From assembly GCA_963741205.1 (NCBI GenBank), contig CAVUHW010000020.1:160001-224000 (forward strand): a stretch of DNA of 64,000 nt. The letters run 5' to 3'. The notes under the pieces are model-generated. The model made no database searches, was not told where the DNA came from, and saw only the letters and a program-made list of their open reading frames with translations. The translations under genes were made by a program, and so were the position numbers. Positions 1-64,000 of this stretch are shown piece by piece. The number at the start of each line of letters is the position of its first letter. The first letter of the stretch is position 1. The DNA comes from Nitrospirota bacterium (lineage in GTDB: Bacteria > Nitrospirota > UBA9217).

Positions 1-1294
1 AGAAGGGCGCAAAGATCGGCTACGCCTACACGAGCGTCAGGCCCGAAGCCGATACATACCACCTCTACGAGGAATCGGAGCTCGACATCCTCGCCCTCGG
101 GTCCGTGCAGCGGGTGAAAACGGTCATCAACAGTTATACGACCAGGAACTTCCTTCTCAAGTATTTCGATTTTTCCCTGCAGTCAGAGGCTACCACGATG
201 AAGATCAAGGGCGCCGTGGTGGGCAAGAAGCTTATTCTGGACATCACGACCGGTGGCCAGACCCGCACGGAGAGAATTCCTCTGGCCTCTCCCCCCTATC
301 TGTCGCCGAACGTCAAGCCGGCCATTCTTCTCGCCGGCCTGGAAACAGGCAAGAAATATCGCTTCCCAATTTTTAATCCTGCGACCATGAGCACCGAGGA
401 TGCCGATATCACCGTCGAGTCCAGGGAGCGCATCAAGATCGGATCCACGGAACAAAATGTTTACAGACTCAAGGAGTCCTTCCAGGGGATGGAGACAACG
501 TCATGGGTAAACCAGGACGGTGAAACGCTCAAGGAAGAAAGCGCCCTCGGCTATGTCCTGCTGAAGGAACCGATGGCCCAGGCAAAAAAACGGGACAAAG
601 GCGGGCCGGTCATCGACATCATAACGCTAACGATGATACCTTCAGATCCGATCAAGGGACTCGTCAAAGGTAAACTACCTCCGTGCCAGACTGAAAGGCG
701 TCGCCCTCACGGGCTTCCAACTGGAGGGTGACCGCCAGGCTCTCACGGGGGACGTGATCGAAATCAAAGGAGACGACGTCCCCGTTGACTACCGCCTTCC
801 CTATTCCGGCAAGGAAATGGCAGATTACCTGCATGCCGAACGCTCTGATCCAGAGCGATGATAAAAAGATCGTCGACCAATCGTTCAAGATACTCTCCGG
901 TGAGAAAAATGCCCGTGAAGCAGCGAGAAAGTTGAACGACTGGGTCTATACCGTCATCGAGAAAAAGCCGGTGGTAAGCATCCCCAGCGCCCTCGAAGTC
1001 CTGAAGCAGCGTGAGGGCGACTGCAACGAGCATACGGCGTTGTACACCGCCCTTGCCCGCGCGGCAGGCATTCCAACTCGCATGGCAGCCGGGATCGTAT
1101 ACCTCGGCGACGGGTTTTATTATCACGCCTGGCCGGAAATATGGATCGGTAAATGGATAGCAGTGGATCCGACCTTCAACCAGTTTCCCGCTGACGCCAC
1201 CCACATCAGGTTCGTGACCGGGAACCTCGACCGGCAGTCGGACATAATCAGGCTGGTCGGGAAATTGAAGGTGGAGGTGCTGGAGTATCGGTGA
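1..1294 (+). CDS. Transglutaminase-like domain protein (5' partial, frameshifted near 660-790)
   Basis: The reading frame is open from base 3. The C-terminal ORF 785-1294 has GDCNEH, HAWPE and DPT transglutaminase triad motifs. Confidence 0.85.
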
Positions 1295-1325
1295 AATGCG
1301 GAATGCGGATTTCTGAATGCGGAAT
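1295..1325. repeat. Short heptamer-type tandem repeat (AATGCGG units)
   Basis: aatgcggaatgcggatttctgaatgcggaat. Confidence 0.6.
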
Positions 1326-1337
1326 ATCTCCCTTATA

Positions 1338-1452
1338 TGTCATTCCCGAATGGTTCTATCGGGAATCCATTTTGAATCTAGTCTTTATAAGCCAATGGAT
1401 TCCCGCTCCCCGATTGAATCATTCGAGGACAAGTTTCGCAGCGGGAATGACA
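1338..1452. repeat. Palindromic intergenic repeat (TGTCATTCCCG...CGGGAATGACA family)
   Basis: Terminal inverted repeat with internal GGAATCCA/TGGATTCC arms. Related copies occur elsewhere in the window. Confidence 0.8.
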
Positions 1453-1474
1453 ACCTGAACAGATACAAAAATAC

Positions 1475-2203
1475 ATGATCAAACTCATCAACCTCACGAA
1501 AAAATACGGCAAGCTTACCGCGGTGAACGGCATAAACCTGGAGGTTGCCGAAGGCGAAGTGTTCGGGTTTCTCGGTCCGAACGGAGCGGGCAAGACCACG
1601 ACCATCAGGATGATGGCGGGCCTGCTCCAGCCGACGAGCGGCAGCGCGCTGATCGGCGGGTTCGACGTGCAGAAAGAGCCTCTCAAGGCCAAATGCATCA
1701 CCGGGTTCATCCCGGACAGGCCCTATCTGTACGAGAAACTCACGGCAACGGAATTTATGTTCTTCGTGGCCAGGCTTTATGAAATGAACGATTCGAAGAA
1801 GCGCATCGCCGAGCTTCTCGATCTCTTCGGCCTCCCCGACTGGAAGGACGAACTCATCGAGAACTTTTCGCACGGCATGAAGCAGCGCCTCGTCATGGCC
1901 TCGGCCCTGCTCCATCATCCGAAGGTCCTCGTGGTGGACGAACCCATGGTCGGCCTGGACCCCCGGGGCGCGCGTCTCGTAAAGGATATTTTCAAGGACC
2001 TCGCGTCGAAAGGCGTGACCGTATTCATGTCCACGCACACCCTCGAAATCGTCGAGCAGATGTGCACGCGGGTCGCCATCATCAACAAGGGCGACATCAT
2101 AGCGGAAGGAAGCGTCGAAGACCTGGGCCGCATGGCCCGCATGCAGGGAAGCCACCTGGAGCCGATTTTCCTCAAGCTGACCGGCGGGGATGAGGCCATG
2201 TGA
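1475..2203 (+). CDS. ABC-2 type transporter ATP-binding protein
   Basis: Walker A GPNGAGKT, signature FSHGMKQR, Walker B VVDEP, H-loop STH. Confidence 0.95.
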   Translation: MIKLINLTKKYGKLTAVNGINLEVAEGEVFGFLGPNGAGKTTTIRMMAGLLQPTSGSALIGGFDVQKEPLKAKCITGFIPDRPYLYEKLTATEFMFFVARLYEMNDSKKRIAELLDLFGLPDWKDELIENFSHGMKQRLVMASALLHHPKVLVVDEPMVGLDPRGARLVKDIFKDLASKGVTVFMSTHTLEIVEQMCTRVAIINKGDIIAEGSVEDLGRMARMQGSHLEPIFLKLTGGDEAM

Positions 2204-2396
2204 ACAAGACCCGTACGTATCCATCTGCTTCAGCATCATGACTCGGGAGAGAGCAGGCCTTTTGTTACAATTGAAATTCTCTCTGTATTCTCGGGTCGCA
2301 AAGTGGTATAATATTTACAACTTTATTTTGTTTTTTCTTGCCGGCATTTTCAAATTGCATATTCGGGAACTCGTTCATTCCGGCTGAGGGTATAAA

Positions 2397-3107
2397 ATGA
2401 AAAAGATCAGCATGATAACGGGGGCGATGGTTTTTTGCCTTCTGATTGTTTCGGGCTGCAGTAATGGTGGTAGCACCAGTACGCCATCTCCCGACACTCT
2501 CTCTCCTACGGTGGCTACAGATGCCAAAGCTGTGGCTTTAAGCCCGGATAGTCTTCAGTTAACTTGGGGAGCGGCAAGCGACAACATCGGAGTCACCAAA
2601 TATGAAATCTATGTCGGAGGCGTCTTATTGACATCCGTTGAAACAACGACATTTTTGTATAAAGGTTTGACGCCGGGAACTGAGTATTGCTGCACGGTGA
2701 TCGCGGTTGACGCGGCAGGCAATGAGTCCGCGGCAAGCGATCCACCGGCCTGCGCCACCACGCCCGCGGTAAATGATATCACATTGCCAACCGTGACTTC
2801 TACCACCCCCACAGATAATGCGGGAAATGTGGCAGTGGATGCGGTCATAACCGTGGTATTCTCGGAACCTATGTCGGAACCTACAGTCACAGCCCTCTCT
2901 AATTTTTCCTGTATTGCCAGCGGAGGCGGGGCCATTTCAGATTCAGTATCCTACGACTTCAACACCAATACGGCGACGTTCACGCCTTCTCTAGCCCTGG
3001 TATCTTCCACAATTTACACGTGCAGGGTTTCTAAAAATGTAACAGATACCTCGGGGCACGGGATGTCGGTAGATTATGTTTGGAGTTTCAGGACTGTGGG
3101 GCCGTAA
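2397..3107 (+). CDS. Lipoprotein with fibronectin type III and bacterial Ig-like (Big_5-like) domains
   Basis: Lipobox VSGC; FN3 motifs W..ASDN.GV..Y and GL.PGT.Y...V.A.DAAGN.S; PTV.ST.P...I.V.FSE.M. Lower GC than flanks. Confidence 0.8.
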   Translation: MKKISMITGAMVFCLLIVSGCSNGGSTSTPSPDTLSPTVATDAKAVALSPDSLQLTWGAASDNIGVTKYEIYVGGVLLTSVETTTFLYKGLTPGTEYCCTVIAVDAAGNESAASDPPACATTPAVNDITLPTVTSTTPTDNAGNVAVDAVITVVFSEPMSEPTVTALSNFSCIASGGGAISDSVSYDFNTNTATFTPSLALVSSTIYTCRVSKNVTDTSGHGMSVDYVWSFRTVGP

Positions 3108-3132
3108 CCGGATTATTTTCATTGTCCTTAAC

Positions 3133-3165
3133 AGCCACCGGGTAAATCCTGGTGGCTTTTTTTTT
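3133..3165 (+). terminator. Rho-independent terminator
   Basis: agccacc...ggtggct stem followed by a T run. Confidence 0.85.
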
Positions 3166-3194
3166 AGACAAGGGATCTAAAGTTGTCGGTGTAC

Positions 3195-3332
3195 TAACAG
3201 GCCGCTGAAAAAGTCGCTATCCGACAAATAACGCACCCTAAAGGGTGCGGCTACCTTATAGGTTATCAAAGCGTTGCGTTTTGGTAGCCGAAGGCTTTAG
3301 CCTGCGCGAAATAGTTTTTCAACAGCCTGCTA
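3195..3332. mobile_element. MITE-like element containing a REP-like pair
   Basis: Imperfect 18-bp terminal inverted repeats (taacaggccgctgaaaaa / tttttcaacagcctgcta). Internal cgcaccctaaagggtgcggctac and gtagccgaaggctttagcctgcg. Confidence 0.65.
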
Positions 3333-3428
3333 AACAAAAATCCCGTTCTTCTGCAGAACAAGATTTCAAAATCTGCATCCGCACTAAGCGTTGGGCGGTT
3401 TCCCAAGCGTCAAAAAACTATTATGCTA

Positions 3429-3477
3429 GCCCCGCCATCGTGTATAATACTCGCATGTTCCTGCTTCTGACCCCGCG
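3429..3477 (+). repeat. Direct repeat of the promoter and first 8 codons of the permease gene (other copy 8246-8295)
   Basis: gccccgcc(c)atcgtgtataatac(t/c)cgcatgttcctgcttctgaccccgcg present twice. Confidence 0.9.
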
Positions 3478-3513
3478 CGCCCGTCACATGCAGCGAACAA
3501 ACAGGAGGTCCGC

Positions 3514-4413
3514 GTGGAGCGGCACGAGAGGTTCGGAAACGCTGAAAGGGTCATTCAGATAGGCTTCTGGGTCAACGCGGTTCTTATGACGATGAAGCTT
3601 CTCGCAGGCTACTTCGGCAAGTCGGAAGCGGTTTTTGCCGACGGCTTGGAGAGCGCCGCGGATTTCATCGCTCTAGGGTCGAGCATGATCGCTCTGCGCA
3701 TCGGCAGCAGGCCCTTCGACGAGGCGCATCCCTACGGTCATGGTCGGGCCGAGAGCATCGCCGCGGTCGTTGTGTCGCTTGTTATTTTCGCCACAGGCGG
3801 CTGGATCCTCGTCCGGTCCGTTCACGTTATCATCGACGGGGCTTACAATATTCCGGCAGCGATGGCAGTCGCTGCGGCATTCCTGACGATCATCATTAAA
3901 GAGGCCCTGTACCGCTATTCTTTCACGATTGGGAACAGACTGGGAAGTCCCGCCATTCTTGCCGTGGCTAAGGACCACCGGAAGGACGCTATCACGTCGG
4001 TCAGCACTCTCGTGGGCGTCACTGGCGCCTTTTTCGGCTTCGCCGTACTCGACCCTATTGCGGCTGGTATCACCTCGATATTTATATTCCACATCGGGTA
4101 TGAAACATTTATGGGAGCGGCCCACGACCTGATGGACGGCAAGCCCGCCGACGATTGCGTGGAGGGAATAGGGGAACTCGCCCAAAAGGTAGCCGGTGTC
4201 GAACATGTTCATGAAATTCGCTGCCGTCGTTCGGGCCAATTTTTGATCGTTGACTTAAAGCTCGACATGGACCCGGAGATGACTGTACGGAAATCCCATG
4301 CAATCGCCACCACCGTAAAGGAACGTATTTTTGAAAGCTATCCGAATGTCGGAGATGTTATGATCCACGTCAATCCCCACGAAGACGACCATCAGGATCT
4401 CATCCGCCTGTAA
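3514..4413 (+). CDS. Cation diffusion facilitator (FieF-like) transporter
   Basis: HPYGHGRAE, DHRKD and C-terminal DVMIHVNP motifs; multiple TM helices. Confidence 0.92.
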   Translation: MERHERFGNAERVIQIGFWVNAVLMTMKLLAGYFGKSEAVFADGLESAADFIALGSSMIALRIGSRPFDEAHPYGHGRAESIAAVVVSLVIFATGGWILVRSVHVIIDGAYNIPAAMAVAAAFLTIIIKEALYRYSFTIGNRLGSPAILAVAKDHRKDAITSVSTLVGVTGAFFGFAVLDPIAAGITSIFIFHIGYETFMGAAHDLMDGKPADDCVEGIGELAQKVAGVEHVHEIRCRRSGQFLIVDLKLDMDPEMTVRKSHAIATTVKERIFESYPNVGDVMIHVNPHEDDHQDLIRL

Positions 4414-4486
4414 AGCCCGTGGCAACATGTCTTTGGCCCACTGCTCCCTGATAACAGCCCCACCCGGATCGCTCACTCTGGCCCTA

Positions 4487-4896
4487 TGAAGCTTTTCGAG
4501 AATATCATCATCGCAGACTTCAGGTCCCGGCCCAACCACTTTGTCGTAGAGTGCAGGGTCGATGGCCGGAACGTCCGCGCCTACCTTCCGACTCCCGGCA
4601 GTCTCTGGGAACTCCTCTTTCCCGGAGCCCGTCTCTTTCTTACGGTAATTCCTCCTTCTCCTTAAAGGAGCCTGAAGTATATGACAGTCGCCGCGGAGCG
4701 GAACGGGAGGCCAATCATGCTCCATACCCATTACAATCATACCGTTGCCCGCCGTCTCATGGAGCAGAACCGGATACCGGGTCTTGAAGGAGCGGTGATT
4801 ATAAAAGCAGAGCACACTGTCGGACACAGCAGGTTCGACTTCCTGCTCAGGAAAGACAACCGCGATATCCTCCTCGAAGTCAAGTCCTGTACGCTT
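4487..4896 (+). pseudogene. sfsA: sfsA (sugar fermentation stimulation nuclease) N-terminal part, interrupted by IS
   Basis: MKLFE...RPNHF...AYLPTPGSLWELL and SRFDFLL...LEVKSCTL, ending exactly at the IS end. The downstream FPDA motif is absent. Confidence 0.85.
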
Positions 4897-5050
4897 ATGA
4901 ACTACCCGCCACTGAGCCAATTACATGGTTGCAGTGGGGGTTTCACGGATCATAGAAGCATGCAGTCCCTGAGTAGTTCCCAAGGCCTGTCTTATCTGCT
5001 TCTCCCCGCGCGTGACTTCGGCCGGTTCCCGGCCTAGTGTTTCCTTCTTC
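4897..5050 (-). ncRNA. Putative TnpB omega/reRNA scaffold overlapping the tnpB 3' end
   Basis: By analogy with TnpB systems: ggccgggaaccggcc hairpin and terminal gaaacccccactg...cagtggcgggtagttcat hairpin. The 5' boundary is approximate. Confidence 0.6.
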
Positions 5051-7985
5051 CTTAGCCGCATGGCGCGTTTCCTATGCTTTACGGTGATTTCGCCAGATAC
5101 GAGCATTTCTATGCCGCGCTTCTTGATAACGAGAGACGCATTGGTATCGGCGTTTTCCGTAAAGCCACAGCTCTGGCAATCGAACACCGCCTGTGACTGG
5201 CGATTGTCCGGGTGAGTGTGCGAACACTTCGAACACTCCTGTGAGGTGCCGTGCGGCGGTATGGCGATAACGAGCTTGTTGCGTCGTGAGGCTTTGTACG
5301 TCGTAAAGAGTTTTACCTTGCCCCACGCTGATTCGAGTATGGACTTGTTGAGACCGGCCTTGGCCTTTGCCCCGTTCGGAATATACGTCCCGCCGGCCGA
5401 CTTCTTAGGTTTTGGCGCTCTGGTCATGTTCTTGACCTTGAGGTCCTCGAAGACGAACACCTCCGCGGGTGAATCCACGAGCTTGCGGCTGGCCTTATGC
5501 GCGAAATCATGCCTCACATTGGCAGCATACGCCTGGCACCGGGCTGATTTCGCTGCTGATTGCTTAAAGCGGCCGGATCCTTTGATCCGCCTCGCCAATT
5601 GCCTCTGATATCTCTTCTTCCGGGCATCCTTTTTTGCCAGACGCTCTTTTTGGATGCCGGAGAAGTCATGCACCGAGCCGTCGCTTGTTGCCAGCGGGAT
5701 TACAACCCCTCGGTCCATTCCCAGGGTAACGGTATTAAGACTCTCTGAAGACATGCCGCCGTAAAGCTCGAGAAGTTCCTGCTCGCTCAAAACTGTGCCT
5801 TGCTTCTCATAGGAGAAGGAGACATACCATTTCCCGGACTCCCGGGAAATGGTGATGGCCGCCGGAATCTCGTACTCGTCGTGAGCCTTGAACTTAAGTT
5901 CGCCCAGATCGACCGACTTTGTGCCAAGCATCAGCCGGTGCTCATATATTGTTTTGTCCTGCCGCTGTTTTGAGCCTCCAGTAGGAACGAACCTGAATAG
6001 CTCGCTGGTAATCCAGACGGACTGCCGCCCCGCCTTCTTTTTATAAGCAGGGCGACCAGCCAGTCCTGTCAGGTACCTCTTGTAGGAGCCCATGAACCTG
6101 GTTGCGCCGTTTCTTAGCACCTGTGACGGCACATCGTAGAGCTTGCTATATTGTAGAAAGTAGCTAAGCCCAATAAAAAAGGCTATACTCACTTTCTTGA
6201 TTTGGAACCAGCTGGGGAGTTGGTAAATCCAAACCATAGAAAGGAGCATAGCCGTGAAAAGGATTAAACCAAAAAAGACCAGAGCGGTCAATCAAAATGT
6301 TCTTATCGCCACCGTTGACGGAGGCAAGGACACTCATTACGGATATTACCGCTGTCCTGATGGCACCGACTGCAAAGCGTTCGACTTTTGGAACAATGGA
6401 CGCGGCTTTCAAGAGTTTTGGGAGCGTATCTCGTCGGCAGCCAAGAACCCATGGTCTTGAAGAAATAATCGTTGGCTTTGAATCCACCGGGCCATACATG
6501 GAACCCTTGACGCAGTTTCTGAGAAGCAAGAAGGGCGTCCGGCTGGTGCAGGTCAACCCGATGCACACGAAGCGGCTGAAGGAGCTTTCGGGCAATTCGC
6601 CGCTCAAGACCGACCGGAAGGACCCGAAGGTCATTGCAGACATCATCGAACTTGGCCATGCTCTGACCGTGGTGATCCCCGAGGGAGCCGGCGGCAGAGC
6701 TTCGAAGGCTCACTCAGGGCAAGAGAACGAACGATTGAAAGCCGTACGAGGTTGTTTAATCAGCTGCAGAGTCTCCTGGTGATCAGCTTTCCCGAGTTTT
6801 TGCAGGTGATGAAGGATGTGAAGACCGCGAGCGCCCAGCACCTTTTGCGGCATTATCCGACGCCGCAGGACATTGTGGCTCTCGGAGAATCCGCCCTGGC
6901 TGCTTTACTCCGAAAAGTCAGCCGGGGGAAGCTTAGAGAAGACCGTGCCAGAGCGCTTTTTGAGGCCGCAAGCGAATCGGTCGGCCTTAAGGATGGTCGC
7001 AGAGCAGCATGCTCCTTGAGATCGAACTGATGCTTGATACCATAGCCACCTATGAGCGTTTTATCGAAGGTTTTGAGACTGAGATGTTGCGGCATCTGGA
7101 ACAGATTCCGTACAGCCGACGTGATTCTTTCGCTTAAAGGGATCGGCACGGTCACTGCAGCGGGGCTGATCGGCGAAGTAGGAGATTTCAGCAAGTTCGC
7201 CACCATCTCCGAGGTGATGAAACTTGCCGGGCTTGATCTGTATGAAGTCAGCTCGGGGAAACACCGGGGCAAACTTCGTATCTCCAAGCGAGGCAGGCCG
7301 CTTATGCGAAAGCTTCTGTACTTCGCGGCTCTTGAGCACTGTCCGGAAGGGCGGCGTGATGCATGAGTGGTATCAGCGCGCCCTGGGCCGGGGCATGATT
7401 AAGACCAAGGCCTTGGTGGCGGTCAGCCGGAAGCTTTTGGGAATTATTTTTGCTTTGGTACGTGATCATAGTGTTTACGTAGAGAACTATGCGAAACAAA
7501 AACCGATTTTACAGGAGGCTGCTTAAACTAAGACGATCGTTGCGTGTAAGCGGGGAGATTATCGTTCGCTTCATCTAAGGCGGCTATGCCGACCTTCTCA
7601 TAAAGCCTACATAACTCCCCGCTTGCACCTTATTTCCAATAAAGCAAGATCAGGGCTCTGTAGAGACCCTTTAAACCAGAGTTGGAAAAGGTGCCGCACT
7701 CAAAGATCAATATCTCTTAAAAAGCAATGCCTCTAAAAAAAGTACTTGACAAAAACAAACCAGAAACGGAGTGAGATCCTTGTCCTTAAACTGGGCGTAT
7801 TGCTGATCAATCGGCGGCTGTAGTCCGGTCAGCGACAGTGAATGATTCCGGAAAGTACGGAAATAACGCTCTTCGGCAACCTTGGCGTTGTAGATAAACC
7901 GCTGGCAGCCCATCCACTGCGCGAGAATATCGGACTGCTCCGTTGTCGGGTAGCAACGGAATTTTATGCCGCTTGAAATCGCCAC
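4921..7985 (-). CDS. tnpB: RNA-guided endonuclease TnpB split by IS110 (join 7985-7764 + 6141-4921 = 480 aa)
   Basis: HTH start KFRCYPT, RuvC motifs GMDRG, VFEDL and NADTNAS, zinc finger CSKC/CQSC. Joining across the IS110 restores PF|LYDV in frame. Confidence 0.92.
6254..7526 (+). CDS. IS110-family DEDD recombinase/transposase (several frameshifts)
   Basis: VDGGKD, FESTG, VNP, KTDRKD, GIG.VTA and SSG...ISKRG motifs across consecutive frames. Confidence 0.9.
7544..7694 (+). ncRNA. Putative bridge/seek RNA in the IS110 right non-coding end
   Basis: Two consecutive stem / internal loop / hairpin modules. The second loop contains agcaag and aaaccag, matching both sides of the circle junction. 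Confidence 0.75.
7746..7751 (+). promoter_or_regulatory. -35 box of the IS110 circle-junction promoter (pairs with TATATT at 6147-6152)
   Basis: Circularisation gives TTGACA-17 nt-TATATT with a TG extension. Confidence 0.85.
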
Positions 7986-8272
7986 ATCTCTAATATAGGT
8001 GATGAATCCTGATAGTGCAACTGAATAATACGCTGTAGCCATCGGTACTATATTATAAGATTGCATATCGTTTCGTAGCACAGACAACGCACCAATCCAC
8101 ATCCAAAACAGTCCGCTTGACCCCCTCCTGACGCTTCGCCCCTAGCAGGGGGAATGCGCGGACTTTGTTCAGGATGGGCAGGCTTGAGGAGAAACTGGCG
8201 GAAGGCCTCGGCTGATTCGCACAACGTTAAAATGTTATTCGGCGCGCCCCGCCCATCGTGTATAATACCCGC

Positions 8273-9962
8273 ATGTTCCTGCTTCTGACCCCGCGTTATC
8301 ACGCCGTAAAAAACCGTCTCACCCGCCTGGCCCCCGGCGACGGGCTCAAGACAATCGTCCTTACGCTCCTCGGCCTTGCGTTCTGGGCCTTCATGTTCGG
8401 CGTGTCGTACCGCGTGCTCTCTTACTTCAGGACCATCGAGGGCTTGGGCGACCTCCTGGCGCTCCGTCTCCTTTCGATGATCCTCTTGACCTTCTTCTCC
8501 ATCCTCGTGTTCAGCAATATTGTCACGGCTCCTTTCGACGTTTTATCTTTCGGGTGAACTGGAGATCCTGCTCTCCGCGCCGGTCAGGACCGAAAGCATC
8601 TACCGGGCCAAGTATATCGAAACCATCATGGATTCATCATGGATGACGCTCATCTATGGTCTGCCGGTCTTCATCGCCTACGGGGCGGCATTCAAGGCGC
8701 CTTTCCTGTATTATCTCGGCCTCATTCTCACCATCGTCCCCTTTCTGTTCATCCCTGCGGCCCTTGGGACCGTCGTGACCATGCTGCTCGTCAATGCCTT
8801 CCCGGCCCGGCGGGCAAAGGACATCATCGTGCTTCTGGGACTTTTGTTCTTCGTGGTCTTGTATATTTTATTTCGCGTGCTGCAGCCGGAAAAACTCGTT
8901 GACCCCGACGCATTTCCCTCGCTCGTGCAGTATCTCACGGCCATGCGTACGCCGGTTTCTCCGCTTCTGCCGAGTTCGTGGGCGTCCGAGGTGCTCGCCC
9001 CCCTTCTGCGAAGGACAAACGGAGACGCGATATTTTATCTTCTGATGCTCTGGAGCACGGGCCTCGCCGGCATTGTCATCGGCGAATGGGCCTGCCTCAG
9101 GATTTACTATGCCGGCTGGTCCAGGTCTCAGGAAGGCAAAAAGGCCCGGATCTCACGCTCGCGGATGGCCGACCTGTTCTTCACAGCCGTGTCCCTGCCC
9201 TTTCGCGGGAAGATGCGTGCCATTGTGTTGAAGGACGTGAAGCTGTTCTTCCGGGACACATCCCAGTGGTCGCAGCTTTTTCTCATCTTCGCCCTGACGG
9301 TGGTCTATATATACAGTTTCAAACTCCTGCCCCTGGAACGCGCCCAGATGCCGAGCTTCTATCTGCAAAACCTCATTTCCTTCCTGAATCTCGGCATGGT
9401 GGGTTTCGTAATCTCCGCCGTATCGGTCCGTTTCGTCTTCCCCGCAGTGAGCCTCGAAGGCGCCTCGTTCTGGATCATCCGTTCCGCGCCGCTTTCCCTC
9501 AAGGATTTTCTCTGGGCAAAGTTCTGGAGCAGTCTTCTGCCGCTCCTCGTGCTCGCGGAAGTCCTGATTGTCTTGTCGAACTCCCTGCTGCAAGTAACTC
9601 CCTTTATGATGGCCCTTGGCGTCGTCACCGTCTTCATGATGACCTTCGGCATTACGTCGCTCGGCATAGGTCTCGGCGCCGTATTCCCCAGGTTCAAGCA
9701 TGACAATGTCGCCCAGATCCCGACAGGTTTCGGAGGCATCGTGTACATGCTGGTGACCATGATATTCATCGGCGTCGTCATCATCTTTGAAGCCTGGCCT
9801 GTGTATAGGATATTCATGGCCCAGACCACGGGCAGACCCATATCCGTCATGGGCTGGGTGGCGATCCTTGGTTCATTCATGATCGTCATCACCGTCAATA
9901 TTATGGCGCTTATTTTACCCATGAAGATCGGGTTTAAACGGCTTTCGGAGCATGAAGTATAG
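8273..9962 (+). CDS. ABC-2 type transporter permease (frameshift near 8530)
   Basis: Polytopic membrane protein with SLEG.SFWIIRS.P motif; probable partner of the ATPase at 1475. Confidence 0.85.
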
Positions 9963-9973
9963 TTTTAAGCCCA

Positions 9974-9989
9974 CCACAATATATTGTAT
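9974..9989. promoter_or_regulatory. NrdR-box-like palindrome upstream of smc
   Basis: CCACAATATATTGTAT, 14/16 match to ACACWATATATWGTGT. Confidence 0.5.
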
Positions 9990-10196
9990 ATACCACGCAA
10001 TACAATACCTTACCTTGTTATTTTTCCCTTTACAAACCACCCTTCTTATGATATAAAAACGGCTAAATAACAGTTATAAAAATATATTCCAAAGACACGA
10101 TTCCAAGTGCTTTAGAAATTGGTTATTGAGTTTAGAACATTATTTCGGATTTGGAATTTACCTTACTCTTTACTTGTTTTTCTAAAAAGGAGGCCT

Positions 10197-13100
10197 ATGC
10201 AGCTCAAAACCCTCGAAATGATCGGCTTCAAATCCTTCTGTGACAAGACAATGATCACGTTTCAACCGGGCGTCACGGCAGTGGTGGGTCCGAACGGCTG
10301 CGGTAAGAGCAACATCTCCGACGCCATCCGCTGGGTCCTCGGAGAGCAGAGCGCCAAGCACCTCCGCGGCGACAAGATGGAAGACGTCATCTTCAACGGA
10401 AGCGAGAGCCGCAAACCCCTGGGCATGGCGGACGTGACGCTCCGGCTCACCAACGTCGGCGGCGGCATATCCTCCGAATTCGGACAGTACGAGGAAATAG
10501 AGATCACCCGCCGGCTCTTTCGCTCCGGCGAGAGCGAATACCTCATCAACAAGATACCCTGCCGCCTCAAGGACATCCGCGACCTCATGACGGATGCCGG
10601 CGTCGGCGCCAAGATCCACGCCATCATCGAACAGGACAAGGTCGACCAGATCCTTTCCTCCAAGCCGCAGGATCGCCGCTTCCTGTTCGAGGAAGTCGCC
10701 GGCGTCATGAAATACAAGGCCCGCCGCCAGGAGGCGCTCTCCAAACTCGAATCAACCCAGCAGAACCAGCTCCGCATCAACGATATCATCACCGAAGTTA
10801 AACGACAGGTCAATTCCCTGGACCGTCAGGCAAAGAAGGCAGAGCGTTACCAGAAGCTGCGTAGCGAGATGAAAGACCTCGATTTCCGGCTCGCCTCGGC
10901 GGAGTACTCGAACCTGGGGATCGAGTGGACTGCGGCGTCGGAGGAATTCAAAAAGGCCGAAGACGAAATAACGGAACTGCACGCCGCCCTCGGCACCATC
11001 GAGTCGTCCATCGAGGAAGCGCGCGCCGACGCCCTTGCCGCGGAGCATGAGCTCTCGGCGCTCCAGCGCCACATTCATGAGACCGAGACCGCGCTCAGCC
11101 GGGCCGAACACAAGGTCGAGATGTCCAAAAGCCAGATCGCCGCGTTAAGCGAGCAGCGCGGCCGCGACCTCTCCGACATCGAATACCTGAAAACGGAGAT
11201 CGCCCGTTCCACGCAGCAGCGCGAGCTGCACGAACGGGAAGCAGGCGCTCTCGGTGAAGAGATCGCGGCGCAGAATGCCCTCCTCGGAGAAAAGACCGCC
11301 GTGCTGGATGCAATGGCCGGAGAGCTCAGGGAAAAGGAACGCTCCCTGAGAGGACACGAGGAACGGCATCTTCAGCGCCATGAACGAATCCGCGGCTGAA
11401 AAAACAAAGATTGCCAACCTGCAGTCACGGATCGCGCAGATAGACGAGCTGGATGCCCGTGGGGCGCAGGAAGTCCGGGATCTTGCCCTGAAACTGCGGG
11501 AACTTTCGGAGCGGCTCGCGCAGAAAGAACAGGAACGCGGGGAAATAGCCGCCAGGCGCGCGGCCGCCCTGGAAGAGCGCGCCGTCGTCGCGGCGCGGCT
11601 GACGGAGTCCCTCGAGAAAAAGAAGTCGCTGGAAGCGGACCTGGCTTCAACCCGAAACAAGCTCGCGGGCCAGAGCTCCCGTCTCCGCTCCCTGATCGAG
11701 CTGGAGCAGCGCCTCGACGGTTACCAAAAGGGCGTGCGTACGGTCATGTCCGCGCGCAAAGAGGCCGCGGCCGGCGAACGCATCGGGACCATCCACGGGC
11801 TCGTGGCGGACATGATCGAGACCGAACCCCGGTATGAAACGGCGATCGAGGCTGTTCTGGGCGACCGGCTCCAGTACGTCGTCGTAGACTCGCAGACCGA
11901 TTCGCTCAAGGCCATCGACTTCCTCAAGACGCAGAGCGGCGGACGGAGCACCTTCGTCCCGATGACGCCGCGCGAGATGAGGTCCGAGCCCTTCATCAAG
12001 AACGGGCGCGCCGGTGTCATCGGTTCGGCGCTCAGCATCGTGCGCTGCAACGACCAGTACAGCAGCGTGGCCCAGTATCTCCTGGGCGACGTGGTCGTCG
12101 TCGACACCATGGACACCGCGCTCTATCTGTGGAACAAAGACGGGTTCAACAAGACCGTCGTCACGCTCTCCGGCGATATCCTCGACCCCGGGGGCGCCGT
12201 TACCGGGGGCGCCGTAGACGGGGGCGGGTCGGGCATGCTCACCAAGCGCCGCGAGATAAAGGATCTGGAGCATGAAGTGGCGGAATTGACGACACTCGCC
12301 GCGGGACTCGACGCCGAGCTGGCCGACCTGGACGAAGCCATCGAATCGGACCGGCAGATCGAGGCCGGGCTGTCCCAGCAGATTCACCTCGATGAAATCG
12401 AGCTCGTCAACCGCGACAAGGACGGCTCATCGCTGAAGGAGGAGATCGTCCGCTCGACCGACCGGTCGCAGACGGTCGAGGCCGAGGCCTCCGAACGGGC
12501 CTCGAAGCGACAGGAGCTGGATGCGGAGATCGGACGGTCCGCCGAAACACTCCGCGGTCTCGAAGCGGGCCACGCAAACGCCCAGGAAACCATCGATGCG
12601 CTGCAGGCGGAGCTTTCGCGGCGCAGGGAACATCTCGAATCGGCCCGCGCCGAGATCACCGAGATCCGCATGACCCTTGCCGCGCTCCAGGAAAAACAGG
12701 CCGCGGCTATGCGAAACGTCTCGAGCTTCTTGAAAGCCGAAACAGAACTGGTCGAGCGGCTGGTGAAACGCGATGCCGAAATCGAGAGCATTGCCGGGAA
12801 GCTCGCCGAGCTCGAGGCTTCCATCAGAGAAGCGGAGAGCGAGATCAAGGGACGCATCGAGGTCCTCGACGCCGGACGCAAGGTCCTCATCTCGAAACAG
12901 GAGGCGCATGGAGCGAAGGCCGAAATCGTCCAGGCCGCCGAGGAACAGGCCCGGGAAAAGAGGCACGGCCTCGAAACGGCCCAGAAGCGTCTCTCCGCAA
13001 GCGAAGTCCGGCGCACGGAACTCCGCATGAAGATCGAGCACCTGAAGGACCGGATCTGGACCGCCTACCATTCCGAATTGGAATCGGTCGTCCGGGAGCT

Positions 13101-13779
13101 CGGCCGGTTCGAAATCAACATGGAAGAGGCGACGCTCCGGGTCGATGAATTGCGCGAGAAGATCGACCAGATGGGGCCGATCAACGTCGATGCTCTCCAG
13201 GAATACAACGAGCTGAAGGAGCGGTTCGACCTTCTCTCTTCGCAGCAGAACGACATCAACGAGGCCATCGGCAACCTCAAGGCGACCATCTCAAAGCTCG
13301 ACGGAGAGACCGTAGATCTTTTCAGCGAGGCCTTCAGCGCCATACAGGAGAAGTTCAAGGAAGTCTTCTCCCTCCTCTTCGAAGGCGGCAGGGCCGAGCT
13401 CGTGCTCCTCGACCCGTCGAACATCCTCGAGTCCGGGATCGAGATCATAGCGCAGCCCCGGGGCAAGAAGTTCCAGAGCATCACCCTGCTGTCAGGCGGT
13501 GAGCGGGCGCTCACGGCCATCGCGCTCCTGTTCGCGGCCTTCCTGGTGAAGCCCTCCCCCTTCTGCATGCTCGACGAGGTCGACGCCCCCCTGGACGAGG
13601 CGAATGTCACGCGCTTCACGCGCCTCATCCGCGAGATGAGCAGCCGCTCCCAGTTCATCACGATCACGCACAACAAGCGGACCATGGAGATGGCCGACGC
13701 GCTCTATGGCATCACTATGGAAGAACCAGGCTGCTCACGGGTCATTTCGGCCATGCTTCGTGAGCCGGCGATGGCTTAA
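10197..13779 (+). CDS. smc: Chromosome segregation protein SMC (frameshift near 11350)
   Basis: [14 protein letters not shown], hinge region, LSGGE and LDEVDAPLD; AGGAGG RBS before the ATG. Confidence 0.97.
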
Positions 13780-13808
13780 TAACAGTCCGCAGTTCAGAAA
13801 GGCTGAAC

Positions 13809-14481
13809 ATGTGCGGAAGGTTTGAAATCCACAGCGCGCTCGATATCATTGCGAAGATATTCCAGATCGATGTGACGAACGTCGAAATTCAACCGAACTA
13901 CAATGTCGCGCCGAGCCAGGACGTTGCTATAGTTCTCCATGACGGGAAGAAGAAGCGCCTCGTCGCCTGCCGGTGGGGCTTCGTACCCTCCCGGTCAAAG
14001 GAACTCAAAATCGGCTATTCAACGATCAACGCCCGCGCAGAAACAATTACCACAAACCCCACGTTCAGGGACGCATTTCGAAGCCAGCATTGTCTCGTGG
14101 TAGCGGACGGTTTTTTTGAATGGAAAAAAGAGGGGCGCTTGAAGAAGCCCTACTATATCAGGGCCAGGTCCGACAAGACCCTTTGGCTTTGCCGGATTAT
14201 ATAATTATTGGACGTCCCCGGAAGGCGAAGAGTTTTGTACAACGACAATCATTACGACCAATGCGAACGAACTGCTCCTGCCGATACACGACCGAATGCC
14301 GGTCATCACTCCTGAAGATAGCTATGACCTCTGGCTCGATCCGTCCCTTCATGGAAAGGAAGCGCTTCTTTCCATCCTTAAACCCTTTCCTTCTGATCAA
14401 ATGGAATGCTATCCCGTGACGCCCAAGGTTAATTCTTTCAAATACAATGATCCGGAAAACATAAAACCGCTGGAATGCTGA
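13809..14481 (+). CDS. SOS response-associated peptidase (SRAP/YedK-like), frameshift near 14180
   Basis: MCGRF N-terminus, NARAET, GFFEW, HDRMPVI. Confidence 0.9.
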
Positions 14482-14492
14482 TTTTATGATTT

Positions 14493-15654
14493 TCAATTTG
14501 CATTGGTTGCGGCCTCTGGCCGCGCTATGATCTGCTCCCTGCCGATCGAGTCCGGAGATACTGTTGCCGTGTCATAGATGCTGACCGGCACCCAGGGACT
14601 CCCCAATTTCGACCGTACTTCCTCTTCCTTCCCTTCTGCACAGACGATCGCCCGGACAACGCCGTCCTGTTTCACGACCAGGACCTTGTCGGGAACATCC
14701 GCGGTCTTTTCCAGAAAGGGTTCTTCCCAGCGCCGCAGTTCTTCCTGGAGAGCCTTATCCAGGGTCGTCCTGATCGTCAGGCCTCCGCGGTACAACTCGG
14801 TTTCATCGTAAAGGGACAGGAGCGTCTGCTCCAGCGCCCGCTGATAGCAGGCCCGTCCGTTCCCGCCGGAGAGCGCGGTGAAATCAAACCTGCCGCTTCC
14901 TTCCCGCCTGAGCGTGATCGGAGCCTCGCGGGCCGCGGCATACTCTTCATCGGTCAGGATCCGTGGCCTGATGCATGTTGAAAAGCACCTGCTGCTGGCG
15001 GCGACTGACCTTGTTCATCCTCTTGTAGGGGTTATAATAGTGGGGGTTCGCTATCATTCCGGCGAGAAGCGCCGCCTCCGCCGGCGTCACTTCCGTCGCG
15101 TGTTTGTCCAGGTAGTACCTGCACGCCGCCTCGATGCCGTTCACCTCGTCTCCCCATTCGATTTCGTTCAAATAGATTTCGAGGATCCTGCGTTTTGAAA
15201 GAATTTCCTCTGCCTTCCGGGCCAGCACATACTCGCGTACCTTGCGGGTGACGGTCTTCTCCTTTGACAGGAGCACGTTCTTGATCATCTGCTGCGTAAT
15301 CGTACTTCCACCGCGGGCGAACTTCTTTCTCTGAACGTCGACGACCAGGGCATCCCACGTGGCCTGGTAGTTCACGCCGTGATGTCCAAAAAAAGTGTCG
15401 TCTTCGGCAATGACGACCGCCTGGATCACGACCTTGGGAAGGGCCGCGATCGGCGTCCAGACGCGGAACTTCCGGTCATAGTAGTGCGTCAGAACGCCGC
15501 CGTCCTTGTCGAGCACCTCGGCGGCAGCAGCGGGGCGGTATCGTTTGAGGACGGAGACATCGGGAAGATTATTGAGGGCGGAGTAGAACCACAGAAAAAT
15601 CGCGAGGATGGAGACCGCGAGGATCAGGAGTCCCGCAAAGAAAAGCTTTTTCAT
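14493..15654 (-). CDS. Peptidoglycan transglycosylase-domain protein (frameshifted)
   Basis: AEDDTFFGHHG, GGSTITQQ, RK.RE and LEIYLN GT51 motifs; C-terminal YRGGL.I.TTLD. Confidence 0.85.
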
Positions 15655-15986
15655 GGCTCGATGCTATTTTTTCTCCTCGTCGTGTTTTTTTGCATGGTGA
15701 TCATCCCTTCTACAGAAGGGCCCCGGATTTTCGCCTCACCCCCAGCCGAGGCCGAGATTGAACCGGGACACGGCGAGCACGAGAAGAACGAGGATTATTG
15801 CTGTTACAACCGCATCTGACATGGCACGCTCCACTCTAATGTTCGCTGGCACTTTGCCGTGGCCAGTTATGAGTGCCTGCCTAGAGGACCGCGAGCCACA
15901 GGTCCATGCTTCATATCAAAATGGATTGCTCAGACATTGCGGGAATGACATCCTTTTACTATGTTTTTGCAATGGCTTATTTGCTG

Positions 15987-16547
15987 CTACCGCTCCGCGA
16001 TGAGGCCCCTCAAGACCCGGGGTGCGTCGGGATCGCGCCAGTCCCGGGGACCGATGATCTTGTAGCGGACCACACCCTGACGGTCCAGAATATAGGTTTC
16101 GGGCAACTTATAGGTCCCGTACGAACTCGCGATCGACCCGCCGGGATCCATGAGAACCGGAAGCTCGATGCCGTTCTTCCGCAGAAAATCCTTCACCGCT
16201 GCTTCGCCGCCTTCGTCGACGCTCACCGCGAGCATCTCGAAGTCGCTGCCGGGAAGCTCGCGGTTAAGCTGCGCCAGCGTCGGCAGCTCTTCCACGCACG
16301 GCGGACACCAGGTGGCCCAGAAGTGGACCATCACGATCTTGCCGCGTGTGTCCGAAAGGCCGACGGAGCGGCCGTCGGTAGAGGGGAGCCTGAACTCGGG
16401 CGCCCGGTCGCCGGTTGCGATGATCTTCTTCGGGGCCTTTCTGTCCTTGACCACGTAACCCGCGACGGCAACCGCGACGGCGATGACCAGGACGGCAAGT
16501 AATAGTATTTGTTTCGTGCCGCCGCCTTGTGCGTCTCTTGGCGCCAT
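15987..16547 (-). CDS. TlpA/ResA-family thiol-disulfide oxidoreductase
   Basis: FWATWCPPC motif, LPETY, N-terminal membrane anchor. Confidence 0.92.
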   Translation of the reverse strand: MAPRDAQGGGTKQILLLAVLVIAVAVAVAGYVVKDRKAPKKIIATGDRAPEFRLPSTDGRSVGLSDTRGKIVMVHFWATWCPPCVEELPTLAQLNRELPGSDFEMLAVSVDEGGEAAVKDFLRKNGIELPVLMDPGGSIASSYGTYKLPETYILDRQGVVRYKIIGPRDWRDPDAPRVLRGLIAER

Positions 16548-16935
16548 CTCTCGTTGGGCCTCTCTCTTTTTTGCGCAACCGAAGTTTTCTACTGTCTGAC
16601 GAATGATATTATACGGTTTATCATGGACGGTATCAAGGAGAAAATCGGGATGCGTTTTTCGATAATACGCCGGGAGCTACATTGGCCATGGTTTCTACGA
16701 AAGCAAACTTTTTTGCATAAACGACTCTGTGAAAACGCTCAAAACCCCTCACTGTCATACCCGTCCCGCTTTAAAGCGGGGAGGCTCCAGCGGGTGTATG
16801 GGTCTTTTAGAACCTGCTTCAGAATGGATTCACCCCGACCTCTCGCGGGAACGACGAGAAAGTACACTGCGTGCCTTGCTACACTATGGATTTTTATTTG
16901 AAATATCAGGCCGGTCTGATATAATACGGACTGCC

Positions 16936-18757
16936 ATGATTCATGAAATAAAATTACACGGCCAGGCCAACGAAACACTGGACTATTTCGTCACCATCAC
17001 GGGCGCGGACCTGAGCAGCAGGTACTGCTACGAGTCGCTCCCCGAAGGCGACCGGTTCTTTTCCGGCAGGAACGAGTTCGTCATCACGCCGACGGGCATC
17101 GCCTACATGGGGACCGGCGGCGGTCTCTGCGAGTACATGTTCGGCGTGGACTTGCCGCTCAAGGACCTCTTGAGGAAGGACGTCTCGAACCGGCTGGTCA
17201 TGTACGGCGCCTACTACGACAAGGCCGACAATATCATTTTTTCGAACAACACCGCGGGCAAGGAGTCCTTCGACCATGTCTTCCTCACCGGCAACGCGGT
17301 CTCGAACTACTACTTCTTCGTCCATACCTCACGGCGCGGGGAAATCGGGGACATCCAACGAGATCTCCTCAGGAACATCGGCAAGCAGTTGAAGCGAAGC
17401 ACGACCGTCGGCGCCGCCCAGGACACCCGTCTCTGCCGCGAGATCTTCGAAGCCCTGGACGACCCCAAGGCCCTCGTTTTCCTCTTTCGCCTTCTGAACC
17501 GCCACAACGAGGAGTATTTCAATACCTTCAACCGGTTTTATTCGGCGCACAAAGCGCTGACCGCCGAGGCGCATGCGGAACTGGACAAGCTGGCGCTCAA
17601 ATATAACATCATCCCCTACCAGCAGGAACGCATCAAGATCGACGGGATGTACAAACTTCACGAGAACAAGAAAATCGTCGACGAATACAAGGACATCCTC
17701 ATCTCCGTGACGGAAAAAGGCGAGGTGAACCCTTCCGAACTGGCAAAGCTCTCCCGTCTGCGCACGCTCTCCCTGCGCCTCAACATCCCCCACAACCTCT
17801 TCGACACGCTGGACGAACTTCTCCTGAAGGACATGAGCATCGTCGAGGTTGAAGAGCCCGACTATGTCCGGGAAACTCGGGCGATCTTCGAGGGCCTGTT
17901 CCTCCAGACCGACAAGATCAAAGGGCACATCTCTACGGAAGACCTCGTCAAGCTCCTCCTGGCCAAGCAGAAATCGACCCTGGTCCGCGACCAGGCCTTT
18001 GAGGGGCTGCTGCTTGGACACGGTCCGCGCCTGCGACGAGCACGCCCGCGACCGGAACGACATGAGCGTACTGGAGGTCATGAGCTCCATCCTCACGTAT
18101 TTCGACCGATACGACAGCACGGCGACGGCGATCAACAACCTCGCCTTCATGGAAAATTCGACGCTGACCGAAGGCAACATCAGGAGCATCTTCGGCAACA
18201 AGGAGGTCTTCGATCAGATCGGCCCCGACCTGTTCCGCGTGCTGTTCATCGCCTCCCTGCGCGACAACCGCTACCTGACCCGTTACGGCCGGAAAAAAGT
18301 CGACCTGCTGTATCAGGGGCTGCGGCAGATCAAATCGGGCGATACCACGTATCGCGAGCTTGCGGCCGCCATCACGAAGATCAATAACGACGACAAGATG
18401 TATATGTCCATCCATCGCTACATCAAGGACCGGTTCCGGAGCATCTACGCCGAGCTGAACTCGAAGGAGGACCAGGAGATCTTCATCCAGGACCTGAACC
18501 GGGAGCTCCAGTCCAAAGGGCTCGTCACCGGGCCGGTCCCGCACGGCGTATTCCATGAAATCATCCTGGATATCAGGAAGGAGTCGTTTTACCTCAACAA
18601 TCTCCTGCCGCACATCATCGTGTCACGGGACAATCACGTGCGCGAGGATTTCCTGATGAACAGCGGACTCGACCGGTTCTATGTCGAGGAGCTCGAAAAA
18701 GACTACTTTGACATGAATCAGATCGAACAGAACATACTCGATGAGATCAGAAAGTGA
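16936..18757 (+). CDS. Conserved hypothetical protein resembling the TIGR04442 family (frameshift near 18010)
   Basis: About 600 aa beginning MIHEIKLHG. Family assignment is from memory of Geobacter-type proteins and is unverified. Confidence 0.6.
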
Positions 18758-19951
18758 CCATGTTCAGGACGCTGGACCGCTACATATTCCGCGAAATGGC
18801 GCCGCCTTTCTTCCTCAGCATGGCGGTATTGCTGCTCGTGCTTTTCCTCCAGAAACTATTCCGGATTTCGGACCTCCTGATGTCGAAGGAGGTCAGCTTC
18901 GCGGCGACGGCGAAGGTGCTGATCTTCATCATGCCGGGGTTTCTGGTCATCACCATCCCCATGTCGCTTCTGGTGGCCGCGCTCACGGCCTTTTCGCGGA
19001 TGAGCGCCGATTCCGAAGATGACCGCCATGAAGGCGTCCCGCATCAGCCTCTACCAGATGATACGGCCCGTGTTCCTCTTTGCCCTCCTCTGCTTCGCCG
19101 CGACCGCCGCGACCTCGCTCGTCCTCGTCCCCAGCGCCAATACCGCGCTCAAGATCTATCTCTTCAATCTGGTCAAGTCGAGTGCCACGGTGGGCGTCGA
19201 GCCGGGCGTCTTCAGCAGCTCCTTCAACGGCATGGTGATGTACGTGGAAAAAATGGACCCGCACAACAACATGGAAGGCGTATTCATTTCCGATGAACGC
19301 ACCGCCGCGGAGCACTACACGATCGTCGCCCAACGCGGCAAGCTCATCGCGGACCCCCGGTCTCTGAACATTACGCTCGCCCTGCAGAACGGCTCCATTC
19401 ATACCGCCCCGAAAAACGACGAGGCCTACCCGCTCATGCACTTTACCGGGGCCAAGCTCTTTATCGACATCAACAGCTCCCTCGCCGGGAAGGACGCCCC
19501 CGGCAAGAGCTACGAAGACATGAGCAGCCCTGACCTGATCCAGGACATCGACAAAACGCGCGGGCAGGGGAAGCCGGTCTTCTCCCAGGAAACGGAGCTG
19601 CACAAGAGGCTCTCTATCCCCTTTGCCTGCCTCCTCTTCGGACTCATCGGCGCGCCCCTCGGCATCCGGCGGAGCCGTTCGGGCAAATCCGCGGGCATCG
19701 CCATCGCCCTGCTGGTATTTCTCATTTATTATATCATCCTGGGCGGGGCGACGAACCTCGCCGAGACCGGCACGTTCCCGCCGTACCTGGCATACTGGAT
19801 CCCGAATGTCGTCCTCACGCTGGCTGCGCTGTTTTTCGTTTACAAGAAGGGGCAGGAAGTAAACCTGAGGATCGGGTATGCGATCGCCAAGCGCTACTAT
19901 CAATTGAAGGAGCGGATTCTGAGCAAGCCCAACGCGCCGAAACCGCGGTGA
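18754..19951 (+). CDS. lptF: LPS export ABC transporter permease LptF (frameshift near 19020)
   Basis: LDRYI.RE, RMSADSE..AMKAS and ELHKRLSIPFAC; tandem with lptG. Confidence 0.9.
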
Positions 19952-19970
19952 GGGAACGGGACCAAATACC

Positions 19971-21056
19971 ATGACCCTGCTGAGCCGGTACATATTCAAG
20001 GAATTCATCACCCTCGTCGCGGGCGTCCTCCTCGGCATCCTCGTCGTTTACCTGTGCGTGGAGTTTCTCCAGAAGGCCGACAAACTCATCAAATTCCATG
20101 CCACCGTCTCGCAGGTCGGCCGGTACTTTCTCTTCAGCATCCCCAGCATGATCTCGATGTCGCTGCCCATGGCGACCCTGATCGGCGCGCTCCTGTCGCT
20201 CGGCGGCCTCTCGCGCCACAACGAGATCATCGCCATGCGCGCGAGCGGCGTGAGCCTGGGAAGAATCATCGCCCCCATGCTCGCCGGGGGGCTCGTCATC
20301 TCCGCATGCGGCTTCCTCAACAACGAGTTCATCATGCCCAAGTATACTTCGCTCGCCAACTATATCCGCAACGTCGAGATCGAGAAAAAACAGCAGCGGG
20401 TCATGTTCCAGCAGCAGAAACTGTGGCTCCGCGGGCCGGACAACAGCATCGCCAACATCGAGCTGGTCTCTCCGAATCGCAACGAAATGCTCGGTCTGAA
20501 CATCTATAAGCTGAATCCCGATTTTTCGGTGCGGGAACGGATCACGGCCGGCAGCCTCTTGTGGCAAGACGGCGCATGGAGGCTGCAGCACAGCCGCACC
20601 TATGCGCAGGAGGGAGATTCCGTGCGGACCCGCCCTTCCGACGGAGAAATATTCAACATCGTGGACAGTCCCAACGACCTGGGAATGATCGTCAAAAACT
20701 CCGAGGAAATGAACTTTCGCGAGATGTGGGACTATGTCAAGAGGATCAAGTCGAGCGGGTACAAGGCCGGCATGTATGAAGTCGAGCTGCACGACAAAAT
20801 CTCGTACCCCTTTTCCAGCCTGCTCATGGTGCTGATTTCCATTCCCTTCTCGATCCACAAGGTCCGCAGCGGCGGCGCCGCCAAGGGGTTTGCCTTTGCC
20901 GTCATGATCGCCTTCTTCTATTGGACACTCATGAGTGTCGGCGGGTCGCTCGGCCGCTCGGGCGCCGTTTCCGCCATTGTCGCGGCGTGGTTCGCGAACA
21001 TTTTTTTCGGCGGCGTCGCCATCATCGTATTGTTCCGCATGCAGCGGGCGGCGTAA
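19971..21056 (+). CDS. lptG: LPS export ABC transporter permease LptG
   Basis: LSRYI, NEIIAMRASG.S, AAWFAN. Confidence 0.9.
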   Translation: MTLLSRYIFKEFITLVAGVLLGILVVYLCVEFLQKADKLIKFHATVSQVGRYFLFSIPSMISMSLPMATLIGALLSLGGLSRHNEIIAMRASGVSLGRIIAPMLAGGLVISACGFLNNEFIMPKYTSLANYIRNVEIEKKQQRVMFQQQKLWLRGPDNSIANIELVSPNRNEMLGLNIYKLNPDFSVRERITAGSLLWQDGAWRLQHSRTYAQEGDSVRTRPSDGEIFNIVDSPNDLGMIVKNSEEMNFREMWDYVKRIKSSGYKAGMYEVELHDKISYPFSSLLMVLISIPFSIHKVRSGGAAKGFAFAVMIAFFYWTLMSVGGSLGRSGAVSAIVAAWFANIFFGGVAIIVLFRMQRAA

Positions 21057-21105
21057 ATAACCGGCTCGTGGCCTTACGAAGGTCTTCAGAAATATAGCGT
21101 CTTTT

Positions 21106-21183
21106 TGTCATTCCGCGGAAGCAGGAATCCGATCTTTGTATTGAAAAGCCAATGGATTCCGGTGTCAAGTTCCCGGAATGACA
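21106..21183. repeat. Palindromic intergenic repeat copy
   Basis: tgtcattccg...ggaatcc...tggattccgg...ccggaatgaca. Confidence 0.75.
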
Positions 21184-21213
21184 CCAAAAGAAAGAGATTT
21201 CTCTTTTAACGTC

Positions 21214-21888
21214 ATGGCGAAACGCTTCGTAAAAATAGTGCTCGGCCTTGCGCTCGTTCCGGTTTGTCTGGGTTTTACCCGGCAGCTGGCCGCGACGGTT
21301 TTTTCCGTGGCGTACAAACCTGATGCGCCCTATGTCTTTCTGGCCGGCGGGCTGTCCTATCTGGTCGTTCACCTGCTCTTCAAGAAGCCTATTTTCACCT
21401 ATGTCATCGGGCACGAGTTTACCCACGCCCTCTTCGCCATGCTCTTCGGCGGGTCGGTAAAGTCCCTGCAGGCCGGAGAACGGGGCGGCCGGGTGACCGT
21501 CACCAAGTCGAATTTCGTAATAACCCTGGCGCCTTATTTTTTCCCCCTCTACACGGTCATCGCCATGGGATGCTACGGCGCCGCGCGCGCCTGGAGCGCC
21601 GGCCGGGCCGCGACGAACACGATCATTTTTTTCAGCGGCGCCGCGTTTACGTTTCATCTGGCGCTGACGTTCATGTTCCTGCGGACCGATCAAACAGACA
21701 TCAACGAGCAGGGCGCAATCTTCTCCTATCCGCTCATCTACCTGTTCAACATAGTCTTTGCGGGGCTTCTCATCGGTATTTATCTTGCCGAAGATATGGA
21801 TTACCTGAGGTTCTTCGCCGGCGGGATATTCAAGAGCGCGGACATGATCATGATGCTCGTAAATAAGGCGCATGGGTTGATGCGGTAA
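21214..21888 (+). CDS. M50B-like membrane metallopeptidase
   Basis: HEFTH zinc motif, LAPYF, several TM segments. Confidence 0.75.
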   Translation: MAKRFVKIVLGLALVPVCLGFTRQLAATVFSVAYKPDAPYVFLAGGLSYLVVHLLFKKPIFTYVIGHEFTHALFAMLFGGSVKSLQAGERGGRVTVTKSNFVITLAPYFFPLYTVIAMGCYGAARAWSAGRAATNTIIFFSGAAFTFHLALTFMFLRTDQTDINEQGAIFSYPLIYLFNIVFAGLLIGIYLAEDMDYLRFFAGGIFKSADMIMMLVNKAHGLMR

Positions 21889-22033
21889 CGGTTACGAAAA
21901 ACGTAGCGTAAACGTGGTGAGGTCAGGTTCGCGGTACAAGGTGGCTACGATGTCTGAGCTTTGATACGCTCGTTCACATAGCCGGAACCTTGAACCGCTC
22001 ACATGACAACCTGAGCAGTTACGAAAGGCAAGC

Positions 22034-22648
22034 ATGCTTCTGGTAGGACTGACGGGCGGAATAGCCAGCGGGAAGAGCCTCGTAGCGCGCGTCTTCAAGG
22101 ACCTCGGCGCCCGCCTGATCGACGCAGACCGGATCGTCCATGAGCTCCTGGAGACGAACCGGGAGACGCAGGAGGATGTGGTCGGCCATTTTGGAAGCAG
22201 CATTCTCTCGCCGGACGGAAGCATCGACCGGCGGAAACTGGGCGAGCTCGTCTTCGATGATGAGGAGAAGAGGGCATGGCTCAACAACTGCCTGCACCCG
22301 AAGGTCTTCGACGCCTTCCAGTCGCAGATCCGGCAGATGCTCGGCCGTCCTCCCGATACGGTCGTCATCCTCGACGCCGCACTCCTCATCGAGACGGCTT
22401 ACCATCGGAAGATGGACCGGGTCGTCGTAGTCTACGCGGAACCCGAGCAGCAGATTGACCGGCTTATGAAACGCGATAACTTTACCCGGGAGCAGGCCCT
22501 CGTCCGGATACGAAGCCAGATGCCCCTTGCGGAAAAACGCGGTCACGCGGATTACGTCATCGACAATACGGGGGCCCGCGAGCGCACGGAGCGTCAAGCC
22601 CGCGAGGTCTATTCCAAGCTCAAGCAGGAAGCGGAGAGAAAAGCGTGA
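22034..22648 (+). CDS. coaE: Dephospho-CoA kinase
   Basis: GLTGGIASGKS, IDAD, LHP, SQMP. Confidence 0.96.
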   Translation: MLLVGLTGGIASGKSLVARVFKDLGARLIDADRIVHELLETNRETQEDVVGHFGSSILSPDGSIDRRKLGELVFDDEEKRAWLNNCLHPKVFDAFQSQIRQMLGRPPDTVVILDAALLIETAYHRKMDRVVVVYAEPEQQIDRLMKRDNFTREQALVRIRSQMPLAEKRGHADYVIDNTGARERTERQAREVYSKLKQEAERKA

Positions 22649-23112
22649 AATCCGGCGCTCTCACTATCATCCCCATGACGCGCTCGCATATTCGGGCCTG
22701 CGATGCTATTGCCGCGGTTTCAGAACCGTGGCAGACCTTGAACGAGCGAATCGACTTTCTGAAATACATCAGGTTAAAGCAGGCTTTTGTCTGCTTGCTT
22801 GGGGACGAACCCGCCGGTTTTGTTATCTTCACGCCGGAGCCGGTTTTCGCGAGAGGCGGTTACCTTCGCGCGATCGGCGTTGATGCCGCAATGCGCAGGC
22901 GCGGCATCGGCAGGATGCTCCTCGATTTTGCCGAAGGGATGACGGCCAGACGTTCACCCAACCTTTATCTGTGCGTTTCATCGTTTAACCGCAAGGCCCG
23001 GGCATTTTACAAAAGTCTGGGCTATACTCGGGTCGGGAAACTCCCCGGCTTGATTATTCCGGGCGCCTCAGAGTATATTTTTTGGAAAAGGCTCAAGAAC
23101 AAAAAGGCATAA
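22645..23112 (+). CDS. GNAT family N-acetyltransferase
   Basis: RRRGIG acetyl-CoA motif; N..A..FY.SLGY. Confidence 0.9.
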   Translation: MKSGALTIIPMTRSHIRACDAIAAVSEPWQTLNERIDFLKYIRLKQAFVCLLGDEPAGFVIFTPEPVFARGGYLRAIGVDAAMRRRGIGRMLLDFAEGMTARRSPNLYLCVSSFNRKARAFYKSLGYTRVGKLPGLIIPGASEYIFWKRLKNKKA

Positions 23113-23326
23113 CGTAAACAAAACAGTGTTTTGTATTGATTAAGGCGGAGTGATAAATATAAGGGCCAGTTTGACACCAATATTCTTAAAATCATGTTGC
23201 AAATTTCAACAACCAATGGCTCAATCAATTATTGGCGCTCAAATCACCCTCTGCGCGTCAAGCAGGTTGTCTGAAAAATTCGCTTTTTTGTGGATTCGAA
23301 CATAAATTTTGATATAATGACGGCTT

Positions 23327-24001
23327 ATGATAAAAAACTTAAAAAAGATAGACCTGTTCAAAAATCTTTCAGACAAGGAACTCAAGGAGCTGGAGCCCTA
23401 CCTCATCACGACAACGTTAAAAAAGAAAGGGGATATTTTTTCGGAAGGCGACCAGCCGGAATGGTTTTATATCGTTTCAAAAGGAAAAGTGAAGATCACG
23501 AAGCTCTCCCATGAGGGCAAGGAGATCATTCTGGAGATCATCTCTCCGCCGGACATCTTCGGAGGAGTCGCAGTCCTTCGGAACTTCCCCTACCCTGCAA
23601 ATGCCGTTGCCATGGAGGACAGCGAGATAATCAAAATATCCCGTAAAAACCTCATGCGCTTGGTGGACCGCTTCCCGAACCTCATGTACTGCATCGCTCT
23701 CCAGCTGGGAGACCGGATGAAGAGCTCCTATGACTCGCTCAAGAACATCGCCCTCGAACGCGTCGAGGCGCGAATTGCCGCGCTGCTTCTGAAACTCGCC
23801 GGCAAGATAGGTATTGAAACAAATGAAGGGCTCCTCATCGATATGAGGCTTACCAAGCAGGATGTGGCCGACATGGTGGGCACTACGGTCGAGACCTCCA
23901 TCCGCACCTTCAGCAAGTTCAAGAAACAGGGGTTTCTGACGGACAAGAATGGCAAGATCGTCCTCAAGGACCGGGAAGGACTGGAGGAGCTTTCGTCGTG
24001 A
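23327..24001 (+). CDS. Crp/Fnr-family transcriptional regulator (HcpR/Dnr-like)
   Basis: cNMP-fold motifs F.EG and G.VKI; HTH LTKQDVADMVGTTVETSIR; no Fnr cysteine cluster. Confidence 0.92.
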   Translation: MIKNLKKIDLFKNLSDKELKELEPYLITTTLKKKGDIFSEGDQPEWFYIVSKGKVKITKLSHEGKEIILEIISPPDIFGGVAVLRNFPYPANAVAMEDSEIIKISRKNLMRLVDRFPNLMYCIALQLGDRMKSSYDSLKNIALERVEARIAALLLKLAGKIGIETNEGLLIDMRLTKQDVADMVGTTVETSIRTFSKFKKQGFLTDKNGKIVLKDREGLEELSS

Positions 24002-24050
24002 CAACACTTTAGTAATGGTCTCATAACAATAATTCGAATAGCAAATAGTT

Positions 24051-24141
24051 TGTCATCCCCGAATGCCTCTATCGGGGATCCATCCTGACGTTTAAAATAG
24101 ACAAAAATGGATTCCCGCTCAAAAACGTTGCGGGAATGACA
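24051..24141. repeat. Palindromic intergenic repeat copy between convergent genes
   Basis: tgtcatccccg...cggggatcca...tggattcccgc...gcgggaatgaca. Confidence 0.8.
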
Positions 24142-24169
24142 ATTTATAATGTGATCATCTTGTCGTTCG

Positions 24170-24583
24170 TTAATGAGGCTGCTCTACCTTCGTGAGCAGG
24201 GTCATCAGCATATTGTAGAAAAAAAGAAAGATGGCCAATGCCTGGATTGCCCCTGATAGTACGGTAAGCGTACGGAACATCCCGGTCGGGCTGTAGATAT
24301 TCAGCACATAGAACAGGAGCATCGACACGAGAGATATGTTCGCGAGATAGAATTGCGCCTCTCCTATCTTGTTGCTGTACAGCGGCCTCCCCATGAACCT
24401 AGGTAGGATGTGATAACCCACGCCGTAGATCATCATCGAGACCCAGCCCAGCATGTTCAGGTGCGAATGAACGAACTTCAAGGCCATTGCGTTCTGGCTC
24501 CCCAGCATAACGACGCCGAGCAGTGCCGCGATTCCCAGATATACGACGCTCATCACGATAAACCCTTTTACGAACCTGTCCAT
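24170..24583 (-). CDS. Four-TM membrane protein resembling a heme-copper oxidase subunit I fragment
   Basis: HSHLNMLGWVSMMIYG.GYHILPRF. Confidence 0.8.
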   Translation of the reverse strand: MDRFVKGFIVMSVVYLGIAALLGVVMLGSQNAMALKFVHSHLNMLGWVSMMIYGVGYHILPRFMGRPLYSNKIGEAQFYLANISLVSMLLFYVLNIYSPTGMFRTLTVLSGAIQALAIFLFFYNMLMTLLTKVEQPH

Positions 24584-24644
24584 AACGATACACCTCCCGA
24601 AGTTTTATTGTAGTCTTAGTATAGAGCATCCCGCGGCAGCGCGC

Positions 24645-24694
24645 TATGATGTGCCTCATAATCAGTCGAGAATAGTAGTATGACGCAGGTCATA
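24645..24694. promoter_or_regulatory. Two Crp/Fnr-type boxes TATGA-N6-TCATA (24645-24660 and 24679-24694)
   Basis: TATGATGTGCCTCATA and TATGACGCAGGTCATA in a divergent promoter region next to the Crp/Fnr gene. Confidence 0.75.
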
Positions 24695-24751
24695 GCGGTC
24701 ATGATCAAAACCTGATAGAGTATATCCAACAAACTACCTAAGGAGGCCACT

Positions 24752-24964
24752 ATGATCGCGGAAAAAAAGAAAGTAACGAAAGATACCATCATCGGTGACG
24801 TCATCAAGATGAGCCCAGCCGCAAAAGCGGTGATCCAGAAATACTTCGGCAACGGGTGTTTCACCTGTGCGGGCATCAACATGGAGTCCATATCCTTCGG
24901 CTCCATGATGCACAACATGGACCCGAACAAAATCGTTGACGAGATAAACGCACTGGAGGGATAA
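24752..24964 (+). CDS. DUF1858-family small protein (Hcp-associated type)
   Basis: TKDTIIGDV...GCFTC...ESI..G.M.H; AGGAGG RBS. Confidence 0.85.
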   Translation: MIAEKKKVTKDTIIGDVIKMSPAAKAVIQKYFGNGCFTCAGINMESISFGSMMHNMDPNKIVDEINALEG

Positions 24965-24965
24965 G

Positions 24966-25103
24966 ATGGCGGGCAAAGAGCTGAAATGTTTTGTGTGCGG
25001 GACCGATGACAAATCGAGGGTGTATCTGCCCTGCTACCATGAGGGAAAAGAAAAGGTCGTCTGCACCCGATGTCTGCCCATGCTAATCCACGGAGCGCAC
25101 TGA
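24966..25103 (+). CDS. 45-aa CxxC...CxxC metal-binding microprotein (absent from ORF track)
   Basis: MAGKELKCFVCGTDDKSRVYLPCYHEGKEKVVCTRCLPMLIHGAH; GGAGG RBS; starts 1 nt after the DUF1858 stop. Confidence 0.8.
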   Translation: MAGKELKCFVCGTDDKSRVYLPCYHEGKEKVVCTRCLPMLIHGAH

Positions 25104-25131
25104 TACTTGTTTATGACACGACCGTAAAGGA

Positions 25132-25192
25132 CCCATCCCCCTTCCCGCCCTCTCCCTTCAAGGGAAGGGTGAGGGTGGGGATGGGTTAAAAA
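25132..25192 (+). terminator. Large GC-rich hairpin (terminator or REP-like)
   Basis: cccatcccc...cccttcaaggg...ggggatggg. Confidence 0.5.
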
Positions 25193-25231
25193 AGCATGGA
25201 ATTTCACGGCCGACGCTGGTAAACTGTCTTC

Positions 25232-25935
25232 ATGAAAAACGAGTTGGCAATAATCCTCGTCAGCGGCGGCATGGACAGCTGTGTTACGGCAGCGCTCGCG
25301 AATGAAGAGTTTCGTCTTGCCTTTCTCCACGTAAACTACGGCCAGAGGACCGAGGCGCGTGAGCTGAAGGCGTTCAACGACGTAGCGGATTTTTATCAGG
25401 CTGACAAGCGGCTCATCGTCAGCCTGGAGCACCTCAAGGTAATCGGAGGCTCAGCCCTCACGGACGACAACAATCCCCGTCCCTGAAATCGGCTTTGCTT
25501 CCCAATCCGACGATCCACAATCCGCATATCCGACAATTCCCGATCACCTACGTCCCCTTCCGGAATGCGCACCTCCTCTCCATAGCCACTTCCTGGGCGG
25601 AGGTCATTGGCGCCGTGAAGATATTCATCGGCGCGGTGGAAGAAGACAGTTCAGGCTATCCCGACTGCCGGGAGACGTTCTATCAGGCCTTCAATAAAGT
25701 CATAGAAATGGGCACGAGGCCGGAAACGCGAATCGAGATCGTAACACCACTCATCCACTTGAAAAAGTCCGAAATCGTGAAGCGCGGCGTTGCGCTCGGC
25801 GCCCCGCTCAACCTCACCTGGAGCTGTTACCAGCGCAGCGAAAAAGCGTGCGGCAGGTGCGAGAGCTGCGCCCTGCGATTGAAGGGGTTCCGAGAAGCCG
25901 ACGTGAATGACCCCATCCTCTACGAAAAACTATAA
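25232..25935 (+). CDS. queC: 7-cyano-7-deazaguanine synthase (frameshift near 25475)
   Basis: SGGMDS, YGQR, TYVPFRN, YPDCR, TWSCY...CG.C.SC. Confidence 0.95.
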
Positions 25936-25981
25936 ACTCGTGCAGATGTTGCTTCTCGAAATGCATTGACACCGCACCGAA

Positions 25982-26932
25982 TCAGCGCGATAGCGCCATG
26001 GCCCGCCGCGTCTCCACGTACCGCGCAGCGGCAAGCGCTGCTATGCATCCGTCGGCCGTTGCAACCACAATCTGGTTGGCGAACTTTTGGCGCAAGTCTC
26101 CGGCCACGAAGATACCCGGGATGTTTGTCTCGCATTTCTCGTCCGTGATGACGAAACCCCGTTCGTTCATTCGGATCGCCGGTGGGATCAGCAGGTTATT
26201 CGGGTCATACCCGATAAAGATGAATATACCGTCCGTCGGCAGCGTCCGCTTTTCCCCGCTTTCGATGTTCTCAAGTGACACGGAGTCGACCATCAAACCG
26301 TCCCCCCGGATCTCCGTCACTATTGTATTCCAGATAACGTTGATACGCGGTTCGTTCATGAGACGATTGACCAGCATTTTCGCTGCCCGCAGCTCGTTTC
26401 TTCGATGAATGAGATATATTTTCTTAGCCAGACTCGACAGATACAGGGCCTCTTCCACGGCGGTGTCTCCCCCTCCGACTACCACGACAGTCTTGTCCCT
26501 GAAGAAAAAACCGTCGCATGTGCCGCAATAAGAGACGCCGGTCCCGAGGTATTTCGTTTCACCGGGAATCCCGAGCTTTCGAGCTGCCCCCCCCAAAGCG
26601 AGGATCAGGGCCACGGTCTGGAGCTCATCGCCGTCGGAAAGCAGCACCGTGTGAAAATCCGCTCCTGCTGATATCATGGATACCCCCTGGGGTCTGACGT
26701 GCAGGTCGTAGGACCTTGCATGATGGATCAGTTTCTCCGTCAGGTCGAACCCGGTTATCCCCTCCATACCGGGGTAGTTATCCACGTCTTTCGATATGGC
26801 GATCTGGCCGCCGATCAATCCCCTCTCAAAAAGAATCGTTTTCATTGCGGCCCTTTTTGCATAGAGCCCCGCGGCGAGTCCCGCGGGCCCGCCTCCCACG
26901 ATGATTACATCATAGGTATCCTTCACGTCCAT
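25982..26932 (-). CDS. trxB: Thioredoxin-disulfide reductase
   Basis: GGGPAG, VSYCGTCDG, GGGDTAVEEA. Confidence 0.93.
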   Translation of the reverse strand: MDVKDTYDVIIVGGGPAGLAAGLYAKRAAMKTILFERGLIGGQIAISKDVDNYPGMEGITGFDLTEKLIHHARSYDLHVRPQGVSMISAGADFHTVLLSDGDELQTVALILALGGAARKLGIPGETKYLGTGVSYCGTCDGFFFRDKTVVVVGGGDTAVEEALYLSSLAKKIYLIHRRNELRAAKMLVNRLMNEPRINVIWNTIVTEIRGDGLMVDSVSLENIESGEKRTLPTDGIFIFIGYDPNNLLIPPAIRMNERGFVITDEKCETNIPGIFVAGDLRQKFANQIVVATADGCIAALAAARYVETRRAMALSR

Positions 26933-27067
26933 ACCGCTCCTCCCCGGAATCGTTCCCGCATGCGGGTCTTTCCTTCTTGCTTCCTACTTTATAGTATATC
27001 GCGTTTTAATCGAGCTATAATCAAAGAGAAAATCATCAAACTTCAATCAGGCAGAGGACGACTACCG

Positions 27068-28228
27068 ATGAACATCTATCTGGACAATAACTCCACTACT
27101 CCACTCGCTCCCGAGGTCCTGGAGGCCATGCTGCCCTATCTCAACGAAAAATATGGCAATGCTTCCTCCATCCACACCGCCGGACGAGAAGCTAAAAAGG
27201 CCCTGGAGGAATCACGGGAAACCATCGCTCGCATCGTGGGGGCCACGAACCCGGAATGCATCTGTTTCACCGGGTCGGGATCGGAGGCTGACAACATGGC
27301 GATCAGGGGGGTTACCGGCGCCCTACGGCGCAAGGGGAACCACATTGTCACTTCGGCGGTGGAGCATCCAGCGGTCCTCAGTCCCTGCAAATTTCTGGAA
27401 GAGGAAGGCGCCCGGGTGACCTATGTAAAACCCGATGGAAACGGGCTGATCAGGGCTGACGTGGTCGCTGAGGCCTTGCGGGACGACACCGTTTTGATTT
27501 CCATCATGCATGCCAACAACGAAACAGGTACGATCAACCCCATCCCGGATATCGGCAGAATCGCGAGGGAACGAAACATCCTTTTCCATACGGACGCTGT
27601 ACAGAGCTTCTGCAAGGTCCCCTTCGCGGTTGATGAGCTCAGGGCCGATTTGCTATCGGTTTCGGCCCACAAGATCAACGGGCCCAAGGGAGTAGGCGCC
27701 CTGTACATCCGGGAAGGTGTGACCATTAAACCCCTGGTCTATGGCGGACATCAGGAGGTAAACCGGCGGGCAGGCACCGAGAACGTAGCAGGTATCGTGG
27801 GCATGGCAAAGGCAGCCCAACTCGGGATGGCGGGTTTGGAAAAGGAGGCCGCACGAATGCAGGCGCTCAGGGACAAACTGGAGAAAGGATTGCTGCAAAA
27901 GGTACCTCATACCCGGCTGAACGGCCATCCAACGATGAGGCTGCCCCATACCTTGAATCTCTCCTTTCCGTTTGTAGAATCCGAGTCCCTACTCCTCGAA
28001 TTGGACCTCAAGGGGGTGGAGGTGTCGTCAGGCTCGGCATGCACATCCGGGACGGGAGAACCTTCTCATGTGCTTTTGGCCATGGGGATTCCTCATGAGA
28101 TATGCCGCGGCGCCCTTCGCTTCTCTCTGGGAAGGGAGAACACGGAAACGGAGATCGATTATGTCCTCAAGGTGTTGCCTGAAATCGTTCATCGGATACG
28201 GGCGATGTCTCCTCTCTCTGCATCATAG
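27068..28228 (+). CDS. Cysteine desulfurase (IscS/NifS group I)
   Basis: YLDNNSTT, HTDAVQ, SAHK.NGPKG, SSGSACTS. Confidence 0.95.
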   Translation: MNIYLDNNSTTPLAPEVLEAMLPYLNEKYGNASSIHTAGREAKKALEESRETIARIVGATNPECICFTGSGSEADNMAIRGVTGALRRKGNHIVTSAVEHPAVLSPCKFLEEEGARVTYVKPDGNGLIRADVVAEALRDDTVLISIMHANNETGTINPIPDIGRIARERNILFHTDAVQSFCKVPFAVDELRADLLSVSAHKINGPKGVGALYIREGVTIKPLVYGGHQEVNRRAGTENVAGIVGMAKAAQLGMAGLEKEAARMQALRDKLEKGLLQKVPHTRLNGHPTMRLPHTLNLSFPFVESESLLLELDLKGVEVSSGSACTSGTGEPSHVLLAMGIPHEICRGALRFSLGRENTETEIDYVLKVLPEIVHRIRAMSPLSAS

Positions 28229-28386
28229 TGTAATATCCATCAACTTCCCCCTTCTGAGCATAGAAAAAGGACAGACGCAAGGCGGTCTGTGATTGCGGGC
28301 ATGCAGGCGCCGCTCGCCGCGAAAACCTGGTTTCCAGCAGTCGATTAGACCGGAACTGATATTTTTTTCGCGTTTACGAACGGATT

Positions 28387-29553
28387 TTACCTGGCTTCTT
28401 CGGATCTTCTCTTCCCGGATCGCCTCTCTTTTCCGGTTCTTCGCTCGGGTCCCTTGCGACCGGGGTCACGTAACCTTCTTCGATCGGCGAATGATCTTCG
28501 ATCAATCCGTGACCTGCGTTCTTTCTGCAGAAGGTCAAAAAGGTAGTCGAGCATCTCTTTCCGCTTTTCCAGGAGGAGGTCTTTGTGGGTCGTTTCGGCC
28601 AAGGCCGGCGCCGTCTTCAACTCGAAGCGATAATCCGATATGAGTGAGATGAGAACCTCTTCAATCCGTGTGAAGAACCCTGCGTCATTGTCCGTACCCT
28701 TGTCCTTGTTGTTTTTCACCTTATCCAGAAGGGCATCGAGCTCGCGAGAGGTTTTTTTCGCGTGGTCGTGAATGGATTCGTACAACCCTGTCAGGGCGTA
28801 TACATCTTCCCTGATAAAACTGGAAATTTCCTTCGACGCTTCCGCGACATCTTTTTGTAAAGTCTCTTGATATTGCTTCGGGATTGGACCACGGGGCAGG
28901 ACGTCCCTGAGACGCTCCCTGAAGTGTTCCTTGACCTCCTCGATCAGGCGCCTTTCTAAGCTCTTCCCGATCTGGACGTTCACGAGGACGACGATCGACG
29001 TTTCGCAGAGTTTTTCGATCTTGCCCAGATTGTCCCTGATATACTGGGCGATGTTGGCCAGTTCCCCAGCCAAGGCGACGCGTCGTTTCGTAAGCGCCTC
29101 AAGCGTGCTTTTGCGGTCCCTGACCATGACCCGAAGCCTGGTCAGCTTGGCCGCCTCATCCCTTTTTTTCGGGTTAAGCCTGCTCATTTCCGCTGCAGCG
29201 GTCGTGATGAACACCCTCGGTTTCTTGAAATCGAGGGTCGCAAGCGAGTGCGCGTGATATTTATATTGCTCCACCGCGGACTTGAGGGCGGGGTCAACAA
29301 AACAGGAATGGCGGAGCACGAAATAAAACATTTTTTCGCGGAAATTCGGCGTCTCTTCGACTCTGTGGAGGCGCTGCTCGAACGCCCTGAGCCTTTGAAT
29401 CAATTCGCCGTACGCTGCAGTGTCGTGCCCTTGTGGTTCTTTTCGGCCCACCTTTTTCGGACTCCGAAGAAATGAGTCAAGATCCTCCTGTGTCGGTGAG
29501 AGTTCAGTGGTCGCGCCGAATCGAAGGCCAAATATGGATCTATCTATAGTCAT
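28387..29553 (-). CDS. Hypothetical helical/coiled-coil protein with C-terminal [DE]RR repeats
   Basis: 388-aa ORF ending ERRSRIDRRSFADRR...ERRTGKERRSGKRR. Confidence 0.75.
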   Translation of the reverse strand: MTIDRSIFGLRFGATTELSPTQEDLDSFLRSPKKVGRKEPQGHDTAAYGELIQRLRAFEQRLHRVEETPNFREKMFYFVLRHSCFVDPALKSAVEQYKYHAHSLATLDFKKPRVFITTAAAEMSRLNPKKRDEAAKLTRLRVMVRDRKSTLEALTKRRVALAGELANIAQYIRDNLGKIEKLCETSIVVLVNVQIGKSLERRLIEEVKEHFRERLRDVLPRGPIPKQYQETLQKDVAEASKEISSFIREDVYALTGLYESIHDHAKKTSRELDALLDKVKNNKDKGTDNDAGFFTRIEEVLISLISDYRFELKTAPALAETTHKDLLLEKRKEMLDYLFDLLQKERRSRIDRRSFADRRRLRDPGRKGPERRTGKERRSGKRRSEEAR

Positions 29554-29591
29554 GGCAATAGTCCAAATAATTAGGATGGGACGACGCGACC

Positions 29592-29939
29592 CTATTTCAG
29601 CGTCTGCTCCTGACTACCGGGATCCACAAGCGGGAATCCGGATTTTTTCCAACCCTCCACTCCCCCGCCGAGGACCTTGACGTTACGAAACCCTTTTTCC
29701 AGGTATTCTGCTGCCCGACGGGCAGCACTCGCCTCCTTTGGTCAGCCTCAATAGAAAATGATTTCCTGCTCCCTGGACAGGGACGGGGCCCTGTTCTTAA
29801 ACTCGGCATACGAGGTGCCGCCTTCAAGATGCATTCTCTCGAACTTCTCCTCGTCGTCATAAGCGCAGACGAAAATGGCGGCGCCGGACAGGACCCTTTT
29901 TCTCGCTTCTTCCGGAGGGATTCTTTCAGGTTCGATCAT
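29592..29939 (-). CDS. Rhodanese-like selenoprotein with two in-frame UGA codons (UxU), 115 aa
   Basis: IIFY-TGA-G-TGA-PKEASAARRAAEYLEKGFRNVKVLGGGVEGWKKSGFP is in frame to a TAG. Complete rhodanese signature; GGAGGA RBS. Confidence 0.88.
29709..29727 (-). promoter_or_regulatory. Bacterial SECIS-like hairpin
   Basis: UGCUGCCC-GUC-GGGCAGCA; loop starts with GU, 22 nt after the second UGA and 28 nt after the first. Confidence 0.75.
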
Positions 29940-30020
29940 AGTTTATCTCCTCCATGCTTGTCAGAACTCCATAACACCAGTATAACACAGGAGCCCTCGC
30001 CGCTGCTATCGAGTCGCCTG

Positions 30021-31271
30021 CTACTGTAGGAAGCTCATCACTACGAGCATGGCCGTAAGCAGGACGAGGATCATCACGGTGAACCACGTGACGATATTCA
30101 TCCGTTTCGAATTGACGTACTCGCCCATGATCTCACGGTTGTTCACGAGCTTGAGCATGATGATGAGCACAAACGGCAGCAGGATGCCGTTGATCGTCTG
30201 GGAAAGGAACATGATCGAGATCAGCGGCACGTTCGGGATCAGGATGACCCCGGCGCCAATTACGATAAAGGCGGTATAGAAACCGAGGAACTGCGGCGCT
30301 TCCTTGAAGTTCTTGTTGAGCCCAGACTCCCAGCCGAAGGCCTCGGACAATCCGTAGGCCGTGGCCAGCGGCAAAACAAAGGCCGCGAGAAACGAAGCGT
30401 TCAAAAGACCCACGGCAAAGAGTTGTGACGCGAAGTTTCCCGCCAGAGGTTCGAGGGCCCGGGCCGCGTCCTCGGCGGAATCCACGATCACCCCCGCAGG
30501 ATGCAGAATGGTGCCCGTGGCCAGGACGATGAAAAAAGCGATGAACACGGTCATGATCGAGCCGGCGTAGACGTCGAACTTGGCGAAACCGTACTCCTCG
30601 ATCCTAACGCCCTTGTCTACCACGGCGGACTGGAGATAGAACTGCATGTACGGCGTGATCGTGGTCCCCACCATCGTGATAAAAAGGAGAAGATAGTCCT
30701 TGTCCATCCTCACGTGCGGCAGCGCTATCTGCCGTGCGACCTCTTTCCAGGGCGGATTCGACATCACCCCGGAAATCACGTAGGTCAGATAGATGAGGCT
30801 GATGGCGATGAGGAAGCGCTCGACCTGCTTGAAGTTCCCCTTGACGACCACCAGCCAGACGATGAAGGCGGAAACCGGCACGGACACGTATTTCGTGACA
30901 CCGAAAAGCTCCATGCTCGCGGCGATGCCCGCGAACTCGGCGATGGTGACGGTCAGATTGGCGAAGACGAAGAGCGCCATGATGCCGAGGGTTACCTTGA
31001 CGCCGAACTGCTCCCGGACAAGGTCGCCGAAGCCCTTGCCGGTCACCACTCCCATCCTCGACGACATTTCCTGGACCACCGCAAGGGCGACGGTGACGAG
31101 CAGCAGCGCCCAGAGCAGGCCGTAGCCTTCGCGGGCGCCCACAATGGAATAGGTCGCGATGCCGCCCGCGTCATTGCCGGCGTTTCCCGCGATGAATCCC
31201 GGGCCGATGACGCTTAAGATCGCGATCAGCCGGGCCCCCTTCAGCGTCTTGATTTGATCGAGTAACTTCAC
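30021..31271 (-). CDS. Nramp-family divalent metal transporter (Mg-type, MgtE-N associated)
   Basis: GPG.I...AGNDAGGIATYS and GTTITPY motifs. Confidence 0.92.
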   Translation of the reverse strand: MKLLDQIKTLKGARLIAILSVIGPGFIAGNAGNDAGGIATYSIVGAREGYGLLWALLLVTVALAVVQEMSSRMGVVTGKGFGDLVREQFGVKVTLGIMALFVFANLTVTIAEFAGIAASMELFGVTKYVSVPVSAFIVWLVVVKGNFKQVERFLIAISLIYLTYVISGVMSNPPWKEVARQIALPHVRMDKDYLLLFITMVGTTITPYMQFYLQSAVVDKGVRIEEYGFAKFDVYAGSIMTVFIAFFIVLATGTILHPAGVIVDSAEDAARALEPLAGNFASQLFAVGLLNASFLAAFVLPLATAYGLSEAFGWESGLNKNFKEAPQFLGFYTAFIVIGAGVILIPNVPLISIMFLSQTINGILLPFVLIIMLKLVNNREIMGEYVNSKRMNIVTWFTVMILVLLTAMLVVMSFLQ

Positions 31272-31329
31272 GTTTCAAAACCTCACAATATCTTCGCCGC
31301 ATTTGATATCGTTACTGCGAACCCTTTTC

Positions 31330-31518
31330 GTCACTCCCGTCCTTCCCGGCGTTTTGACAACAACCGGAAACGCCTTTGTCGGGAATCTATGATCCCAAAA
31401 TGATCAGGAGCAAAGACACACCCTGCACTCGCGCTATCGCACACCGAGCATTCGCGATGTAGCACTCATAACCGCTGGGCGCAGGCTGGATTCCGGCTTG
31501 AATCGTGACGGAATGATG
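31330..31518. repeat. Degenerate palindromic intergenic repeat
   Basis: gtcactcccg...cgggaatcta...tggattccgg...cggaatgatg. Confidence 0.5.
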
Positions 31519-31549
31519 GTCAACGGAAAGAAGTACCTGGCTCACTACG

Positions 31550-32815
31550 TTACAGCTTTCTTCGTTTCTTTCTCGATGCCGTGGGCAGGAGGAAATCGAC
31601 GACGTCGTCCACGGTCACAATGCCGTGAAGGACCATGTTTTCATCAACGACCGGTGCAGCGAGGAGATTGTATTTCGATATGAATTCCGCCACGTCCTTC
31701 TGACTTGCGTCCAGCGGGAGCGTCTTGACCGGCGCCGTCATGATGTCGCCGAGCAGGGTCTGCGCCGTGGCAAGAATGAGGTTTTTCAGGGACAGAATGC
31801 CCACGATCCGTTCGTTGCCGTCAACGATGAAAAGATAATAGACTGTTTCAACATCGGGCGCCTCAAGCCTCAACTCCGTGATCGCTTCCTCGACAGTCAT
31901 GTCCGGAGGAAAAGCCAGAAACTCGGTCGTCATGAGGCCGCCCGCCGTGTCTTCCTCGTGTTCCAGGAGCTCCTGCACATCCTCGGCCTCCTCCTTTTCC
32001 ATGAGGTTGATCAGTTCCTGCGCCTTTGCCTCCGGAAGGTCGCCGAGTACGTCGGCCGCCTCGTCAGGGGGCATGCGTTCGAGAATGTCCGACGCGCGCT
32101 CCTTGGACATGTCGTCGATAATGTCCGCCTGGACCCCGGGTTCGAGTTCATGCAGGGCCTCGGCGGCCGTATCGACATCGAGACTGCCGAACAAGGCGGT
32201 CCTTTCCTTTTGAGTTACCTCGCTGATGATCTCCGCAAGGTCGGCCGGATGCAGGAGCGAAACCTTTTGACGGGTGACGGTCAAGGTCAGCCTTGTCAGC
32301 TTCGGTTCGACGGTCTGGACCAGGCGCCAGGAGATAAGTTTGTGCGGCAGCTTGGAGTGGATCAGGGAAAAGAGCTTTTCGCCGCGCCTTTCGATCCCGA
32401 GACGCCGCAGGAGGCCCCGGAATCCGATGTCCGCGGCGACCAGGCACAGCTTCCCCTTTACATCTCCGAGTTCGAGGTCGTTTACGCGCACGAGTTTGGC
32501 GCCGTTGATGTCTACGATTTGCTTGTCGAGGAGGTCCCTGCAGATCAGAATGTCCGAGGGCGAGGGCACCGCGCCTGCGAGGTCCTTTCGATAGGCGCTG
32601 ACAGAGATGACCCGCCTGTTGAAGAGGTTGACCATCTCCCAGGGAACGAGAAACGTTTCCTTGCCGGAGGAAATAAAGAGGAAGCTCACCGAAGGAAACG
32701 GTTCGCCCATGCTCAAGATGATGTCCGTGAGGCGTCCGATCTCATCGCCCATCGGGTCAAGCACCGGCTTGCGATAAACCTCGCTGACGAAAATTTCACC
32801 GGCAAAAAAGGGCAT
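31550..32815 (-). CDS. Soluble MgtE N-terminal / CBS-pair protein
   Basis: LHPADLA, MPPDEAAD, TAGGLMT, GIVTVDD; no membrane domain. Confidence 0.88.
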   Translation of the reverse strand: MPFFAGEIFVSEVYRKPVLDPMGDEIGRLTDIILSMGEPFPSVSFLFISSGKETFLVPWEMVNLFNRRVISVSAYRKDLAGAVPSPSDILICRDLLDKQIVDINGAKLVRVNDLELGDVKGKLCLVAADIGFRGLLRRLGIERRGEKLFSLIHSKLPHKLISWRLVQTVEPKLTRLTLTVTRQKVSLLHPADLAEIISEVTQKERTALFGSLDVDTAAEALHELEPGVQADIIDDMSKERASDILERMPPDEAADVLGDLPEAKAQELINLMEKEEAEDVQELLEHEEDTAGGLMTTEFLAFPPDMTVEEAITELRLEAPDVETVYYLFIVDGNERIVGILSLKNLILATAQTLLGDIMTAPVKTLPLDASQKDVAEFISKYNLLAAPVVDENMVLHGIVTVDDVVDFLLPTASRKKRRKL

Positions 32816-32853
32816 GATCCGCTCCGCGGCACGGTCCTGAAACGATGGTCTAG

Positions 32854-32882
32854 GTTATACCAGCGGCCATACGGTATGTCAA
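32854..32882 (-). promoter_or_regulatory. Sigma70 promoter
   Basis: TTGACA-17-TATAAC on the minus strand upstream of the MgtE-like gene. Confidence 0.75.
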
Positions 32883-33119
32883 GAAAAAAGCCGTCCGCAG
32901 CGGCAATGTATGCTAAAATAACTTCAGAACCGGGCAGCAGGCGCGGCGAAAAGCAGGTCGGTGATCCGCGGCGCGAGGAAGCAAAATCCATAAAACATTA
33001 AAATATCTTTATAAATAAATTTAACATGTCTTATCAAACGTTTTCTGCTATAGTCTGGAGAAATTTTTCAGTATATCGCATCAGCTTGCACGGCAATATC
33101 TGAAAGGAGCTCGCAACGT

Positions 33120-33722
33120 ATGTCGGAACCGACCGTAAAAGACGTCAGGAAAGATATCTATCTGGTGATGCATAAAGCACAGTCCATGCTTGAACTCACG
33201 GAAGATGGGTTCATGAAGAACAGGACAGCATCGCTGGACGAGGCGGACGAACTCGCCGGGGAAATTCAGGCAAAGGAAGACGGCCTCACCGCCTTACTTG
33301 CGAAGATGGCCTCCGCAAACAATGAGGCCCGCGCGATCCTGACCGTACCCGCTCACATCGAAAAGATCGCCACGAGCATCAAGCGCATCGGCGAAAACAG
33401 CCGAAGCCGGATCAAAGAAGGGTTGCTGTTCAGCGACAAGGCCATCCTCGAAACGGGCAAACTCTTCACGAAGTCAAAGGACATCCTGAAAAAAGCCGGG
33501 GAGGTAGCGGTCACCGGGTCTCCGGCGACCCTCCAGACTGTGCTGGCCGACAGCGACATCCTCGAACGCATGGCCAATGAATTCGCAACCGCACACGAAG
33601 AGAGGCTCGTGACCGGCGAATGCTCGCCCAAGTCGTCATCGACCTATCTGTGCATCCTGTACGCCTTCGAAGACATGGGCGGCCATATCAAAAACACGAT
33701 CAATAAGCTCGCGGGAAAATAG
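33120..33722 (+). CDS. PhoU-like domain protein (Na/Pi cotransporter C-terminal-like)
   Basis: HIEKIA, LLFSDKA..E, HEERLV.G.C.PKSS. Confidence 0.75.
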   Translation: MSEPTVKDVRKDIYLVMHKAQSMLELTEDGFMKNRTASLDEADELAGEIQAKEDGLTALLAKMASANNEARAILTVPAHIEKIATSIKRIGENSRSRIKEGLLFSDKAILETGKLFTKSKDILKKAGEVAVTGSPATLQTVLADSDILERMANEFATAHEERLVTGECSPKSSSTYLCILYAFEDMGGHIKNTINKLAGK

Positions 33723-33878
33723 TCGCATTCTCTCCCTCTCCATCCGGAAATCCCTTCGTGCTCGCCCCATCCCCATGGGGCGAGGCAGGGTACTTTCTTC
33801 CTCCTTCTCTTCAGGAGAGGAGCGAAATAACAATATTTTTCATCACAAAGAACTTACACAGGGTAGAAACGCCCAACT

Positions 33879-34660
33879 ATGCCTATCACCTCTATTCCGA
33901 AAATCGGGCTGGCGCTCTCAGGAGGGGCGGCTCGCGGCATAGCGCATATAGCAGTTCTGGACACCCTGGAACTGGAAGGCATCCCCATCCACGCTATCGC
34001 CGGGACAAGCGCCGGCAGCATCATCGGCGCCCTTTATGCCGCAGGCATGCCGCTTCTTGAAATCAAACGGATCATCCTGAAGACGACCTGGACGGACATT
34101 CTGAAATTCAATGTTCCCCGCAGGGGGCTGATCTCGAGCGAGGGCATTTACCGCTTTATGGATTCGATCCTACCGGTCAAAAAGTTCTCCTCCCTTCTCT
34201 TCCCCTTTGCCGCCGTAGCCACCGATCTTCGGACCGGGGAAAAAGTCTCCATCACCACAGGCTCCGTGGCCAGGGCCGTACAGGCAAGCTGCAGTCTGCC
34301 GGTTGTCTTTACTCCGACGGAAATCAACAAGCGTCTGCTGGTGGACGGCGGCGTCGTCAGCCAGATACCGGTCAGGACGGCGAGGGAGGAGCTGGGCGCT
34401 GCAGAAAGTGATCGCCGTGAACGTGAACTACAATGCGCTGGAAACGGAGGAGTTCGACAGCATCATGAAAATCGCGGCCCACCTCTCCGCCCTCTGGGCG
34501 TCGAGAAATGCCCGGGTGGAAGAAAAGCTCGCGGACGTGCTAGTGAACGTCAACGCAAAGGGCATCTCCCTGCTACGATCTCTCAAAGGCGAAGGAACTG
34601 TTGAAACGGGGCAGAATGGCGACTGAGGAAAAGTTGCCGGAGATCCAGGCGCTGCTATGA
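33879..34660 (+). CDS. Patatin-like phospholipase (frameshifted)
   Basis: LSGGAARG, GTSAG, DGG motifs. Confidence 0.9.
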
Positions 34661-35193
34661 ATCTCACGAGGTTTTCATACACGATGTACCGCGCAGTTCA
34701 TCGTATTCTCCTCTTCATCCTGTCAGGATGCGTCATGGACGAAATTTATGACCACCCGGCTGGAGAAGCCCACGTTCACCTACACGGGATCCGAACTGGT
34801 CGAGGCCTCGCAAAACCGGGCAATGGTGAACTTTCTTTTTTCCGTGCATAACCCGAATGAGGCGGGACTAAAAAACGTTTCCGTCTCCTATGAGCTTTTT
34901 ATCGAGGAGGAAAAGTTTCTGACGGGGAAAGACATCCCTTTGGAGCTTAAACCGAAAAGCGACATGGAGATCAAGGTCCCGGCGGAGATCGCCTATAGGG
35001 ACCTCGTGCCAGTTTTGGGTCTGTCGTAGGACGGTTGTTATAAGGCCAGAAAACAATACCCATAACGATCGACGCCGTCTTCTCCGGAAAACCCGCGATC
35101 TACAGCGAAGCAGGAAAAGAGAAACTGATTACCTTCGAGATGAAATTGACCAAGACAGCTGACATTCCGTTGCCCCACGAGAAAAGAAACTAA
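34657..35193 (+). CDS. LEA type 2 / WHy-domain lipoprotein (frameshifted)
   Basis: LSGC lipobox and LEKP.F...V.NPN motif across frames. Confidence 0.6.
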
Positions 35194-35314
35194 CAGAACC
35201 AATTGATGTCCAGCCCGGTCTTGACGTGCAACGTGCTCGGTGCACTGACCTTATTGCCGCCGCGGCAGCCTGGGTTGTCGGCAGCCGCACACTTCAAGGT
35301 GAGTTTTTCATCCT

Positions 35315-35689
35315 ATGTTTTCGAAAATATCAGCTGACACTGTCATCCTGTTTCATTTTGCCTTCGTGTTTTTCGCGGTCTTCGGCGGGGTTGCCGTTCA
35401 CTATAAGCGGCAGGTAGCATGGTTTCACATCCCCGCAGTCCTGTGGTCATCGGTGATCAACCTTGGCGGCTGGATCTGCCCGCTCACTCCCCTGGAGAAT
35501 TACTTTCGCTCGAAGGCCGGCCTTGCCGGATACGAAGGCGGCTTTATCGAGCATTACATCGAACCCCTGGTCTACCCGGCTGGCATGCCCCGGAACTTCC
35601 AACTCATCGCGGGTATTTCGGTCGTCCTCTGGAACGTGCTCGTTTATGCGTTCGTCCTGCTGTATTGGAAGCGTCGACAGCAGGATTAA
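35315..35689 (+). CDS. DUF2784-family membrane protein
   Basis: H.AF..F..FGG, CPLTPLEN, GFIEHYI..LVYP. Confidence 0.85.
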   Translation: MFSKISADTVILFHFAFVFFAVFGGVAVHYKRQVAWFHIPAVLWSSVINLGGWICPLTPLENYFRSKAGLAGYEGGFIEHYIEPLVYPAGMPRNFQLIAGISVVLWNVLVYAFVLLYWKRRQQD

Positions 35690-36044
35690 GGGTCAAAGGG
35701 CTGATTTCAACCAATTAGTGAAGAATCTTGGTTGAAACATGTAGTGTCAGCTACATCCTGTTACTGTTGAAGTTTCCGCTCTTTGAACCATTCTAATTAT
35801 CAACCAGAATTGAATAGCGTATATCCTTAAAATATCCATTCAAAATAATTGACAAGTCTTAATATCTGTGCTTGTATCTAAGTATTTCTCGATAAAGCCA
35901 TTAGATTACAGACACGCGACAGGCCTATTAATATTGCATATTTTAAGTGATGTCGTTACGGACATCCTGAAACATCACACTTCTAAGCTGTAACACTTTT
36001 GAGTTTATCAGTTTCCATTTGTATCAGCTTAACTCTAAAATCAG

Positions 36045-38303
36045 TTGTACGATTTAAGGTGTCGACGATTGAAAGACAAACAATTACTTGCCATTGCTAT
36101 TGCGATTGCCTCATGTGTCTTTCTCCTCGATGTTCGGGCAGTAATAGGGTTCGCATTCTATCTACTCTATATTATCCCCATATTCGTGGCCGCCCCTGCG
36201 ATAAAACGTTTCTCCATCCTCATTCTCCCGTTTATCAGCACGCTCCTGACCACAGCGAGCTATTTTATTGCTCCTCCGGGAGGCAGCCTTTCAAGGGCAA
36301 TAATCAATCGGTCTTTGGGGGTGTTCGTATTTTGGACGGTTTCATTCATTCTAATCATGCGCAAACGGGCGGAGGTAGCGCTGGAGCTATCGTATCGGCA
36401 AGTGCAGCAGAAGATTGACGAGCTCGGGAAAAGCGAAGAAGAGTTGAGATCGTCTCGACAACAACTTATTGACATCATCGATTTTTTCCCGGATGCCACC
36501 TTCGTCATCGACCACAACAGGAAAGTCATTGTATGGAACAACGCCATGGAAGCCATGACCGGCGTAAGCAAGGCGGAGATTATCGGTCAGGGCGATCGTG
36601 CCTACTCTCTTCCCTTTTACGCAGAACGACGGAGGCAGTTGCTTGATCTGATTGAGAACGACGATGAAGCATTAGCGGCTAAGTATGCCTGGGTCCAAAA
36701 AAAGGGGCGTATTCTGTATGCAGAGACTTTTTGCCCCGCCTTATATGGCGGCAAGGGGGCCTATGTATGGGCGACAGCGACGTCGCTTTTAGACATGCAT
36801 GGCAACCATGTAGGTGCCATCGAATCCATACGCGATATGACTGACCGCTGGATGGCCGAAGAAGCACTCCGGAAAAGTGATGCCCGTTTTCGCAGCTACT
36901 TCAACTTACCCCTTGTCGGTATTGCTATTATGAACAGGGAAAAGTGCTGGGTTGAGGCCAACGACCGCATCTGTGATATATTAGGGTACTCGCGTCAGGA
37001 GCTTTTGCACACGGCGTGGTCCGAATTGACGCATCCCGAGGACCTGGCCGTTGCTCAGGAGCAGTTCAATAAAGTGCTCGATGGGCAGCTGGATAGTTAT
37101 ACGCTGGAAAAGCGGTTTATTCGCAAGAATGGAGCAATAATATGGGCCAGCGTTGCCGTGGGAGGTGTTCGGAAACAGGACGGCACACTGGACTATATCG
37201 TAGCGCTCCTACAGGATATCACCGTGCGCAAACAAGCCGAGTCACAGCGCGATCTCCTTACTGCGGCGTTCGAATCGACCGCTGACGCCATTGTAATTAC
37301 AGATACGCCGGATGGTACAATCAGGTATGTAAATAAGGCGTTCGAACAGATTACAGGATATCTCAGGCGTGATATCATTGGGCGTTCCCTGGACCTTCTA
37401 GAGAGCTGCAACGTTGATGACCAGTTAAATCGAATCACCAAGGAAACAAGCGGTAGAAATGACGCCTGGAGTGGACGCCTCATCAGCAAGAAAAAAGACG
37501 GTACCCTATATCATGAGGACTGCACATATACTCCAGTTAAAAATTCCAATGGTGAGACACTGGGCCACGTATCCATCAAACGCGATGTTACAGATAAAAT
37601 GAAGCTCGAATCAATCGCTCAGACCGTGGACAACATGAACAACATTGGATATATCTTTTCAGGGGTCCGGCATGAAATTGGAAATCTTATCTTTGGAATG
37701 ACGGCGCACTTGAATTATCTGGCAGAAAAAGTCGAAAATATTGATACCGCAACTATAAAAAAACATGTGAGCTACGCATTGGAAGCGATCGATGAAATGG
37801 AGTTTATTTTTCGAGGCCTGAAGAGTTTTAATATGTTCGAAAATCTCGAACTTGGTTGGATTAGCATGACCGATTTCATGAACAACTTCCTCGCGTTGAT
37901 ACGGGAGGATTTTTACAAAAAAGGCATAACAATCTTAGTAGAGGTCCAACCGTGTGCTGAACGCTGCCACGGGGATCCGCGCGCGCTACAACAGGTCCTG
38001 CTCAATCTTTTCACGAATGCAGCAGACGCATTAAGCGGAAGAAAAGATGCGTCGGTGTCCGTGTTTGTATCCCGGAACGGCGGCATGGTCAGGATAACAA
38101 TAGAGGATAACGGATGCGGAATACCTGAAGAAAACTTGAAGGACCTTTTCAAGCCATTTTTCACGACCAAGGGCCATGGCACTGGCCTCGGACTTGTCAT
38201 CTCTAAAAAAATGATCGAAAGGATGAACGGAAACATCCAGATTAAGAGTCGTCAGAGTGGAGGAACGACTGTTGACATCCTCCTGCCAATGGAAACACCT
38301 TAA
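36045..38303 (+). CDS. Membrane-bound multi-PAS sensor histidine kinase (orphan)
   Basis: N-terminal TMs, three PAS/PAC domains, RHEIGN H-box, N-box NA.DA, DNGCG, GTGLGL. Start codon uncertain. Confidence 0.92.
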   Translation: MYDLRCRRLKDKQLLAIAIAIASCVFLLDVRAVIGFAFYLLYIIPIFVAAPAIKRFSILILPFISTLLTTASYFIAPPGGSLSRAIINRSLGVFVFWTVSFILIMRKRAEVALELSYRQVQQKIDELGKSEEELRSSRQQLIDIIDFFPDATFVIDHNRKVIVWNNAMEAMTGVSKAEIIGQGDRAYSLPFYAERRRQLLDLIENDDEALAAKYAWVQKKGRILYAETFCPALYGGKGAYVWATATSLLDMHGNHVGAIESIRDMTDRWMAEEALRKSDARFRSYFNLPLVGIAIMNREKCWVEANDRICDILGYSRQELLHTAWSELTHPEDLAVAQEQFNKVLDGQLDSYTLEKRFIRKNGAIIWASVAVGGVRKQDGTLDYIVALLQDITVRKQAESQRDLLTAAFESTADAIVITDTPDGTIRYVNKAFEQITGYLRRDIIGRSLDLLESCNVDDQLNRITKETSGRNDAWSGRLISKKKDGTLYHEDCTYTPVKNSNGETLGHVSIKRDVTDKMKLESIAQTVDNMNNIGYIFSGVRHEIGNLIFGMTAHLNYLAEKVENIDTATIKKHVSYALEAIDEMEFIFRGLKSFNMFENLELGWISMTDFMNNFLALIREDFYKKGITILVEVQPCAERCHGDPRALQQVLLNLFTNAADALSGRKDASVSVFVSRNGGMVRITIEDNGCGIPEENLKDLFKPFFTTKGHGTGLGLVISKKMIERMNGNIQIKSRQSGGTTVDILLPMETP

Positions 38304-38617
38304 GAAATGAAAGAACTCCTTCCCCGATGGAATAATGAGGCCGCTAGAACTTAATGTATATTTCGAACGGTATTCTTTGCCCTTGTCACAATATCGGCAG
38401 TGCGGACTTGTAGATATATCTCGCGATTTCCAAAACGCGAAACTCTTGTGAAGTACACATAGAAGTTGATAACATATTTGATGCTCCGAAATCACACCTT
38501 GTAGCAAATAATCCCCTCCTCATTTCAATAATTCAATATTTACCCTTGAACTCCGCATCATGCATTTTTCCTCTCGCCTTCCCCCCTTTTCTGTTATAAT
38601 GCCTCCGAGGTATCCTG

Positions 38618-38899
38618 ATGAGACTTTCCAAGGAAATGATCAAACACCTGGCCGACGCCATTGCCGCGAACCTTGAGAGCAAGGGGATCGTCGAATATGA
38701 AGTGCCGAAGGAAGCCATTGCCGCGAAGATCATTGACGTGATTACGGAGAACATGCTTGAGGAGGAGAGGCTCAACAAGGACGTTGAAAAGCTCCTCTCT
38801 TCGCACGAGGCGGAGATCGCCAGGGAGAACATGGACTACCGAAAGGTGTTCGAGCTTACCAAGCAGAAGCTGGCGAAGGAGCGGGGAATAGTTCTCTAA
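38618..38899 (+). CDS. DUF507-family protein
   Basis: MRLS...I.HLA...K.KLAKERG.VL. Confidence 0.85.
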   Translation: MRLSKEMIKHLADAIAANLESKGIVEYEVPKEAIAAKIIDVITENMLEEERLNKDVEKLLSSHEAEIARENMDYRKVFELTKQKLAKERGIVL

Positions 38900-39013
38900 A
38901 TATGGAGCGAGCCAACCGCGTTGGCGTGCATTAAAGATGTAAAGATTAAAGAAACATTAAATCACGGCAACACGGTTGCCTTGGTCCATACGAAACGGAG
39001 CAAATCAACTATC

Positions 39014-39292
39014 ATGCGTTTAAGCGAAGACCGGATATCCCACCTCTCCCACCTCATCCTGGACAAGATCGTCCGGGACAGGAATATCGACGTGCTCTTG
39101 GCCGAGGAACGGTTGCTGCGCGAGATCAAGCGGACCATCACGTCGGAGTTCCAGTACGAGGACGAGGCCGACGCTGCGGCCCGGCGTACGATCCAGTCGC
39201 TTTCGCGCAGGGTCCCCGAAGGGAGCAGGGAGTGGGACGTCCTGTACCGGAAGTACTTCGAGGAAGAGATGAACAGGAGAAAAAAGGTGTGA
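39014..39292 (+). CDS. DUF507-family protein (second paralog)
   Basis: MRLSEDRISHLSH...EGSREWDVLY.KYFEEE. Confidence 0.85.
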   Translation: MRLSEDRISHLSHLILDKIVRDRNIDVLLAEERLLREIKRTITSEFQYEDEADAAARRTIQSLSRRVPEGSREWDVLYRKYFEEEMNRRKKV

Positions 39293-41403
39293 AGAAAATC
39301 GTCTCCGCCGGCCTCGCCCTCTACTGTGTCGTTTCCGGCTTGGGATTGTTCATCCGTACGGGCCTGGCAAGCAGGTTCCTGATACCCTGGCTGATCGGTT
39401 TCGTCTTTCTCTTCTTCGCCCTTTCCTACGCGGCGCTCTTTACCAAGGAACGCTCCAAAAGCCTCTCCTTCCCCTTCATCATCCTCGGAACCATCGGCCT
39501 CAACTTTCTCATTCAACTGAGCGGCGCCTCCGGCTCGCCGCTCTTCCCTCTCTACTTCCTCATCACCTCGGCAGCCGCATTCCAGCACCGCACCTGGGCC
39601 TACCCGGTGGCAGCTCTCATCCTCGTCATCGAAGCCTCGAACCTCCTCCTCACGGGCCATGCAGACCCGCGGCAATGGTATATGCTCGCCGGCTTCACCG
39701 CCTCCCTCGTCGGCGTTGCCTTCATCACCGCCCACATCATGCACCGCATAAAAAGCGAGGCAAAGACCGCCAGAGACAGCTACGAGAAGCTTCTTTCCGA
39801 TGCCGACGCGGTCGATCCTCTGGCCGGCGGCACGAACGTCGAGGCACTGGCCGAGAAGAGCAGGCAAGCGACCTGTGTCAGCGGCGCAAGAGAGCGGGAA
39901 GGCGCTTTCTGCGCGCTGATCGATATGATCTCTGCCTTCGTTCCCGCCCACACCTATGCCCTCTTTCTCGATGACCGCGAAGACGGGACCTTCACGCTTC
40001 GAGGGGTCCGCAGCCAAAGCAAATACATCCCCTCGCACACCGTGGAGATCTCCGGAGGGAGCGGACTCATCGGCATCTGCGCGGCCCGAAAACAGCCCCA
40101 GTACCTGCCGTACATGGTCGTCCCGCCGCGGAGCCTCGGCTATTATTCAAGAAACGTCCCGGTCAAATCCTTTCTCGCCATCCCGGTCACCCAGGGAGAG
40201 CGGGTCACCGGGGTCCTTGTTGTCGACAGCCTTGTTAACGACGCCTTTCCTGCCGAGCTGCAGGACACCCTGACCCGCTTCATTCCGTTCTTCAGCCAGA
40301 TCATTGAGAAGATCCGCATCTCGCTCGAAATGGACATACGGGCGAAAAACTTCGCGGCTCTTCACGAGATGAGCTCGGTCCTGAGCAGCAGCCTCGATAT
40401 CGCAGAGGTGCTCGACAAACTCGCTGTCCAGGTCAGGTCAGTCGTTCCCTACGACTTCTGCGCCTTCCTGCTGTACGATGAAAAGACGAACGAAGCAATA
40501 TTCAGTACGCTCAGGGGGTACGACGCCGCTTTCTCCGGAAGCAGGTTCCCCATCGAACAAAGCGCGATTCTCGCGCACATGCTGAACGAGTGGCGGGACC
40601 GCCGTGTCTGCTCCATCCATCACGATCCGGACCTGGGTAGCCGGGGTAGAGAGATCGGCCTGTTCCCCCTGAAGGGGTTCCGGCAGCCGCTGAAATCGCT
40701 TTTCGGCAGGCCGCTCGTGGCCCGCGACAAATTCATCGGCGCGGCGTTTCTCGCCTCGCGCCGCGCCAACGCCTTTACCGAATACCACCGGAACTTCATG
40801 GATACCCTCCTGAACCAGGTGTCGATGGTCGTCGACAACAGCATGTTGCACGAGAGCATCCGGGACATGGCCCGCACCGACGGCCTGACGGGACTGTTGA
40901 ATCACCGGACCTTTATGGAAAAGCTTGCCGAGGAATACAAGCGCATCGACCGTGAGCCCCGCCCCTTCTCCATCCTCCTGATGGATATCGACAAATTTAA
41001 AAACGTCAACGACAAGTACGGTCATCCCGTGGGCGACGTGGCGATCAGGGCTGTTGCCAAAATCCTTAAGGAGACAGTCCGAGGATCGGACTTCGTTGCC
41101 CGGTACGGCGGCGAGGAGTTCACCGTAGGCATGGTGGACACGGACAGCCGGGGCGCCTTGCAAATGGGCGAACGTATCCGGAAAATACTGGAAAAAACGC
41201 TCGTGGCGCGCGTCTATGATGGAGATCTGCGCGTGACCGTAAGCATCGGGATCAGTTCGTTCCCTGAGGACACGAAGAACGGAGCAGACCTCGTCACCCT
41301 GGCCGACAACGCGCTTTATCAGGCAAAGCGGTCGGGCAGGAACCGCGTCTGCCTGCACCGGGATGTGAGGGAAGTCGAAGAGAACCCGGTAACCAAACGG
41401 TGA
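39289..41403 (+). CDS. Membrane-anchored GAF-GAF diguanylate cyclase
   Basis: TM region, two GAF domains, DGLTGL.N, RGSD I-site, GGEEF. Confidence 0.92.
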   Translation: MKKIVSAGLALYCVVSGLGLFIRTGLASRFLIPWLIGFVFLFFALSYAALFTKERSKSLSFPFIILGTIGLNFLIQLSGASGSPLFPLYFLITSAAAFQHRTWAYPVAALILVIEASNLLLTGHADPRQWYMLAGFTASLVGVAFITAHIMHRIKSEAKTARDSYEKLLSDADAVDPLAGGTNVEALAEKSRQATCVSGAREREGAFCALIDMISAFVPAHTYALFLDDREDGTFTLRGVRSQSKYIPSHTVEISGGSGLIGICAARKQPQYLPYMVVPPRSLGYYSRNVPVKSFLAIPVTQGERVTGVLVVDSLVNDAFPAELQDTLTRFIPFFSQIIEKIRISLEMDIRAKNFAALHEMSSVLSSSLDIAEVLDKLAVQVRSVVPYDFCAFLLYDEKTNEAIFSTLRGYDAAFSGSRFPIEQSAILAHMLNEWRDRRVCSIHHDPDLGSRGREIGLFPLKGFRQPLKSLFGRPLVARDKFIGAAFLASRRANAFTEYHRNFMDTLLNQVSMVVDNSMLHESIRDMARTDGLTGLLNHRTFMEKLAEEYKRIDREPRPFSILLMDIDKFKNVNDKYGHPVGDVAIRAVAKILKETVRGSDFVARYGGEEFTVGMVDTDSRGALQMGERIRKILEKTLVARVYDGDLRVTVSIGISSFPEDTKNGADLVTLADNALYQAKRSGRNRVCLHRDVREVEENPVTKR

Positions 41404-41469
41404 AGCAGTTCCTCCCCTTTCAACCTTTTCTCTTGTCCGGTGTCACATTAACCAGAATACGGCGCTGGT

Positions 41470-42012
41470 ATGGATGAAGACCTTGATCTGATCACGAGGA
41501 CCGAAGCAGGCGAACGCGAGGCCTTCGATGAGCTGGTGCTTAAGTATCAAAAACCGCTTTATTCCCTGCTCTACCGCATGGTGAGCAACCACGAGGACGC
41601 CTCGGACGTTCTGCAAAAAACCTTTGTCAAGGCATTCACCGGTCTCGGCTCCTTCGAACGGCGGGCAAGCTTCAAGACCTGGCTTTACCAGATCGCGATC
41701 AATCTCGCGAAAAACGTGTACCGCGACCGCGCGCGGGTCGAGTATGTGCACATCGACAGCGTCGTCATCAGGAAAAACCCCCGGACCCTCGAAACACTGA
41801 TCCACGACGAGAACAGGATGCTGGTCCGGCAGGCGCTGGGAGGGTTGCCCGAAAAGCAGCGGGTAACGCTGATGCTTCGGGTGCAGGAAGGGAAAAAGTT
41901 TGAGGAAATCGCGGGCATCATGCGATGTACCGTAGGGACTGCAAAGGCGAATTTTCATCATGCAATGAAAAAACTGAAATCGAGGCTGGGAGAAAAAGAT
42001 GAGGGGAAATAA
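41470..42012 (+). CDS. ECF RNA polymerase sigma factor
   Basis: DA.DVLQ.TF, F.TWLYQIA.N, EIA.IM....GT.K. Confidence 0.93.
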   Translation: MDEDLDLITRTEAGEREAFDELVLKYQKPLYSLLYRMVSNHEDASDVLQKTFVKAFTGLGSFERRASFKTWLYQIAINLAKNVYRDRARVEYVHIDSVVIRKNPRTLETLIHDENRMLVRQALGGLPEKQRVTLMLRVQEGKKFEEIAGIMRCTVGTAKANFHHAMKKLKSRLGEKDEGK

Positions 42013-42041
42013 ATCCTGCGCCGGCCGAATAAAAACGGGCC

Positions 42042-42665
42042 ATGACATGCCATGACGAAAACATAAAGGACCTTCTCCCCGCTTATCGGGAACAGGTGCT
42101 TGACCAGCCAGAGTTGGACAGGGTCCGGATTCACCTCGAATCATGCGAGGACTGCCGCAGGTCGCTGGTCCTGCTCGAACTCCTGGCCGAAGAGTCCGTC
42201 CCCGATCCGGGGGAGGCATACTGGGCAGCGCTGCCGGAACGAGTGCACCGCGCTGTTCGCGAGGCGAAAGAGCGCAAAGGGCATTTTGGCCTGTCGCGGA
42301 TTCTGGGCAGGTTCATCCTGCCGCGGTGGGCCTGGACCGCAGCGGCGACCGGCGTCGTGCTGCTGGTCTCCTGGGTCGCATTTCGTGCCCCGCAGAAATT
42401 ACCGGATCAGGCTCTGTCTCCGGGATATGAAGTATCCGACGAAATTGTGGCGGCTGACCCGGCGCAGATAAGCGAGTTTGACCGGGATGAACTGGACGCC
42501 GTGGCTTCCTGGGCCGGCAACGAGCTTGCCTCGATTTCCCAGGAGATCGAGAGCGGCATGATGAACGGGTCTGATACGGACCTCTATGAGGACGTGAGAC
42601 AATTAAATGCAAGGGAAGTAGAACGGCTTTCAACCATGATCGATCAATGGAAACAGGAGGGGTAA
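42042..42665 (+). CDS. zf-HC2 (ZAS) anti-sigma factor
   Basis: HLESCEDC motif and a single TM, directly downstream of the sigma factor. Confidence 0.88.
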   Translation: MTCHDENIKDLLPAYREQVLDQPELDRVRIHLESCEDCRRSLVLLELLAEESVPDPGEAYWAALPERVHRAVREAKERKGHFGLSRILGRFILPRWAWTAAATGVVLLVSWVAFRAPQKLPDQALSPGYEVSDEIVAADPAQISEFDRDELDAVASWAGNELASISQEIESGMMNGSDTDLYEDVRQLNAREVERLSTMIDQWKQEG

Positions 42666-43288
42666 TGATGAGAAAAATATTAATCAGCGCGCTGGCCGCG
42701 GCTATCGCGCTCTCATCCGCGGCGCCGGTATTCGCTCAGCAGGGGCCGCCCGCTGCCCGGTATGACGATAGGGCGGGGCTTGGCAATCCGCATGCGGCCG
42801 GAGGAGCTCCCTCGGAGGAAAAGCGTGAAGAGATCAGAAAAAAAATCGAGGCGGTCAGGATCTGGCGCCTCACGGAAGCGCTGAAGCTCGATGGCCAGAC
42901 GAGCTCGAAGCTGTCTGCCCTGCTCGGCTCCTGTGAGCACCGGAGGAAAGGCATCATCCGCGAGCAGACGGCGACGATGAGAGAAATCCGGCACGCCCTT
43001 ACCTCTACGAAACCGGACACGTCGAAAATCAAGACCGCCCTCGATAAACTGGAAAAGAACCGGCATGCCATGCAAGAGCTCAGGGACGAGGAGCTCAGCG
43101 GAGTCAAGAGCATCCTGACGGTCGAACAACAGGCGCGTTTCCTACTGTTCCAGCAGGATTTCAGGCATGAGATGCAGGGAATCATCGACGATGCCCGGCG
43201 GGGCGGTGCGGGCAGCGGCCCCGCGGGGCCCCCCCCCCGAAAGGGCGATACCGGCGTAAACCGCCCGGAGCGCTCGCAGGCTAATTGA
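42665..43288 (+). CDS. Spy/CpxP-like periplasmic protein
   Basis: Signal peptide, helical body, LTVEQ (LTxxQ) motif. Confidence 0.8.
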   Translation: MMRKILISALAAAIALSSAAPVFAQQGPPAARYDDRAGLGNPHAAGGAPSEEKREEIRKKIEAVRIWRLTEALKLDGQTSSKLSALLGSCEHRRKGIIREQTATMREIRHALTSTKPDTSKIKTALDKLEKNRHAMQELRDEELSGVKSILTVEQQARFLLFQQDFRHEMQGIIDDARRGGAGSGPAGPPPRKGDTGVNRPERSQAN

Positions 43289-43671
43289 GGGAAAGACACC
43301 TGGCTGCACCTAGACGACTCATAAGGAACCGGGTAATTTACCGCCTCTTTTCACTTCAGATGGGCAATCCCCATCCGCGCACGTCTGGCGATCCTCCTCA
43401 ATGTCGCTCATTCCAAAGTATCCCGCTGAATATTCTATCAGTGAGCGTCCCTGACCAATAAACCTGGTTTTAACCAAAAACTAGGTGAAAAAAATGCTTT
43501 TCATTTAAATCTGCCTATGATAGACTAGAATCGGTCAGTGAGATACCTGCCCCGCATGGACTGATTTTTAGAAAACGCCCGTTTCCTGCGGAGCGTGCCA
43601 ATATTCGCACGGGTACATTTGATCTCGAAAAACGATTTTCAGCGAAGAATGTGCAATGCGTCGGAGGCATT

Positions 43672-45699
43672 GTGACGAACACGATCGCCGGAGAACAGCT
43701 GCAGGACCTCTTGAGGACCGAGATGTGGCGGGACCACTTCACGGCCCTTTCCGAGAGCCTCGGATTTTCTCTGAGTGTTTATTCACAGTCGGGAACACTG
43801 ATCATGGCTCCTCCCGGCCCGTTTCCCCTCTGCCCGGCGTTCCGCTCGGCCTCCTCCTCGTTCAACGCGCATTGCGACGCGCAATGCCTGACCCGGGCGT
43901 TAAACACCCTGTCGACGAATAAACCCGACGTCTTCAAGTGTCAAGCAAAAATAGTGAGTTTCGCCCTTCCTATCGAATACCGGGGAGATAGAGCGGTCAT
44001 TCTCGGGCAGGGGTCGTTCTCCTCGTACAACGATTTCCGTGAATACATGAACAGCGTGGATGCCGGTGACCTTGACTCGGTTTCCATACCCCTCCCGACG
44101 TCCTTTACGACCTTCGAACAGGCGTGGAAAGTCTGCGGTTTTGTGGCCGACTCCGTGATGAGGCTCCTGAAAAACACCCAGGAAACCGCGAGTCTCAGGG
44201 AAAAGTTCGGACGCTTGAAAGATTTCATTGCAATGTGCGGTACGCTCGAAGAGGAGCGGCCCGAAACGTTGTATAAACACATGATAAGCAAGCTGGCCTC
44301 GCTGTTTGACCTCGGTCATGTCTCCATTTTTATCGATGAAAAAAAACAGGGAATCTTTACGAACCGCGTCGGCCTGGAAAGCGGAGGCGGGTCGCGAGAT
44401 CTCTTCAGCATCATCGACCATGATACGATCGTTGAGGATTTGATCGGCGGCAAAGCGTTCGTCCGCGCCTCGGGCCCTTCGGGAGCACGCGGCGCCGGCC
44501 CCCTCCCCGGACATGAGGACCTCTATTTTTTCCCCATCATGATCAACAAGAGGCTTGAGGGCATCCTCTATGCTGCCGGCAAGAATCTCACGGAGGGCGA
44601 TACGCAAATGATCATCGCATTCTGCAGGCAAGCCGCCCTGTCTATCGAGAACCAGCGTCTCCATCAAAAGCTCTACAGGAAGTTCGACCGGTTCGCCGCG
44701 ATTGCGGAGCTGACAAAATCCATAACACCCATCCAGAATTACGATAAGCTGATCAGGACGATCCTTGAGCAGTCCATCTCTTTGCTCAGGGCGGAGCGGG
44801 GCTCCCTGATGCTCATCGACCAAGAGAGCGACGACCTGCTCCTCGAGGCGCAACAAGGCGCAGTGAACGGCGTGGTAGAAAAGCTCAGAATCAACCGGGG
44901 CGAAGGGATAGCCGGCAAGGTGGCCGAATTCGGAGAACCCATCCTTGTCGAAGACCTTGAACACGATCCGAGGATCATGCAGAAAAACAGGTATCACTAC
45001 AAAACGCGTTCTTTCGTCAGCGTCCCGCTCAAGATCGATGAACGCATCATCGGCGTGCTCAACCTTTCCGATAAGATATCCGGAGAGGTGTTCGATGAAG
45101 ACGACCTCAAGCTTATTCAGTCTTTTGTAACGCAGGCCGCCATCGTCATGGAACGACAGCATTTTATCAATCAAACCGAGGAACTCAAAAAACTGACCAA
45201 CACAGATCCCCTGACGGGCCTCCCGAACCGCAGATATCTTTATGAACGGCTGAAAAACGAATTGGCAAGGGCTGATCGACACATCCGCCCTCTCTGCCTT
45301 CTGATGCTTGATCTGGACGGGTTCAAGGCGTGCAACGACACCCTGGGCCATCTTTTCGGAGACAGGATCCTGAAAAACATAGCAGACGCCGTATTTCACA
45401 CCGTGCGCTCCATGGACATCGTAGCGCGATACGGCGGTGATGAGTTCATGATAATTCTTCCCGAGACTGAAGAACCGCTGGCGATGGATATCGCGGAGCG
45501 GGTGCGGAATAATATCAGAAGGCAGGTGACGCTGCCCCGGGATGCGTCCTCAGAGGGACCGCATACCCTGACGGCCAGTATCGGAATCGCCTGCTTTCCC
45601 GAACACGGGGAAACGGTCGAACTTCTTCTTGAGCATGTTGACAAGGCGTTGTACCGCGCCAAGGAGAAGGGGAAAAACAGAATAGAGGTCTTTTCCTAA
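43672..45699 (+). CDS. Cytoplasmic diguanylate cyclase with PocR-like sensor and two GAF domains
   Basis: Cys-containing N-terminal domain (C...C...C...FKC.A...F..PI...ILGQ), GAFs, RSMD I-site, GGDEF. Confidence 0.88.
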   Translation: MTNTIAGEQLQDLLRTEMWRDHFTALSESLGFSLSVYSQSGTLIMAPPGPFPLCPAFRSASSSFNAHCDAQCLTRALNTLSTNKPDVFKCQAKIVSFALPIEYRGDRAVILGQGSFSSYNDFREYMNSVDAGDLDSVSIPLPTSFTTFEQAWKVCGFVADSVMRLLKNTQETASLREKFGRLKDFIAMCGTLEEERPETLYKHMISKLASLFDLGHVSIFIDEKKQGIFTNRVGLESGGGSRDLFSIIDHDTIVEDLIGGKAFVRASGPSGARGAGPLPGHEDLYFFPIMINKRLEGILYAAGKNLTEGDTQMIIAFCRQAALSIENQRLHQKLYRKFDRFAAIAELTKSITPIQNYDKLIRTILEQSISLLRAERGSLMLIDQESDDLLLEAQQGAVNGVVEKLRINRGEGIAGKVAEFGEPILVEDLEHDPRIMQKNRYHYKTRSFVSVPLKIDERIIGVLNLSDKISGEVFDEDDLKLIQSFVTQAAIVMERQHFINQTEELKKLTNTDPLTGLPNRRYLYERLKNELARADRHIRPLCLLMLDLDGFKACNDTLGHLFGDRILKNIADAVFHTVRSMDIVARYGGDEFMIILPETEEPLAMDIAERVRNNIRRQVTLPRDASSEGPHTLTASIGIACFPEHGETVELLLEHVDKALYRAKEKGKNRIEVFS

Positions 45700-45700
45700 T

Positions 45701-47371
45701 ATGCTGTTCAGTCCACTCCGGAATAATGATTTTGTCGACAGACAGGAAGAGCTTTCCAGCCTCTCTGCGCGAATTCTCCAGGCGGACAAGGGCCGGGGGC
45801 GGAGCGCCGTGCTGTCAGGCCCCCGCGGCGTCGGGAAGACGGAGTTGCTCAGGCGCCTCTTCGGCGATCTGTTCTGGAAGCAGGACCGTGTGGCCCCTTT
45901 CCAGTTCACCGTCAATCCGGCGCTGCTGTCCGTAGCGGCATTTTCCAAATCATATCTCTGCCGGTTTCTCTGTCAACGTCTCGCGTTTCAGAAACGGGAG
46001 CAGGCCCTGCTGTATCGTGACGGGATGTCCATCGACGCGCTGTCGACTCTCGCCGAGGAGATGGATGCGGTATGGGCCAAGGAGATACTTGACCAGTACG
46101 CGCAGAATTCCGGCGATCCCCTGGACGCTTTCCGTATTGCCCTTGCAGCCCCGCGCAGTTCAGTCCTTGCCACAGGGATGCCCGTCGCGGTTCTGATCGA
46201 CGATTTTCACTGGCTCCAGGGCCTCCATCTCGACAGCAACCCCGATCCCCGGCTGGTATCGCTCTTCGAAGAACCGGTGTCGTACGGGAAAACGCCCCAT
46301 CTGATCACGGGAAATGCAGCCCAGCTTCAGGATATGCCCATCGCCGGCAGTCTTGAGCGCATACCCGTGCAACCGCTCGGCCCCTCAGGGACGTCGTCGA
46401 GAACACTCTCCCTGCTGACTGCGCATCAAGCCCAGGGTGAGGTGCCTGCTCTTCTGCTACAGCGTCTCGGCGGAAACCCGCTGTACCTGGACTGCGTCGT
46501 CACCAGGGCGTGCGTGTCGAACAATCCAACGGAAAAGGATTTTTGGAACGCCTACACCCGGGAGATCACGGAAGGGAAACTCTCCCTCTTCTGGCTGTCC
46601 GCCTTGAAGCGCGCCTTCCCGGACCTGGGGCTGCGCAGAGTCGCCCTCGCAATGACCTACAAAATCTATCATGCCGCCGAGCCCTTATCCTGCGAGCGGC
46701 TTGCAAAATCTTTTTCCCTGACGGAGAGCCGCGCGCATGACACAGCAAATGCCCTCTACCTCGCGGGTTTCATCCGTGGAGAGTTCGGCGTCTTCAGGGC
46801 GGTGGAAGACCCCGTTGTGAAGGATATTATCGAGAGCCTCTACATGAAAGAAATCCTTGGGAAGTCTTCTCATGACCTGGAGAAAAACCTCCTCGACAAG
46901 CTGCTGCCGCAAAAGGAGCCCGTCTTCCGCTTTGACATGGTCCTTCCGCTGACCAAGGATGCGGAACTCGTTGCGGCCAGGAGCCTTGAGCAAATAGGCA
47001 AGAACCTGAACCTCAACCAGGATGCCGTTGGTCAGATGCAGATAGCCTTCATCGAGGCCTGCATCAACGCAATGGAACACGGGCGGGGCAGCGAGGGAAA
47101 GGTCTACGTCAACATTGCCGCTGACGATGATCGATTGGAGGTTTCGGTTGAAAGCGCCGGGCAGGAGTTTATCATTCAGGAGACCGGCGAGCCCTTCGGT
47201 GACCGGGAAGCAAAGAAAGCATCGGGGAGAGGATGGGGCCTGAAATTGATCAAGCGCTTCGTCGATGATGTCAAGTTTGAAAAAACCGCTCGCGGCACAA
47301 AAGTCGTGCTCGTCAAAAAATTTGCAAAGTCCGCGGCCATTCAGGAGGAGTATACCGCAAACCATGAGTAA
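45701..47371 (+). CDS. P-loop (AAA/STAND-like) ATPase fused to an RsbW-like HATPase Ser/Thr kinase
   Basis: FVDR.EE, GPRGVGKT, VLIDD, GGNPLYL; C-terminal EACINAMEHG and GRGWGL..I..FVD.V. Confidence 0.8.
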   Translation: MLFSPLRNNDFVDRQEELSSLSARILQADKGRGRSAVLSGPRGVGKTELLRRLFGDLFWKQDRVAPFQFTVNPALLSVAAFSKSYLCRFLCQRLAFQKREQALLYRDGMSIDALSTLAEEMDAVWAKEILDQYAQNSGDPLDAFRIALAAPRSSVLATGMPVAVLIDDFHWLQGLHLDSNPDPRLVSLFEEPVSYGKTPHLITGNAAQLQDMPIAGSLERIPVQPLGPSGTSSRTLSLLTAHQAQGEVPALLLQRLGGNPLYLDCVVTRACVSNNPTEKDFWNAYTREITEGKLSLFWLSALKRAFPDLGLRRVALAMTYKIYHAAEPLSCERLAKSFSLTESRAHDTANALYLAGFIRGEFGVFRAVEDPVVKDIIESLYMKEILGKSSHDLEKNLLDKLLPQKEPVFRFDMVLPLTKDAELVAARSLEQIGKNLNLNQDAVGQMQIAFIEACINAMEHGRGSEGKVYVNIAADDDRLEVSVESAGQEFIIQETGEPFGDREAKKASGRGWGLKLIKRFVDDVKFEKTARGTKVVLVKKFAKSAAIQEEYTANHE

Positions 47372-47723
47372 TTTTTCCTTATCGTCGAAAGCCGAACAAG
47401 TAAATATTGCCGTCATGATGCCCCACGGATATATTAATGACATGGGGGCTGCGAGTCTGGAGCAGATGAGCGAGCAGTTTCTGGACCATGGTTTGAAAAA
47501 GCTCGTCGTCAATTTTGCAGACGTGCAATTTATCAATACCATCGGGCTCTCCATTTTTCTGAGCATCGTTCAGAAAACGCTGGAATTCAAGAGCATGCTC
47601 TGCTTCACGAATATGAAGAAAGACCATCGCGAGATCTTCGAGATGGCGGGCCTGATGAAGTACGTCAAGGTCTTCAAGGACGAAGTCGACGCCTTCAACT
47701 ATTTGAACGGGAGAAATAATTAG
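47364..47723 (+). CDS. STAS-domain anti-anti-sigma factor-like protein
   Basis: LVVNFADVQFINTIG...IFEMAGL. Confidence 0.88.
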   Translation: MSNFSLSSKAEQVNIAVMMPHGYINDMGAASLEQMSEQFLDHGLKKLVVNFADVQFINTIGLSIFLSIVQKTLEFKSMLCFTNMKKDHREIFEMAGLMKYVKVFKDEVDAFNYLNGRNN

Positions 47724-47724
47724 C

Positions 47725-48948
47725 ATGGCGAATAACACCCTTCGCCTCAAGCGCCTGATGTTTAGCATCGCGTCCTTGATCGATCTGGGTCAGGAGGCAA
47801 CGTCCGCGAAGGTCTTGTCCGAAAAAATGAAAGCGGCCCTCTATGTCATTACGGGGACCTTTTCCGTGCCGACAGGGGCTCTGTTCGTGTATCACCCTCA
47901 AAGAAAAAATCTCAGGCTCCTCGCCGAAAAGGGGTTTCGCGAGAAGGACCTCCGGGAAATAAAGCTGGGTGTCCAGCCGGGACAAATAAAGTCTTTCAGG
48001 ATGAACGCCCCGCACTCCCTAAAAGACATCTCAGGGAGTTCGTTTTTCAGACAAAATAAAGACGCGTTCATGAAATTGCAGACGCGGATATTTCTTCCGC
48101 TCTTCGCCAAAGAGGAGTTTATCGGCGTCATCCTGCTCGGGAGGAAACTCGGCAATGCCCCCTACCGTCAGGGAGAGAAAGATGTCCTCACGGTGATAGC
48201 GCATCAAATGGCGATCACGCTGCATCATGCCCAGCTTTTCCTGGAACTGGCCAGGAAAGCCTCTGAAAACAGGAGGCTCTACAAAAATATGCAGCGGATC
48301 TACCACGACACGATCCAGGCATTTGCAACCGCTATCGACGCCAAGGACGGGTATACCAAGGACCATTCCTACCGGGTGGCGAGTTATGCCGTAGCGATCG
48401 CCAAGGAACTCGGATGGAAGAAAAAAGACGTGGAAGGGATCTATATCGCAGGATTGCTTCATGACATCGGGAAAATCATCATCGACACGAAAATCATCAG
48501 GAAAGACACAAAACTCACAGCAACCGAGTACAACGAAATCAGAAAGCATCCGCAGATATCATACGACATCCTCTCGAAGGTCAAGTTCCCCTGGAAGAAC
48601 ATAGACTTTTTCGTTCGCCATCACCATGAACGCATGGACGGGAAAGGATACCCCGATGCGCTCATCTCGGGCCAATTGAGCGAAGGCGTCAAGATCCTTG
48701 CCCTGGTCGATGCCTTTGACGCCATGACCACGGACCGCCCGTACCGGCATAGGCTGGGCCTTGATGAAACATTCACGGAAGTCATTAAATGCTGCGGGAC
48801 GCAATTTGACGAAAAGATCACGAAGACGTTTTTCACCTTGCTGCTCAGGGAATTAAGCGGCGAGGTCAAGGATCTGCAGATACTTCCCCTCCTCGATCAA
48901 GCTCAGACAGGTACTTTTACGGCCGTCCGTTTAGACACCGATATGTAG
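47725..48948 (+). CDS. GAF-HD-GYP c-di-GMP phosphodiesterase
   Basis: D.YT..HS.RV, LLHDIGK, HHER.DG.GYP. Confidence 0.92.
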   Translation: MANNTLRLKRLMFSIASLIDLGQEATSAKVLSEKMKAALYVITGTFSVPTGALFVYHPQRKNLRLLAEKGFREKDLREIKLGVQPGQIKSFRMNAPHSLKDISGSSFFRQNKDAFMKLQTRIFLPLFAKEEFIGVILLGRKLGNAPYRQGEKDVLTVIAHQMAITLHHAQLFLELARKASENRRLYKNMQRIYHDTIQAFATAIDAKDGYTKDHSYRVASYAVAIAKELGWKKKDVEGIYIAGLLHDIGKIIIDTKIIRKDTKLTATEYNEIRKHPQISYDILSKVKFPWKNIDFFVRHHHERMDGKGYPDALISGQLSEGVKILALVDAFDAMTTDRPYRHRLGLDETFTEVIKCCGTQFDEKITKTFFTLLLRELSGEVKDLQILPLLDQAQTGTFTAVRLDTDM

Positions 48949-49028
48949 ACATCCGCAAGCACCGGCGCGGATGATTCCTCCCTTCCTTATGGTACCGCCC
49001 TCCGAATCATGATTATCTTCACTGTGTA

Positions 49029-49058
49029 TTGACAAACAACCCGCCGAGCCCGTATAAT
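49029..49058 (+). promoter_or_regulatory. Sigma70 promoter
   Basis: TTGACA-18-TATAAT. Confidence 0.75.
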
Positions 49059-49090
49059 CCCCGGACCCCTGGGGAAAGGCGACGGTGCTC

Positions 49091-49705
49091 ATGAAAAGAA
49101 TCGTAAAAAAATACGAGAAGTTTCTCAATCTGACCACGGAGCAGTTCCGTGAAGCGACGAAGAAAAACAAGGTGAATTGCAAGCGAGGCTGCCATGAATG
49201 CTGTTCAGTGGGTTTCTTCGACATCACGCTGCTCGATGCGCTCTATCTGAGGGAAGGCCTCAAAAAGATCCCCGCCGGCATCAGAAAGCGCGTTGTGGAC
49301 AAGGCGAACGAGCAGTTGGACATTCTAGAGAAGAAAGGCGCCTTCTCCCGGAAGGACCCCCTTCTCAAAACACTGCCTGCAATCGACTCCATCTCCCGCC
49401 GCTCCGCCAAGATGCGCTGCCCGGCCCTCGACGACGAGGGCGTCTGCCTGATCTACGATATCCGCCCCCACATCTGCCGTATCTTCGGTCCTACGGTCCG
49501 CGGCAAAAGGCGCGCGGTGAGGCTTGAAGGCTGTGGCTATTTTGTCCACGATTTACCCGAGGAGGATTACCCAATCCTGGACCATTACGCCGACGAGGAC
49601 GTACTGCGCAAAGCCATGTTCGTCAAGGCCGGGCGCAAGCGGATCCGCGAGGTGGACACCATCATCCCAGCTGCTTTGGCCCTGGACCTGGAGAAGTGGC
49701 TGTAA
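49091..49705 (+). CDS. YkgJ-family (CxxCxxCC) cysteine cluster protein
   Basis: CKRGCHECC and CP.L....C.IY..RP..CR. Confidence 0.88.
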   Translation: MKRIVKKYEKFLNLTTEQFREATKKNKVNCKRGCHECCSVGFFDITLLDALYLREGLKKIPAGIRKRVVDKANEQLDILEKKGAFSRKDPLLKTLPAIDSISRRSAKMRCPALDDEGVCLIYDIRPHICRIFGPTVRGKRRAVRLEGCGYFVHDLPEEDYPILDHYADEDVLRKAMFVKAGRKRIREVDTIIPAALALDLEKWL

Positions 49706-49712
49706 AGAAAAC

Positions 49713-49795
49713 GAAGTAAGAAGTCAGAAGGATGAAGTAAGAAAATATTTCGGATCAGCCGCATCTTTATTCTGACTTCTTAATTCTTACTTCTG
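49713..49795. repeat. Inverted heptamer repeat array (AGAAGTM / KACTTCT)
   Basis: gaagtaagaagtcagaa...ttctgacttct...ttcttacttct. Confidence 0.6.
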
Positions 49796-49809
49796 CCTTG
49801 ACATACCTC

Positions 49810-50358
49810 ATGGAAATCATCAGTAAAAAAGTCGTCTGGCAGGGCAAGTTCATGAGCGCCGTGGAGATCACCTACCGCGACGCCCGGGGCGTACTCCGTA
49901 CGTGGGAGGCCCTGGAGCGGCTGGGGGTCGGCGGGATAGTTGTAATGGTCGCAGTCACGCCGGCCGGCAATGTCATACTCGAAAAACAGTTCCGGCCGCC
50001 GGTCGGCAGGGAGGTGCTGGAACTCCCCGCCGGCCTCGTCGAACCCGATGAGTCCATGGAGGTCGCTGCGAAACGCGAACTCATCGAGGAAACGGGCTGG
50101 TCTGCGGGCAGGCTCGAATTCCTTGCCGAGGGGCCCATATCAACCGGGGCCTCGACTGAGGCGCTTCGCGCCTATCTTTGTACTGACCTTGACTATGTCG
50201 GGAAAAACGGCGGAGATGATAACGAGATCATTGAGGTCATCGAGGTCCCAATCCAGCATGCCCAGGAATATCTTCGCACTGCCCAGTTAAAAGGCACCCT
50301 CATCGACCTCAAGGTGTTTGGGTTGGTGGAACTGGCGAGAAAAGAGCTGGGCCTTTAG
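49810..50358 (+). CDS. NUDIX hydrolase (ADP-ribose pyrophosphatase-like)
   Basis: QFRPP; ELPAG...E.....AKREL.EETG Nudix box. Confidence 0.92.
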   Translation: MEIISKKVVWQGKFMSAVEITYRDARGVLRTWEALERLGVGGIVVMVAVTPAGNVILEKQFRPPVGREVLELPAGLVEPDESMEVAAKRELIEETGWSAGRLEFLAEGPISTGASTEALRAYLCTDLDYVGKNGGDDNEIIEVIEVPIQHAQEYLRTAQLKGTLIDLKVFGLVELARKELGL

Positions 50359-50384
50359 CGGCGGGGATATTTCCTGAAACAGGG

Positions 50385-50530
50385 GAATATCCCTTTTTCC
50401 TGGCACCTCAAACCCTGTCATCCTTGAGGTCGGGTTGCCGGCTGCGGATTTCGTCAGCGGTACACCTGGATTGCAAGCACTCCCCTCCTTCGCGACCGTC
50501 ACTGATAGTCCACGAACTCGCGGGATATTC
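50385..50530 (-). ncRNA. Candidate structured ncRNA, 6S-like
   Basis: Ends are complementary (gaatatccc/gggatattc); minus strand has CCC..GAGTTCGTG at the 5' end and ACCT...AGGGTTTGA near the 3' end, reminiscent of 6S RNA. Confidence 0.4.
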
Positions 50531-50582
50531 TCCACAGAACCTATGGTGAAGCGCTCCCCCCTGGATATTCGTGATGATGTCG

Positions 50583-51095
50583 TCAGTCCTTCCCTTCCTC
50601 GATCGCAAGCGCTACGGCACCGGTGGAGGGATCGGGAACGCTCCACCGCAGCACCCACCGTGACAGGGTTGTCCGGACAGGAGGGGAATCGGCAGAACGG
50701 CGGTATTCCGCCCATGCAACAAGATCGAACCTCCAGTTCAGTGCCGCACGATATCCGAACATGTGGACCTTGCTCGCGGTCCCGGGGTGTGCAGGGAGCA
50801 GAAGGTCGTACACGTCCCAGCTGACGGTGCCACCGGGCGGGATCGATGCAACAGCCTTGCCGGGGAAGGCGCCGGAGACATCCTGGACCGTGCCTCCCTC
50901 CTGGCCGAGCGTCGCGTGCGGGACGATGCTGACCAGCTCCGCAGGGCACGCATTGCGTATTGTCAGGACCGCCCTGGTAAAGTGGATCTCCTTCCCGCCG
51001 CTCGCTGCCAGGCGTGAAGCAGCGGGCTCCAATGAGACAACGAGGCAGCGTTCCTGGTCCTCCCCTCCTGCAGTTCCCTCCCCTTTGTCCGGCAT
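50583..51095 (-). CDS. Hypothetical protein
   Basis: 170-aa ORF with GGAGG RBS, co-oriented downstream of the radical SAM gene. Confidence 0.65.
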   Translation of the reverse strand: MPDKGEGTAGGEDQERCLVVSLEPAASRLAASGGKEIHFTRAVLTIRNACPAELVSIVPHATLGQEGGTVQDVSGAFPGKAVASIPPGGTVSWDVYDLLLPAHPGTASKVHMFGYRAALNWRFDLVAWAEYRRSADSPPVRTTLSRWVLRWSVPDPSTGAVALAIEEGKD

Positions 51096-51165
51096 GGCCC
51101 ACCTCCTCTCACAAGCGTCTTGTCCTTAGTATATCACGGCCTGGTGCGGCGGCAGTCCTCCCCCC

Positions 51166-52455
51166 TCATGAGAGGCAGTGGAACAGGCCGGTACACCAGA
51201 GACAGGCCCCGCAGGGGACCTGCCCAAGATAGCAGTCCTGCTCGAACTCCTCTTCGCTCACATAGTCGCATAGAGCGAAACCGCAGTCGAAACAAAAAGG
51301 GAACTGGTACCCGAGCACGCGTTCCCGGAAGGAACGGGAGGCAGCGTCGTTCCAGATGTCCAGGATGTCCCGGTCGCGCACGTTGCCGAGGACCCAGGGT
51401 TTCACCTGCTTGGCAACACCGCCTACATAGCAAGCATAACGGTGCCAGAGAAAATAGCAGGGATGGATGTTGCCGTCCCAGGAGACGAAAGCGCTGTTCC
51501 CTTCGACGAACTCGCACTTCCTCGTATTGCGGGGCGCCATGCCCGGAAGCGTCAACTCCACGCCTGCCTCCTGCGCGGCTTGCCGGGCCTCGTCAAAGAC
51601 CTTCTCAACCGACGCGAACCATTCCTCGTCCCGCCTGAGCAACCTGTCCAGGTGCAGGGTGATGCCCTGTGCCTCGGCATCGTTCCTCATCTGTCCCACA
51701 AGCTGCACGATGCGTACTTCATCCGGAGAATGACCAACCTTCGTGAGGGTGGTTAGATAACGGCGGATATCCAGGCCTTCCTGCAGCGCCTTTGCTTTCC
51801 AGTTCTCGTAAACTGCTATGGCAGCGGTCGTATTGGTATCGTAAGCTGTTTGCGCTACGATATCCTGGTGATAGGGAAGAAGCTGGGTGACAATGGCGAA
51901 ACTGGCGCCGGACCTGCCTGCCCAGCGGATCGCTGCCGGAAGGTCGGCAAGGTTGTTCCGCATCAGCACGAACTCGATCCCGATCCTGAGGTCGCGCCCC
52001 CGCCGACTCGCCTTTGCCTTGTTCAGGCTTGCAAAGGCGGCAACGATGCCCCTCATCTCGCCGCCGCTCCGGATGGAACGGAAGCTGTCGTCCGACACCG
52101 TGTCGAGGGAGATGCAGATGCGGCCGAGCCCCGCATCGACGAGCGATGCCGCCCGTTCGTCGGTCAGCAGCATGCCGTTCGACTGGAAACCCACCCAGGC
52201 GCTTTCAGGGAGAAGGGCTCGAGCACGGGAGATGAACGTTTCCAGGTGCGGATGGAGCAGGGGCTCGCCGATGCCGTTCAGAACAAGGGACTCAAGATAG
52301 GGAAAGGCCGGAGCAAGGCGCTCGAAGGTCTCCGGGGACATGGTCCCCTCGGGGATGCCGCCCGTGCCGTTCTGCTTCACGCACATGCCGCATTGCAGGT
52401 TGCAGAGCGTTGTCACTTCGACGAAGAGTTTTACAGGGTACTTGTTCAGTGCCAT
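51166..52455 (-). CDS. Radical SAM/SPASM putative metalloenzyme maturase
   Basis: CNLQCGMC, GIGEPL and a Cys-rich C-terminus (CEF, PCYFLWH, CFDC...C, CGAC.WC...C). Confidence 0.9.
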   Translation of the reverse strand: MALNKYPVKLFVEVTTLCNLQCGMCVKQNGTGGIPEGTMSPETFERLAPAFPYLESLVLNGIGEPLLHPHLETFISRARALLPESAWVGFQSNGMLLTDERAASLVDAGLGRICISLDTVSDDSFRSIRSGGEMRGIVAAFASLNKAKASRRGRDLRIGIEFVLMRNNLADLPAAIRWAGRSGASFAIVTQLLPYHQDIVAQTAYDTNTTAAIAVYENWKAKALQEGLDIRRYLTTLTKVGHSPDEVRIVQLVGQMRNDAEAQGITLHLDRLLRRDEEWFASVEKVFDEARQAAQEAGVELTLPGMAPRNTRKCEFVEGNSAFVSWDGNIHPCYFLWHRYACYVGGVAKQVKPWVLGNVRDRDILDIWNDAASRSFRERVLGYQFPFCFDCGFALCDYVSEEEFEQDCYLGQVPCGACLWCTGLFHCLS

Positions 52456-52615
52456 ACTGAATTATAACCGTTCAATCTCTGAGGGGTATGATGCCGGTCA
52501 TATGCCCATTGCCCGGAAGAACCGCAGTCAGTTACGAATTAAATTCGGATCAAACGGGTAAGCATAGGTTAAATAGATCTGTGGGTGCCGGCGGGATGTC
52601 TGGTATAATACGGGT

Positions 52616-52840
52616 ATGAAAGTGAAGGTCAAACTGTTCGCGTCCCTCCGGACCCTGGGCCCTGATGAGCAGGTGCTCGACCTGCCCGCCGGGACGACAA
52701 TCGATGATGTCGTTCATATCCTCAAGATACCCGTGACCATAAGACTCCTAAGGATCGTGAACGGCGAGCACTGGCCCGGGGATCATGCCCTGAAGGATGG
52801 TGACGATCTCGCTCTCTTCCCTCCCATAGCAGGCGGCTGA
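52616..52840 (+). CDS. MoaD/ThiS sulfur carrier protein
   Basis: VKLFA.L...FPPIAGG C-terminus. Confidence 0.92.
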   Translation: MKVKVKLFASLRTLGPDEQVLDLPAGTTIDDVVHILKIPVTIRLLRIVNGEHWPGDHALKDGDDLALFPPIAGG

Positions 52841-52849
52841 CTTCAGCTT

Positions 52850-53482
52850 TCAGGTCTTGACCGGACCGGCGGCTACGGTAAAAAATATCTGGTTCTTTCC
52901 TGCCAACAATCTGCTTCCTTCCATCATCCCCACTTCGATAGACTCATTGTCGAGCGTAAAGCTGCAGCCCCGCCGGAACTCCTCTGCCCGCTCTGCCAGA
53001 AGATCAGCAAGATCAGGAGATCTGACGAGAACTCCCTGCCGCAACAGTCCCGGCCCCAGTTCGGCCATCATCAGATTGAAGAGCTTTATGGTTACCCAGC
53101 CCTCACCAGGCTTGCACGCTTCACCGGTCTCATGATAGGTGATCACACTGCGGAGCGAGGAGTATGCACCACCCCGCCTAAGCGTTGCGCCAACCAGACC
53201 GGGCAAGGCTGCAGAGAGCGCGAGGACCGAACCGTCGTGTATCATAGCCGAACCGATGTCATCGACCGGTTTACCGTCCAGCATGATGGACTGGATCTTC
53301 TCGATCGTCGCAGGACCTACCCCGAGCTGTTCCTGCAGGAACGCCGCGACCGTGCAGCCTACCCGGCGTCGGATCTTCACCCCCTGCTGAAGCAGCAAGA
53401 AGAACCGCTCTATGAGCGGTCCTTCCACGACGATCGCACATTGGGCGAAAGACAGGTTCTCTGCCGGACTTTTATCGTTCAT
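52850..53482 (-). CDS. Hypothetical protein downstream of aor with possible beta-grasp-like segment
   Basis: LLQQGV...IMLDGKPVDD...DGSVLALSAALPGLVG; GAGG RBS before the ATG at 53482. Confidence 0.7.
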   Translation of the reverse strand: MNDKSPAENLSFAQCAIVVEGPLIERFFLLLQQGVKIRRRVGCTVAAFLQEQLGVGPATIEKIQSIMLDGKPVDDIGSAMIHDGSVLALSAALPGLVGATLRRGGAYSSLRSVITYHETGEACKPGEGWVTIKLFNLMMAELGPGLLRQGVLVRSPDLADLLAERAEEFRRGCSFTLDNESIEVGMMEGSRLLAGKNQIFFTVAAGPVKT

Positions 53483-53513
53483 GCCATCCTCGCCGCCATG
53501 CCGGGCGCACCAT

Positions 53514-53543
53514 AAAAAAGGAGAGACCTTTGTCTCTCCTTTC
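53514..53543 (-). terminator. Rho-independent terminator after aor
   Basis: aaggagagac...gtctctcctt hairpin plus T run on the minus strand. Confidence 0.75.
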
Positions 53544-53563
53544 ATTTGCCATCTCTGCTTCCG

Positions 53564-55301
53564 CTACCAGTTGAAGACCTTGTCCAGGTCCTCGTCCTTG
53601 ACGCCGAAGGTGACGTTGTGCGGGGCGAACTTCTCCGTCTTGAAGAAGTCCGGCAGCCGGTCGTGCTGGGGCGTGAAGCCCGCCCGCGCATTGAAGTCCC
53701 GCTCCATCTTGAGGACCTTCTTTCCGAGGTCGGTCACGCCGTCGGCTGTCAGGTTCAGCCCGTAGAAGGAATTCAGAAGATCGAGAAGGGCCTGGAACGT
53801 ATCAGGCTGATCGAGTATGGCAAAAGCAATGAAAAGGCACATTCCGGTGGAATCAATCGCCGCGGTCGCGATCTGGAGGTTCCGCGAAAGTTCCACCTGC
53901 CCTTCGGGCTTGAGCGCGTTCACATCGCCGCCCACCTTCAGCACGTTCTGGGCCACCGCGTAGCCTGCGGTATGGTCCGCTCCCATGGGGCTCGTTGCAT
54001 AGGTAACGCCGATCCCCTGGACAGCACGGGGATCATAGGCCGGCATCGCCTGGCCTTTGACCACCGGCACCCGCTCGACGCCGAAGACCTTGCCGGTGAC
54101 GGCTGCGCCGCTGCCGAGGATCCTGCCGAGGTACGTGCCCTTGCCGACCTCGTGTATGAAATTGATCGCCGCGTCCGCGTCGCCGAACTTGGCAAGACCT
54201 GCCTCCATGGCGACCGCGATCGTCGCTCCCAGCTCGATCGTATCGACGCCGTAGGTGTCATCCAGAAAATCCATCATGGCGATCTTGTCCATGTCGCTGA
54301 TGCCGCAGTTACCGCCATGCGCCCAGACGGTCTCGTACTCGGGCTGCTTGGTGAGATAATGGCCATCCTTGTCATTGAAGGTGCCGGAACACTGGATGAC
54401 GCAGCCGCGGTGGCAGCCATGGGTCGGGTTCGCCCCGCGCTGTTTCTCTGTTTCCGCCAGCGTTTCGCCGCTGATCTTGGATGCGCCGTCGAAGCGGCCC
54501 TGCTTGAAGTTGTAGGTGGGATAGCCGCCGACCTCGTTCAGGATGTTGGTCAGCACGTTCGTGCCGAAGGCCGGAAGGCCTTGGCCGGTGACCGGATGTT
54601 TCTTCAGGCCTTCGACGAACCGCTTGTTGGCGTCCTGGAACTTTGCCGGGTCCTTGGGCGGCCGCACCGGCATGCCGGTGGCATCGAGAACGATGACCTT
54701 GATGTTCTTGGCGCCCATGACCGCACCCAAGCCCCCGCGTCCGGCGTGGCGGGTCGGCCGAAGCTCCATATCGGTGAACGCGACGGTGGCGGAAGCCATC
54801 TTCATCTCTCCGGCAGGTCCGATCGAGATGCAGCACATCTTGTCGCCGTACTCCTTCTTCATCTTTTCGACCAGATCGTAGTTCGTCAGCATCTTGAGGC
54901 TGTTGTCCTTCGTGATCTTGACCCCATCCTTGTTGATAAACACCTTGTACAGGTCGTCGCTCGTCGGTTTCCCTTCGAGCACGATGGCGCCGTAGCCGAG
55001 CTTTGCAATGACCTGGGAAGCCTGTCCCCCGGAGTTCGCCTCCTTGATGCCCCCGGTAAGCGGGCTCTTGCCGCCCACGGAGATCCGGCCCGACTGAGCG
55101 CCCGCGGTCCCGCTCAGAAGTCCCGGAGCTATCACAAGCTTGTTCTCCGCGCCCAACGGATGGCAGAGGGGCGGCACTTCCTTCGAGACAATCGCCGAGG
55201 TCATGGCCCTGCCCCCGAACCCCGCGTACTCTCCGATCGGCGTCTTCTCTGGCCGTCGGACCTCCTTCTGCTCCCACATTAATGCGCAAAATCTTGTCCA
55301 T
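53564..55301 (-). CDS. aor: Tungsten-type aldehyde:ferredoxin oxidoreductase (frameshift near 55260)
   Basis: MDKILRIN, KSPLTG..KE.N.GG, GRGG.GAVMG.K, C..GC.I.C, EYET, DD.YG.D.I. Confidence 0.95.
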
Positions 55302-55535
55302 GGTTGCCTCCCTCAAACTGAAATTAAGATCGTAAATCCCCCCGGTCTATGATTAATGAGCATGAGCATCATGACTTTTTTACATAGATATCATCATAGC
55401 ACAGAATGTATGGTTGTCAATCGATACATCGCCAACGCCTCTGAAAAACGGCATGTATCTCTTCGCCAATCATATTCAGATGGAAGTTGCAAAGCGAACT
55501 CCATCATCACGATCCTGCGCCACGCCGCAGCAGGC

Positions 55536-55569
55536 AAAAAAAACCCGCTCCGGCATGCCGGGGCGGGTT
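55536..55569 (-). terminator. Rho-independent terminator after the ADH gene
   Basis: aacccgc...gcgggtt hairpin plus T run on the minus strand. Confidence 0.8.
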
Positions 55570-55593
55570 AGCTGTCGCTCGCTGTATCCTTAT

Positions 55594-56762
55594 CTACGCC
55601 GCAGCCTTGTAGATGTTGATCACATCCTCAAGCGACGGGCACCGGGGGTTTGTCAAACCGCAGGCGTCCTTCTGGGCGTTCTCGGCCATGGTCCTGAGGT
55701 CCTTTTCCTTCACTCCCAGCTCGGATAGGCCGGAAGGGATGCCGATGTCCTTTGACAAGGTCTTAATGGCCTCGATCGCCTTTTCCGCCGCGGCCCGGGC
55801 CGACAGGCCTTCCACCTTCTCCCCCATGGCCTTTGCGATGTCCACAAAGCGGTCCATCTTGGCGATCATATTGAAGCGCTCCACATGCGGCAGCAGGATG
55901 GCGTTGCACACCCCATGGGGAAGGTCGTAGAACCCGCCGAGCTGGTGCGCCATGGCATGCACGTGGCCGAGGCTCGCGTTATTGAAGGCCATGCCGGCAA
56001 GGTATTCGGCGTAGGCCATGTTGTCGCGGGCGATCATGTCGCCGCCGTTCGCCACGGCCGCGCGCAGGTTCTGCGAGACCAGTTCGATGGCCTTGAGCGC
56101 GCAGGCGTCGGTCACGGGCGTTGCAATGGTCGATACATAGGCCTCCACCGCGTGGGTCAGGGCGTCCATGCCCGTGGATGCCGTCAGTGCCGGAGGCATG
56201 CCCGCCATCAGCAGCGGGTCGTTGATGGCGATCGTGGGCGTCACCCTCCAGTCTACGATGGCCATCTTCACCTTCCGGCTCGTATCGGTGATGATGCAGA
56301 ACCGGGTCAGTTCGCTCCCCGTTCCCGCCGTGGTGTTGACGGCGATAAAGGGAGGCATGGGTTTCGTGGACTTGTCGACGCCCTCGTAGTCCTTGATACT
56401 GCCGCCGTTTGAAACCACGAGGCCGATCCCTTTGCCGCAGTCGTGGGGGCTGCCCCCGCCGAGCGTGATGATCATGTCACAGCCGTTCTTCTTGATATAC
56501 CTCCACCCCGTCATGGACGTTCTTGTCCGTGGGGTTCGGGACTGTCTCGTCGAAGATCACCGGCTCCAGGCCGGCGTCCTTGCGCACCAGGTCGGCGATC
56601 TTCTGGGTCAGAGCCTGTCTTCGTGATCCCCTTGTCCGTAACGATGAGGGGTTTCTTCGCCCCGAGCGTCTTGATCCTGCCTCCCAGTTCCTTATGCGCG
56701 CCAATCCCCATCAGGGTAACCGTGGGGATGTAAAATCCATACACTTGTTCTCTGATTGCCAT
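55594..56762 (-). CDS. Iron-containing alcohol dehydrogenase (DhaT/YiaY-like), frameshifted
   Basis: [35 protein letters not shown]...HG..NA. Confidence 0.95.
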
Positions 56763-56942
56763 ATCCTTCACCTCCTACCCTATTTTTCACAATCACTACT
56801 ACGTCCCTACAGAAGAAAAACAATAAATGATCCTCTCATTCCTCTTAATTCAAAGCTTAGGGGGTCACCCGAGGTTTGTCAACGTCAACCAAAGTAGGAA
56901 CATTAGGAGAAACCAACCTTCCGCTCCGCCTCCGACGAATAG

Positions 56943-59153
56943 TTATTTCTTGACCCCGATCTTTACCGTCGCATCGCTGCTTGGCCTTTTCTGAATCATG
57001 ATTCCCATGCCGTTATCCGTTTCAGCGAATGCCTGACCGCTGCCTTGAAAGGAGTGTTCGCCGGGTCCGTGAGGGTCTATCAAGATGCCGACGCTGCCGC
57101 TTGTAGCTGCGCCCTGGACCAGGGTCCCCCCCTGATAAATATTTTCCCCTCCCTCATCATCGAAAAAGCCGACTCCGAAATCATGCCCCATGCCCTGCCC
57201 TACGCCAAAGGATGAATAGTAGAAATCATTTCCTTTCCGGTCGATGAAGACCCCGACAGAAGAATGGATCCCCGCGCCTTGGGCATAACGTCCGGAAAGG
57301 TATTGGTCGTCGCCGGCCCTGTCGTCCAGAATGCCTAATCCATAGTAATAGGACGAACCCTGGGCAAAATAGTCTGCGATATAGGTGTCGTTTCCTTCTA
57401 TATCAAGAAGCATACCGACGCCTCCCGGCGCTGCGTTGATATTTTTCTCCGATCTCACGCCCTGTCCGAACCCCTGGCCGAAGCTCTGCGTGGACTTCAA
57501 CGGATCGCGGAAGTCCGGTTCTCTGCCCCCCAACTGGTAAAAATCGTTTCCCGCCTCATCGATCAGGATGCCCGCTCCGCCGAAAAGTCCGAGGCCCTGA
57601 CCGCCATAGGAGCAGAGATATTTGCTGTTTCCTTTTCGGTTTATCATGAGCCCGATGCCCATCTGTCCCGTGCCCTGGGAAAACCGGCTCGTGCTGAACA
57701 CGCCATCGCCGTCGCCGTGATACAGAAGGCCCATTCCAAAAAACCCCGCTCCCTGGCTTCCCCCTGATGATAGGAACGTATCCTTCCCGCCGAGATCAAG
57801 GAGAAAGCCGCCGCCCAATACTCCGGCGCCTTGCGAGAGGCTCTCCCTGCCGAGGTAGCGGTCGTTACCTCCCCAGTCGATCACGAGTGCAACGGGCATG
57901 CCGGGTCGGGTCCCTCCCGCATTATTGAGATAAAGATCATCCCCGCCGAGATCAAGGATCAGCGCCGCGTCCTCCGTGTACACATTGGAACCAGTGTTGC
58001 CCACGATCACCTTGCCGATGGGCGTCACTTCTTCATAGAGCAGAGGTCCTTTGTTCGCCGCGAAACGTCTGACGAGGTCATCCTTTAAGAGCTCCAGGTT
58101 GTTCCGGGTAAGAAAGGACAGAAGCGGAGAAAATGCCGTGAAAAGCTTCGCTCGGTCAACCTTCATCGATATTTCCAGAATTCTGTTCCACTCGCTGTCG
58201 TCGGCCGGATCGTTCGCGGACTTTCGCAAGAGATTCTGTTCTTCCGGGGTAAGATTGCCGAGCGCTTCTTCAACATTCTTTTTCGTTTCTGTCATGACCT
58301 GAAGCAATGCGGGAAACGTGATCACGGAAGGCTGCGGCGCAGAAGAAAGCTCGATATCCAACAACGAAGCGGTCCTCCGCATAACCTCCCCCGCGTTCCA
58401 ATTACGTTCCTCAAGAGGGGCAAAGATGCGCTCAGACAGCTCTTTTGCGACTTCGCCTGCCGCCTGCGGATGCCGCATCAGATAGGTCACTTCATCAAGC
58501 TGGAGAGGGTGAAACATTATTTCAAAAGCCGATCCGGGGTTGTGCACCACGTTGGACTTCCGATACAGCTCGTTCAAAATCGTATCGAAGAGAGGAAGCG
58601 CATTTTGAGCAGCCAATGCATTCTGAAGAGTCGAAGCCCGGTCCGGGCACTGTTCGAGTTCAGGGTGACTTGCTTCGGGTTGATTGTGGAGGGGCATCTC
58701 TTCCATTACAACGCTCAGGGAAAACTTTTCGTCTTTGCGCAGAATGTCCAGGGTGGCCCGGGAGCCGATCTTTTGACGCTCGACCATTTTTTTGAAGGAC
58801 AAGATGATATTTCCTTCGTCGACACAGGTAGGCTTGCCGTTTAGGGACAGGATAACATCATTCTCCCGCAGTCCTGCTTTTGCCGCGGGCGATCCGTTCA
58901 TGACCCCGCCGACCTTGATAAAGATGTTGTCCTTGCATGTAAGATCGGTTTGCTCCACTTTCTGGGAAGCCAAATAGGAACCAAGGTAGGTTCTCGGCTC
59001 GAGGGGGGGGAACGATTTTGAAGGCATCGAGACTAAATCGCAATAAGAGAGATGACTTATCGATGGAGCCGCTGCTGATGGCGGGAATTGATGTCCGGCG
59101 CAGGACAAGAGACAAAGGACAAGAAGAATATTGAGAACAGTAACTCTCGACAT
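56943..59153 (-). CDS. PDZ-domain lipoprotein with Gly/Asp-rich repeats
   Basis: LLSC lipobox, GSPA.KAGL..ND.I PDZ, repeated hhD..G.D.Y...QG.G..G.G units. Confidence 0.8.
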   Translation of the reverse strand: MSRVTVLNILLVLCLLSCAGHQFPPSAAAPSISHLSYCDLVSMPSKSFPPLEPRTYLGSYLASQKVEQTDLTCKDNIFIKVGGVMNGSPAAKAGLRENDVILSLNGKPTCVDEGNIILSFKKMVERQKIGSRATLDILRKDEKFSLSVVMEEMPLHNQPEASHPELEQCPDRASTLQNALAAQNALPLFDTILNELYRKSNVVHNPGSAFEIMFHPLQLDEVTYLMRHPQAAGEVAKELSERIFAPLEERNWNAGEVMRRTASLLDIELSSAPQPSVITFPALLQVMTETKKNVEEALGNLTPEEQNLLRKSANDPADDSEWNRILEISMKVDRAKLFTAFSPLLSFLTRNNLELLKDDLVRRFAANKGPLLYEEVTPIGKVIVGNTGSNVYTEDAALILDLGGDDLYLNNAGGTRPGMPVALVIDWGGNDRYLGRESLSQGAGVLGGGFLLDLGGKDTFLSSGGSQGAGFFGMGLLYHGDGDGVFSTSRFSQGTGQMGIGLMINRKGNSKYLCSYGGQGLGLFGGAGILIDEAGNDFYQLGGREPDFRDPLKSTQSFGQGFGQGVRSEKNINAAPGGVGMLLDIEGNDTYIADYFAQGSSYYYGLGILDDRAGDDQYLSGRYAQGAGIHSSVGVFIDRKGNDFYYSSFGVGQGMGHDFGVGFFDDEGGENIYQGGTLVQGAATSGSVGILIDPHGPGEHSFQGSGQAFAETDNGMGIMIQKRPSSDATVKIGVKK

Positions 59154-59202
59154 GGTTGTGTATGACTCATGGGACGAAACAAGCGCAGCATCTTAGCCAA
59201 GC

Positions 59203-59670
59203 CTAAAGGCCCTCCCCCTTTTTGCCGGAACCAACCGCCTTGATACTTTTCTCGAAGCGCCCGATCTTTACGAAGAGTAGAAGGCTCAATAGGAAAAGTA
59301 TGAGCCCGATACTCCCTATTGTCAAGGGTCCCATCCAAAGTTGCTTGAAGCTTCCGACCCGGGCATTTACGGGATTCCGGGGGTCAAAAAGGACATCAAC
59401 CGCTTGTCCAACGTCGTACTCGGGAGCGCCTCCTGCCCCGGTGGAGGCGCGGAAGCGCACCGTTACGCTGGTTGCGGTCGAAAATTCAACGATCGGAAAA
59501 TACATAACCTCGGATGTTTTACCGGCCTTCTCCAAGAATTCCTCGACGACAATACCCCGGGTCGGTACGTTGTCCCGGATGATCGGATAACTTTCGAGGC
59601 CCCAGATGGTACCGGCGACGAGGGCAGCCAGACCGATCGTTCCAAAAATAAAGAGTACGGCCCATCTCAC
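59203..59670 (-). CDS. DUF3592-like membrane protein
   Basis: Two TMs flanking G.VV...Y.P.V.F...Y.VG..V.V.FDP.NP..A. Confidence 0.8.
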   Translation of the reverse strand: MRWAVLFIFGTIGLAALVAGTIWGLESYPIIRDNVPTRGIVVEEFLEKAGKTSEVMYFPIVEFSTATSVTVRFRASTGAGGAPEYDVGQAVDVLFDPRNPVNARVGSFKQLWMGPLTIGSIGLILFLLSLLLFVKIGRFEKSIKAVGSGKKGEGL

Positions 59671-59868
59671 GGATTCATTCTCCCTTTCGCGAACAAGGCT
59701 GCGGCTAAATAACCTGACAAGCAGAAGGATACCGGAATCTCATGCTCACACTATGAATATTACAATGGAATGCGTTAAATGGCAATGAGGTACAATCAAG
59801 ACATGATTGTGAGATCCCGCGTCGTGGAAATGCAGCCCGAGGAAGGACATGTTATCTTCCTGGTAAGC

Positions 59869-59900
59869 GAAAAGCCCGCTCAAGGTGCGAGCGGGCTTTC
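59869..59900. terminator. Terminator hairpin downstream of the bactofilin gene
   Basis: aaagcccgctc...gagcgggcttt. Confidence 0.7.
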
Positions 59901-59947
59901 GTTTGGAAAAAGGTAAAGCGCGGAGCATAACAGTGCCTGAGCTGCTG

Positions 59948-60526
59948 CTAAGAATGGAAGAAACCTTTCTTCGGATCCTCTTTTTTTTGTTGTTCGGGTT
60001 TTCGTTCCGGCCCGGCAATCCGTTCCGGTTCGGCACGAGTGACCTTGCCTTCCAATTTCGCTCCCTTTTGAATGCAGAGCGTCTCCTTGTACAAAATCTC
60101 CCCCCTGCCTCGCGCGGCGGCCCCGAGCTCCACCTCGTTGCTCTCAAGGTTGCCTGTGAACTCGCCATTGATGTGGATCTTGTCTTTTGCTTTAATCTTT
60201 CCGCCCAGAAACTTGCCGGTTACATTCACGTACCCTCCGGCGCTGATATTTCCTCCACTCATTTCGCCTTCGATCTCGACGCTGCCGCCCTTGGCATCGA
60301 TGTTCCCCTTGCAAGTGCCTTTGATGAAGATGCTTGCATTGTTTTCGGCAGTGATATTCCCCTCGAGGTCGCCGTTCATCTGCAGGTCCTGGCTGATGAC
60401 CATGTTGCCGGTAACCTTGTTTCCCTTGCATATCATGTTAATTCCCGGCTCGGCGGGTTTAACTGCACTCGCCACGGTATTCTTCTCCGCTACCTTGATC
60501 TCGATCATCTCTTCCTGTTTTATCAT
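59948..60526 (-). CDS. Bactofilin (polymer-forming cytoskeletal protein) with extended beta-helix
   Basis: Repeated I.G...G.I beta-helix units; ends L.I..GA...G.V. Confidence 0.85.
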   Translation of the reverse strand: MIKQEEMIEIKVAEKNTVASAVKPAEPGINMICKGNKVTGNMVISQDLQMNGDLEGNITAENNASIFIKGTCKGNIDAKGGSVEIEGEMSGGNISAGGYVNVTGKFLGGKIKAKDKIHINGEFTGNLESNEVELGAAARGRGEILYKETLCIQKGAKLEGKVTRAEPERIAGPERKPEQQKKEDPKKGFFHS

Positions 60527-60724
60527 CTTTTATCCTCCGATATCCGTATTCGACCAAACGGCTGGTTCCGTCGCCATATCATGCAAGCCTACGCTATACA
60601 AAAATCCTGTCTGTTCATTCAGGGTTACGTGATGGGAGTATATCGTTATCAAAGAGAGGAGACAATCAGCCTAAAGAAGGAATTTCAAAACGGGGTCTAG
60701 GACTTTTGTCCTAGATGCTTTGAA

Positions 60725-62347
60725 TGAAGTCCGCGCATTCCCCCTGCTAGGGGCGAAGCGTCAGGAGGGGGTCAAGCGGACTGTTTTGGATGTGGATTGG
60801 TGCGTTGTCTGTGCTACGAAACGATATGCAATCTTATAATATAGTACCGATGGCTGCAGCGTATTATTGAGTTGCACTATCAGGATTCATCACCTATATT
60901 AGAAATATGGCGGTTTTAAGCGGCATAAAATTCCGTTGCTACCCGACAACGGAGCAGTCCGATATTCTCGCGCAGTGGATGGGCTGCCAGCGGTTTATCT
61001 ACAACGCCAAGGTTGCCGAGGAGCGTTATTTCCGACATTCCGGAATCATTCGCTGTCGCTGACCGGACTACAGCCGCCGATTGATCAGCAATACGCCCAG
61101 TTCAAGGACAAGGAACTCACTCCGTTTCTTACGATGTGCCGTCACAGATCCTAAGGAATGGCGCGACCAAGTTCATGGGCTCCTGCAAGAGTTACCTGAC
61201 AGGTTTGGCTGGTCGTCCTGTTTATAAAAAGAAGGCGGGACGGCAGTCCGTCTGGATTACCAGCGAGCTATTCAGGTTCGTTCCTACTGGAGGCTCAAAA
61301 CAGCGGCAGACCAAAACAATATATGAGCACCGGCTGATGCTTGGCACAAAGTCGGTCGATCTGGGCGAACTTAGTTCAAGGCTCATGATGAGTACGAGGT
61401 TCCGGCGGCTATCACCATTACCCGGGAGTCCGGGAAATGGTATGTCTCGTTCTCCTATGAGAAGCAAGGCACAGTTATGAGCGAGCAGGAACTTCTCGAG
61501 CTTTACGGCGGCATGTCATCAGAGAGTCTCAATACCGTACCCTGGGAATGGACCGAGGGGTTGTAATCCCGCTGGCAACGAGCGACGGTTAGTGCATGAC
61601 TTCCCGGCATCCAAAAAGAGCGACTGGCAAAAAAGGATGCCCGGAAGAAGAGATATCAGAGACAATTGGCGAGGCGGATCAAAGGATCCGGCCGCTTTAA
61701 GCAATCAGCAGCGAATCAGCCCGGTGCCAGGCTATGCTGCCAATGTGAGGCATGATTTCGCGCATAAGGCCAGCCGCAAGCTCGTGGATTCACCCGCGGA
61801 GGTGTTCGTCTTCGAGGACCTCAAGGTCAAGAACATGACCAGAGCGCCAAAACCTAGAAGTCAGCCGGCGGACGTATATTCCGAACGGGGCAAAGGCCAA
61901 GGCCGGTCTCAACAAGTCCATACTCGAATCAGCGTGGGGCAAGGTAAAACTCTTTACGACGTACAAAGCCTCGCGACGCAACAAGCTCGTTATCGCCATA
62001 CCGCCGCACGGCACCTCACAGGAGTGTTCGAAGTGTTCGCACACTCACCCGGACAACCGTCAGTCACAGGCGGTGTTCGATTGCCAGAGCTGTGGCTTTA
62101 CGGAAAACGCCGATACCAATGCGTCTCTCGTTATCAAGAAGCGCGGCATAAAAATGCTCGTATCTGGCGAAATTACCGTAAAGCATCAGGAAACGCGCCA
62201 TGCGGTTAAGGAAGAAGGAAACACTAGGCCGGGAACCGGCCGAAGTTACGCACGGGGAGAGCAGATAAGCACGCCTTGGGAACTACCAGGGACGATGCTT
62301 CATGATCCGTGAACCCCAGACAGTAATTGGTTCAGTGGGGGTATTAT
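60725..62347 (+). mobile_element. IS200/IS605-family tnpB-only element, copy 2
   Basis: Highly similar to copy 1 without the IS110; preceded by TGAA; right end is degraded, so the end coordinate is approximate. Confidence 0.9.
60907..62330 (+). pseudogene. tnpB: tnpB with many small deletions (decay or sequencing error)
   Basis: Fragments in several frames match copy 1 TnpB. Confidence 0.85.
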
Positions 62348-62514
62348 AGGCTAGGGTCTGTGTACGGTTTTTTCACGCAGAATTTCCGGAGGTGTTCAAA
62401 GAGTGTGATTCAGAAATTACATTTCAACCACGGTGTCATAAAATGAGTGCTACCGACGGTCCGATTCCGACCCCAGTCATTGACGATGCCTTAAACTGCC
62501 CCGGTCGCTCACGT

Positions 62515-64000
62515 TCAAAGAAGTTTATAAATCAGTTCGTTGTCCGAATAATCGATGGGCACGTCGATGATGACAGGCACGTCCCTGGTCAGAGCCTCCC
62601 GGAGCATGGGCTCGAAGTCGCTTGCTGTCTTGAGCCTCATGCCGACAGCGCCGAAGCCCTCGGCCACCTTGATGAAATCGGGGTTCGTGAAATCGACGCC
62701 GTAGGAAGCGCCGAATTTTTTCGTGGATTTCCATTTGATCAGGTTATAGCTGCTGTCGTTGAAGATGACAACGGCCATGCCCAGCTTCATCCGCACCGCG
62801 GTCTCGAGGTCCTGCAAGTTCATCAGGAAGCCGCCGTCGCCGGAGAGAGCGACCACCTTGCGGTCAGGATGTACGAGCTTGGCCACCATGGCCGTGGGCA
62901 GGGAAAATCCCATGGACGCGAAGCCGTTGGAAAGGATGAAGGTATTGTTGTCGTAGACGGGGTAGAATTTGGCAGCCCAGAATTTGCACGTTCCTACGTC
63001 AGAAACCAGGATGTCGGAATCGGCGAGCACCTTCCTGATACCGTACAAAATCTGCGGGGGACGGACGGGCCAGGTCGCATCCTTTCCGATGCGTTCGAAC
63101 TCATCAACGAAATTAGCATGGAGATCGATGGCGCACTGGCTCTTCTTGTTCGTGCTGAGCATGCCCTCGAGGAGTTCGAGACTTTCCCGGATGTCCGAAA
63201 CGATCTCTACCTCGGGCACGTAATGAAGGTCGACCTCGCTCGAAGTAAAATCGATGTGGATGATCTTTTTATCGATCTTCGGATTCCAGTTCTTCGGGGC
63301 ATATTCGACGAGCCCGTAGCCGGTTGCCAAAATAAGATCGGCCTTGCTGAAGACATCTTCGATCTGGCGGTCGTTCGAAAGGCCGAGGGAGCCGATGCAG
63401 GAAGGGCTCCTGGCGCTCACCGCCCCCTTGCCCATGAAGGTCGTGACCACGGGAATGCAGAGCATTTCAGCAAATTGCCGGAGCTGTGCGTTCGCCGCCG
63501 TTCTGACGACGCCGTGTCCGGACAGGATAACGGGAAACTCAGCGGCCTCGATCAGGTCCGCCGCTTTTCTCAAGGACTGCCGGTCGGGAGAGCTCCGTCT
63601 TGCCCTGATGGGCGGGATCATCGCAACGTACATCTCCTTCGTCGTCATGGCCGCGATGTTCTCGGGAAACTCCAGGTGGGTGGGGCCCGGCTTTTCCGAT
63701 TCGGCGAGCTTGAAAGCCTTCCGGACCATCTCGGGAATGACCTCGGGCGACTCGATCCGGCCGTTCCACTTGGTCACGCTCTCGCACATGTCGACGATAT
63801 TGATGTACTGGTGAGATTCCTTGTGGATCCGCTTGAGGTCCGCCTGTCCGGTGATCGCGACCACGGGGGAAGCGTCAAGATAGGCGTCGCCTATGCCGGT
63901 CAGGAGGTTCGTGGCGCCCGGCCCCAGGGTCGACATGCAGACGCCGGCCTTGCCGGTGAACCTTCCGTATGCGTCTGCCATGAAGGCCGCGGCCTGTTCA
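62515..64000 (-). CDS. Acetolactate synthase large subunit-like TPP enzyme (5' partial)
   Basis: EQAAAFMAD, STLGPGATN, ESHQ, GDGGF.MN TPP motif. Confidence 0.93.
   Translation of the reverse strand, partial: EQAAAFMADAYGRFTGKAGVCMSTLGPGATNLLTGIGDAYLDASPVVAITGQADLKRIHKESHQYINIVDMCESVTKWNGRIESPEVIPEMVRKAFKLAESEKPGPTHLEFPENIAAMTTKEMYVAMIPPIRARRSSPDRQSLRKAADLIEAAEFPVILSGHGVVRTAANAQLRQFAEMLCIPVVTTFMGKGAVSARSPSCIGSLGLSNDRQIEDVFSKADLILATGYGLVEYAPKNWNPKIDKKIIHIDFTSSEVDLHYVPEVEIVSDIRESLELLEGMLSTNKKSQCAIDLHANFVDEFERIGKDATWPVRPPQILYGIRKVLADSDILVSDVGTCKFWAAKFYPVYDNNTFILSNGFASMGFSLPTAMVAKLVHPDRKVVALSGDGGFLMNLQDLETAVRMKLGMAVVIFNDSSYNLIKWKSTKKFGASYGVDFTNPDFIKVAEGFGAVGMRLKTASDFEPMLREALTRDVPVIIDVPIDYSDNELIYKLL

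What the first reader, a model, noticed from the sequence alone, without database searches (positions are those of the whole stretch)
7527..7763. Bridge-RNA-like ncRNA in the IS110 right end with donor guides readable by eye
Seen: the 235-nt non-coding right end folds into two modules. Module 1 is a 14-bp stem (7544-57 with 7615-28) around an internal hairpin. Module 2 is a stem (about 7628-39 with 7682-91) around hairpin 7652-70. In the CT-core orientation the circle junction is AGCAAG-CT-GGTTT. Module 2 carries AGCAAG (7643-48, same sense as the left donor flank) and AAACCAG (7673-79, reverse complement of core plus right flank), in the left-guide/right-guide order of bridge RNAs. Module 1 has TCATAAAG (reverse complement CTTTATGA), a 6/8 match to the target's CTCTACGA, and only a partial CGTT match on the left. 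Established: IS110/IS1111 recombinases use such RNAs. Inference: a programmable recombinase variant with the RNA downstream of the gene and the core in antisense orientation.
Basis: partly seen in the sequence, partly recalled or inferred. Interest (0 to 1): 0.78.

Follow-up and report, generated by a model that had tools for sequence, protein, structure and literature searches.

The report
Bridge RNA gene in IS110-family element
The non-coding right end of a small mobile element carries the gene for a two-loop guide RNA of the kind that steers IS110-family recombinases to their insertion site, in a layout that has already been described, so it is a well-supported but ordinary example.

Summary
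Window 6142-7763 is a 1622-bp IS110-family element inserted at an AG (CT on the other strand) inside a TnpB gene. Empty paralogous sites and public contigs fix the ends. Its 3' non-coding part (RNA core about 7544-7697, + strand) folds into two stem / internal-loop / hairpin modules. The same RNA follows the recombinase gene in relatives from several phyla. In 25 distinct sequences, 27 of 41 pairs show compensatory changes. The loops of module 1 covary with each element's own flanks (0 of 20,000 permutations reach the observed match). Module 2 matches the element's two ends, with compensatory changes in two relatives. This is therefore a bridge/seek RNA with a target loop followed by a donor loop. 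An RNA downstream of the gene with reversed guide order is the published IS1111-type layout, not a new variant. The recombinase, however, is long (about 420 aa), lacks the 11-13 bp subterminal repeats, and aligns along its full length with IS116/ISBth13 rather than IS4321. It is therefore an IS110-type protein with an IS1111-type layout, a combination the literature notes only as an exception. The window copy's recombinase gene has six frame changes, so it is either a relic or a misassembly. Its target guides match its own site only 6/8 and 6/8. Interest is modest.

The parts
6142..7763 (+). Whole IS110-family element, 1622 bp counted with the right-hand AG copy. The left-hand AG copy of the core is at 6140-6141.
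   Evidence: Empty paralogous sites. Contig joints 6139>7762 skipping 1622 in X2 and X3.
6142..6152 (+). Left end. CTTGCT (6142-47) is complementary to the left donor guide. TATATT (6147-52) is a -10-like hexamer.
   Evidence: The left end is preceded by AG in 32 of the 34 entries examined.
6254..7526 (+). Recombinase (DEDD transposase) gene, about 419 codons. It is readable only by changing frame six times, near 6450, 6687, 6718, 7000, 7118 and 7331.
   Evidence: Three-frame translation and segment translation. The paralog on contig C14 has PF01548 + PF02371 and scores 207.6 bits on NF033542 against a cut-off of 140.
7544..7697 (+). Bridge/seek RNA gene. This is the conserved structured core; the true 5' and 3' ends are unknown.
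   Evidence: Model R1 scores 168 bits on the + strand. The consensus structure has 41 pairs, 97.3% of cells paired and 27 pairs with compensatory change.
7548..7624 (+). Module 1, the target-binding loop. Outer stems are 7548-56/7616-24 and 7559-62/7611-14. The 5' loop strand is 7563-76, carrying the left target guide at 7565-72. The capping hairpin is 7577-96. The 3' loop strand is 7597-7610, carrying the right target guide plus core at 7598-7605.
   Evidence: Column-to-coordinate map. Guide/flank permutation test.
7625..7694 (+). Module 2, the donor-binding loop. The outer stem is 7625-40/7681-94. The 5' loop strand is 7641-52, carrying the left donor guide AGCAAG at 7643-48. The hairpin is 7653-69. 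The 3' loop strand is 7670-80, carrying the right donor guide AAACCAG at 7673-79.
7698..7745 (+). Variable spacer between the RNA and the right end. Its length and sequence are not conserved in relatives.
7746..7763 (+). Right end. It holds the -35-like TTGACA (7746-51) and AAACCAG (7757-63, including the AG core). After circularisation, TTGACA, a 17-nt spacer and TATATT form a junction promoter.
   Evidence: The right-end pattern was found in 30 of the 34 entries examined.
4921..6141 (-). C-terminal part of the interrupted TnpB-like gene, which is the target.
   Evidence: PF07282 and PF01385. Intact paralogs at 89-97% identity elsewhere in the genome.
7764..8102 (-). N-terminal part of the same TnpB-like gene.
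   Evidence: PF12323. The reading frame continues across the empty site.

Best explanation
Window 7544-7697 (+ strand) is the gene for the guide RNA (bridge RNA / seekRNA) of an IS110-family element spanning 6142-7763. Shown from sequence: the RNA has two modules, and each is a stem enclosing an internal loop capped by a hairpin. In module 1, the 5' loop strand has the sense of the reverse complement of the right flank, covering 7-9 nt plus the first core base. The 3' loop strand has the sense of the left flank, covering 6 nt plus AG. The two strands of this loop can therefore pair with opposite strands of the target on either side of the CT/AG core. In module 2, the 5' strand is complementary to the element's left end and the 3' strand repeats its right end, so it can hold the circle junction in the same way. 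Inferred from the published IS621, ISEc11 and ISEc21 systems: the element excises as a circle. The joined ends create a TTGACA-17-TATATT promoter that drives the recombinase gene, with the RNA at the 3' end of the transcript. The RNA is then processed and binds a recombinase tetramer. The RNA aligns the donor junction with the target, and strands are exchanged at the 2-nt core. The layout is the IS1111 type: the RNA lies downstream, and the match to the top strand lies 5' of the match to the bottom strand. The recombinase itself resembles the long IS110/IS116 type and lacks long subterminal inverted repeats. The window copy is probably inactive as assembled, with six frame changes. It sits at a near-cognate site rather than a perfect one.
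For: The fold is better than all 200 shuffles, z = -5.44. A genome-collection scan returned 34 relatives. I examined 32 of them (L063 and L064 are fragments), and 31 carry the same RNA directly after the recombinase gene. After dropping 7 exact duplicates and L047, and adding the window and the C14 paralog, 25 distinct RNAs were aligned. The consensus structure has 41 pairs. 27 of them show changes on both sides, and 97.3% of cells are paired against 32-52% when partners are slid. 0 of 500 shuffles reach any of the five measures. G-U pairs and the model score fix the strand: 168 and 165 bits on +, and the only minus-strand match (at the C14 copy) 26 bits. Guide/flank test on 18 distinct guide sets (of the 26 element-site pairs scored): the 5' loop scores 104 against a permuted mean of 73.3, and the 3' loop 76 against 37.2. 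0 of 20,000 permutations reach either value, with or without wobble. Clear single cases include the C14 paralog (CATCCT and AGTTCAG), L037 (9 nt), L052 (9 nt), L034 (8/8) and L041 (8/8). Donor loop: AGCAAG and ACCAG are conserved together with the ends. In L057 both guides and both ends carry the same C-to-T change. In L060 the right guide and the right end do. The AG core precedes the left end in every entry with a left end. Protein: Pfam PF01548 + PF02371 and NCBIfam 'IS110 family RNA-guided transposase' at 207.6 bits. The layout matches the literature.
Against: There are no direct expression data. Contigs from one metatranscriptome (X20) lie on 7513-7637 and 7674-7763, but they come from relatives, and the tool warns that DNA may be present in such libraries. 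No promoter-like site lies directly upstream of the RNA. The RNA ends are unknown. The window copy's guides fit its own site only 6/8 (5' loop) and 4/6 plus AG (3' loop), and three of the four mismatches are not wobble pairs. Several relatives fit poorly in one loop, for example L044 at 1/6, L032 at 2/6 and L050 and L056 at 2/6. Two relatives have a mismatch in the left donor guide (L045, L048). The recombinase frame is broken six times here and once in the C14 copy. Rfam has no family that matches, so membership cannot be tested against a curated model.
Confidence: 0.85

Rival explanations
1. The element is simply a deep-branching member of the IS1111 group proper, so nothing about the pairing of protein type and layout is unusual.
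For: The RNA lies downstream and the guide order is as in IS1111 (PMC11187229 sections 6, 9). Durrant 2024 states that RNA location closely predicts the IS110/IS1111 split. The AU test does not reject a tree in which IS116, ISBth13 and two own-genome paralogs form one side, which leaves this clade with the IS4321 side (p-AU 0.145).
Against: No 11-13 bp near-perfect subterminal inverted repeat is present. The best 10-nt windows give 5-8 matches in all 20 elements with both ends. The recombinase is about 420 aa, against 330-350 for IS1111 (for the published range). An intact relative aligns with IS116 over 406 residues (E 5e-18) and with ISBth13 over 387 (E 8e-45). It aligns with IS4321 only over the C-terminal 142 residues (E 2e-6). 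The best tree puts the clade on the IS116/ISBth13 side (supports 96/86 and 92/87). Only one IS1111 anchor (IS4321) and one named IS110 anchor (IS116) were available, and both sit on long branches.
Confidence: 0.25
2. The conserved 3' structure is a cis-acting element, such as a terminator or mRNA stabiliser, or a set of protein-binding DNA sites. It is not a guide RNA, and the loop matches are incidental.
For: There are no expression data. The structure lies in a 3' untranslated position, where stabilising structures are common.
Against: A cis element gives no reason for the loop sequences to follow each element's own flanks (0 of 20,000 permutations) or to change together with the element's ends. 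No terminator-like site was found on the + strand in 6100-7800. Compensatory changes that keep G-U pairs point to RNA rather than duplex DNA.
Confidence: 0.04
3. The guide-like matches in the window are chance.
For: The matches are short (6-8 nt), and two of the four are imperfect.
Against: The same positions carry matching guides in relatives that have different flanks. The fold z-score and the covariation also argue against chance.
Confidence: 0.01

Closest known systems
IS1111-type seekRNA / bridge RNA (ISEc11, ISPa11, ISKpn4; Siddiquee 2024, Durrant 2024)
   Same: The RNA is encoded in the long non-coding region downstream of the recombinase gene. The segment complementary to the top strand lies 5' of the segment complementary to the bottom strand. 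The -35 is in the right end and the -10 in the left end, so they form a promoter at the circle junction. Insertion is site-specific without a long duplication.
   Different: The recombinase is about 420 aa rather than 330-350. There are no 11-13 bp subterminal inverted repeats. Similarity to IS4321 is confined to the C-terminal domain. I did not compare the RNA with an IS1111-type RNA. Model R1 found nothing in the three other IS110-family paralogs of the same genome that the tree places on the IS4321 side (L067, L069) or that were not placed (L075).
IS621 bridge RNA (IS110 group; Durrant 2024, Hiraizumi 2024)
   Same: There are two internal loops, with the target loop first and the donor loop second. 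Each loop pairs with both DNA strands on either side of a 2-nt CT core. The left guides have the sense of the DNA and the right guides are its reverse complement.
   Different: In IS621 the RNA is upstream of the gene, and the guides are read in the orientation of the gene. Here the RNA is downstream, and the guides are read in the opposite orientation. The IS621 protein is 328 aa in the solved chain, and only its C-terminal part matches (E 4e-12). In most relatives here the 5' target strand matches the flank plus the first core base, followed by an unmatched A before T.
IS116 and ISBth13 (closest named recombinases found)
   Same: Similarity runs the full length of the recombinase (24-28% identity). 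They fall on the same side of the best tree. Protein length is similar (400 and 397 aa).
   Different: In the annotated records only 63 and 94 nt separate their stop codons from the next gene, while 213 and 297 nt lie upstream. Their long non-coding part can therefore only be upstream.

Membership tests
IS110 family (DEDD RNA-guided recombinases) | Recombinase with an N-terminal DEDD domain (PF01548) and a C-terminal Transposase_20 domain (PF02371) | tested here: met
   The C14 paralog scores 74.3 and 76.4 bits and 207.6 bits on NF033542 against a cut-off of 140. The window copy shows the same protein in pieces.
IS110 family (DEDD RNA-guided recombinases) | Site-specific insertion at a short core, with no long target duplication | tested here: met
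   A 2-nt AG lies at both junctions, supported by 15 empty sites and joints in public contigs.
IS110 family (DEDD RNA-guided recombinases) | Structured non-coding RNA with one loop matching the target and one matching the donor ends | tested here: met
IS110 family (DEDD RNA-guided recombinases) | The RNA is made, binds the recombinase and is required for transposition | not testable with these tools
   Only weak cover by metatranscriptome contigs of relatives.
IS1111 group | Long non-coding region and RNA downstream of the recombinase gene | tested here: met
   The left non-coding part is 112 nt and the right is 237 nt. The RNA follows the stop codon in 31 of the 32 relatives examined.
IS1111 group | The top-strand match lies 5' of the bottom-strand match in the RNA | tested here: met
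   The 5' loop strand is complementary to the coding strand of the right flank. The 3' loop strand is complementary to the other strand of the left flank.
IS1111 group | Subterminal inverted repeats, usually 11-13 bp and perfect or near-perfect | tested here: not met
   The best 10-nt windows give 5-8 matches in all 20 elements with both ends, and 6 in the window copy.
IS1111 group | Recombinase related across its full length to IS1111-type recombinases, 330-350 aa | tested here: not met
   Tested against IS4321 only. The alignment covers just the C-terminal 142 residues. The protein is about 420 aa. The tree places it on the other side, but the AU test is not decisive (p 0.145).
IS110 group in the narrow sense (IS621 / ISEc21 layout) | RNA upstream of the gene, with the bottom-strand match 5' of the top-strand match | tested here: not met
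   Model R1 finds no second copy of the RNA in the element.
Rfam RNA families | Match to a curated covariance model | tested here: not met
   There were 5 matches at E up to 10 in 5800-8200. All were far below their gathering scores, and none lay on the + strand of 7527-7763.

The most novel reading that the evidence does not exclude
This clade, with its Bacillota sister clade, is a lineage of long IS110/IS116-type recombinases without IS1111-type inverted repeats that nevertheless carries the RNA at the 3' end with reversed guide order. If so, guide order is tied to the position of the RNA in the element, not to the IS1111 protein type or its repeats, and the flip of the gene-plus-RNA cassette relative to the ends either happened more than once or predates the split. 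In addition, the window RNA may be tuned to a different site. One perfect 15-nt match to the site its guides specify exists elsewhere in the genome, where about 0.008 is expected by chance. That would make the TnpB insertion a near-cognate capture.
Probability: 0.35. Interest if true: 0.5.

Novelty: new member of a known kind. Interest (0 to 1): 0.33.

Why it matters
It adds a well-documented natural family of bridge RNAs. There are 25 distinct sequences from Nitrospirota, Planctomycetota, Thermodesulfobacteriota, Bacteroidota, Ignavibacteriota and others. Element ends, empty sites and many natural retargeting events are all defined. This could serve as a comparison set for working out guide rules in the less-studied 3'-RNA layout. 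It also gives a concrete example of the exceptions Siddiquee 2024 mentions, in which an IS110-type protein has a 3' non-coding region. It does not change the picture of how these systems work. A preprint of October 2026 (10.64898/2026.10.21.760802, passages read) already clusters recombinase-adjacent RNAs at large scale and reports covariation with target and donor.

Tried and rejected
The Rfam scan of 5800-8200 at E up to 10 gave nothing relevant. The promoter and terminator scan found no promoter-like site just upstream of the RNA and no + strand terminator. Model R1 was run against 12 further loci: other IS110-family paralogs of the same genome, the Rossellomorea and Lachnospiraceae relatives and a Klebsiella plasmid locus. 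It matched only L047, which keeps module 1 alone, so the model does not reach beyond this clade. Public runs: the best holder has only 0.22 of the sampled words, and all four runs laid are contigs of relatives 88-99% alike. They cannot decide whether the six frame changes in the window are real. Parts of the stretch without cover in those runs were not interpreted. A tblastn search with IS4321, meant to find more named IS1111-type anchors, was saturated by IS4321/IS5075 copies and gave no further anchors. The Klebsiella plasmid hit H51 had no annotation under the match and was not used. Sites scoring 13/15 and 14/15 for the guide-specified target (10 and 1 found) are within chance expectation, and the two I looked at are not in TnpB genes. 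The idea that the frameshift in the C14 copy is programmed was dropped, because the 93% identical relative L032 reads straight through. Supplementary files of the two 2024 papers were not seen. These include the ISfinder-wide trees and tables, which may already list members of this clade.
Full report
OBSERVATION. The 237-nt stretch 7527-7763 folds at -70.3 kcal/mol into the two modules described. Shuffles average -46.5, giving z = -5.44, and 0 of 200 fold as well. Rfam holds nothing that matches it.

THE ELEMENT. A search of the window's own genome with 6100-7800 found the locus itself, one 69% identical paralog on contig C14, and 28 short matches to the two flanks. The short matches belong to paralogous TnpB genes in which the two flanks are contiguous. 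15 such empty sites were read. Together with the filled site, they place the insertion between ...GTAG-AG and AAAC..., with AG on both sides. The element is therefore 6142-7763, 1622 bp with one AG. Contigs of public soil runs X2 and X3 join 6139 to 7762, skipping 1622 bases, with two letters that fit either side. The interrupted gene is a TnpB-like gene on the minus strand (PF12323, PF01385, PF07282).

On the + strand the element carries a left end with TATATT (6147-52) and a recombinase gene (6254-7526). It then carries the non-coding region and a right end with TTGACA (7746-51). Joining right end to left end gives TTGACA, 17 nt, TATATT. This is the junction promoter described for this family (PMC11187229 section 12; PMC12288879 passages).

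THE RNA IS CONSERVED AND STRUCTURED. A scan of one genome per species with the C14 recombinase returned 34 loci, mostly from metagenome-assembled genomes of Nitrospirota, Planctomycetota (Scalindua), Thermodesulfobacteriota, Glassbacteria, Bacteroidota and Ignavibacteriota. I examined 32 of them, because L063 and L064 are fragments without a 3' end. 31 have the same sequence pattern directly after the stop codon, and L062 does not. After dropping 7 exact duplicates and L047, which lacks module 2, and adding the window and C14, 25 distinct RNAs were aligned.

RNAalifold gives 41 pairs in five helices. On that structure, 97.3% of cells are standard pairs and 27 pairs have changes on both sides. 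0 of 500 shuffles reach any of the five measures. Sliding the partners by 1-3 columns drops pairing to 32-52% and leaves 3-10 pairs with changes on both sides. Many pairs pass through G-U. A covariance model scores 168 and 165 bits for the two + strand copies in this genome; its only minus-strand match, at the C14 copy, scores 26. The RNA is therefore read from the recombinase strand.

Each module is an outer stem, an internal loop and a capping hairpin. Window coordinates are in the parts list.

THE LOOPS ARE GUIDES. In every member, the 3' strand of the module 1 loop starts right after the hairpin and ends in AG eight bases later. Its first six bases were compared with the six bases left of the element. 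The 5' strand was compared with the reverse complement of the right flank plus the first core base, with three registers allowed for cognate and control pairs alike.

Over 18 distinct guide sets, the cognate sums are 104 (5' strand) and 76 (3' strand). The permuted means are 73.3 and 37.2. 0 of 20,000 permutations reach either value, and the same holds with wobble allowed.

Some cases are clear by eye. The C14 paralog has CATCCT and AGTTCAG for a completely different site. L037 and L052 match 9 nt, and L034 and L041 match 8/8 in the 3' strand. Others fit poorly in one strand, such as L044 at 1/6 and L032, L050 and L056 at 2/6. The window copy scores 6/8 (7/8 with wobble) and 4/6 plus AG. That is close to the cognate averages of 5.8 and 4.2 and above the permuted averages of 4.1 and 2.1.

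In module 2, the 5' strand carries AGCAAG, the reverse complement of the first six bases of the element. The 3' strand carries ACCAG (AAACCAG in the window), which repeats the last bases of the element. Both are almost invariant, as are the ends. In L057 both guides and both ends carry the same C-to-T change. In L060 the right guide and right end do. L045 and L048 each have one uncompensated change in the left donor guide.

COMPARISON WITH WHAT IS KNOWN. Durrant 2024 defines the target and donor loops. The left guides pair with the bottom strand and the right guides with the top strand, and the core is included in each. The paper also reports that IS1111-group elements carry the RNA in the right end. 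Siddiquee 2024 reports that the non-coding region is downstream in IS1111-type elements. [quoted passage not shown]

In the present family the 5' guide is complementary to the coding strand and the 3' guide to the other strand. This is the IS1111 order.

WHICH GROUP. The protein is an IS110-family recombinase. Against the IS1111 definition, two features are met: the downstream RNA and the guide order. Two are not met.

- No 11-13 bp near-perfect subterminal inverted repeat exists. The best 10-nt windows give 5-8 matches in all 20 elements with both ends.
- The recombinase is about 420 aa. It aligns with IS116 over 406 residues and with ISBth13 over 387, but with IS4321 only over the C-terminal 142.

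The best tree of 26 recombinases puts the clade, together with a Rossellomorea plasmid relative and a Lachnospiraceae relative, on the IS116/ISBth13 side. It lies away from IS4321 (supports 96/86, 92/87, 99/97). The anchors sit on long branches. An AU test does not reject the alternative in which IS116, ISBth13 and two own-genome paralogs form one side (p 0.145).

In the annotated records, IS116 and ISBth13 have room for a long non-coding part only upstream. The Rossellomorea relative has up to 449 nt downstream. Siddiquee 2024 notes that some IS110-type elements have a 3' non-coding region. In the sections and passages I read, I found no description of their guides. The supplements are closed.

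My searches were 'IS1111' with 'bridge RNA', 'seekRNA', and 'bridge RNA', 'IS110', 'downstream of the', 'phylogen'. A preprint of October 2026 clusters recombinase-adjacent RNAs at scale and reports many covariance models that covary with target and donor (passages). This clade may well be among them.

STATE OF THE WINDOW COPY. The recombinase can be read only by changing frame six times. Contigs of relatives 88-99% alike lack one base at 6686/6688, 6717/6720, 7118/7119 and 7331, and two bases at 7000 and 7002. Relative to them, the window carries extra bases at five of the six places. Those contigs come from relatives, not from the same copy. I therefore cannot tell a decayed copy from assembly error.

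The C14 copy has one frame change that its 93% identical relative L032 lacks. Several other IS110-family matches in this genome are also interrupted. The RNA stems of the window copy are intact.

A BETTER SITE ELSEWHERE. A script combined the two target guides of the window RNA into the 15-nt site they specify and scanned the whole genome. The actual insertion site matches 11 of 15. One perfect match exists, at G000:C8:54923-54937, where about 0.008 is expected for a 15-mer in 8.5 million positions. There was also one site at 14/15 and 10 at 13/15, which is about what chance gives. The perfect site lies in an ORF that resembles a metallo-beta-lactamase-fold protein, not a TnpB. The four differences between that site and the TnpB site are all transitions. 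This is a lead, not a result.

VERDICT. The finding is real and correctly read. It is a new, well-supported member of a known kind of system. The combination of protein type and layout is of some interest to specialists.

Noticed in passing
L044:2255-3601, L046:2255-3607, L038:2013-3425 (minus strand); also L033, L041, L054: A stop-free reading frame of 430-479 codons runs antisense to the whole recombinase gene in six relatives. The three sense codons whose reverse complement is a stop (TTA, CTA, TCA) are depleted in the core clade. L044 has 0, against 17.5 expected from A-ending codon use elsewhere; L046 has 0 against 18.4; L033 has 1 against 14.0. The outlying members L057, L058, L060 and L043 are not depleted. 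Flanking host ORFs of L044 and L046 use these codons for 25-26% of Leu+Ser codons. There is no Pfam match. The window copy has 2 of 75 against a host rate of 6.4%, which is not informative. This could be an overlapping antisense gene or another constraint.
   Followed up: partly
G000:C8:54923-54937: A perfect 15-nt match to the site specified by the window RNA's two target guides. It is unoccupied and lies inside an ORF resembling a metallo-beta-lactamase-fold protein. About 0.008 such matches are expected by chance.
   Followed up: partly
G000:C8:54098-55250: The ORF holding that site is split over two overlapping frames (54098-54934 and 54552-55250). This hints that the assembly has indel errors or that the genome has pseudogenes outside mobile elements too.
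   Followed up: no
window 4921-6141 and 7764-8102; G000 contigs C4, C15-C18, C20, C26, C28, C30, C34, C35, C43, C47: The interrupted TnpB-like gene belongs to a large paralogous family in this genome. 15 empty sites were read, and several full-length copies are 89-97% identical. Only this one carries the element.
   Followed up: partly
G000:C41, C5, C9 (L069-L071): Three copies of another IS110-family element of about 1.63-1.66 kb. Its recombinase frame is 372 codons, and about 470 nt of non-coding DNA lie downstream. In the tree it falls on the IS4321 side. Model R1 did not match the one copy that was searched (L069). In all there are 19 matches to NF033542 in the genome.
   Followed up: partly
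flanks of L033, L041, L044, L046, L048, L051, L054: The targets of many relatives look like short imperfect tandem repeats. An 8-nt word of the type GCGCAGAG or GCGCAAAG lies to the right of the element, and a similar word lies to its left. I did not determine what these repeats are.
   Followed up: no
L047:3617-3740: This relative keeps module 1 (the target loop) but not module 2. The sequence after module 1 is unrelated. Model R1 scores it 61 bits.
   Followed up: no
L066:1174-1184 and 2688-2698: In the Rossellomorea plasmid relative (about 33% protein identity by blastp), an 11-nt stretch of the 3' non-coding region repeats a stretch about 115 nt upstream of the recombinase start. It is a candidate guide/left-flank pair in the sister clade.
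   Followed up: no
window 6206-6213: The leader of the recombinase gene contains AACCAGCT. These are the same eight bases that span the circle junction, and they sit within the palindrome CCAGCTGG (6208-15). The C14 copy differs by one base.
   Followed up: no
window 7513-7637 and 7674-7763: Contigs of one soil metatranscriptome (X20) from relatives lie on the RNA region and on the recombinase gene (6558-7502). One contig departs from the window just 5' of 7604, within the right target guide. This is weak evidence of expression.
   Followed up: partly

Follow-up and report, generated by a model that had tools for sequence, protein, structure and literature searches.

A rhodanese-type selenoprotein gene with two neighbouring in-frame UGA codons and one shared candidate SECIS in a Nitrospirota bacterium

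The locus at 29939..29592 on the minus strand of the 64,000-nucleotide stretch of Nitrospirota DNA analysed here (the window) is a real gene for a predicted small rhodanese-type selenoprotein. We consider it probable, at roughly 0.6, that the product is a rhodanese of the CxU family in which both in-frame UGAs are decoded as selenocysteine (Sec) by SelB via a single SECIS. An earlier note on this DNA had rated the find as highly novel. That rating is weakened by a paper of 2007 (Zhang and Gladyshev 2007, NAR 35:4952, PMC1976440), which mentions a form of a rhodanese-related selenoprotein where 'a second Sec evolved ... resulting in a UxU motif'. The UxU rhodanese-related selenoprotein is thus known, and the present gene appears to be a well-supported further member.

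The coding sequence (29592..29939, minus strand, with the TAG at 29594-29592 included) specifies a single-domain protein of 115 aa, the frame being open if TGA is read through. The start codon ATG at 29939-29937 opens this 115-codon frame, 7 nt downstream of a Shine-Dalgarno-like GGAGGAG (29947..29953, minus strand) that was read directly from the sequence. As had been claimed, the minus strand then reads ...EIIFY TGA GGC TGA CCA AAG... and continues without a frameshift up to the TAG, whereas the table 11 ORF list contains only a 63-aa ORF (29748..29939) at the locus. The first UGA (29748..29750, minus strand) is codon 64, at the canonical rhodanese active-site Cys position, and the second (29742..29744, minus strand) is codon 66, at which Sec is invariant in the family, giving the motif FY-U-G-U-PKEAS. 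Both TGAs stand unchanged in contigs of two studies, with 0 differences in an independent contig (run X1) and no difference at 29742-29750 in a 94%-alike contig from another study (X9). Among the runs listed none is recorded as RNA, though X9 may be. Furthermore, the rhodanese gene is without other defects and shares 72-75% identity with intact orthologues. The stretch 3' of the UGAs evolves as coding sequence, in agreement with the read-through that had been proposed: after UGA2, and likewise upstream, differences are concentrated at third codon positions (0.534 per site vs 0.211 at first and 0.229 at second positions), and nine residues downstream of codon 66 are invariant in the orthologues, the invariant residues past the UGAs including A73, A76, G83, L90, G92, G93 and W97. 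TGA is also an ordinary stop in 16 of 44 cases in the window. Since it is the genome's commonest ordinary stop (1006 among 1912 ORFs of 300 aa or more, with overlapping frames kept in the count) and also closes 8 of the 27 orthologous genes, the code is not reassigned.

The predicted protein is a small single-domain rhodanese of the CxU family. Its rhodanese identity, asserted earlier from the letters, was borne out by a match to Pfam PF00581 (33.8 bits vs a gathering threshold of 22.2, E 4.8e-8). The AlphaFold2 model (pLDDT 88.3, pTM 0.81) has a predicted layout of strand (59-63), loop (64-69) and helix (70-81), and a Foldseek search with this model returned 81 PDB chains with E<=0.001, all of those listed being rhodaneses or rhodanese-containing proteins, with a TM of 0.73 to both GlpE (1gmx) and 3nhv. 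Residue 64 aligns with the post-strand Cys of 6mxv, 3nhv and 3ipo, which we take to be the catalytic residue of these proteins. GlpE, YgaP and BH2092 share this fold and its succession of strand, six-residue loop and helix, and their active-site Cys corresponds to residue 64, but they contain one Cys and no Sec, whereas the present protein would carry a Sec two residues into the loop, has an invariant Cys25 where an acidic residue is usual in the second strand, and belongs to a group for which no Cys-only version was found.

The best NCBIfam match was the selenoprotein model NF041203 (rhodanese_LYCAU), which has the same Y-C-x-U active-site motif and C-terminal half as the present protein. A motif of its Y-C-A-U type was found here, and the score of 52.5 bits, obtained over residues 45-104 only, falls short of the cut-off of 115, as do the scores of eight other clade members (48.9-69.9 bits). 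The clade of about 105-aa proteins with the pattern 'VCAY...FY[CU]xU' is a sister group outside the NF041203 model.

Orthologues were found at E<=1e-15 in 27 cases among 401 genomes sampled from the phylum, and at E<=1e-20 in 18 of the 64 genomes of the family. All 27 carry the motif FY[CU][AGVK]U. Codon 66 is TGA in every one of them and also at all of the 80 best loci of a world-wide scan, a set that is not independent of the first, since the 80 loci, which reduce to 78 distinct sequences, share species representatives with the 27 orthologues. At codon 64, by comparison, 12 of the 27 have TGA and the other 15 Cys, with at least three changes between C and U on starred branches and seven on the best tree. 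Such repeated change is what is expected of a functional Cys/Sec pair. The exchange of C and U that had been predicted for both sites was therefore found at codon 64, whereas codon 66 showed no Cys form at any of the 27 + 80 loci. The related statement that rhodaneses of this kind have YCxC proved wrong, as the relatives are CxU or UxU, with no CxC among the 27 orthologues and the best 80 world-wide loci. A second, degenerate copy in genome G002, reading U-P-stop (L071), was excluded from every count, and the orthologue of G024, with its interrupted N-terminus, contributes to the motif counts and the tree but not to alignment A2 or the codon-position analysis. When ORFs within 3 kb were clustered, no conserved operon emerged, the commonest neighbour family occurring at 9 of 80 loci. 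In the window the gene is flanked by an Nramp transporter and a 388-aa ORF without an NCBIfam match.

Downstream of the UGAs lies a SECIS-like hairpin, UGCUGCCC-GUC-GGGCAGCA (29709..29727, minus strand), which is formed by arms at 29727-29720 and 29716-29709 with 8 bp and a GUC loop (29719-29717), and falls within the codons for S-A-A-R-R-A-A. The loop starts 28 nt past UGA1 and 22 nt past UGA2, and the 19-nt hairpin folded alone gives -13.8 kcal/mol. The folding of the 66-nt stretch alone is unremarkable (z -1.36, with 19 of 200 shuffles equally stable), and the significance of this predicted element comes from its conservation across relatives, not from single-sequence folding. Indeed, the 8-bp hairpin with a GU-initiated loop that had been described occupies identical columns in all 27 orthologues, CxU and UxU alike. 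At these columns 85.2% of the cells are paired, against 22.7-61.1% when the columns are slid, the sequences in the shuffle control of this conservation being related by descent and their relatedness uncorrected. Compensatory changes occur among the 27 orthologues at pair 36-54 (CG in 13, UA in 7) and pair 39-51 (UA in 16, CG in 6), and the loop G, at 29719 in the window, is invariant in 27/27. In the wide set 85.3% of the cells are paired, and all 78 distinct sequences have the loop G, with U as the next base in 73 of them. The stem has 8 bp, and the loop has 3 nt here or 5 nt in relatives. The published bSECIS model (bSECISearch consensus) allows 16-37 nt from UGA to loop, a stem of 4-16 bp, a loop of 3-9 nt and an MFE of at most -7.5 kcal/mol, and expects a G at loop position one or two, usually with G or U next (PMC13188914); the hairpin lies within these constraints for both UGAs. 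The conserved SAA[GR]RAA peptide could be a partial source of the conservation. Taken as a whole, the comparison supports one candidate SECIS that is common to both UGAs.

Our preferred reading would operate as follows. Within the active-site loop of six residues, selenocysteine would be obligatory at residue 66, and at residue 64, the canonical catalytic Cys position, a Cys codon would have been converted to UGA to yield U-G-U. SelB carrying Sec-tRNA(Sec), recruited by the single SECIS hairpin, would recode both UGAs. With the ribosome at UGA1 the hairpin loop would lie 28 nt ahead, and two codons on, at UGA2, 22 nt ahead, where a second SelB ternary complex would have to load on a hairpin that is still folded. 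The SelB hinge can absorb differing distances between UGA and SECIS (Itoh et al. 2015, PMC4605307). We infer Sec rather than Cys at both sites. In the active site, Sec66 would probably act as the nucleophile and residue 64 as its resolving partner, and one may conjecture a selenenylsulfide in the CxU forms and a diselenide in the UxU forms. The protein would presumably serve in sulfur or selenium transfer or in redox chemistry.

The genome contains selB (371.6 bits vs a cut-off of 242.25), selD (352.4 bits, which has one in-frame TGA of its own) and a canonical tRNA-Sec with a UCA anticodon and G73, so that the Sec machinery that was to be sought was recovered, apart from selA, which is present and frameshifted in the assembly, as detailed below. 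In addition, we found a second Sec-like tRNA of 95 nt (contig C30:27060-27152), which scores 57.8 bits to RF01852, above the Rfam cut-off, and adjoins yedF. ARAGORN gives its anticodon as tca, the base before CCA is U (U73), and it has an 8-bp acceptor stem and G1:C72. The selC*/tRNA-ReC class, defined as at least 80 nt, Sec-like, with a UCA or GCA anticodon and discriminator U (PMC13582414), can insert Cys at SECIS-dependent UGAs (PMC5389517; PMC13582414), and Nitrospirae and Thermodesulfovibrio are among the groups in which the selC* tRNA-Cys class has been reported (Mukai et al. 2017, PMC5389517). The second tRNA has all of these sequence features and resembles selC* in its length of more than 90 nt, Sec-like form, U73 and UCA anticodon; it differs in that neither selB* nor cysS* accompanies it, the genome containing one selB and one cysS.

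The second tRNA opens the way to a different decoding, in which a selC*-like tRNA charged with Cys is delivered by SelB to the SECIS-dependent UGAs, so that some or most of the molecules would have Cys at residue 64, and possibly at 66, the 'UxU' gene would be functionally CxU (or CxC), and TGA at codon 64 would be a nearly neutral spelling of Cys. We regard this as a possible, if rather doubtful, account. It agrees with the fit of the tRNA to the published criteria (PMC13582414; PMC5389517) and with the free toggling of codon 64 between Cys and TGA, and it could proceed with standard factors, given the single selB and single cysS, as G1:C72 needs no special CysRS*. Moreover, among genomes with any tRNA match, the UCA-type selC*-like tRNA occurs in 6 of 11 UxU genomes vs 2 of 12 CxU genomes, a tendency also reported for UXXU [NiFeSe] hydrogenase genes (PMC13582414). 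The association does not, however, reach significance (Fisher p 0.089 with the UCA type alone, 0.41 when any U73 type is counted), in tables that exclude four genomes without a tRNA match (G076, G004, G309 and G389) and comprise related, non-independent genomes with only three independent pairs. In at least four UxU genomes, namely G257 (closed, one contig), G050, G055 and G349, no selC*-like tRNA was found, and tRNA-Sec is the only known decoder for UGA1 there. Further points weigh against this account: two tRNAs have no known means to tell UGA1 from UGA2, and the fact that codon 66 is never Cys argues that Sec is required and delivered there. Finally, U73 combined with a long variable arm does not conflict with recognition by SerRS either (Mukai et al. 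2017, PMC5389517), which makes Cys charging of this tRNA only putative.

Because the genome has the selC*-like tRNA, 'two Sec' and 'Cys and Sec' are indistinguishable from the sequence, and a fraction of the reading at either UGA might yield Cys. The proposal of a two-Sec UxU protein thus fares well as to read-through conservation, machinery and the common hairpin, and less well as to the residues themselves, where the second tRNA permits Cys plus Sec, and as to the frameshifted selA. A bolder variant, which we think unlikely, combines the two: one SECIS would programme two SelB deliveries 6 nt apart, and in lineages with a yedF-linked selC*-like tRNA (UCA, U73) a UGA at the canonical catalytic position would make the active site selenium-switchable, with a U-x-U diselenide at plentiful selenium and a C-x-U selenenylsulfide at scarce selenium. 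If true, this would be a selenium-responsive chemistry achieved by tRNA competition, not by gene regulation.

The condition of selA raises the question of a Sec-deficient strain. The match (531.1 bits, contig C26) is split over two frames, residues 1-369 and 374-454, with the shift between residues of about 372 and 380, near 86274-86282 of the contig, while selA is intact in 5 of 5 congeners. If selA were truly frameshifted, the UGAs would be read as Cys via the selC*-like tRNA or as stops yielding a 63-aa fragment, and the gene would be decaying or a Cys-rescued relic. Since this assembly also breaks a second copy of tuf (EF-Tu) over two frames, the selA break is likely an assembly indel. The in-frame TGA kept by selD, the absence of any other defect in the rhodanese gene with its close identity to intact orthologues, and the retention of both TGAs in the 94%-alike relative of another study likewise speak against this scenario, and both it and a real loss of Sec synthesis seem to us improbable. 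Least credible is an artefact, namely a sequencing error that made one TGA or a general reassignment of TGA, which the indel errors of the assembly and two database relatives shown as W-A-W, from records translated with TGA=Trp, might suggest and which is contradicted by the independent contigs, by the first TGA in 12/27 orthologues, by 22 of 45 database fragments that end exactly before codon 64, and by the use of TGA as the commonest stop.

We thus retain the decoding of both UGAs as Sec via one SECIS as the probable reading, and compare it with known systems. The rhodanese-related selenoprotein family of 2007 is listed with 0 Cys homologues in the available text of PMC1976440, the same as found here, and the present gene fits the description of the UxU form (a rhodanese without Cys homologues), the two being likened by description, not by sequence. 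In the genomes of the Olavius Delta 1 and Delta 4 symbionts we found CxU orthologues with 55% and 51% identity, respectively, one copy each, and no UxU copy at E<=1e-6. Relative to the available text of PMC1976440, the present analysis adds the frequency of UxU (12/27), its repeated origin, the common SECIS and the selC*-like tRNA.

A close parallel is provided by the UXXU Group 4 [NiFeSe] hydrogenases, for which the SECIS core is unchanged between CXXU and UXXU forms, and decoding by a single SECIS has been proposed (PMC13582414, 2026). They share with the present gene two close UGAs and an unchanged SECIS core across forms, but their Cys/Sec residues are metal ligands and their UGAs lie 9 nt apart, whereas those of the rhodanese lie 6 nt apart. 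In addition, tRNA-ReC/selC* co-occurs with the UXXU hydrogenase genomes, an association that is significant there, in contrast to that for the rhodanese, and either UGA of the hydrogenases may be Cys (PMC13582414).

SelL, with its UxxU motif, also has two Sec a few residues apart, like the present protein, but on a thioredoxin fold. In bacterial SelL, too, both are served by one SECIS. The published statement that two Sec are inserted in SelL with one SECIS concerns vertebrate genes with the SECIS in the 3'-UTR (PMC3316567), and the SelL diselenide was described by Shchedrina et al. (2007, as cited in PMC3316567). The idea that one SECIS serves two UGAs here is supported insofar as the hairpin is common to both, while its supposed novelty is weakened by the UXXU hydrogenases and SelL.

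That a single bacterial SECIS may serve two neighbouring UGAs is a sequence-based idea dating back to 2007 and put forward anew in 2026, and no experiment on such an element was found in the literature searched, part of which was available in partial text. The protein of about 105 aa would make a convenient test case, as its UGAs are 6 nt apart with a compact conserved hairpin, and the clade also offers natural CxU/UxU sister pairs, such as the CGU form of G001 and the UGU form of G010, and genomes with and without the competing Cys-type tRNA. Since the NCBIfam selenoprotein model misses the clade, its members appear in public protein sets almost exclusively as stumps of 63 or 65 aa, an annotation gap worth closing.

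The gene is well supported by comparative evidence as a predicted rhodanese gene with two recoded UGAs. The minus-strand frame opens at the ATG at 29939, downstream of a GGAGGAG box (29953-29947), and, as the earlier note had read it, runs through ...EQEIIFY-TGA-GGC-TGA-CCA-AAG... with zero frameshifts to the TAG at 29594-29592. It passes through TGA codons 64 (29750-29748, UGA1) and 66 (29744-29742, UGA2), and the table 11 ORF listing gives just its first 63 codons. The 115-aa read-through product is indeed a rhodanese: it scored 33.8 bits on Pfam PF00581 (cut-off 22.2), and its AlphaFold2 model (26 orthologues in the alignment; pLDDT 88.3, pTM 0.81) has a rhodanese fold. The solved structures nearest to it are those of single-domain rhodaneses, GlpE and BH2092 among them (TM 0.73). 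In the model, residues 59-63 form a strand, 64-69 a six-residue loop (U-G-U-P-K-E, where U is selenocysteine, Sec) and 70-81 a helix. In sequence alignments codon 64 falls on the post-strand Cys of solved rhodaneses, which puts codon 66 two positions further along the active-site loop. Both TGAs were present in sequencing contigs: a 181-nt contig of run X1, which may be the source sample, covers 29596-29776 with 0 differences, and a 94%-alike contig of run X9, from another study, covers 29680-29938 with 15 differences, 0 of them at 29742-29750.

We then searched for relatives in six frames, reading through stops. As a result, the gene proved to be conserved: one orthologue each turned up in 18 of the family's 64 genomes (E<=1e-20) and, at E<=1e-15, in 27 of a 401-genome sample of the phylum. 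The Sec codon is numbered 64 in 26 of these 27; the exception is the G024 orthologue (L030), whose N-terminus is interrupted. G002 holds a further, degenerate copy (L071, G002:C2:330099-330311) that lacks its N-terminus and reads FY-TGA-P-TAA; likely a pseudogene, it was excluded from the orthologue set. The idea that both positions alternate between Cys and UGA held for codon 64, a TGA in 12 orthologues (G000, G076, G003, G064, G067, G068, G010, G050, G055, G257, G349 and G239) and a Cys codon in the remaining 15, and failed for codon 66, where the UGA is obligatory (27/27). A protein tree made without the motif columns puts the toggle at codon 64 at 7 changes; branches with good support, among them those of the sister pairs G239/G347 and G010/G001, require no fewer than 3. 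Furthermore, a pattern scan of one genome per bacterial or archaeal species gave 241 relatives, and their best 80 loci, which overlap with the 27 phylum orthologues, comprised 69 CxU and 11 UxU forms (residues at codons 64 and 66) and no CxC form; together with the invariant second TGA, this does not support the earlier claim that relatives have YCxC. These 80 loci are labelled Nitrospirota, many Desulfobacterota (also 'Thermodesulfobacteriota' and 'delta proteobacterium'), Brocadiaceae and one Actinomycetota MAG, and include the Olavius Delta 1 and Delta 4 symbionts; UxU occurs outside Nitrospirota too (L130, L171 and L181).

Translation appears to go on past the UGAs, the coding signature being alike on both sides: averaged over pairs of 26 codon-aligned genes, the differences per site at the first, second and third codon positions came to 0.298, 0.242 and 0.592 before UGA1, and to 0.211, 0.229 and 0.534 after UGA2. 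The conservation past the TGAs sought among homologues was also found in single residues, those invariant downstream of codon 66 including A73, A76, G83, L90, G92, G93 and W97; C25, within the upstream VCAY strand, is invariant as well.

A single hairpin, UGCUGCCC-GUC-GGGCAGCA (29727-29709, minus strand), lies within the codons for S-A-A-R-R-A-A. It has the perfect 8-bp stem and GU-initiated loop described earlier (-13.8 kcal/mol), with the loop starting 22 nt past UGA2 and 28 nt past UGA1. For both UGAs this one predicted hairpin fits the published bacterial SECIS model (legend to Fig. 2 of PMC13188914), which calls for 3-9 nt in the loop, 4-16 bp in the stem, G within the first two positions of the loop, a spacing of 16-37 nt and an MFE no higher than -7.5 kcal/mol. 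In the SelB passages of Itoh et al. (PMC4605307), the conserved SECIS G lies about 20 nt after the UGA, and the hinge between the winged-helix domains of SelB can accommodate different spacings. Folding of the organism's own single sequence is unremarkable (z -1.36; 19 of 200 shuffles fold equally well). Across the gap-free alignment of 27 genes RNAalifold predicted the same helix, with 85.2% of cells paired versus 22.7-61.1% when the partner was slid, an invariant loop G, and two-sided changes at two pairs in many sequences (CG 13 / UA 7; UA 16 / CG 6); its covariation score was matched by 2 of 500 shuffles, a control blind to relatedness. In a wide set of 78 distinct sequences, 85.3% of cells were paired, 61 sequences had at least 6 of 7 pairs, and the loop G (78/78) was followed by U in 73. 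The conservation of the helix may partly reflect the conserved peptide, and the compensatory changes at synonymous sites argue for selection on the RNA itself. The hairpin occupies identical alignment columns in CxU and UxU genes, and neither form has a second element in the 27-gene alignment; one conserved predicted SECIS is within range of both UGAs. Predicted hairpins of UxU versus CxU genes (11 versus 67 sequences) have median stems of 7 versus 5 bp and median MFEs of -14.8 versus -11.7 kcal/mol, differences confounded by phylogeny.

The Sec machinery was sought in the organism's own genome (GCA_963741205.1; 4.27 Mb, 50 contigs, 84% complete), and selB, selD and a canonical tRNA-Sec were present, together with a selA that is split between two frames in this assembly. 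The selB gene (371.6 bits) was the sole match over the cut-off among 11 GTPase matches, and selD (352.4 bits, C14:97717-98643) contains one in-frame TGA, and therefore reads as a Sec-type (or selC*-readable) selenophosphate synthetase. Two tRNAs, both with a UCA anticodon, exceeded the Rfam tRNA-Sec cut-off; the one on contig C45 is canonical, with a GGGAG... acceptor stem and G preceding CCA. The selA match (531.1 bits, C26:85156-86524; L017 about 2619-2640), adjoining selB, is divided over two frames near residues 372-380, and its upstream frame remains open into selB; in 5/5 congeners selA is in a single frame. A second EF-Tu (tuf) gene (C13 about 93061-94369), 88-94% identical to the first copy, is likewise divided near residue 104, which suggests indel errors in the assembly and makes such an indel a likelier cause of the selA split than a real lesion.

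The second tRNA lies outside the window (contig C30:27060-27152; minus strand of L002, 1498-1592). Its acceptor stem, GACUGGCU/AGCCAGUC, is 8 bp long and its T stem 4 bp; it has U preceding CCA (U73), and by sequence is a selC*/tRNA-ReC under the criteria given in PMC13582414 and Mukai et al. 2017 (PMC5389517). According to the pertinent passages of both papers this class can insert Cys at SECIS-dependent UGAs, and PMC13582414 describes it as enriched in genomes with UXXU hydrogenases, warning that either UGA may then be Cys. The C30 tRNA may thus place Cys at UGA1 or UGA2 of the rhodanese. Against a dependence of UxU on such a tRNA, UxU genes also occur where no selC*-like tRNA was found, in G257 (a single-contig genome), G050, G055 and G349, where the next-best matches are ordinary tRNA-Leu and tRNA-Ser, and a Cys spelling of codon 66 is nowhere seen, which is hard to reconcile with Cys as an adequate residue there. 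Moreover, U73 with a long variable arm also suits SerRS (as noted by Mukai et al. 2017, PMC5389517), so Cys charging of this tRNA is only putative. The genome has one selB and one cysS, and neither selB* nor cysS*. Among those of the 27 genomes with any tRNA match, UCA/U73 tRNAs were found in 6/11 UxU and 2/12 CxU genomes (Fisher p 0.089), and any U73 Sec-like tRNA in 7/11 and 5/12 (p 0.41); this association is not significant and, with just 3 phylogenetically independent pairs, shows nothing. Sec is the predicted residue at each UGA in the organism itself. General reassignment of TGA was excluded, since no other ordinary stop is as common in the genome as TGA, which closes 1006 of 1912 ORFs of >=300 aa (overlapping frames unfiltered), 16 of the window's 44 long ORFs and, in 8/27 relatives, the orthologous rhodanese gene itself.

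The C30 tRNA lies directly beside a yedF gene (TIGR03527, 180.3 bits, cut-off 110), an adjacency seen in 6/8 UCA/U73 loci with flanks (G000, G064, G067, G041, G003 and G024), and in 0/4 GCA-type and 0/3 canonical tRNA-Sec loci examined. The GCA type is a third class of long Sec-like tRNAs (selC* tRNA-Cys), with a GCA anticodon, discriminator U and 51-60 bits on the tRNA-Sec model, found in G010 (L089), G347 (L094), G353 (L097), G239 (L098) and G195 (L103). G064, G067 and G010 (98%, 86% and 96% complete) carry a UxU rhodanese and a UCA/U73 tRNA; a canonical G73 tRNA-Sec was not found in them at E<=1e-8, which may reflect incompleteness or hint that the U73 tRNA serves as tRNA-Sec.

Earlier publications already contain both the UxU form of a rhodanese and the idea of a single SECIS. 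Zhang and Gladyshev 2007 (PMC1976440) describe a rhodanese-related selenoprotein that gained a second Sec and so a UxU motif. The window protein is likely of the same clade as this family, which appears there without Cys homologues; the two Olavius symbiont genomes have only CxU orthologues of it (55% and 51% identity). The CxU form is listed as 'COG0607 form 2' in the review PMC9312934 and as 'form 3, NF041203, 1 Sec' in PMC13188914, whose rhodanese passages, like those of the review, do not mention UxU. The window protein and 8 clade members scored 48.9-69.9 bits on NF041203 (rhodanese_LYCAU), under its cut-off of 115, and so are related to that family without belonging to it. For SelL, the relevant passage of PMC3316567 states that a single SECIS serves two close Sec codons; for the two close UGAs of UXXU hydrogenases, that of PMC13582414 proposes the same. 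In public annotation, 45 clusters of a large protein collection match the rhodanese family at E<=1e-10: 22 break off directly ahead of codon 64 and 20 directly ahead of codon 66; a further 2 are full-length NCBI entries printed W-A-W, with TGA translated as Trp, and 1, reading C-A-L, has Leu in place of the TGA of all others, as well as a different C-terminus (P0002, P0003 and P0014 for these altered motifs). The family is thus almost invisible as a selenoprotein, and the gene points to this annotation gap.

For decoding, we propose that SelB with Sec-tRNA(Sec) on the hairpin would decode UGA1; after the ribosome advances 6 nt, the A site would still be 14 nt short of the stem, so that the hairpin would presumably remain folded, and a second ternary complex could reload onto it to decode UGA2. 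In experiments on double UGA recoding the gene could serve as a compact system. Sec66 would be the indispensable nucleophile, partnered by residue 64: CxU proteins would form a selenenylsulfide, UxU proteins a diselenide. Cys25 may be a third participant in the redox chemistry. Gene neighbourhoods gave no conserved neighbour that would point to a pathway, and the probable role is a rhodanese-type one in sulfur/selenium transfer or redox chemistry. G239 has a UAU-type rhodanese joined in frame with a YHS-like domain at its C-terminus (L066 1501-2190, 230 aa; PF04945 27.7 bits, slightly below the cut-off of 30.3), and YHS-domain proteins are themselves among the selenoprotein families listed in PMC1976440.
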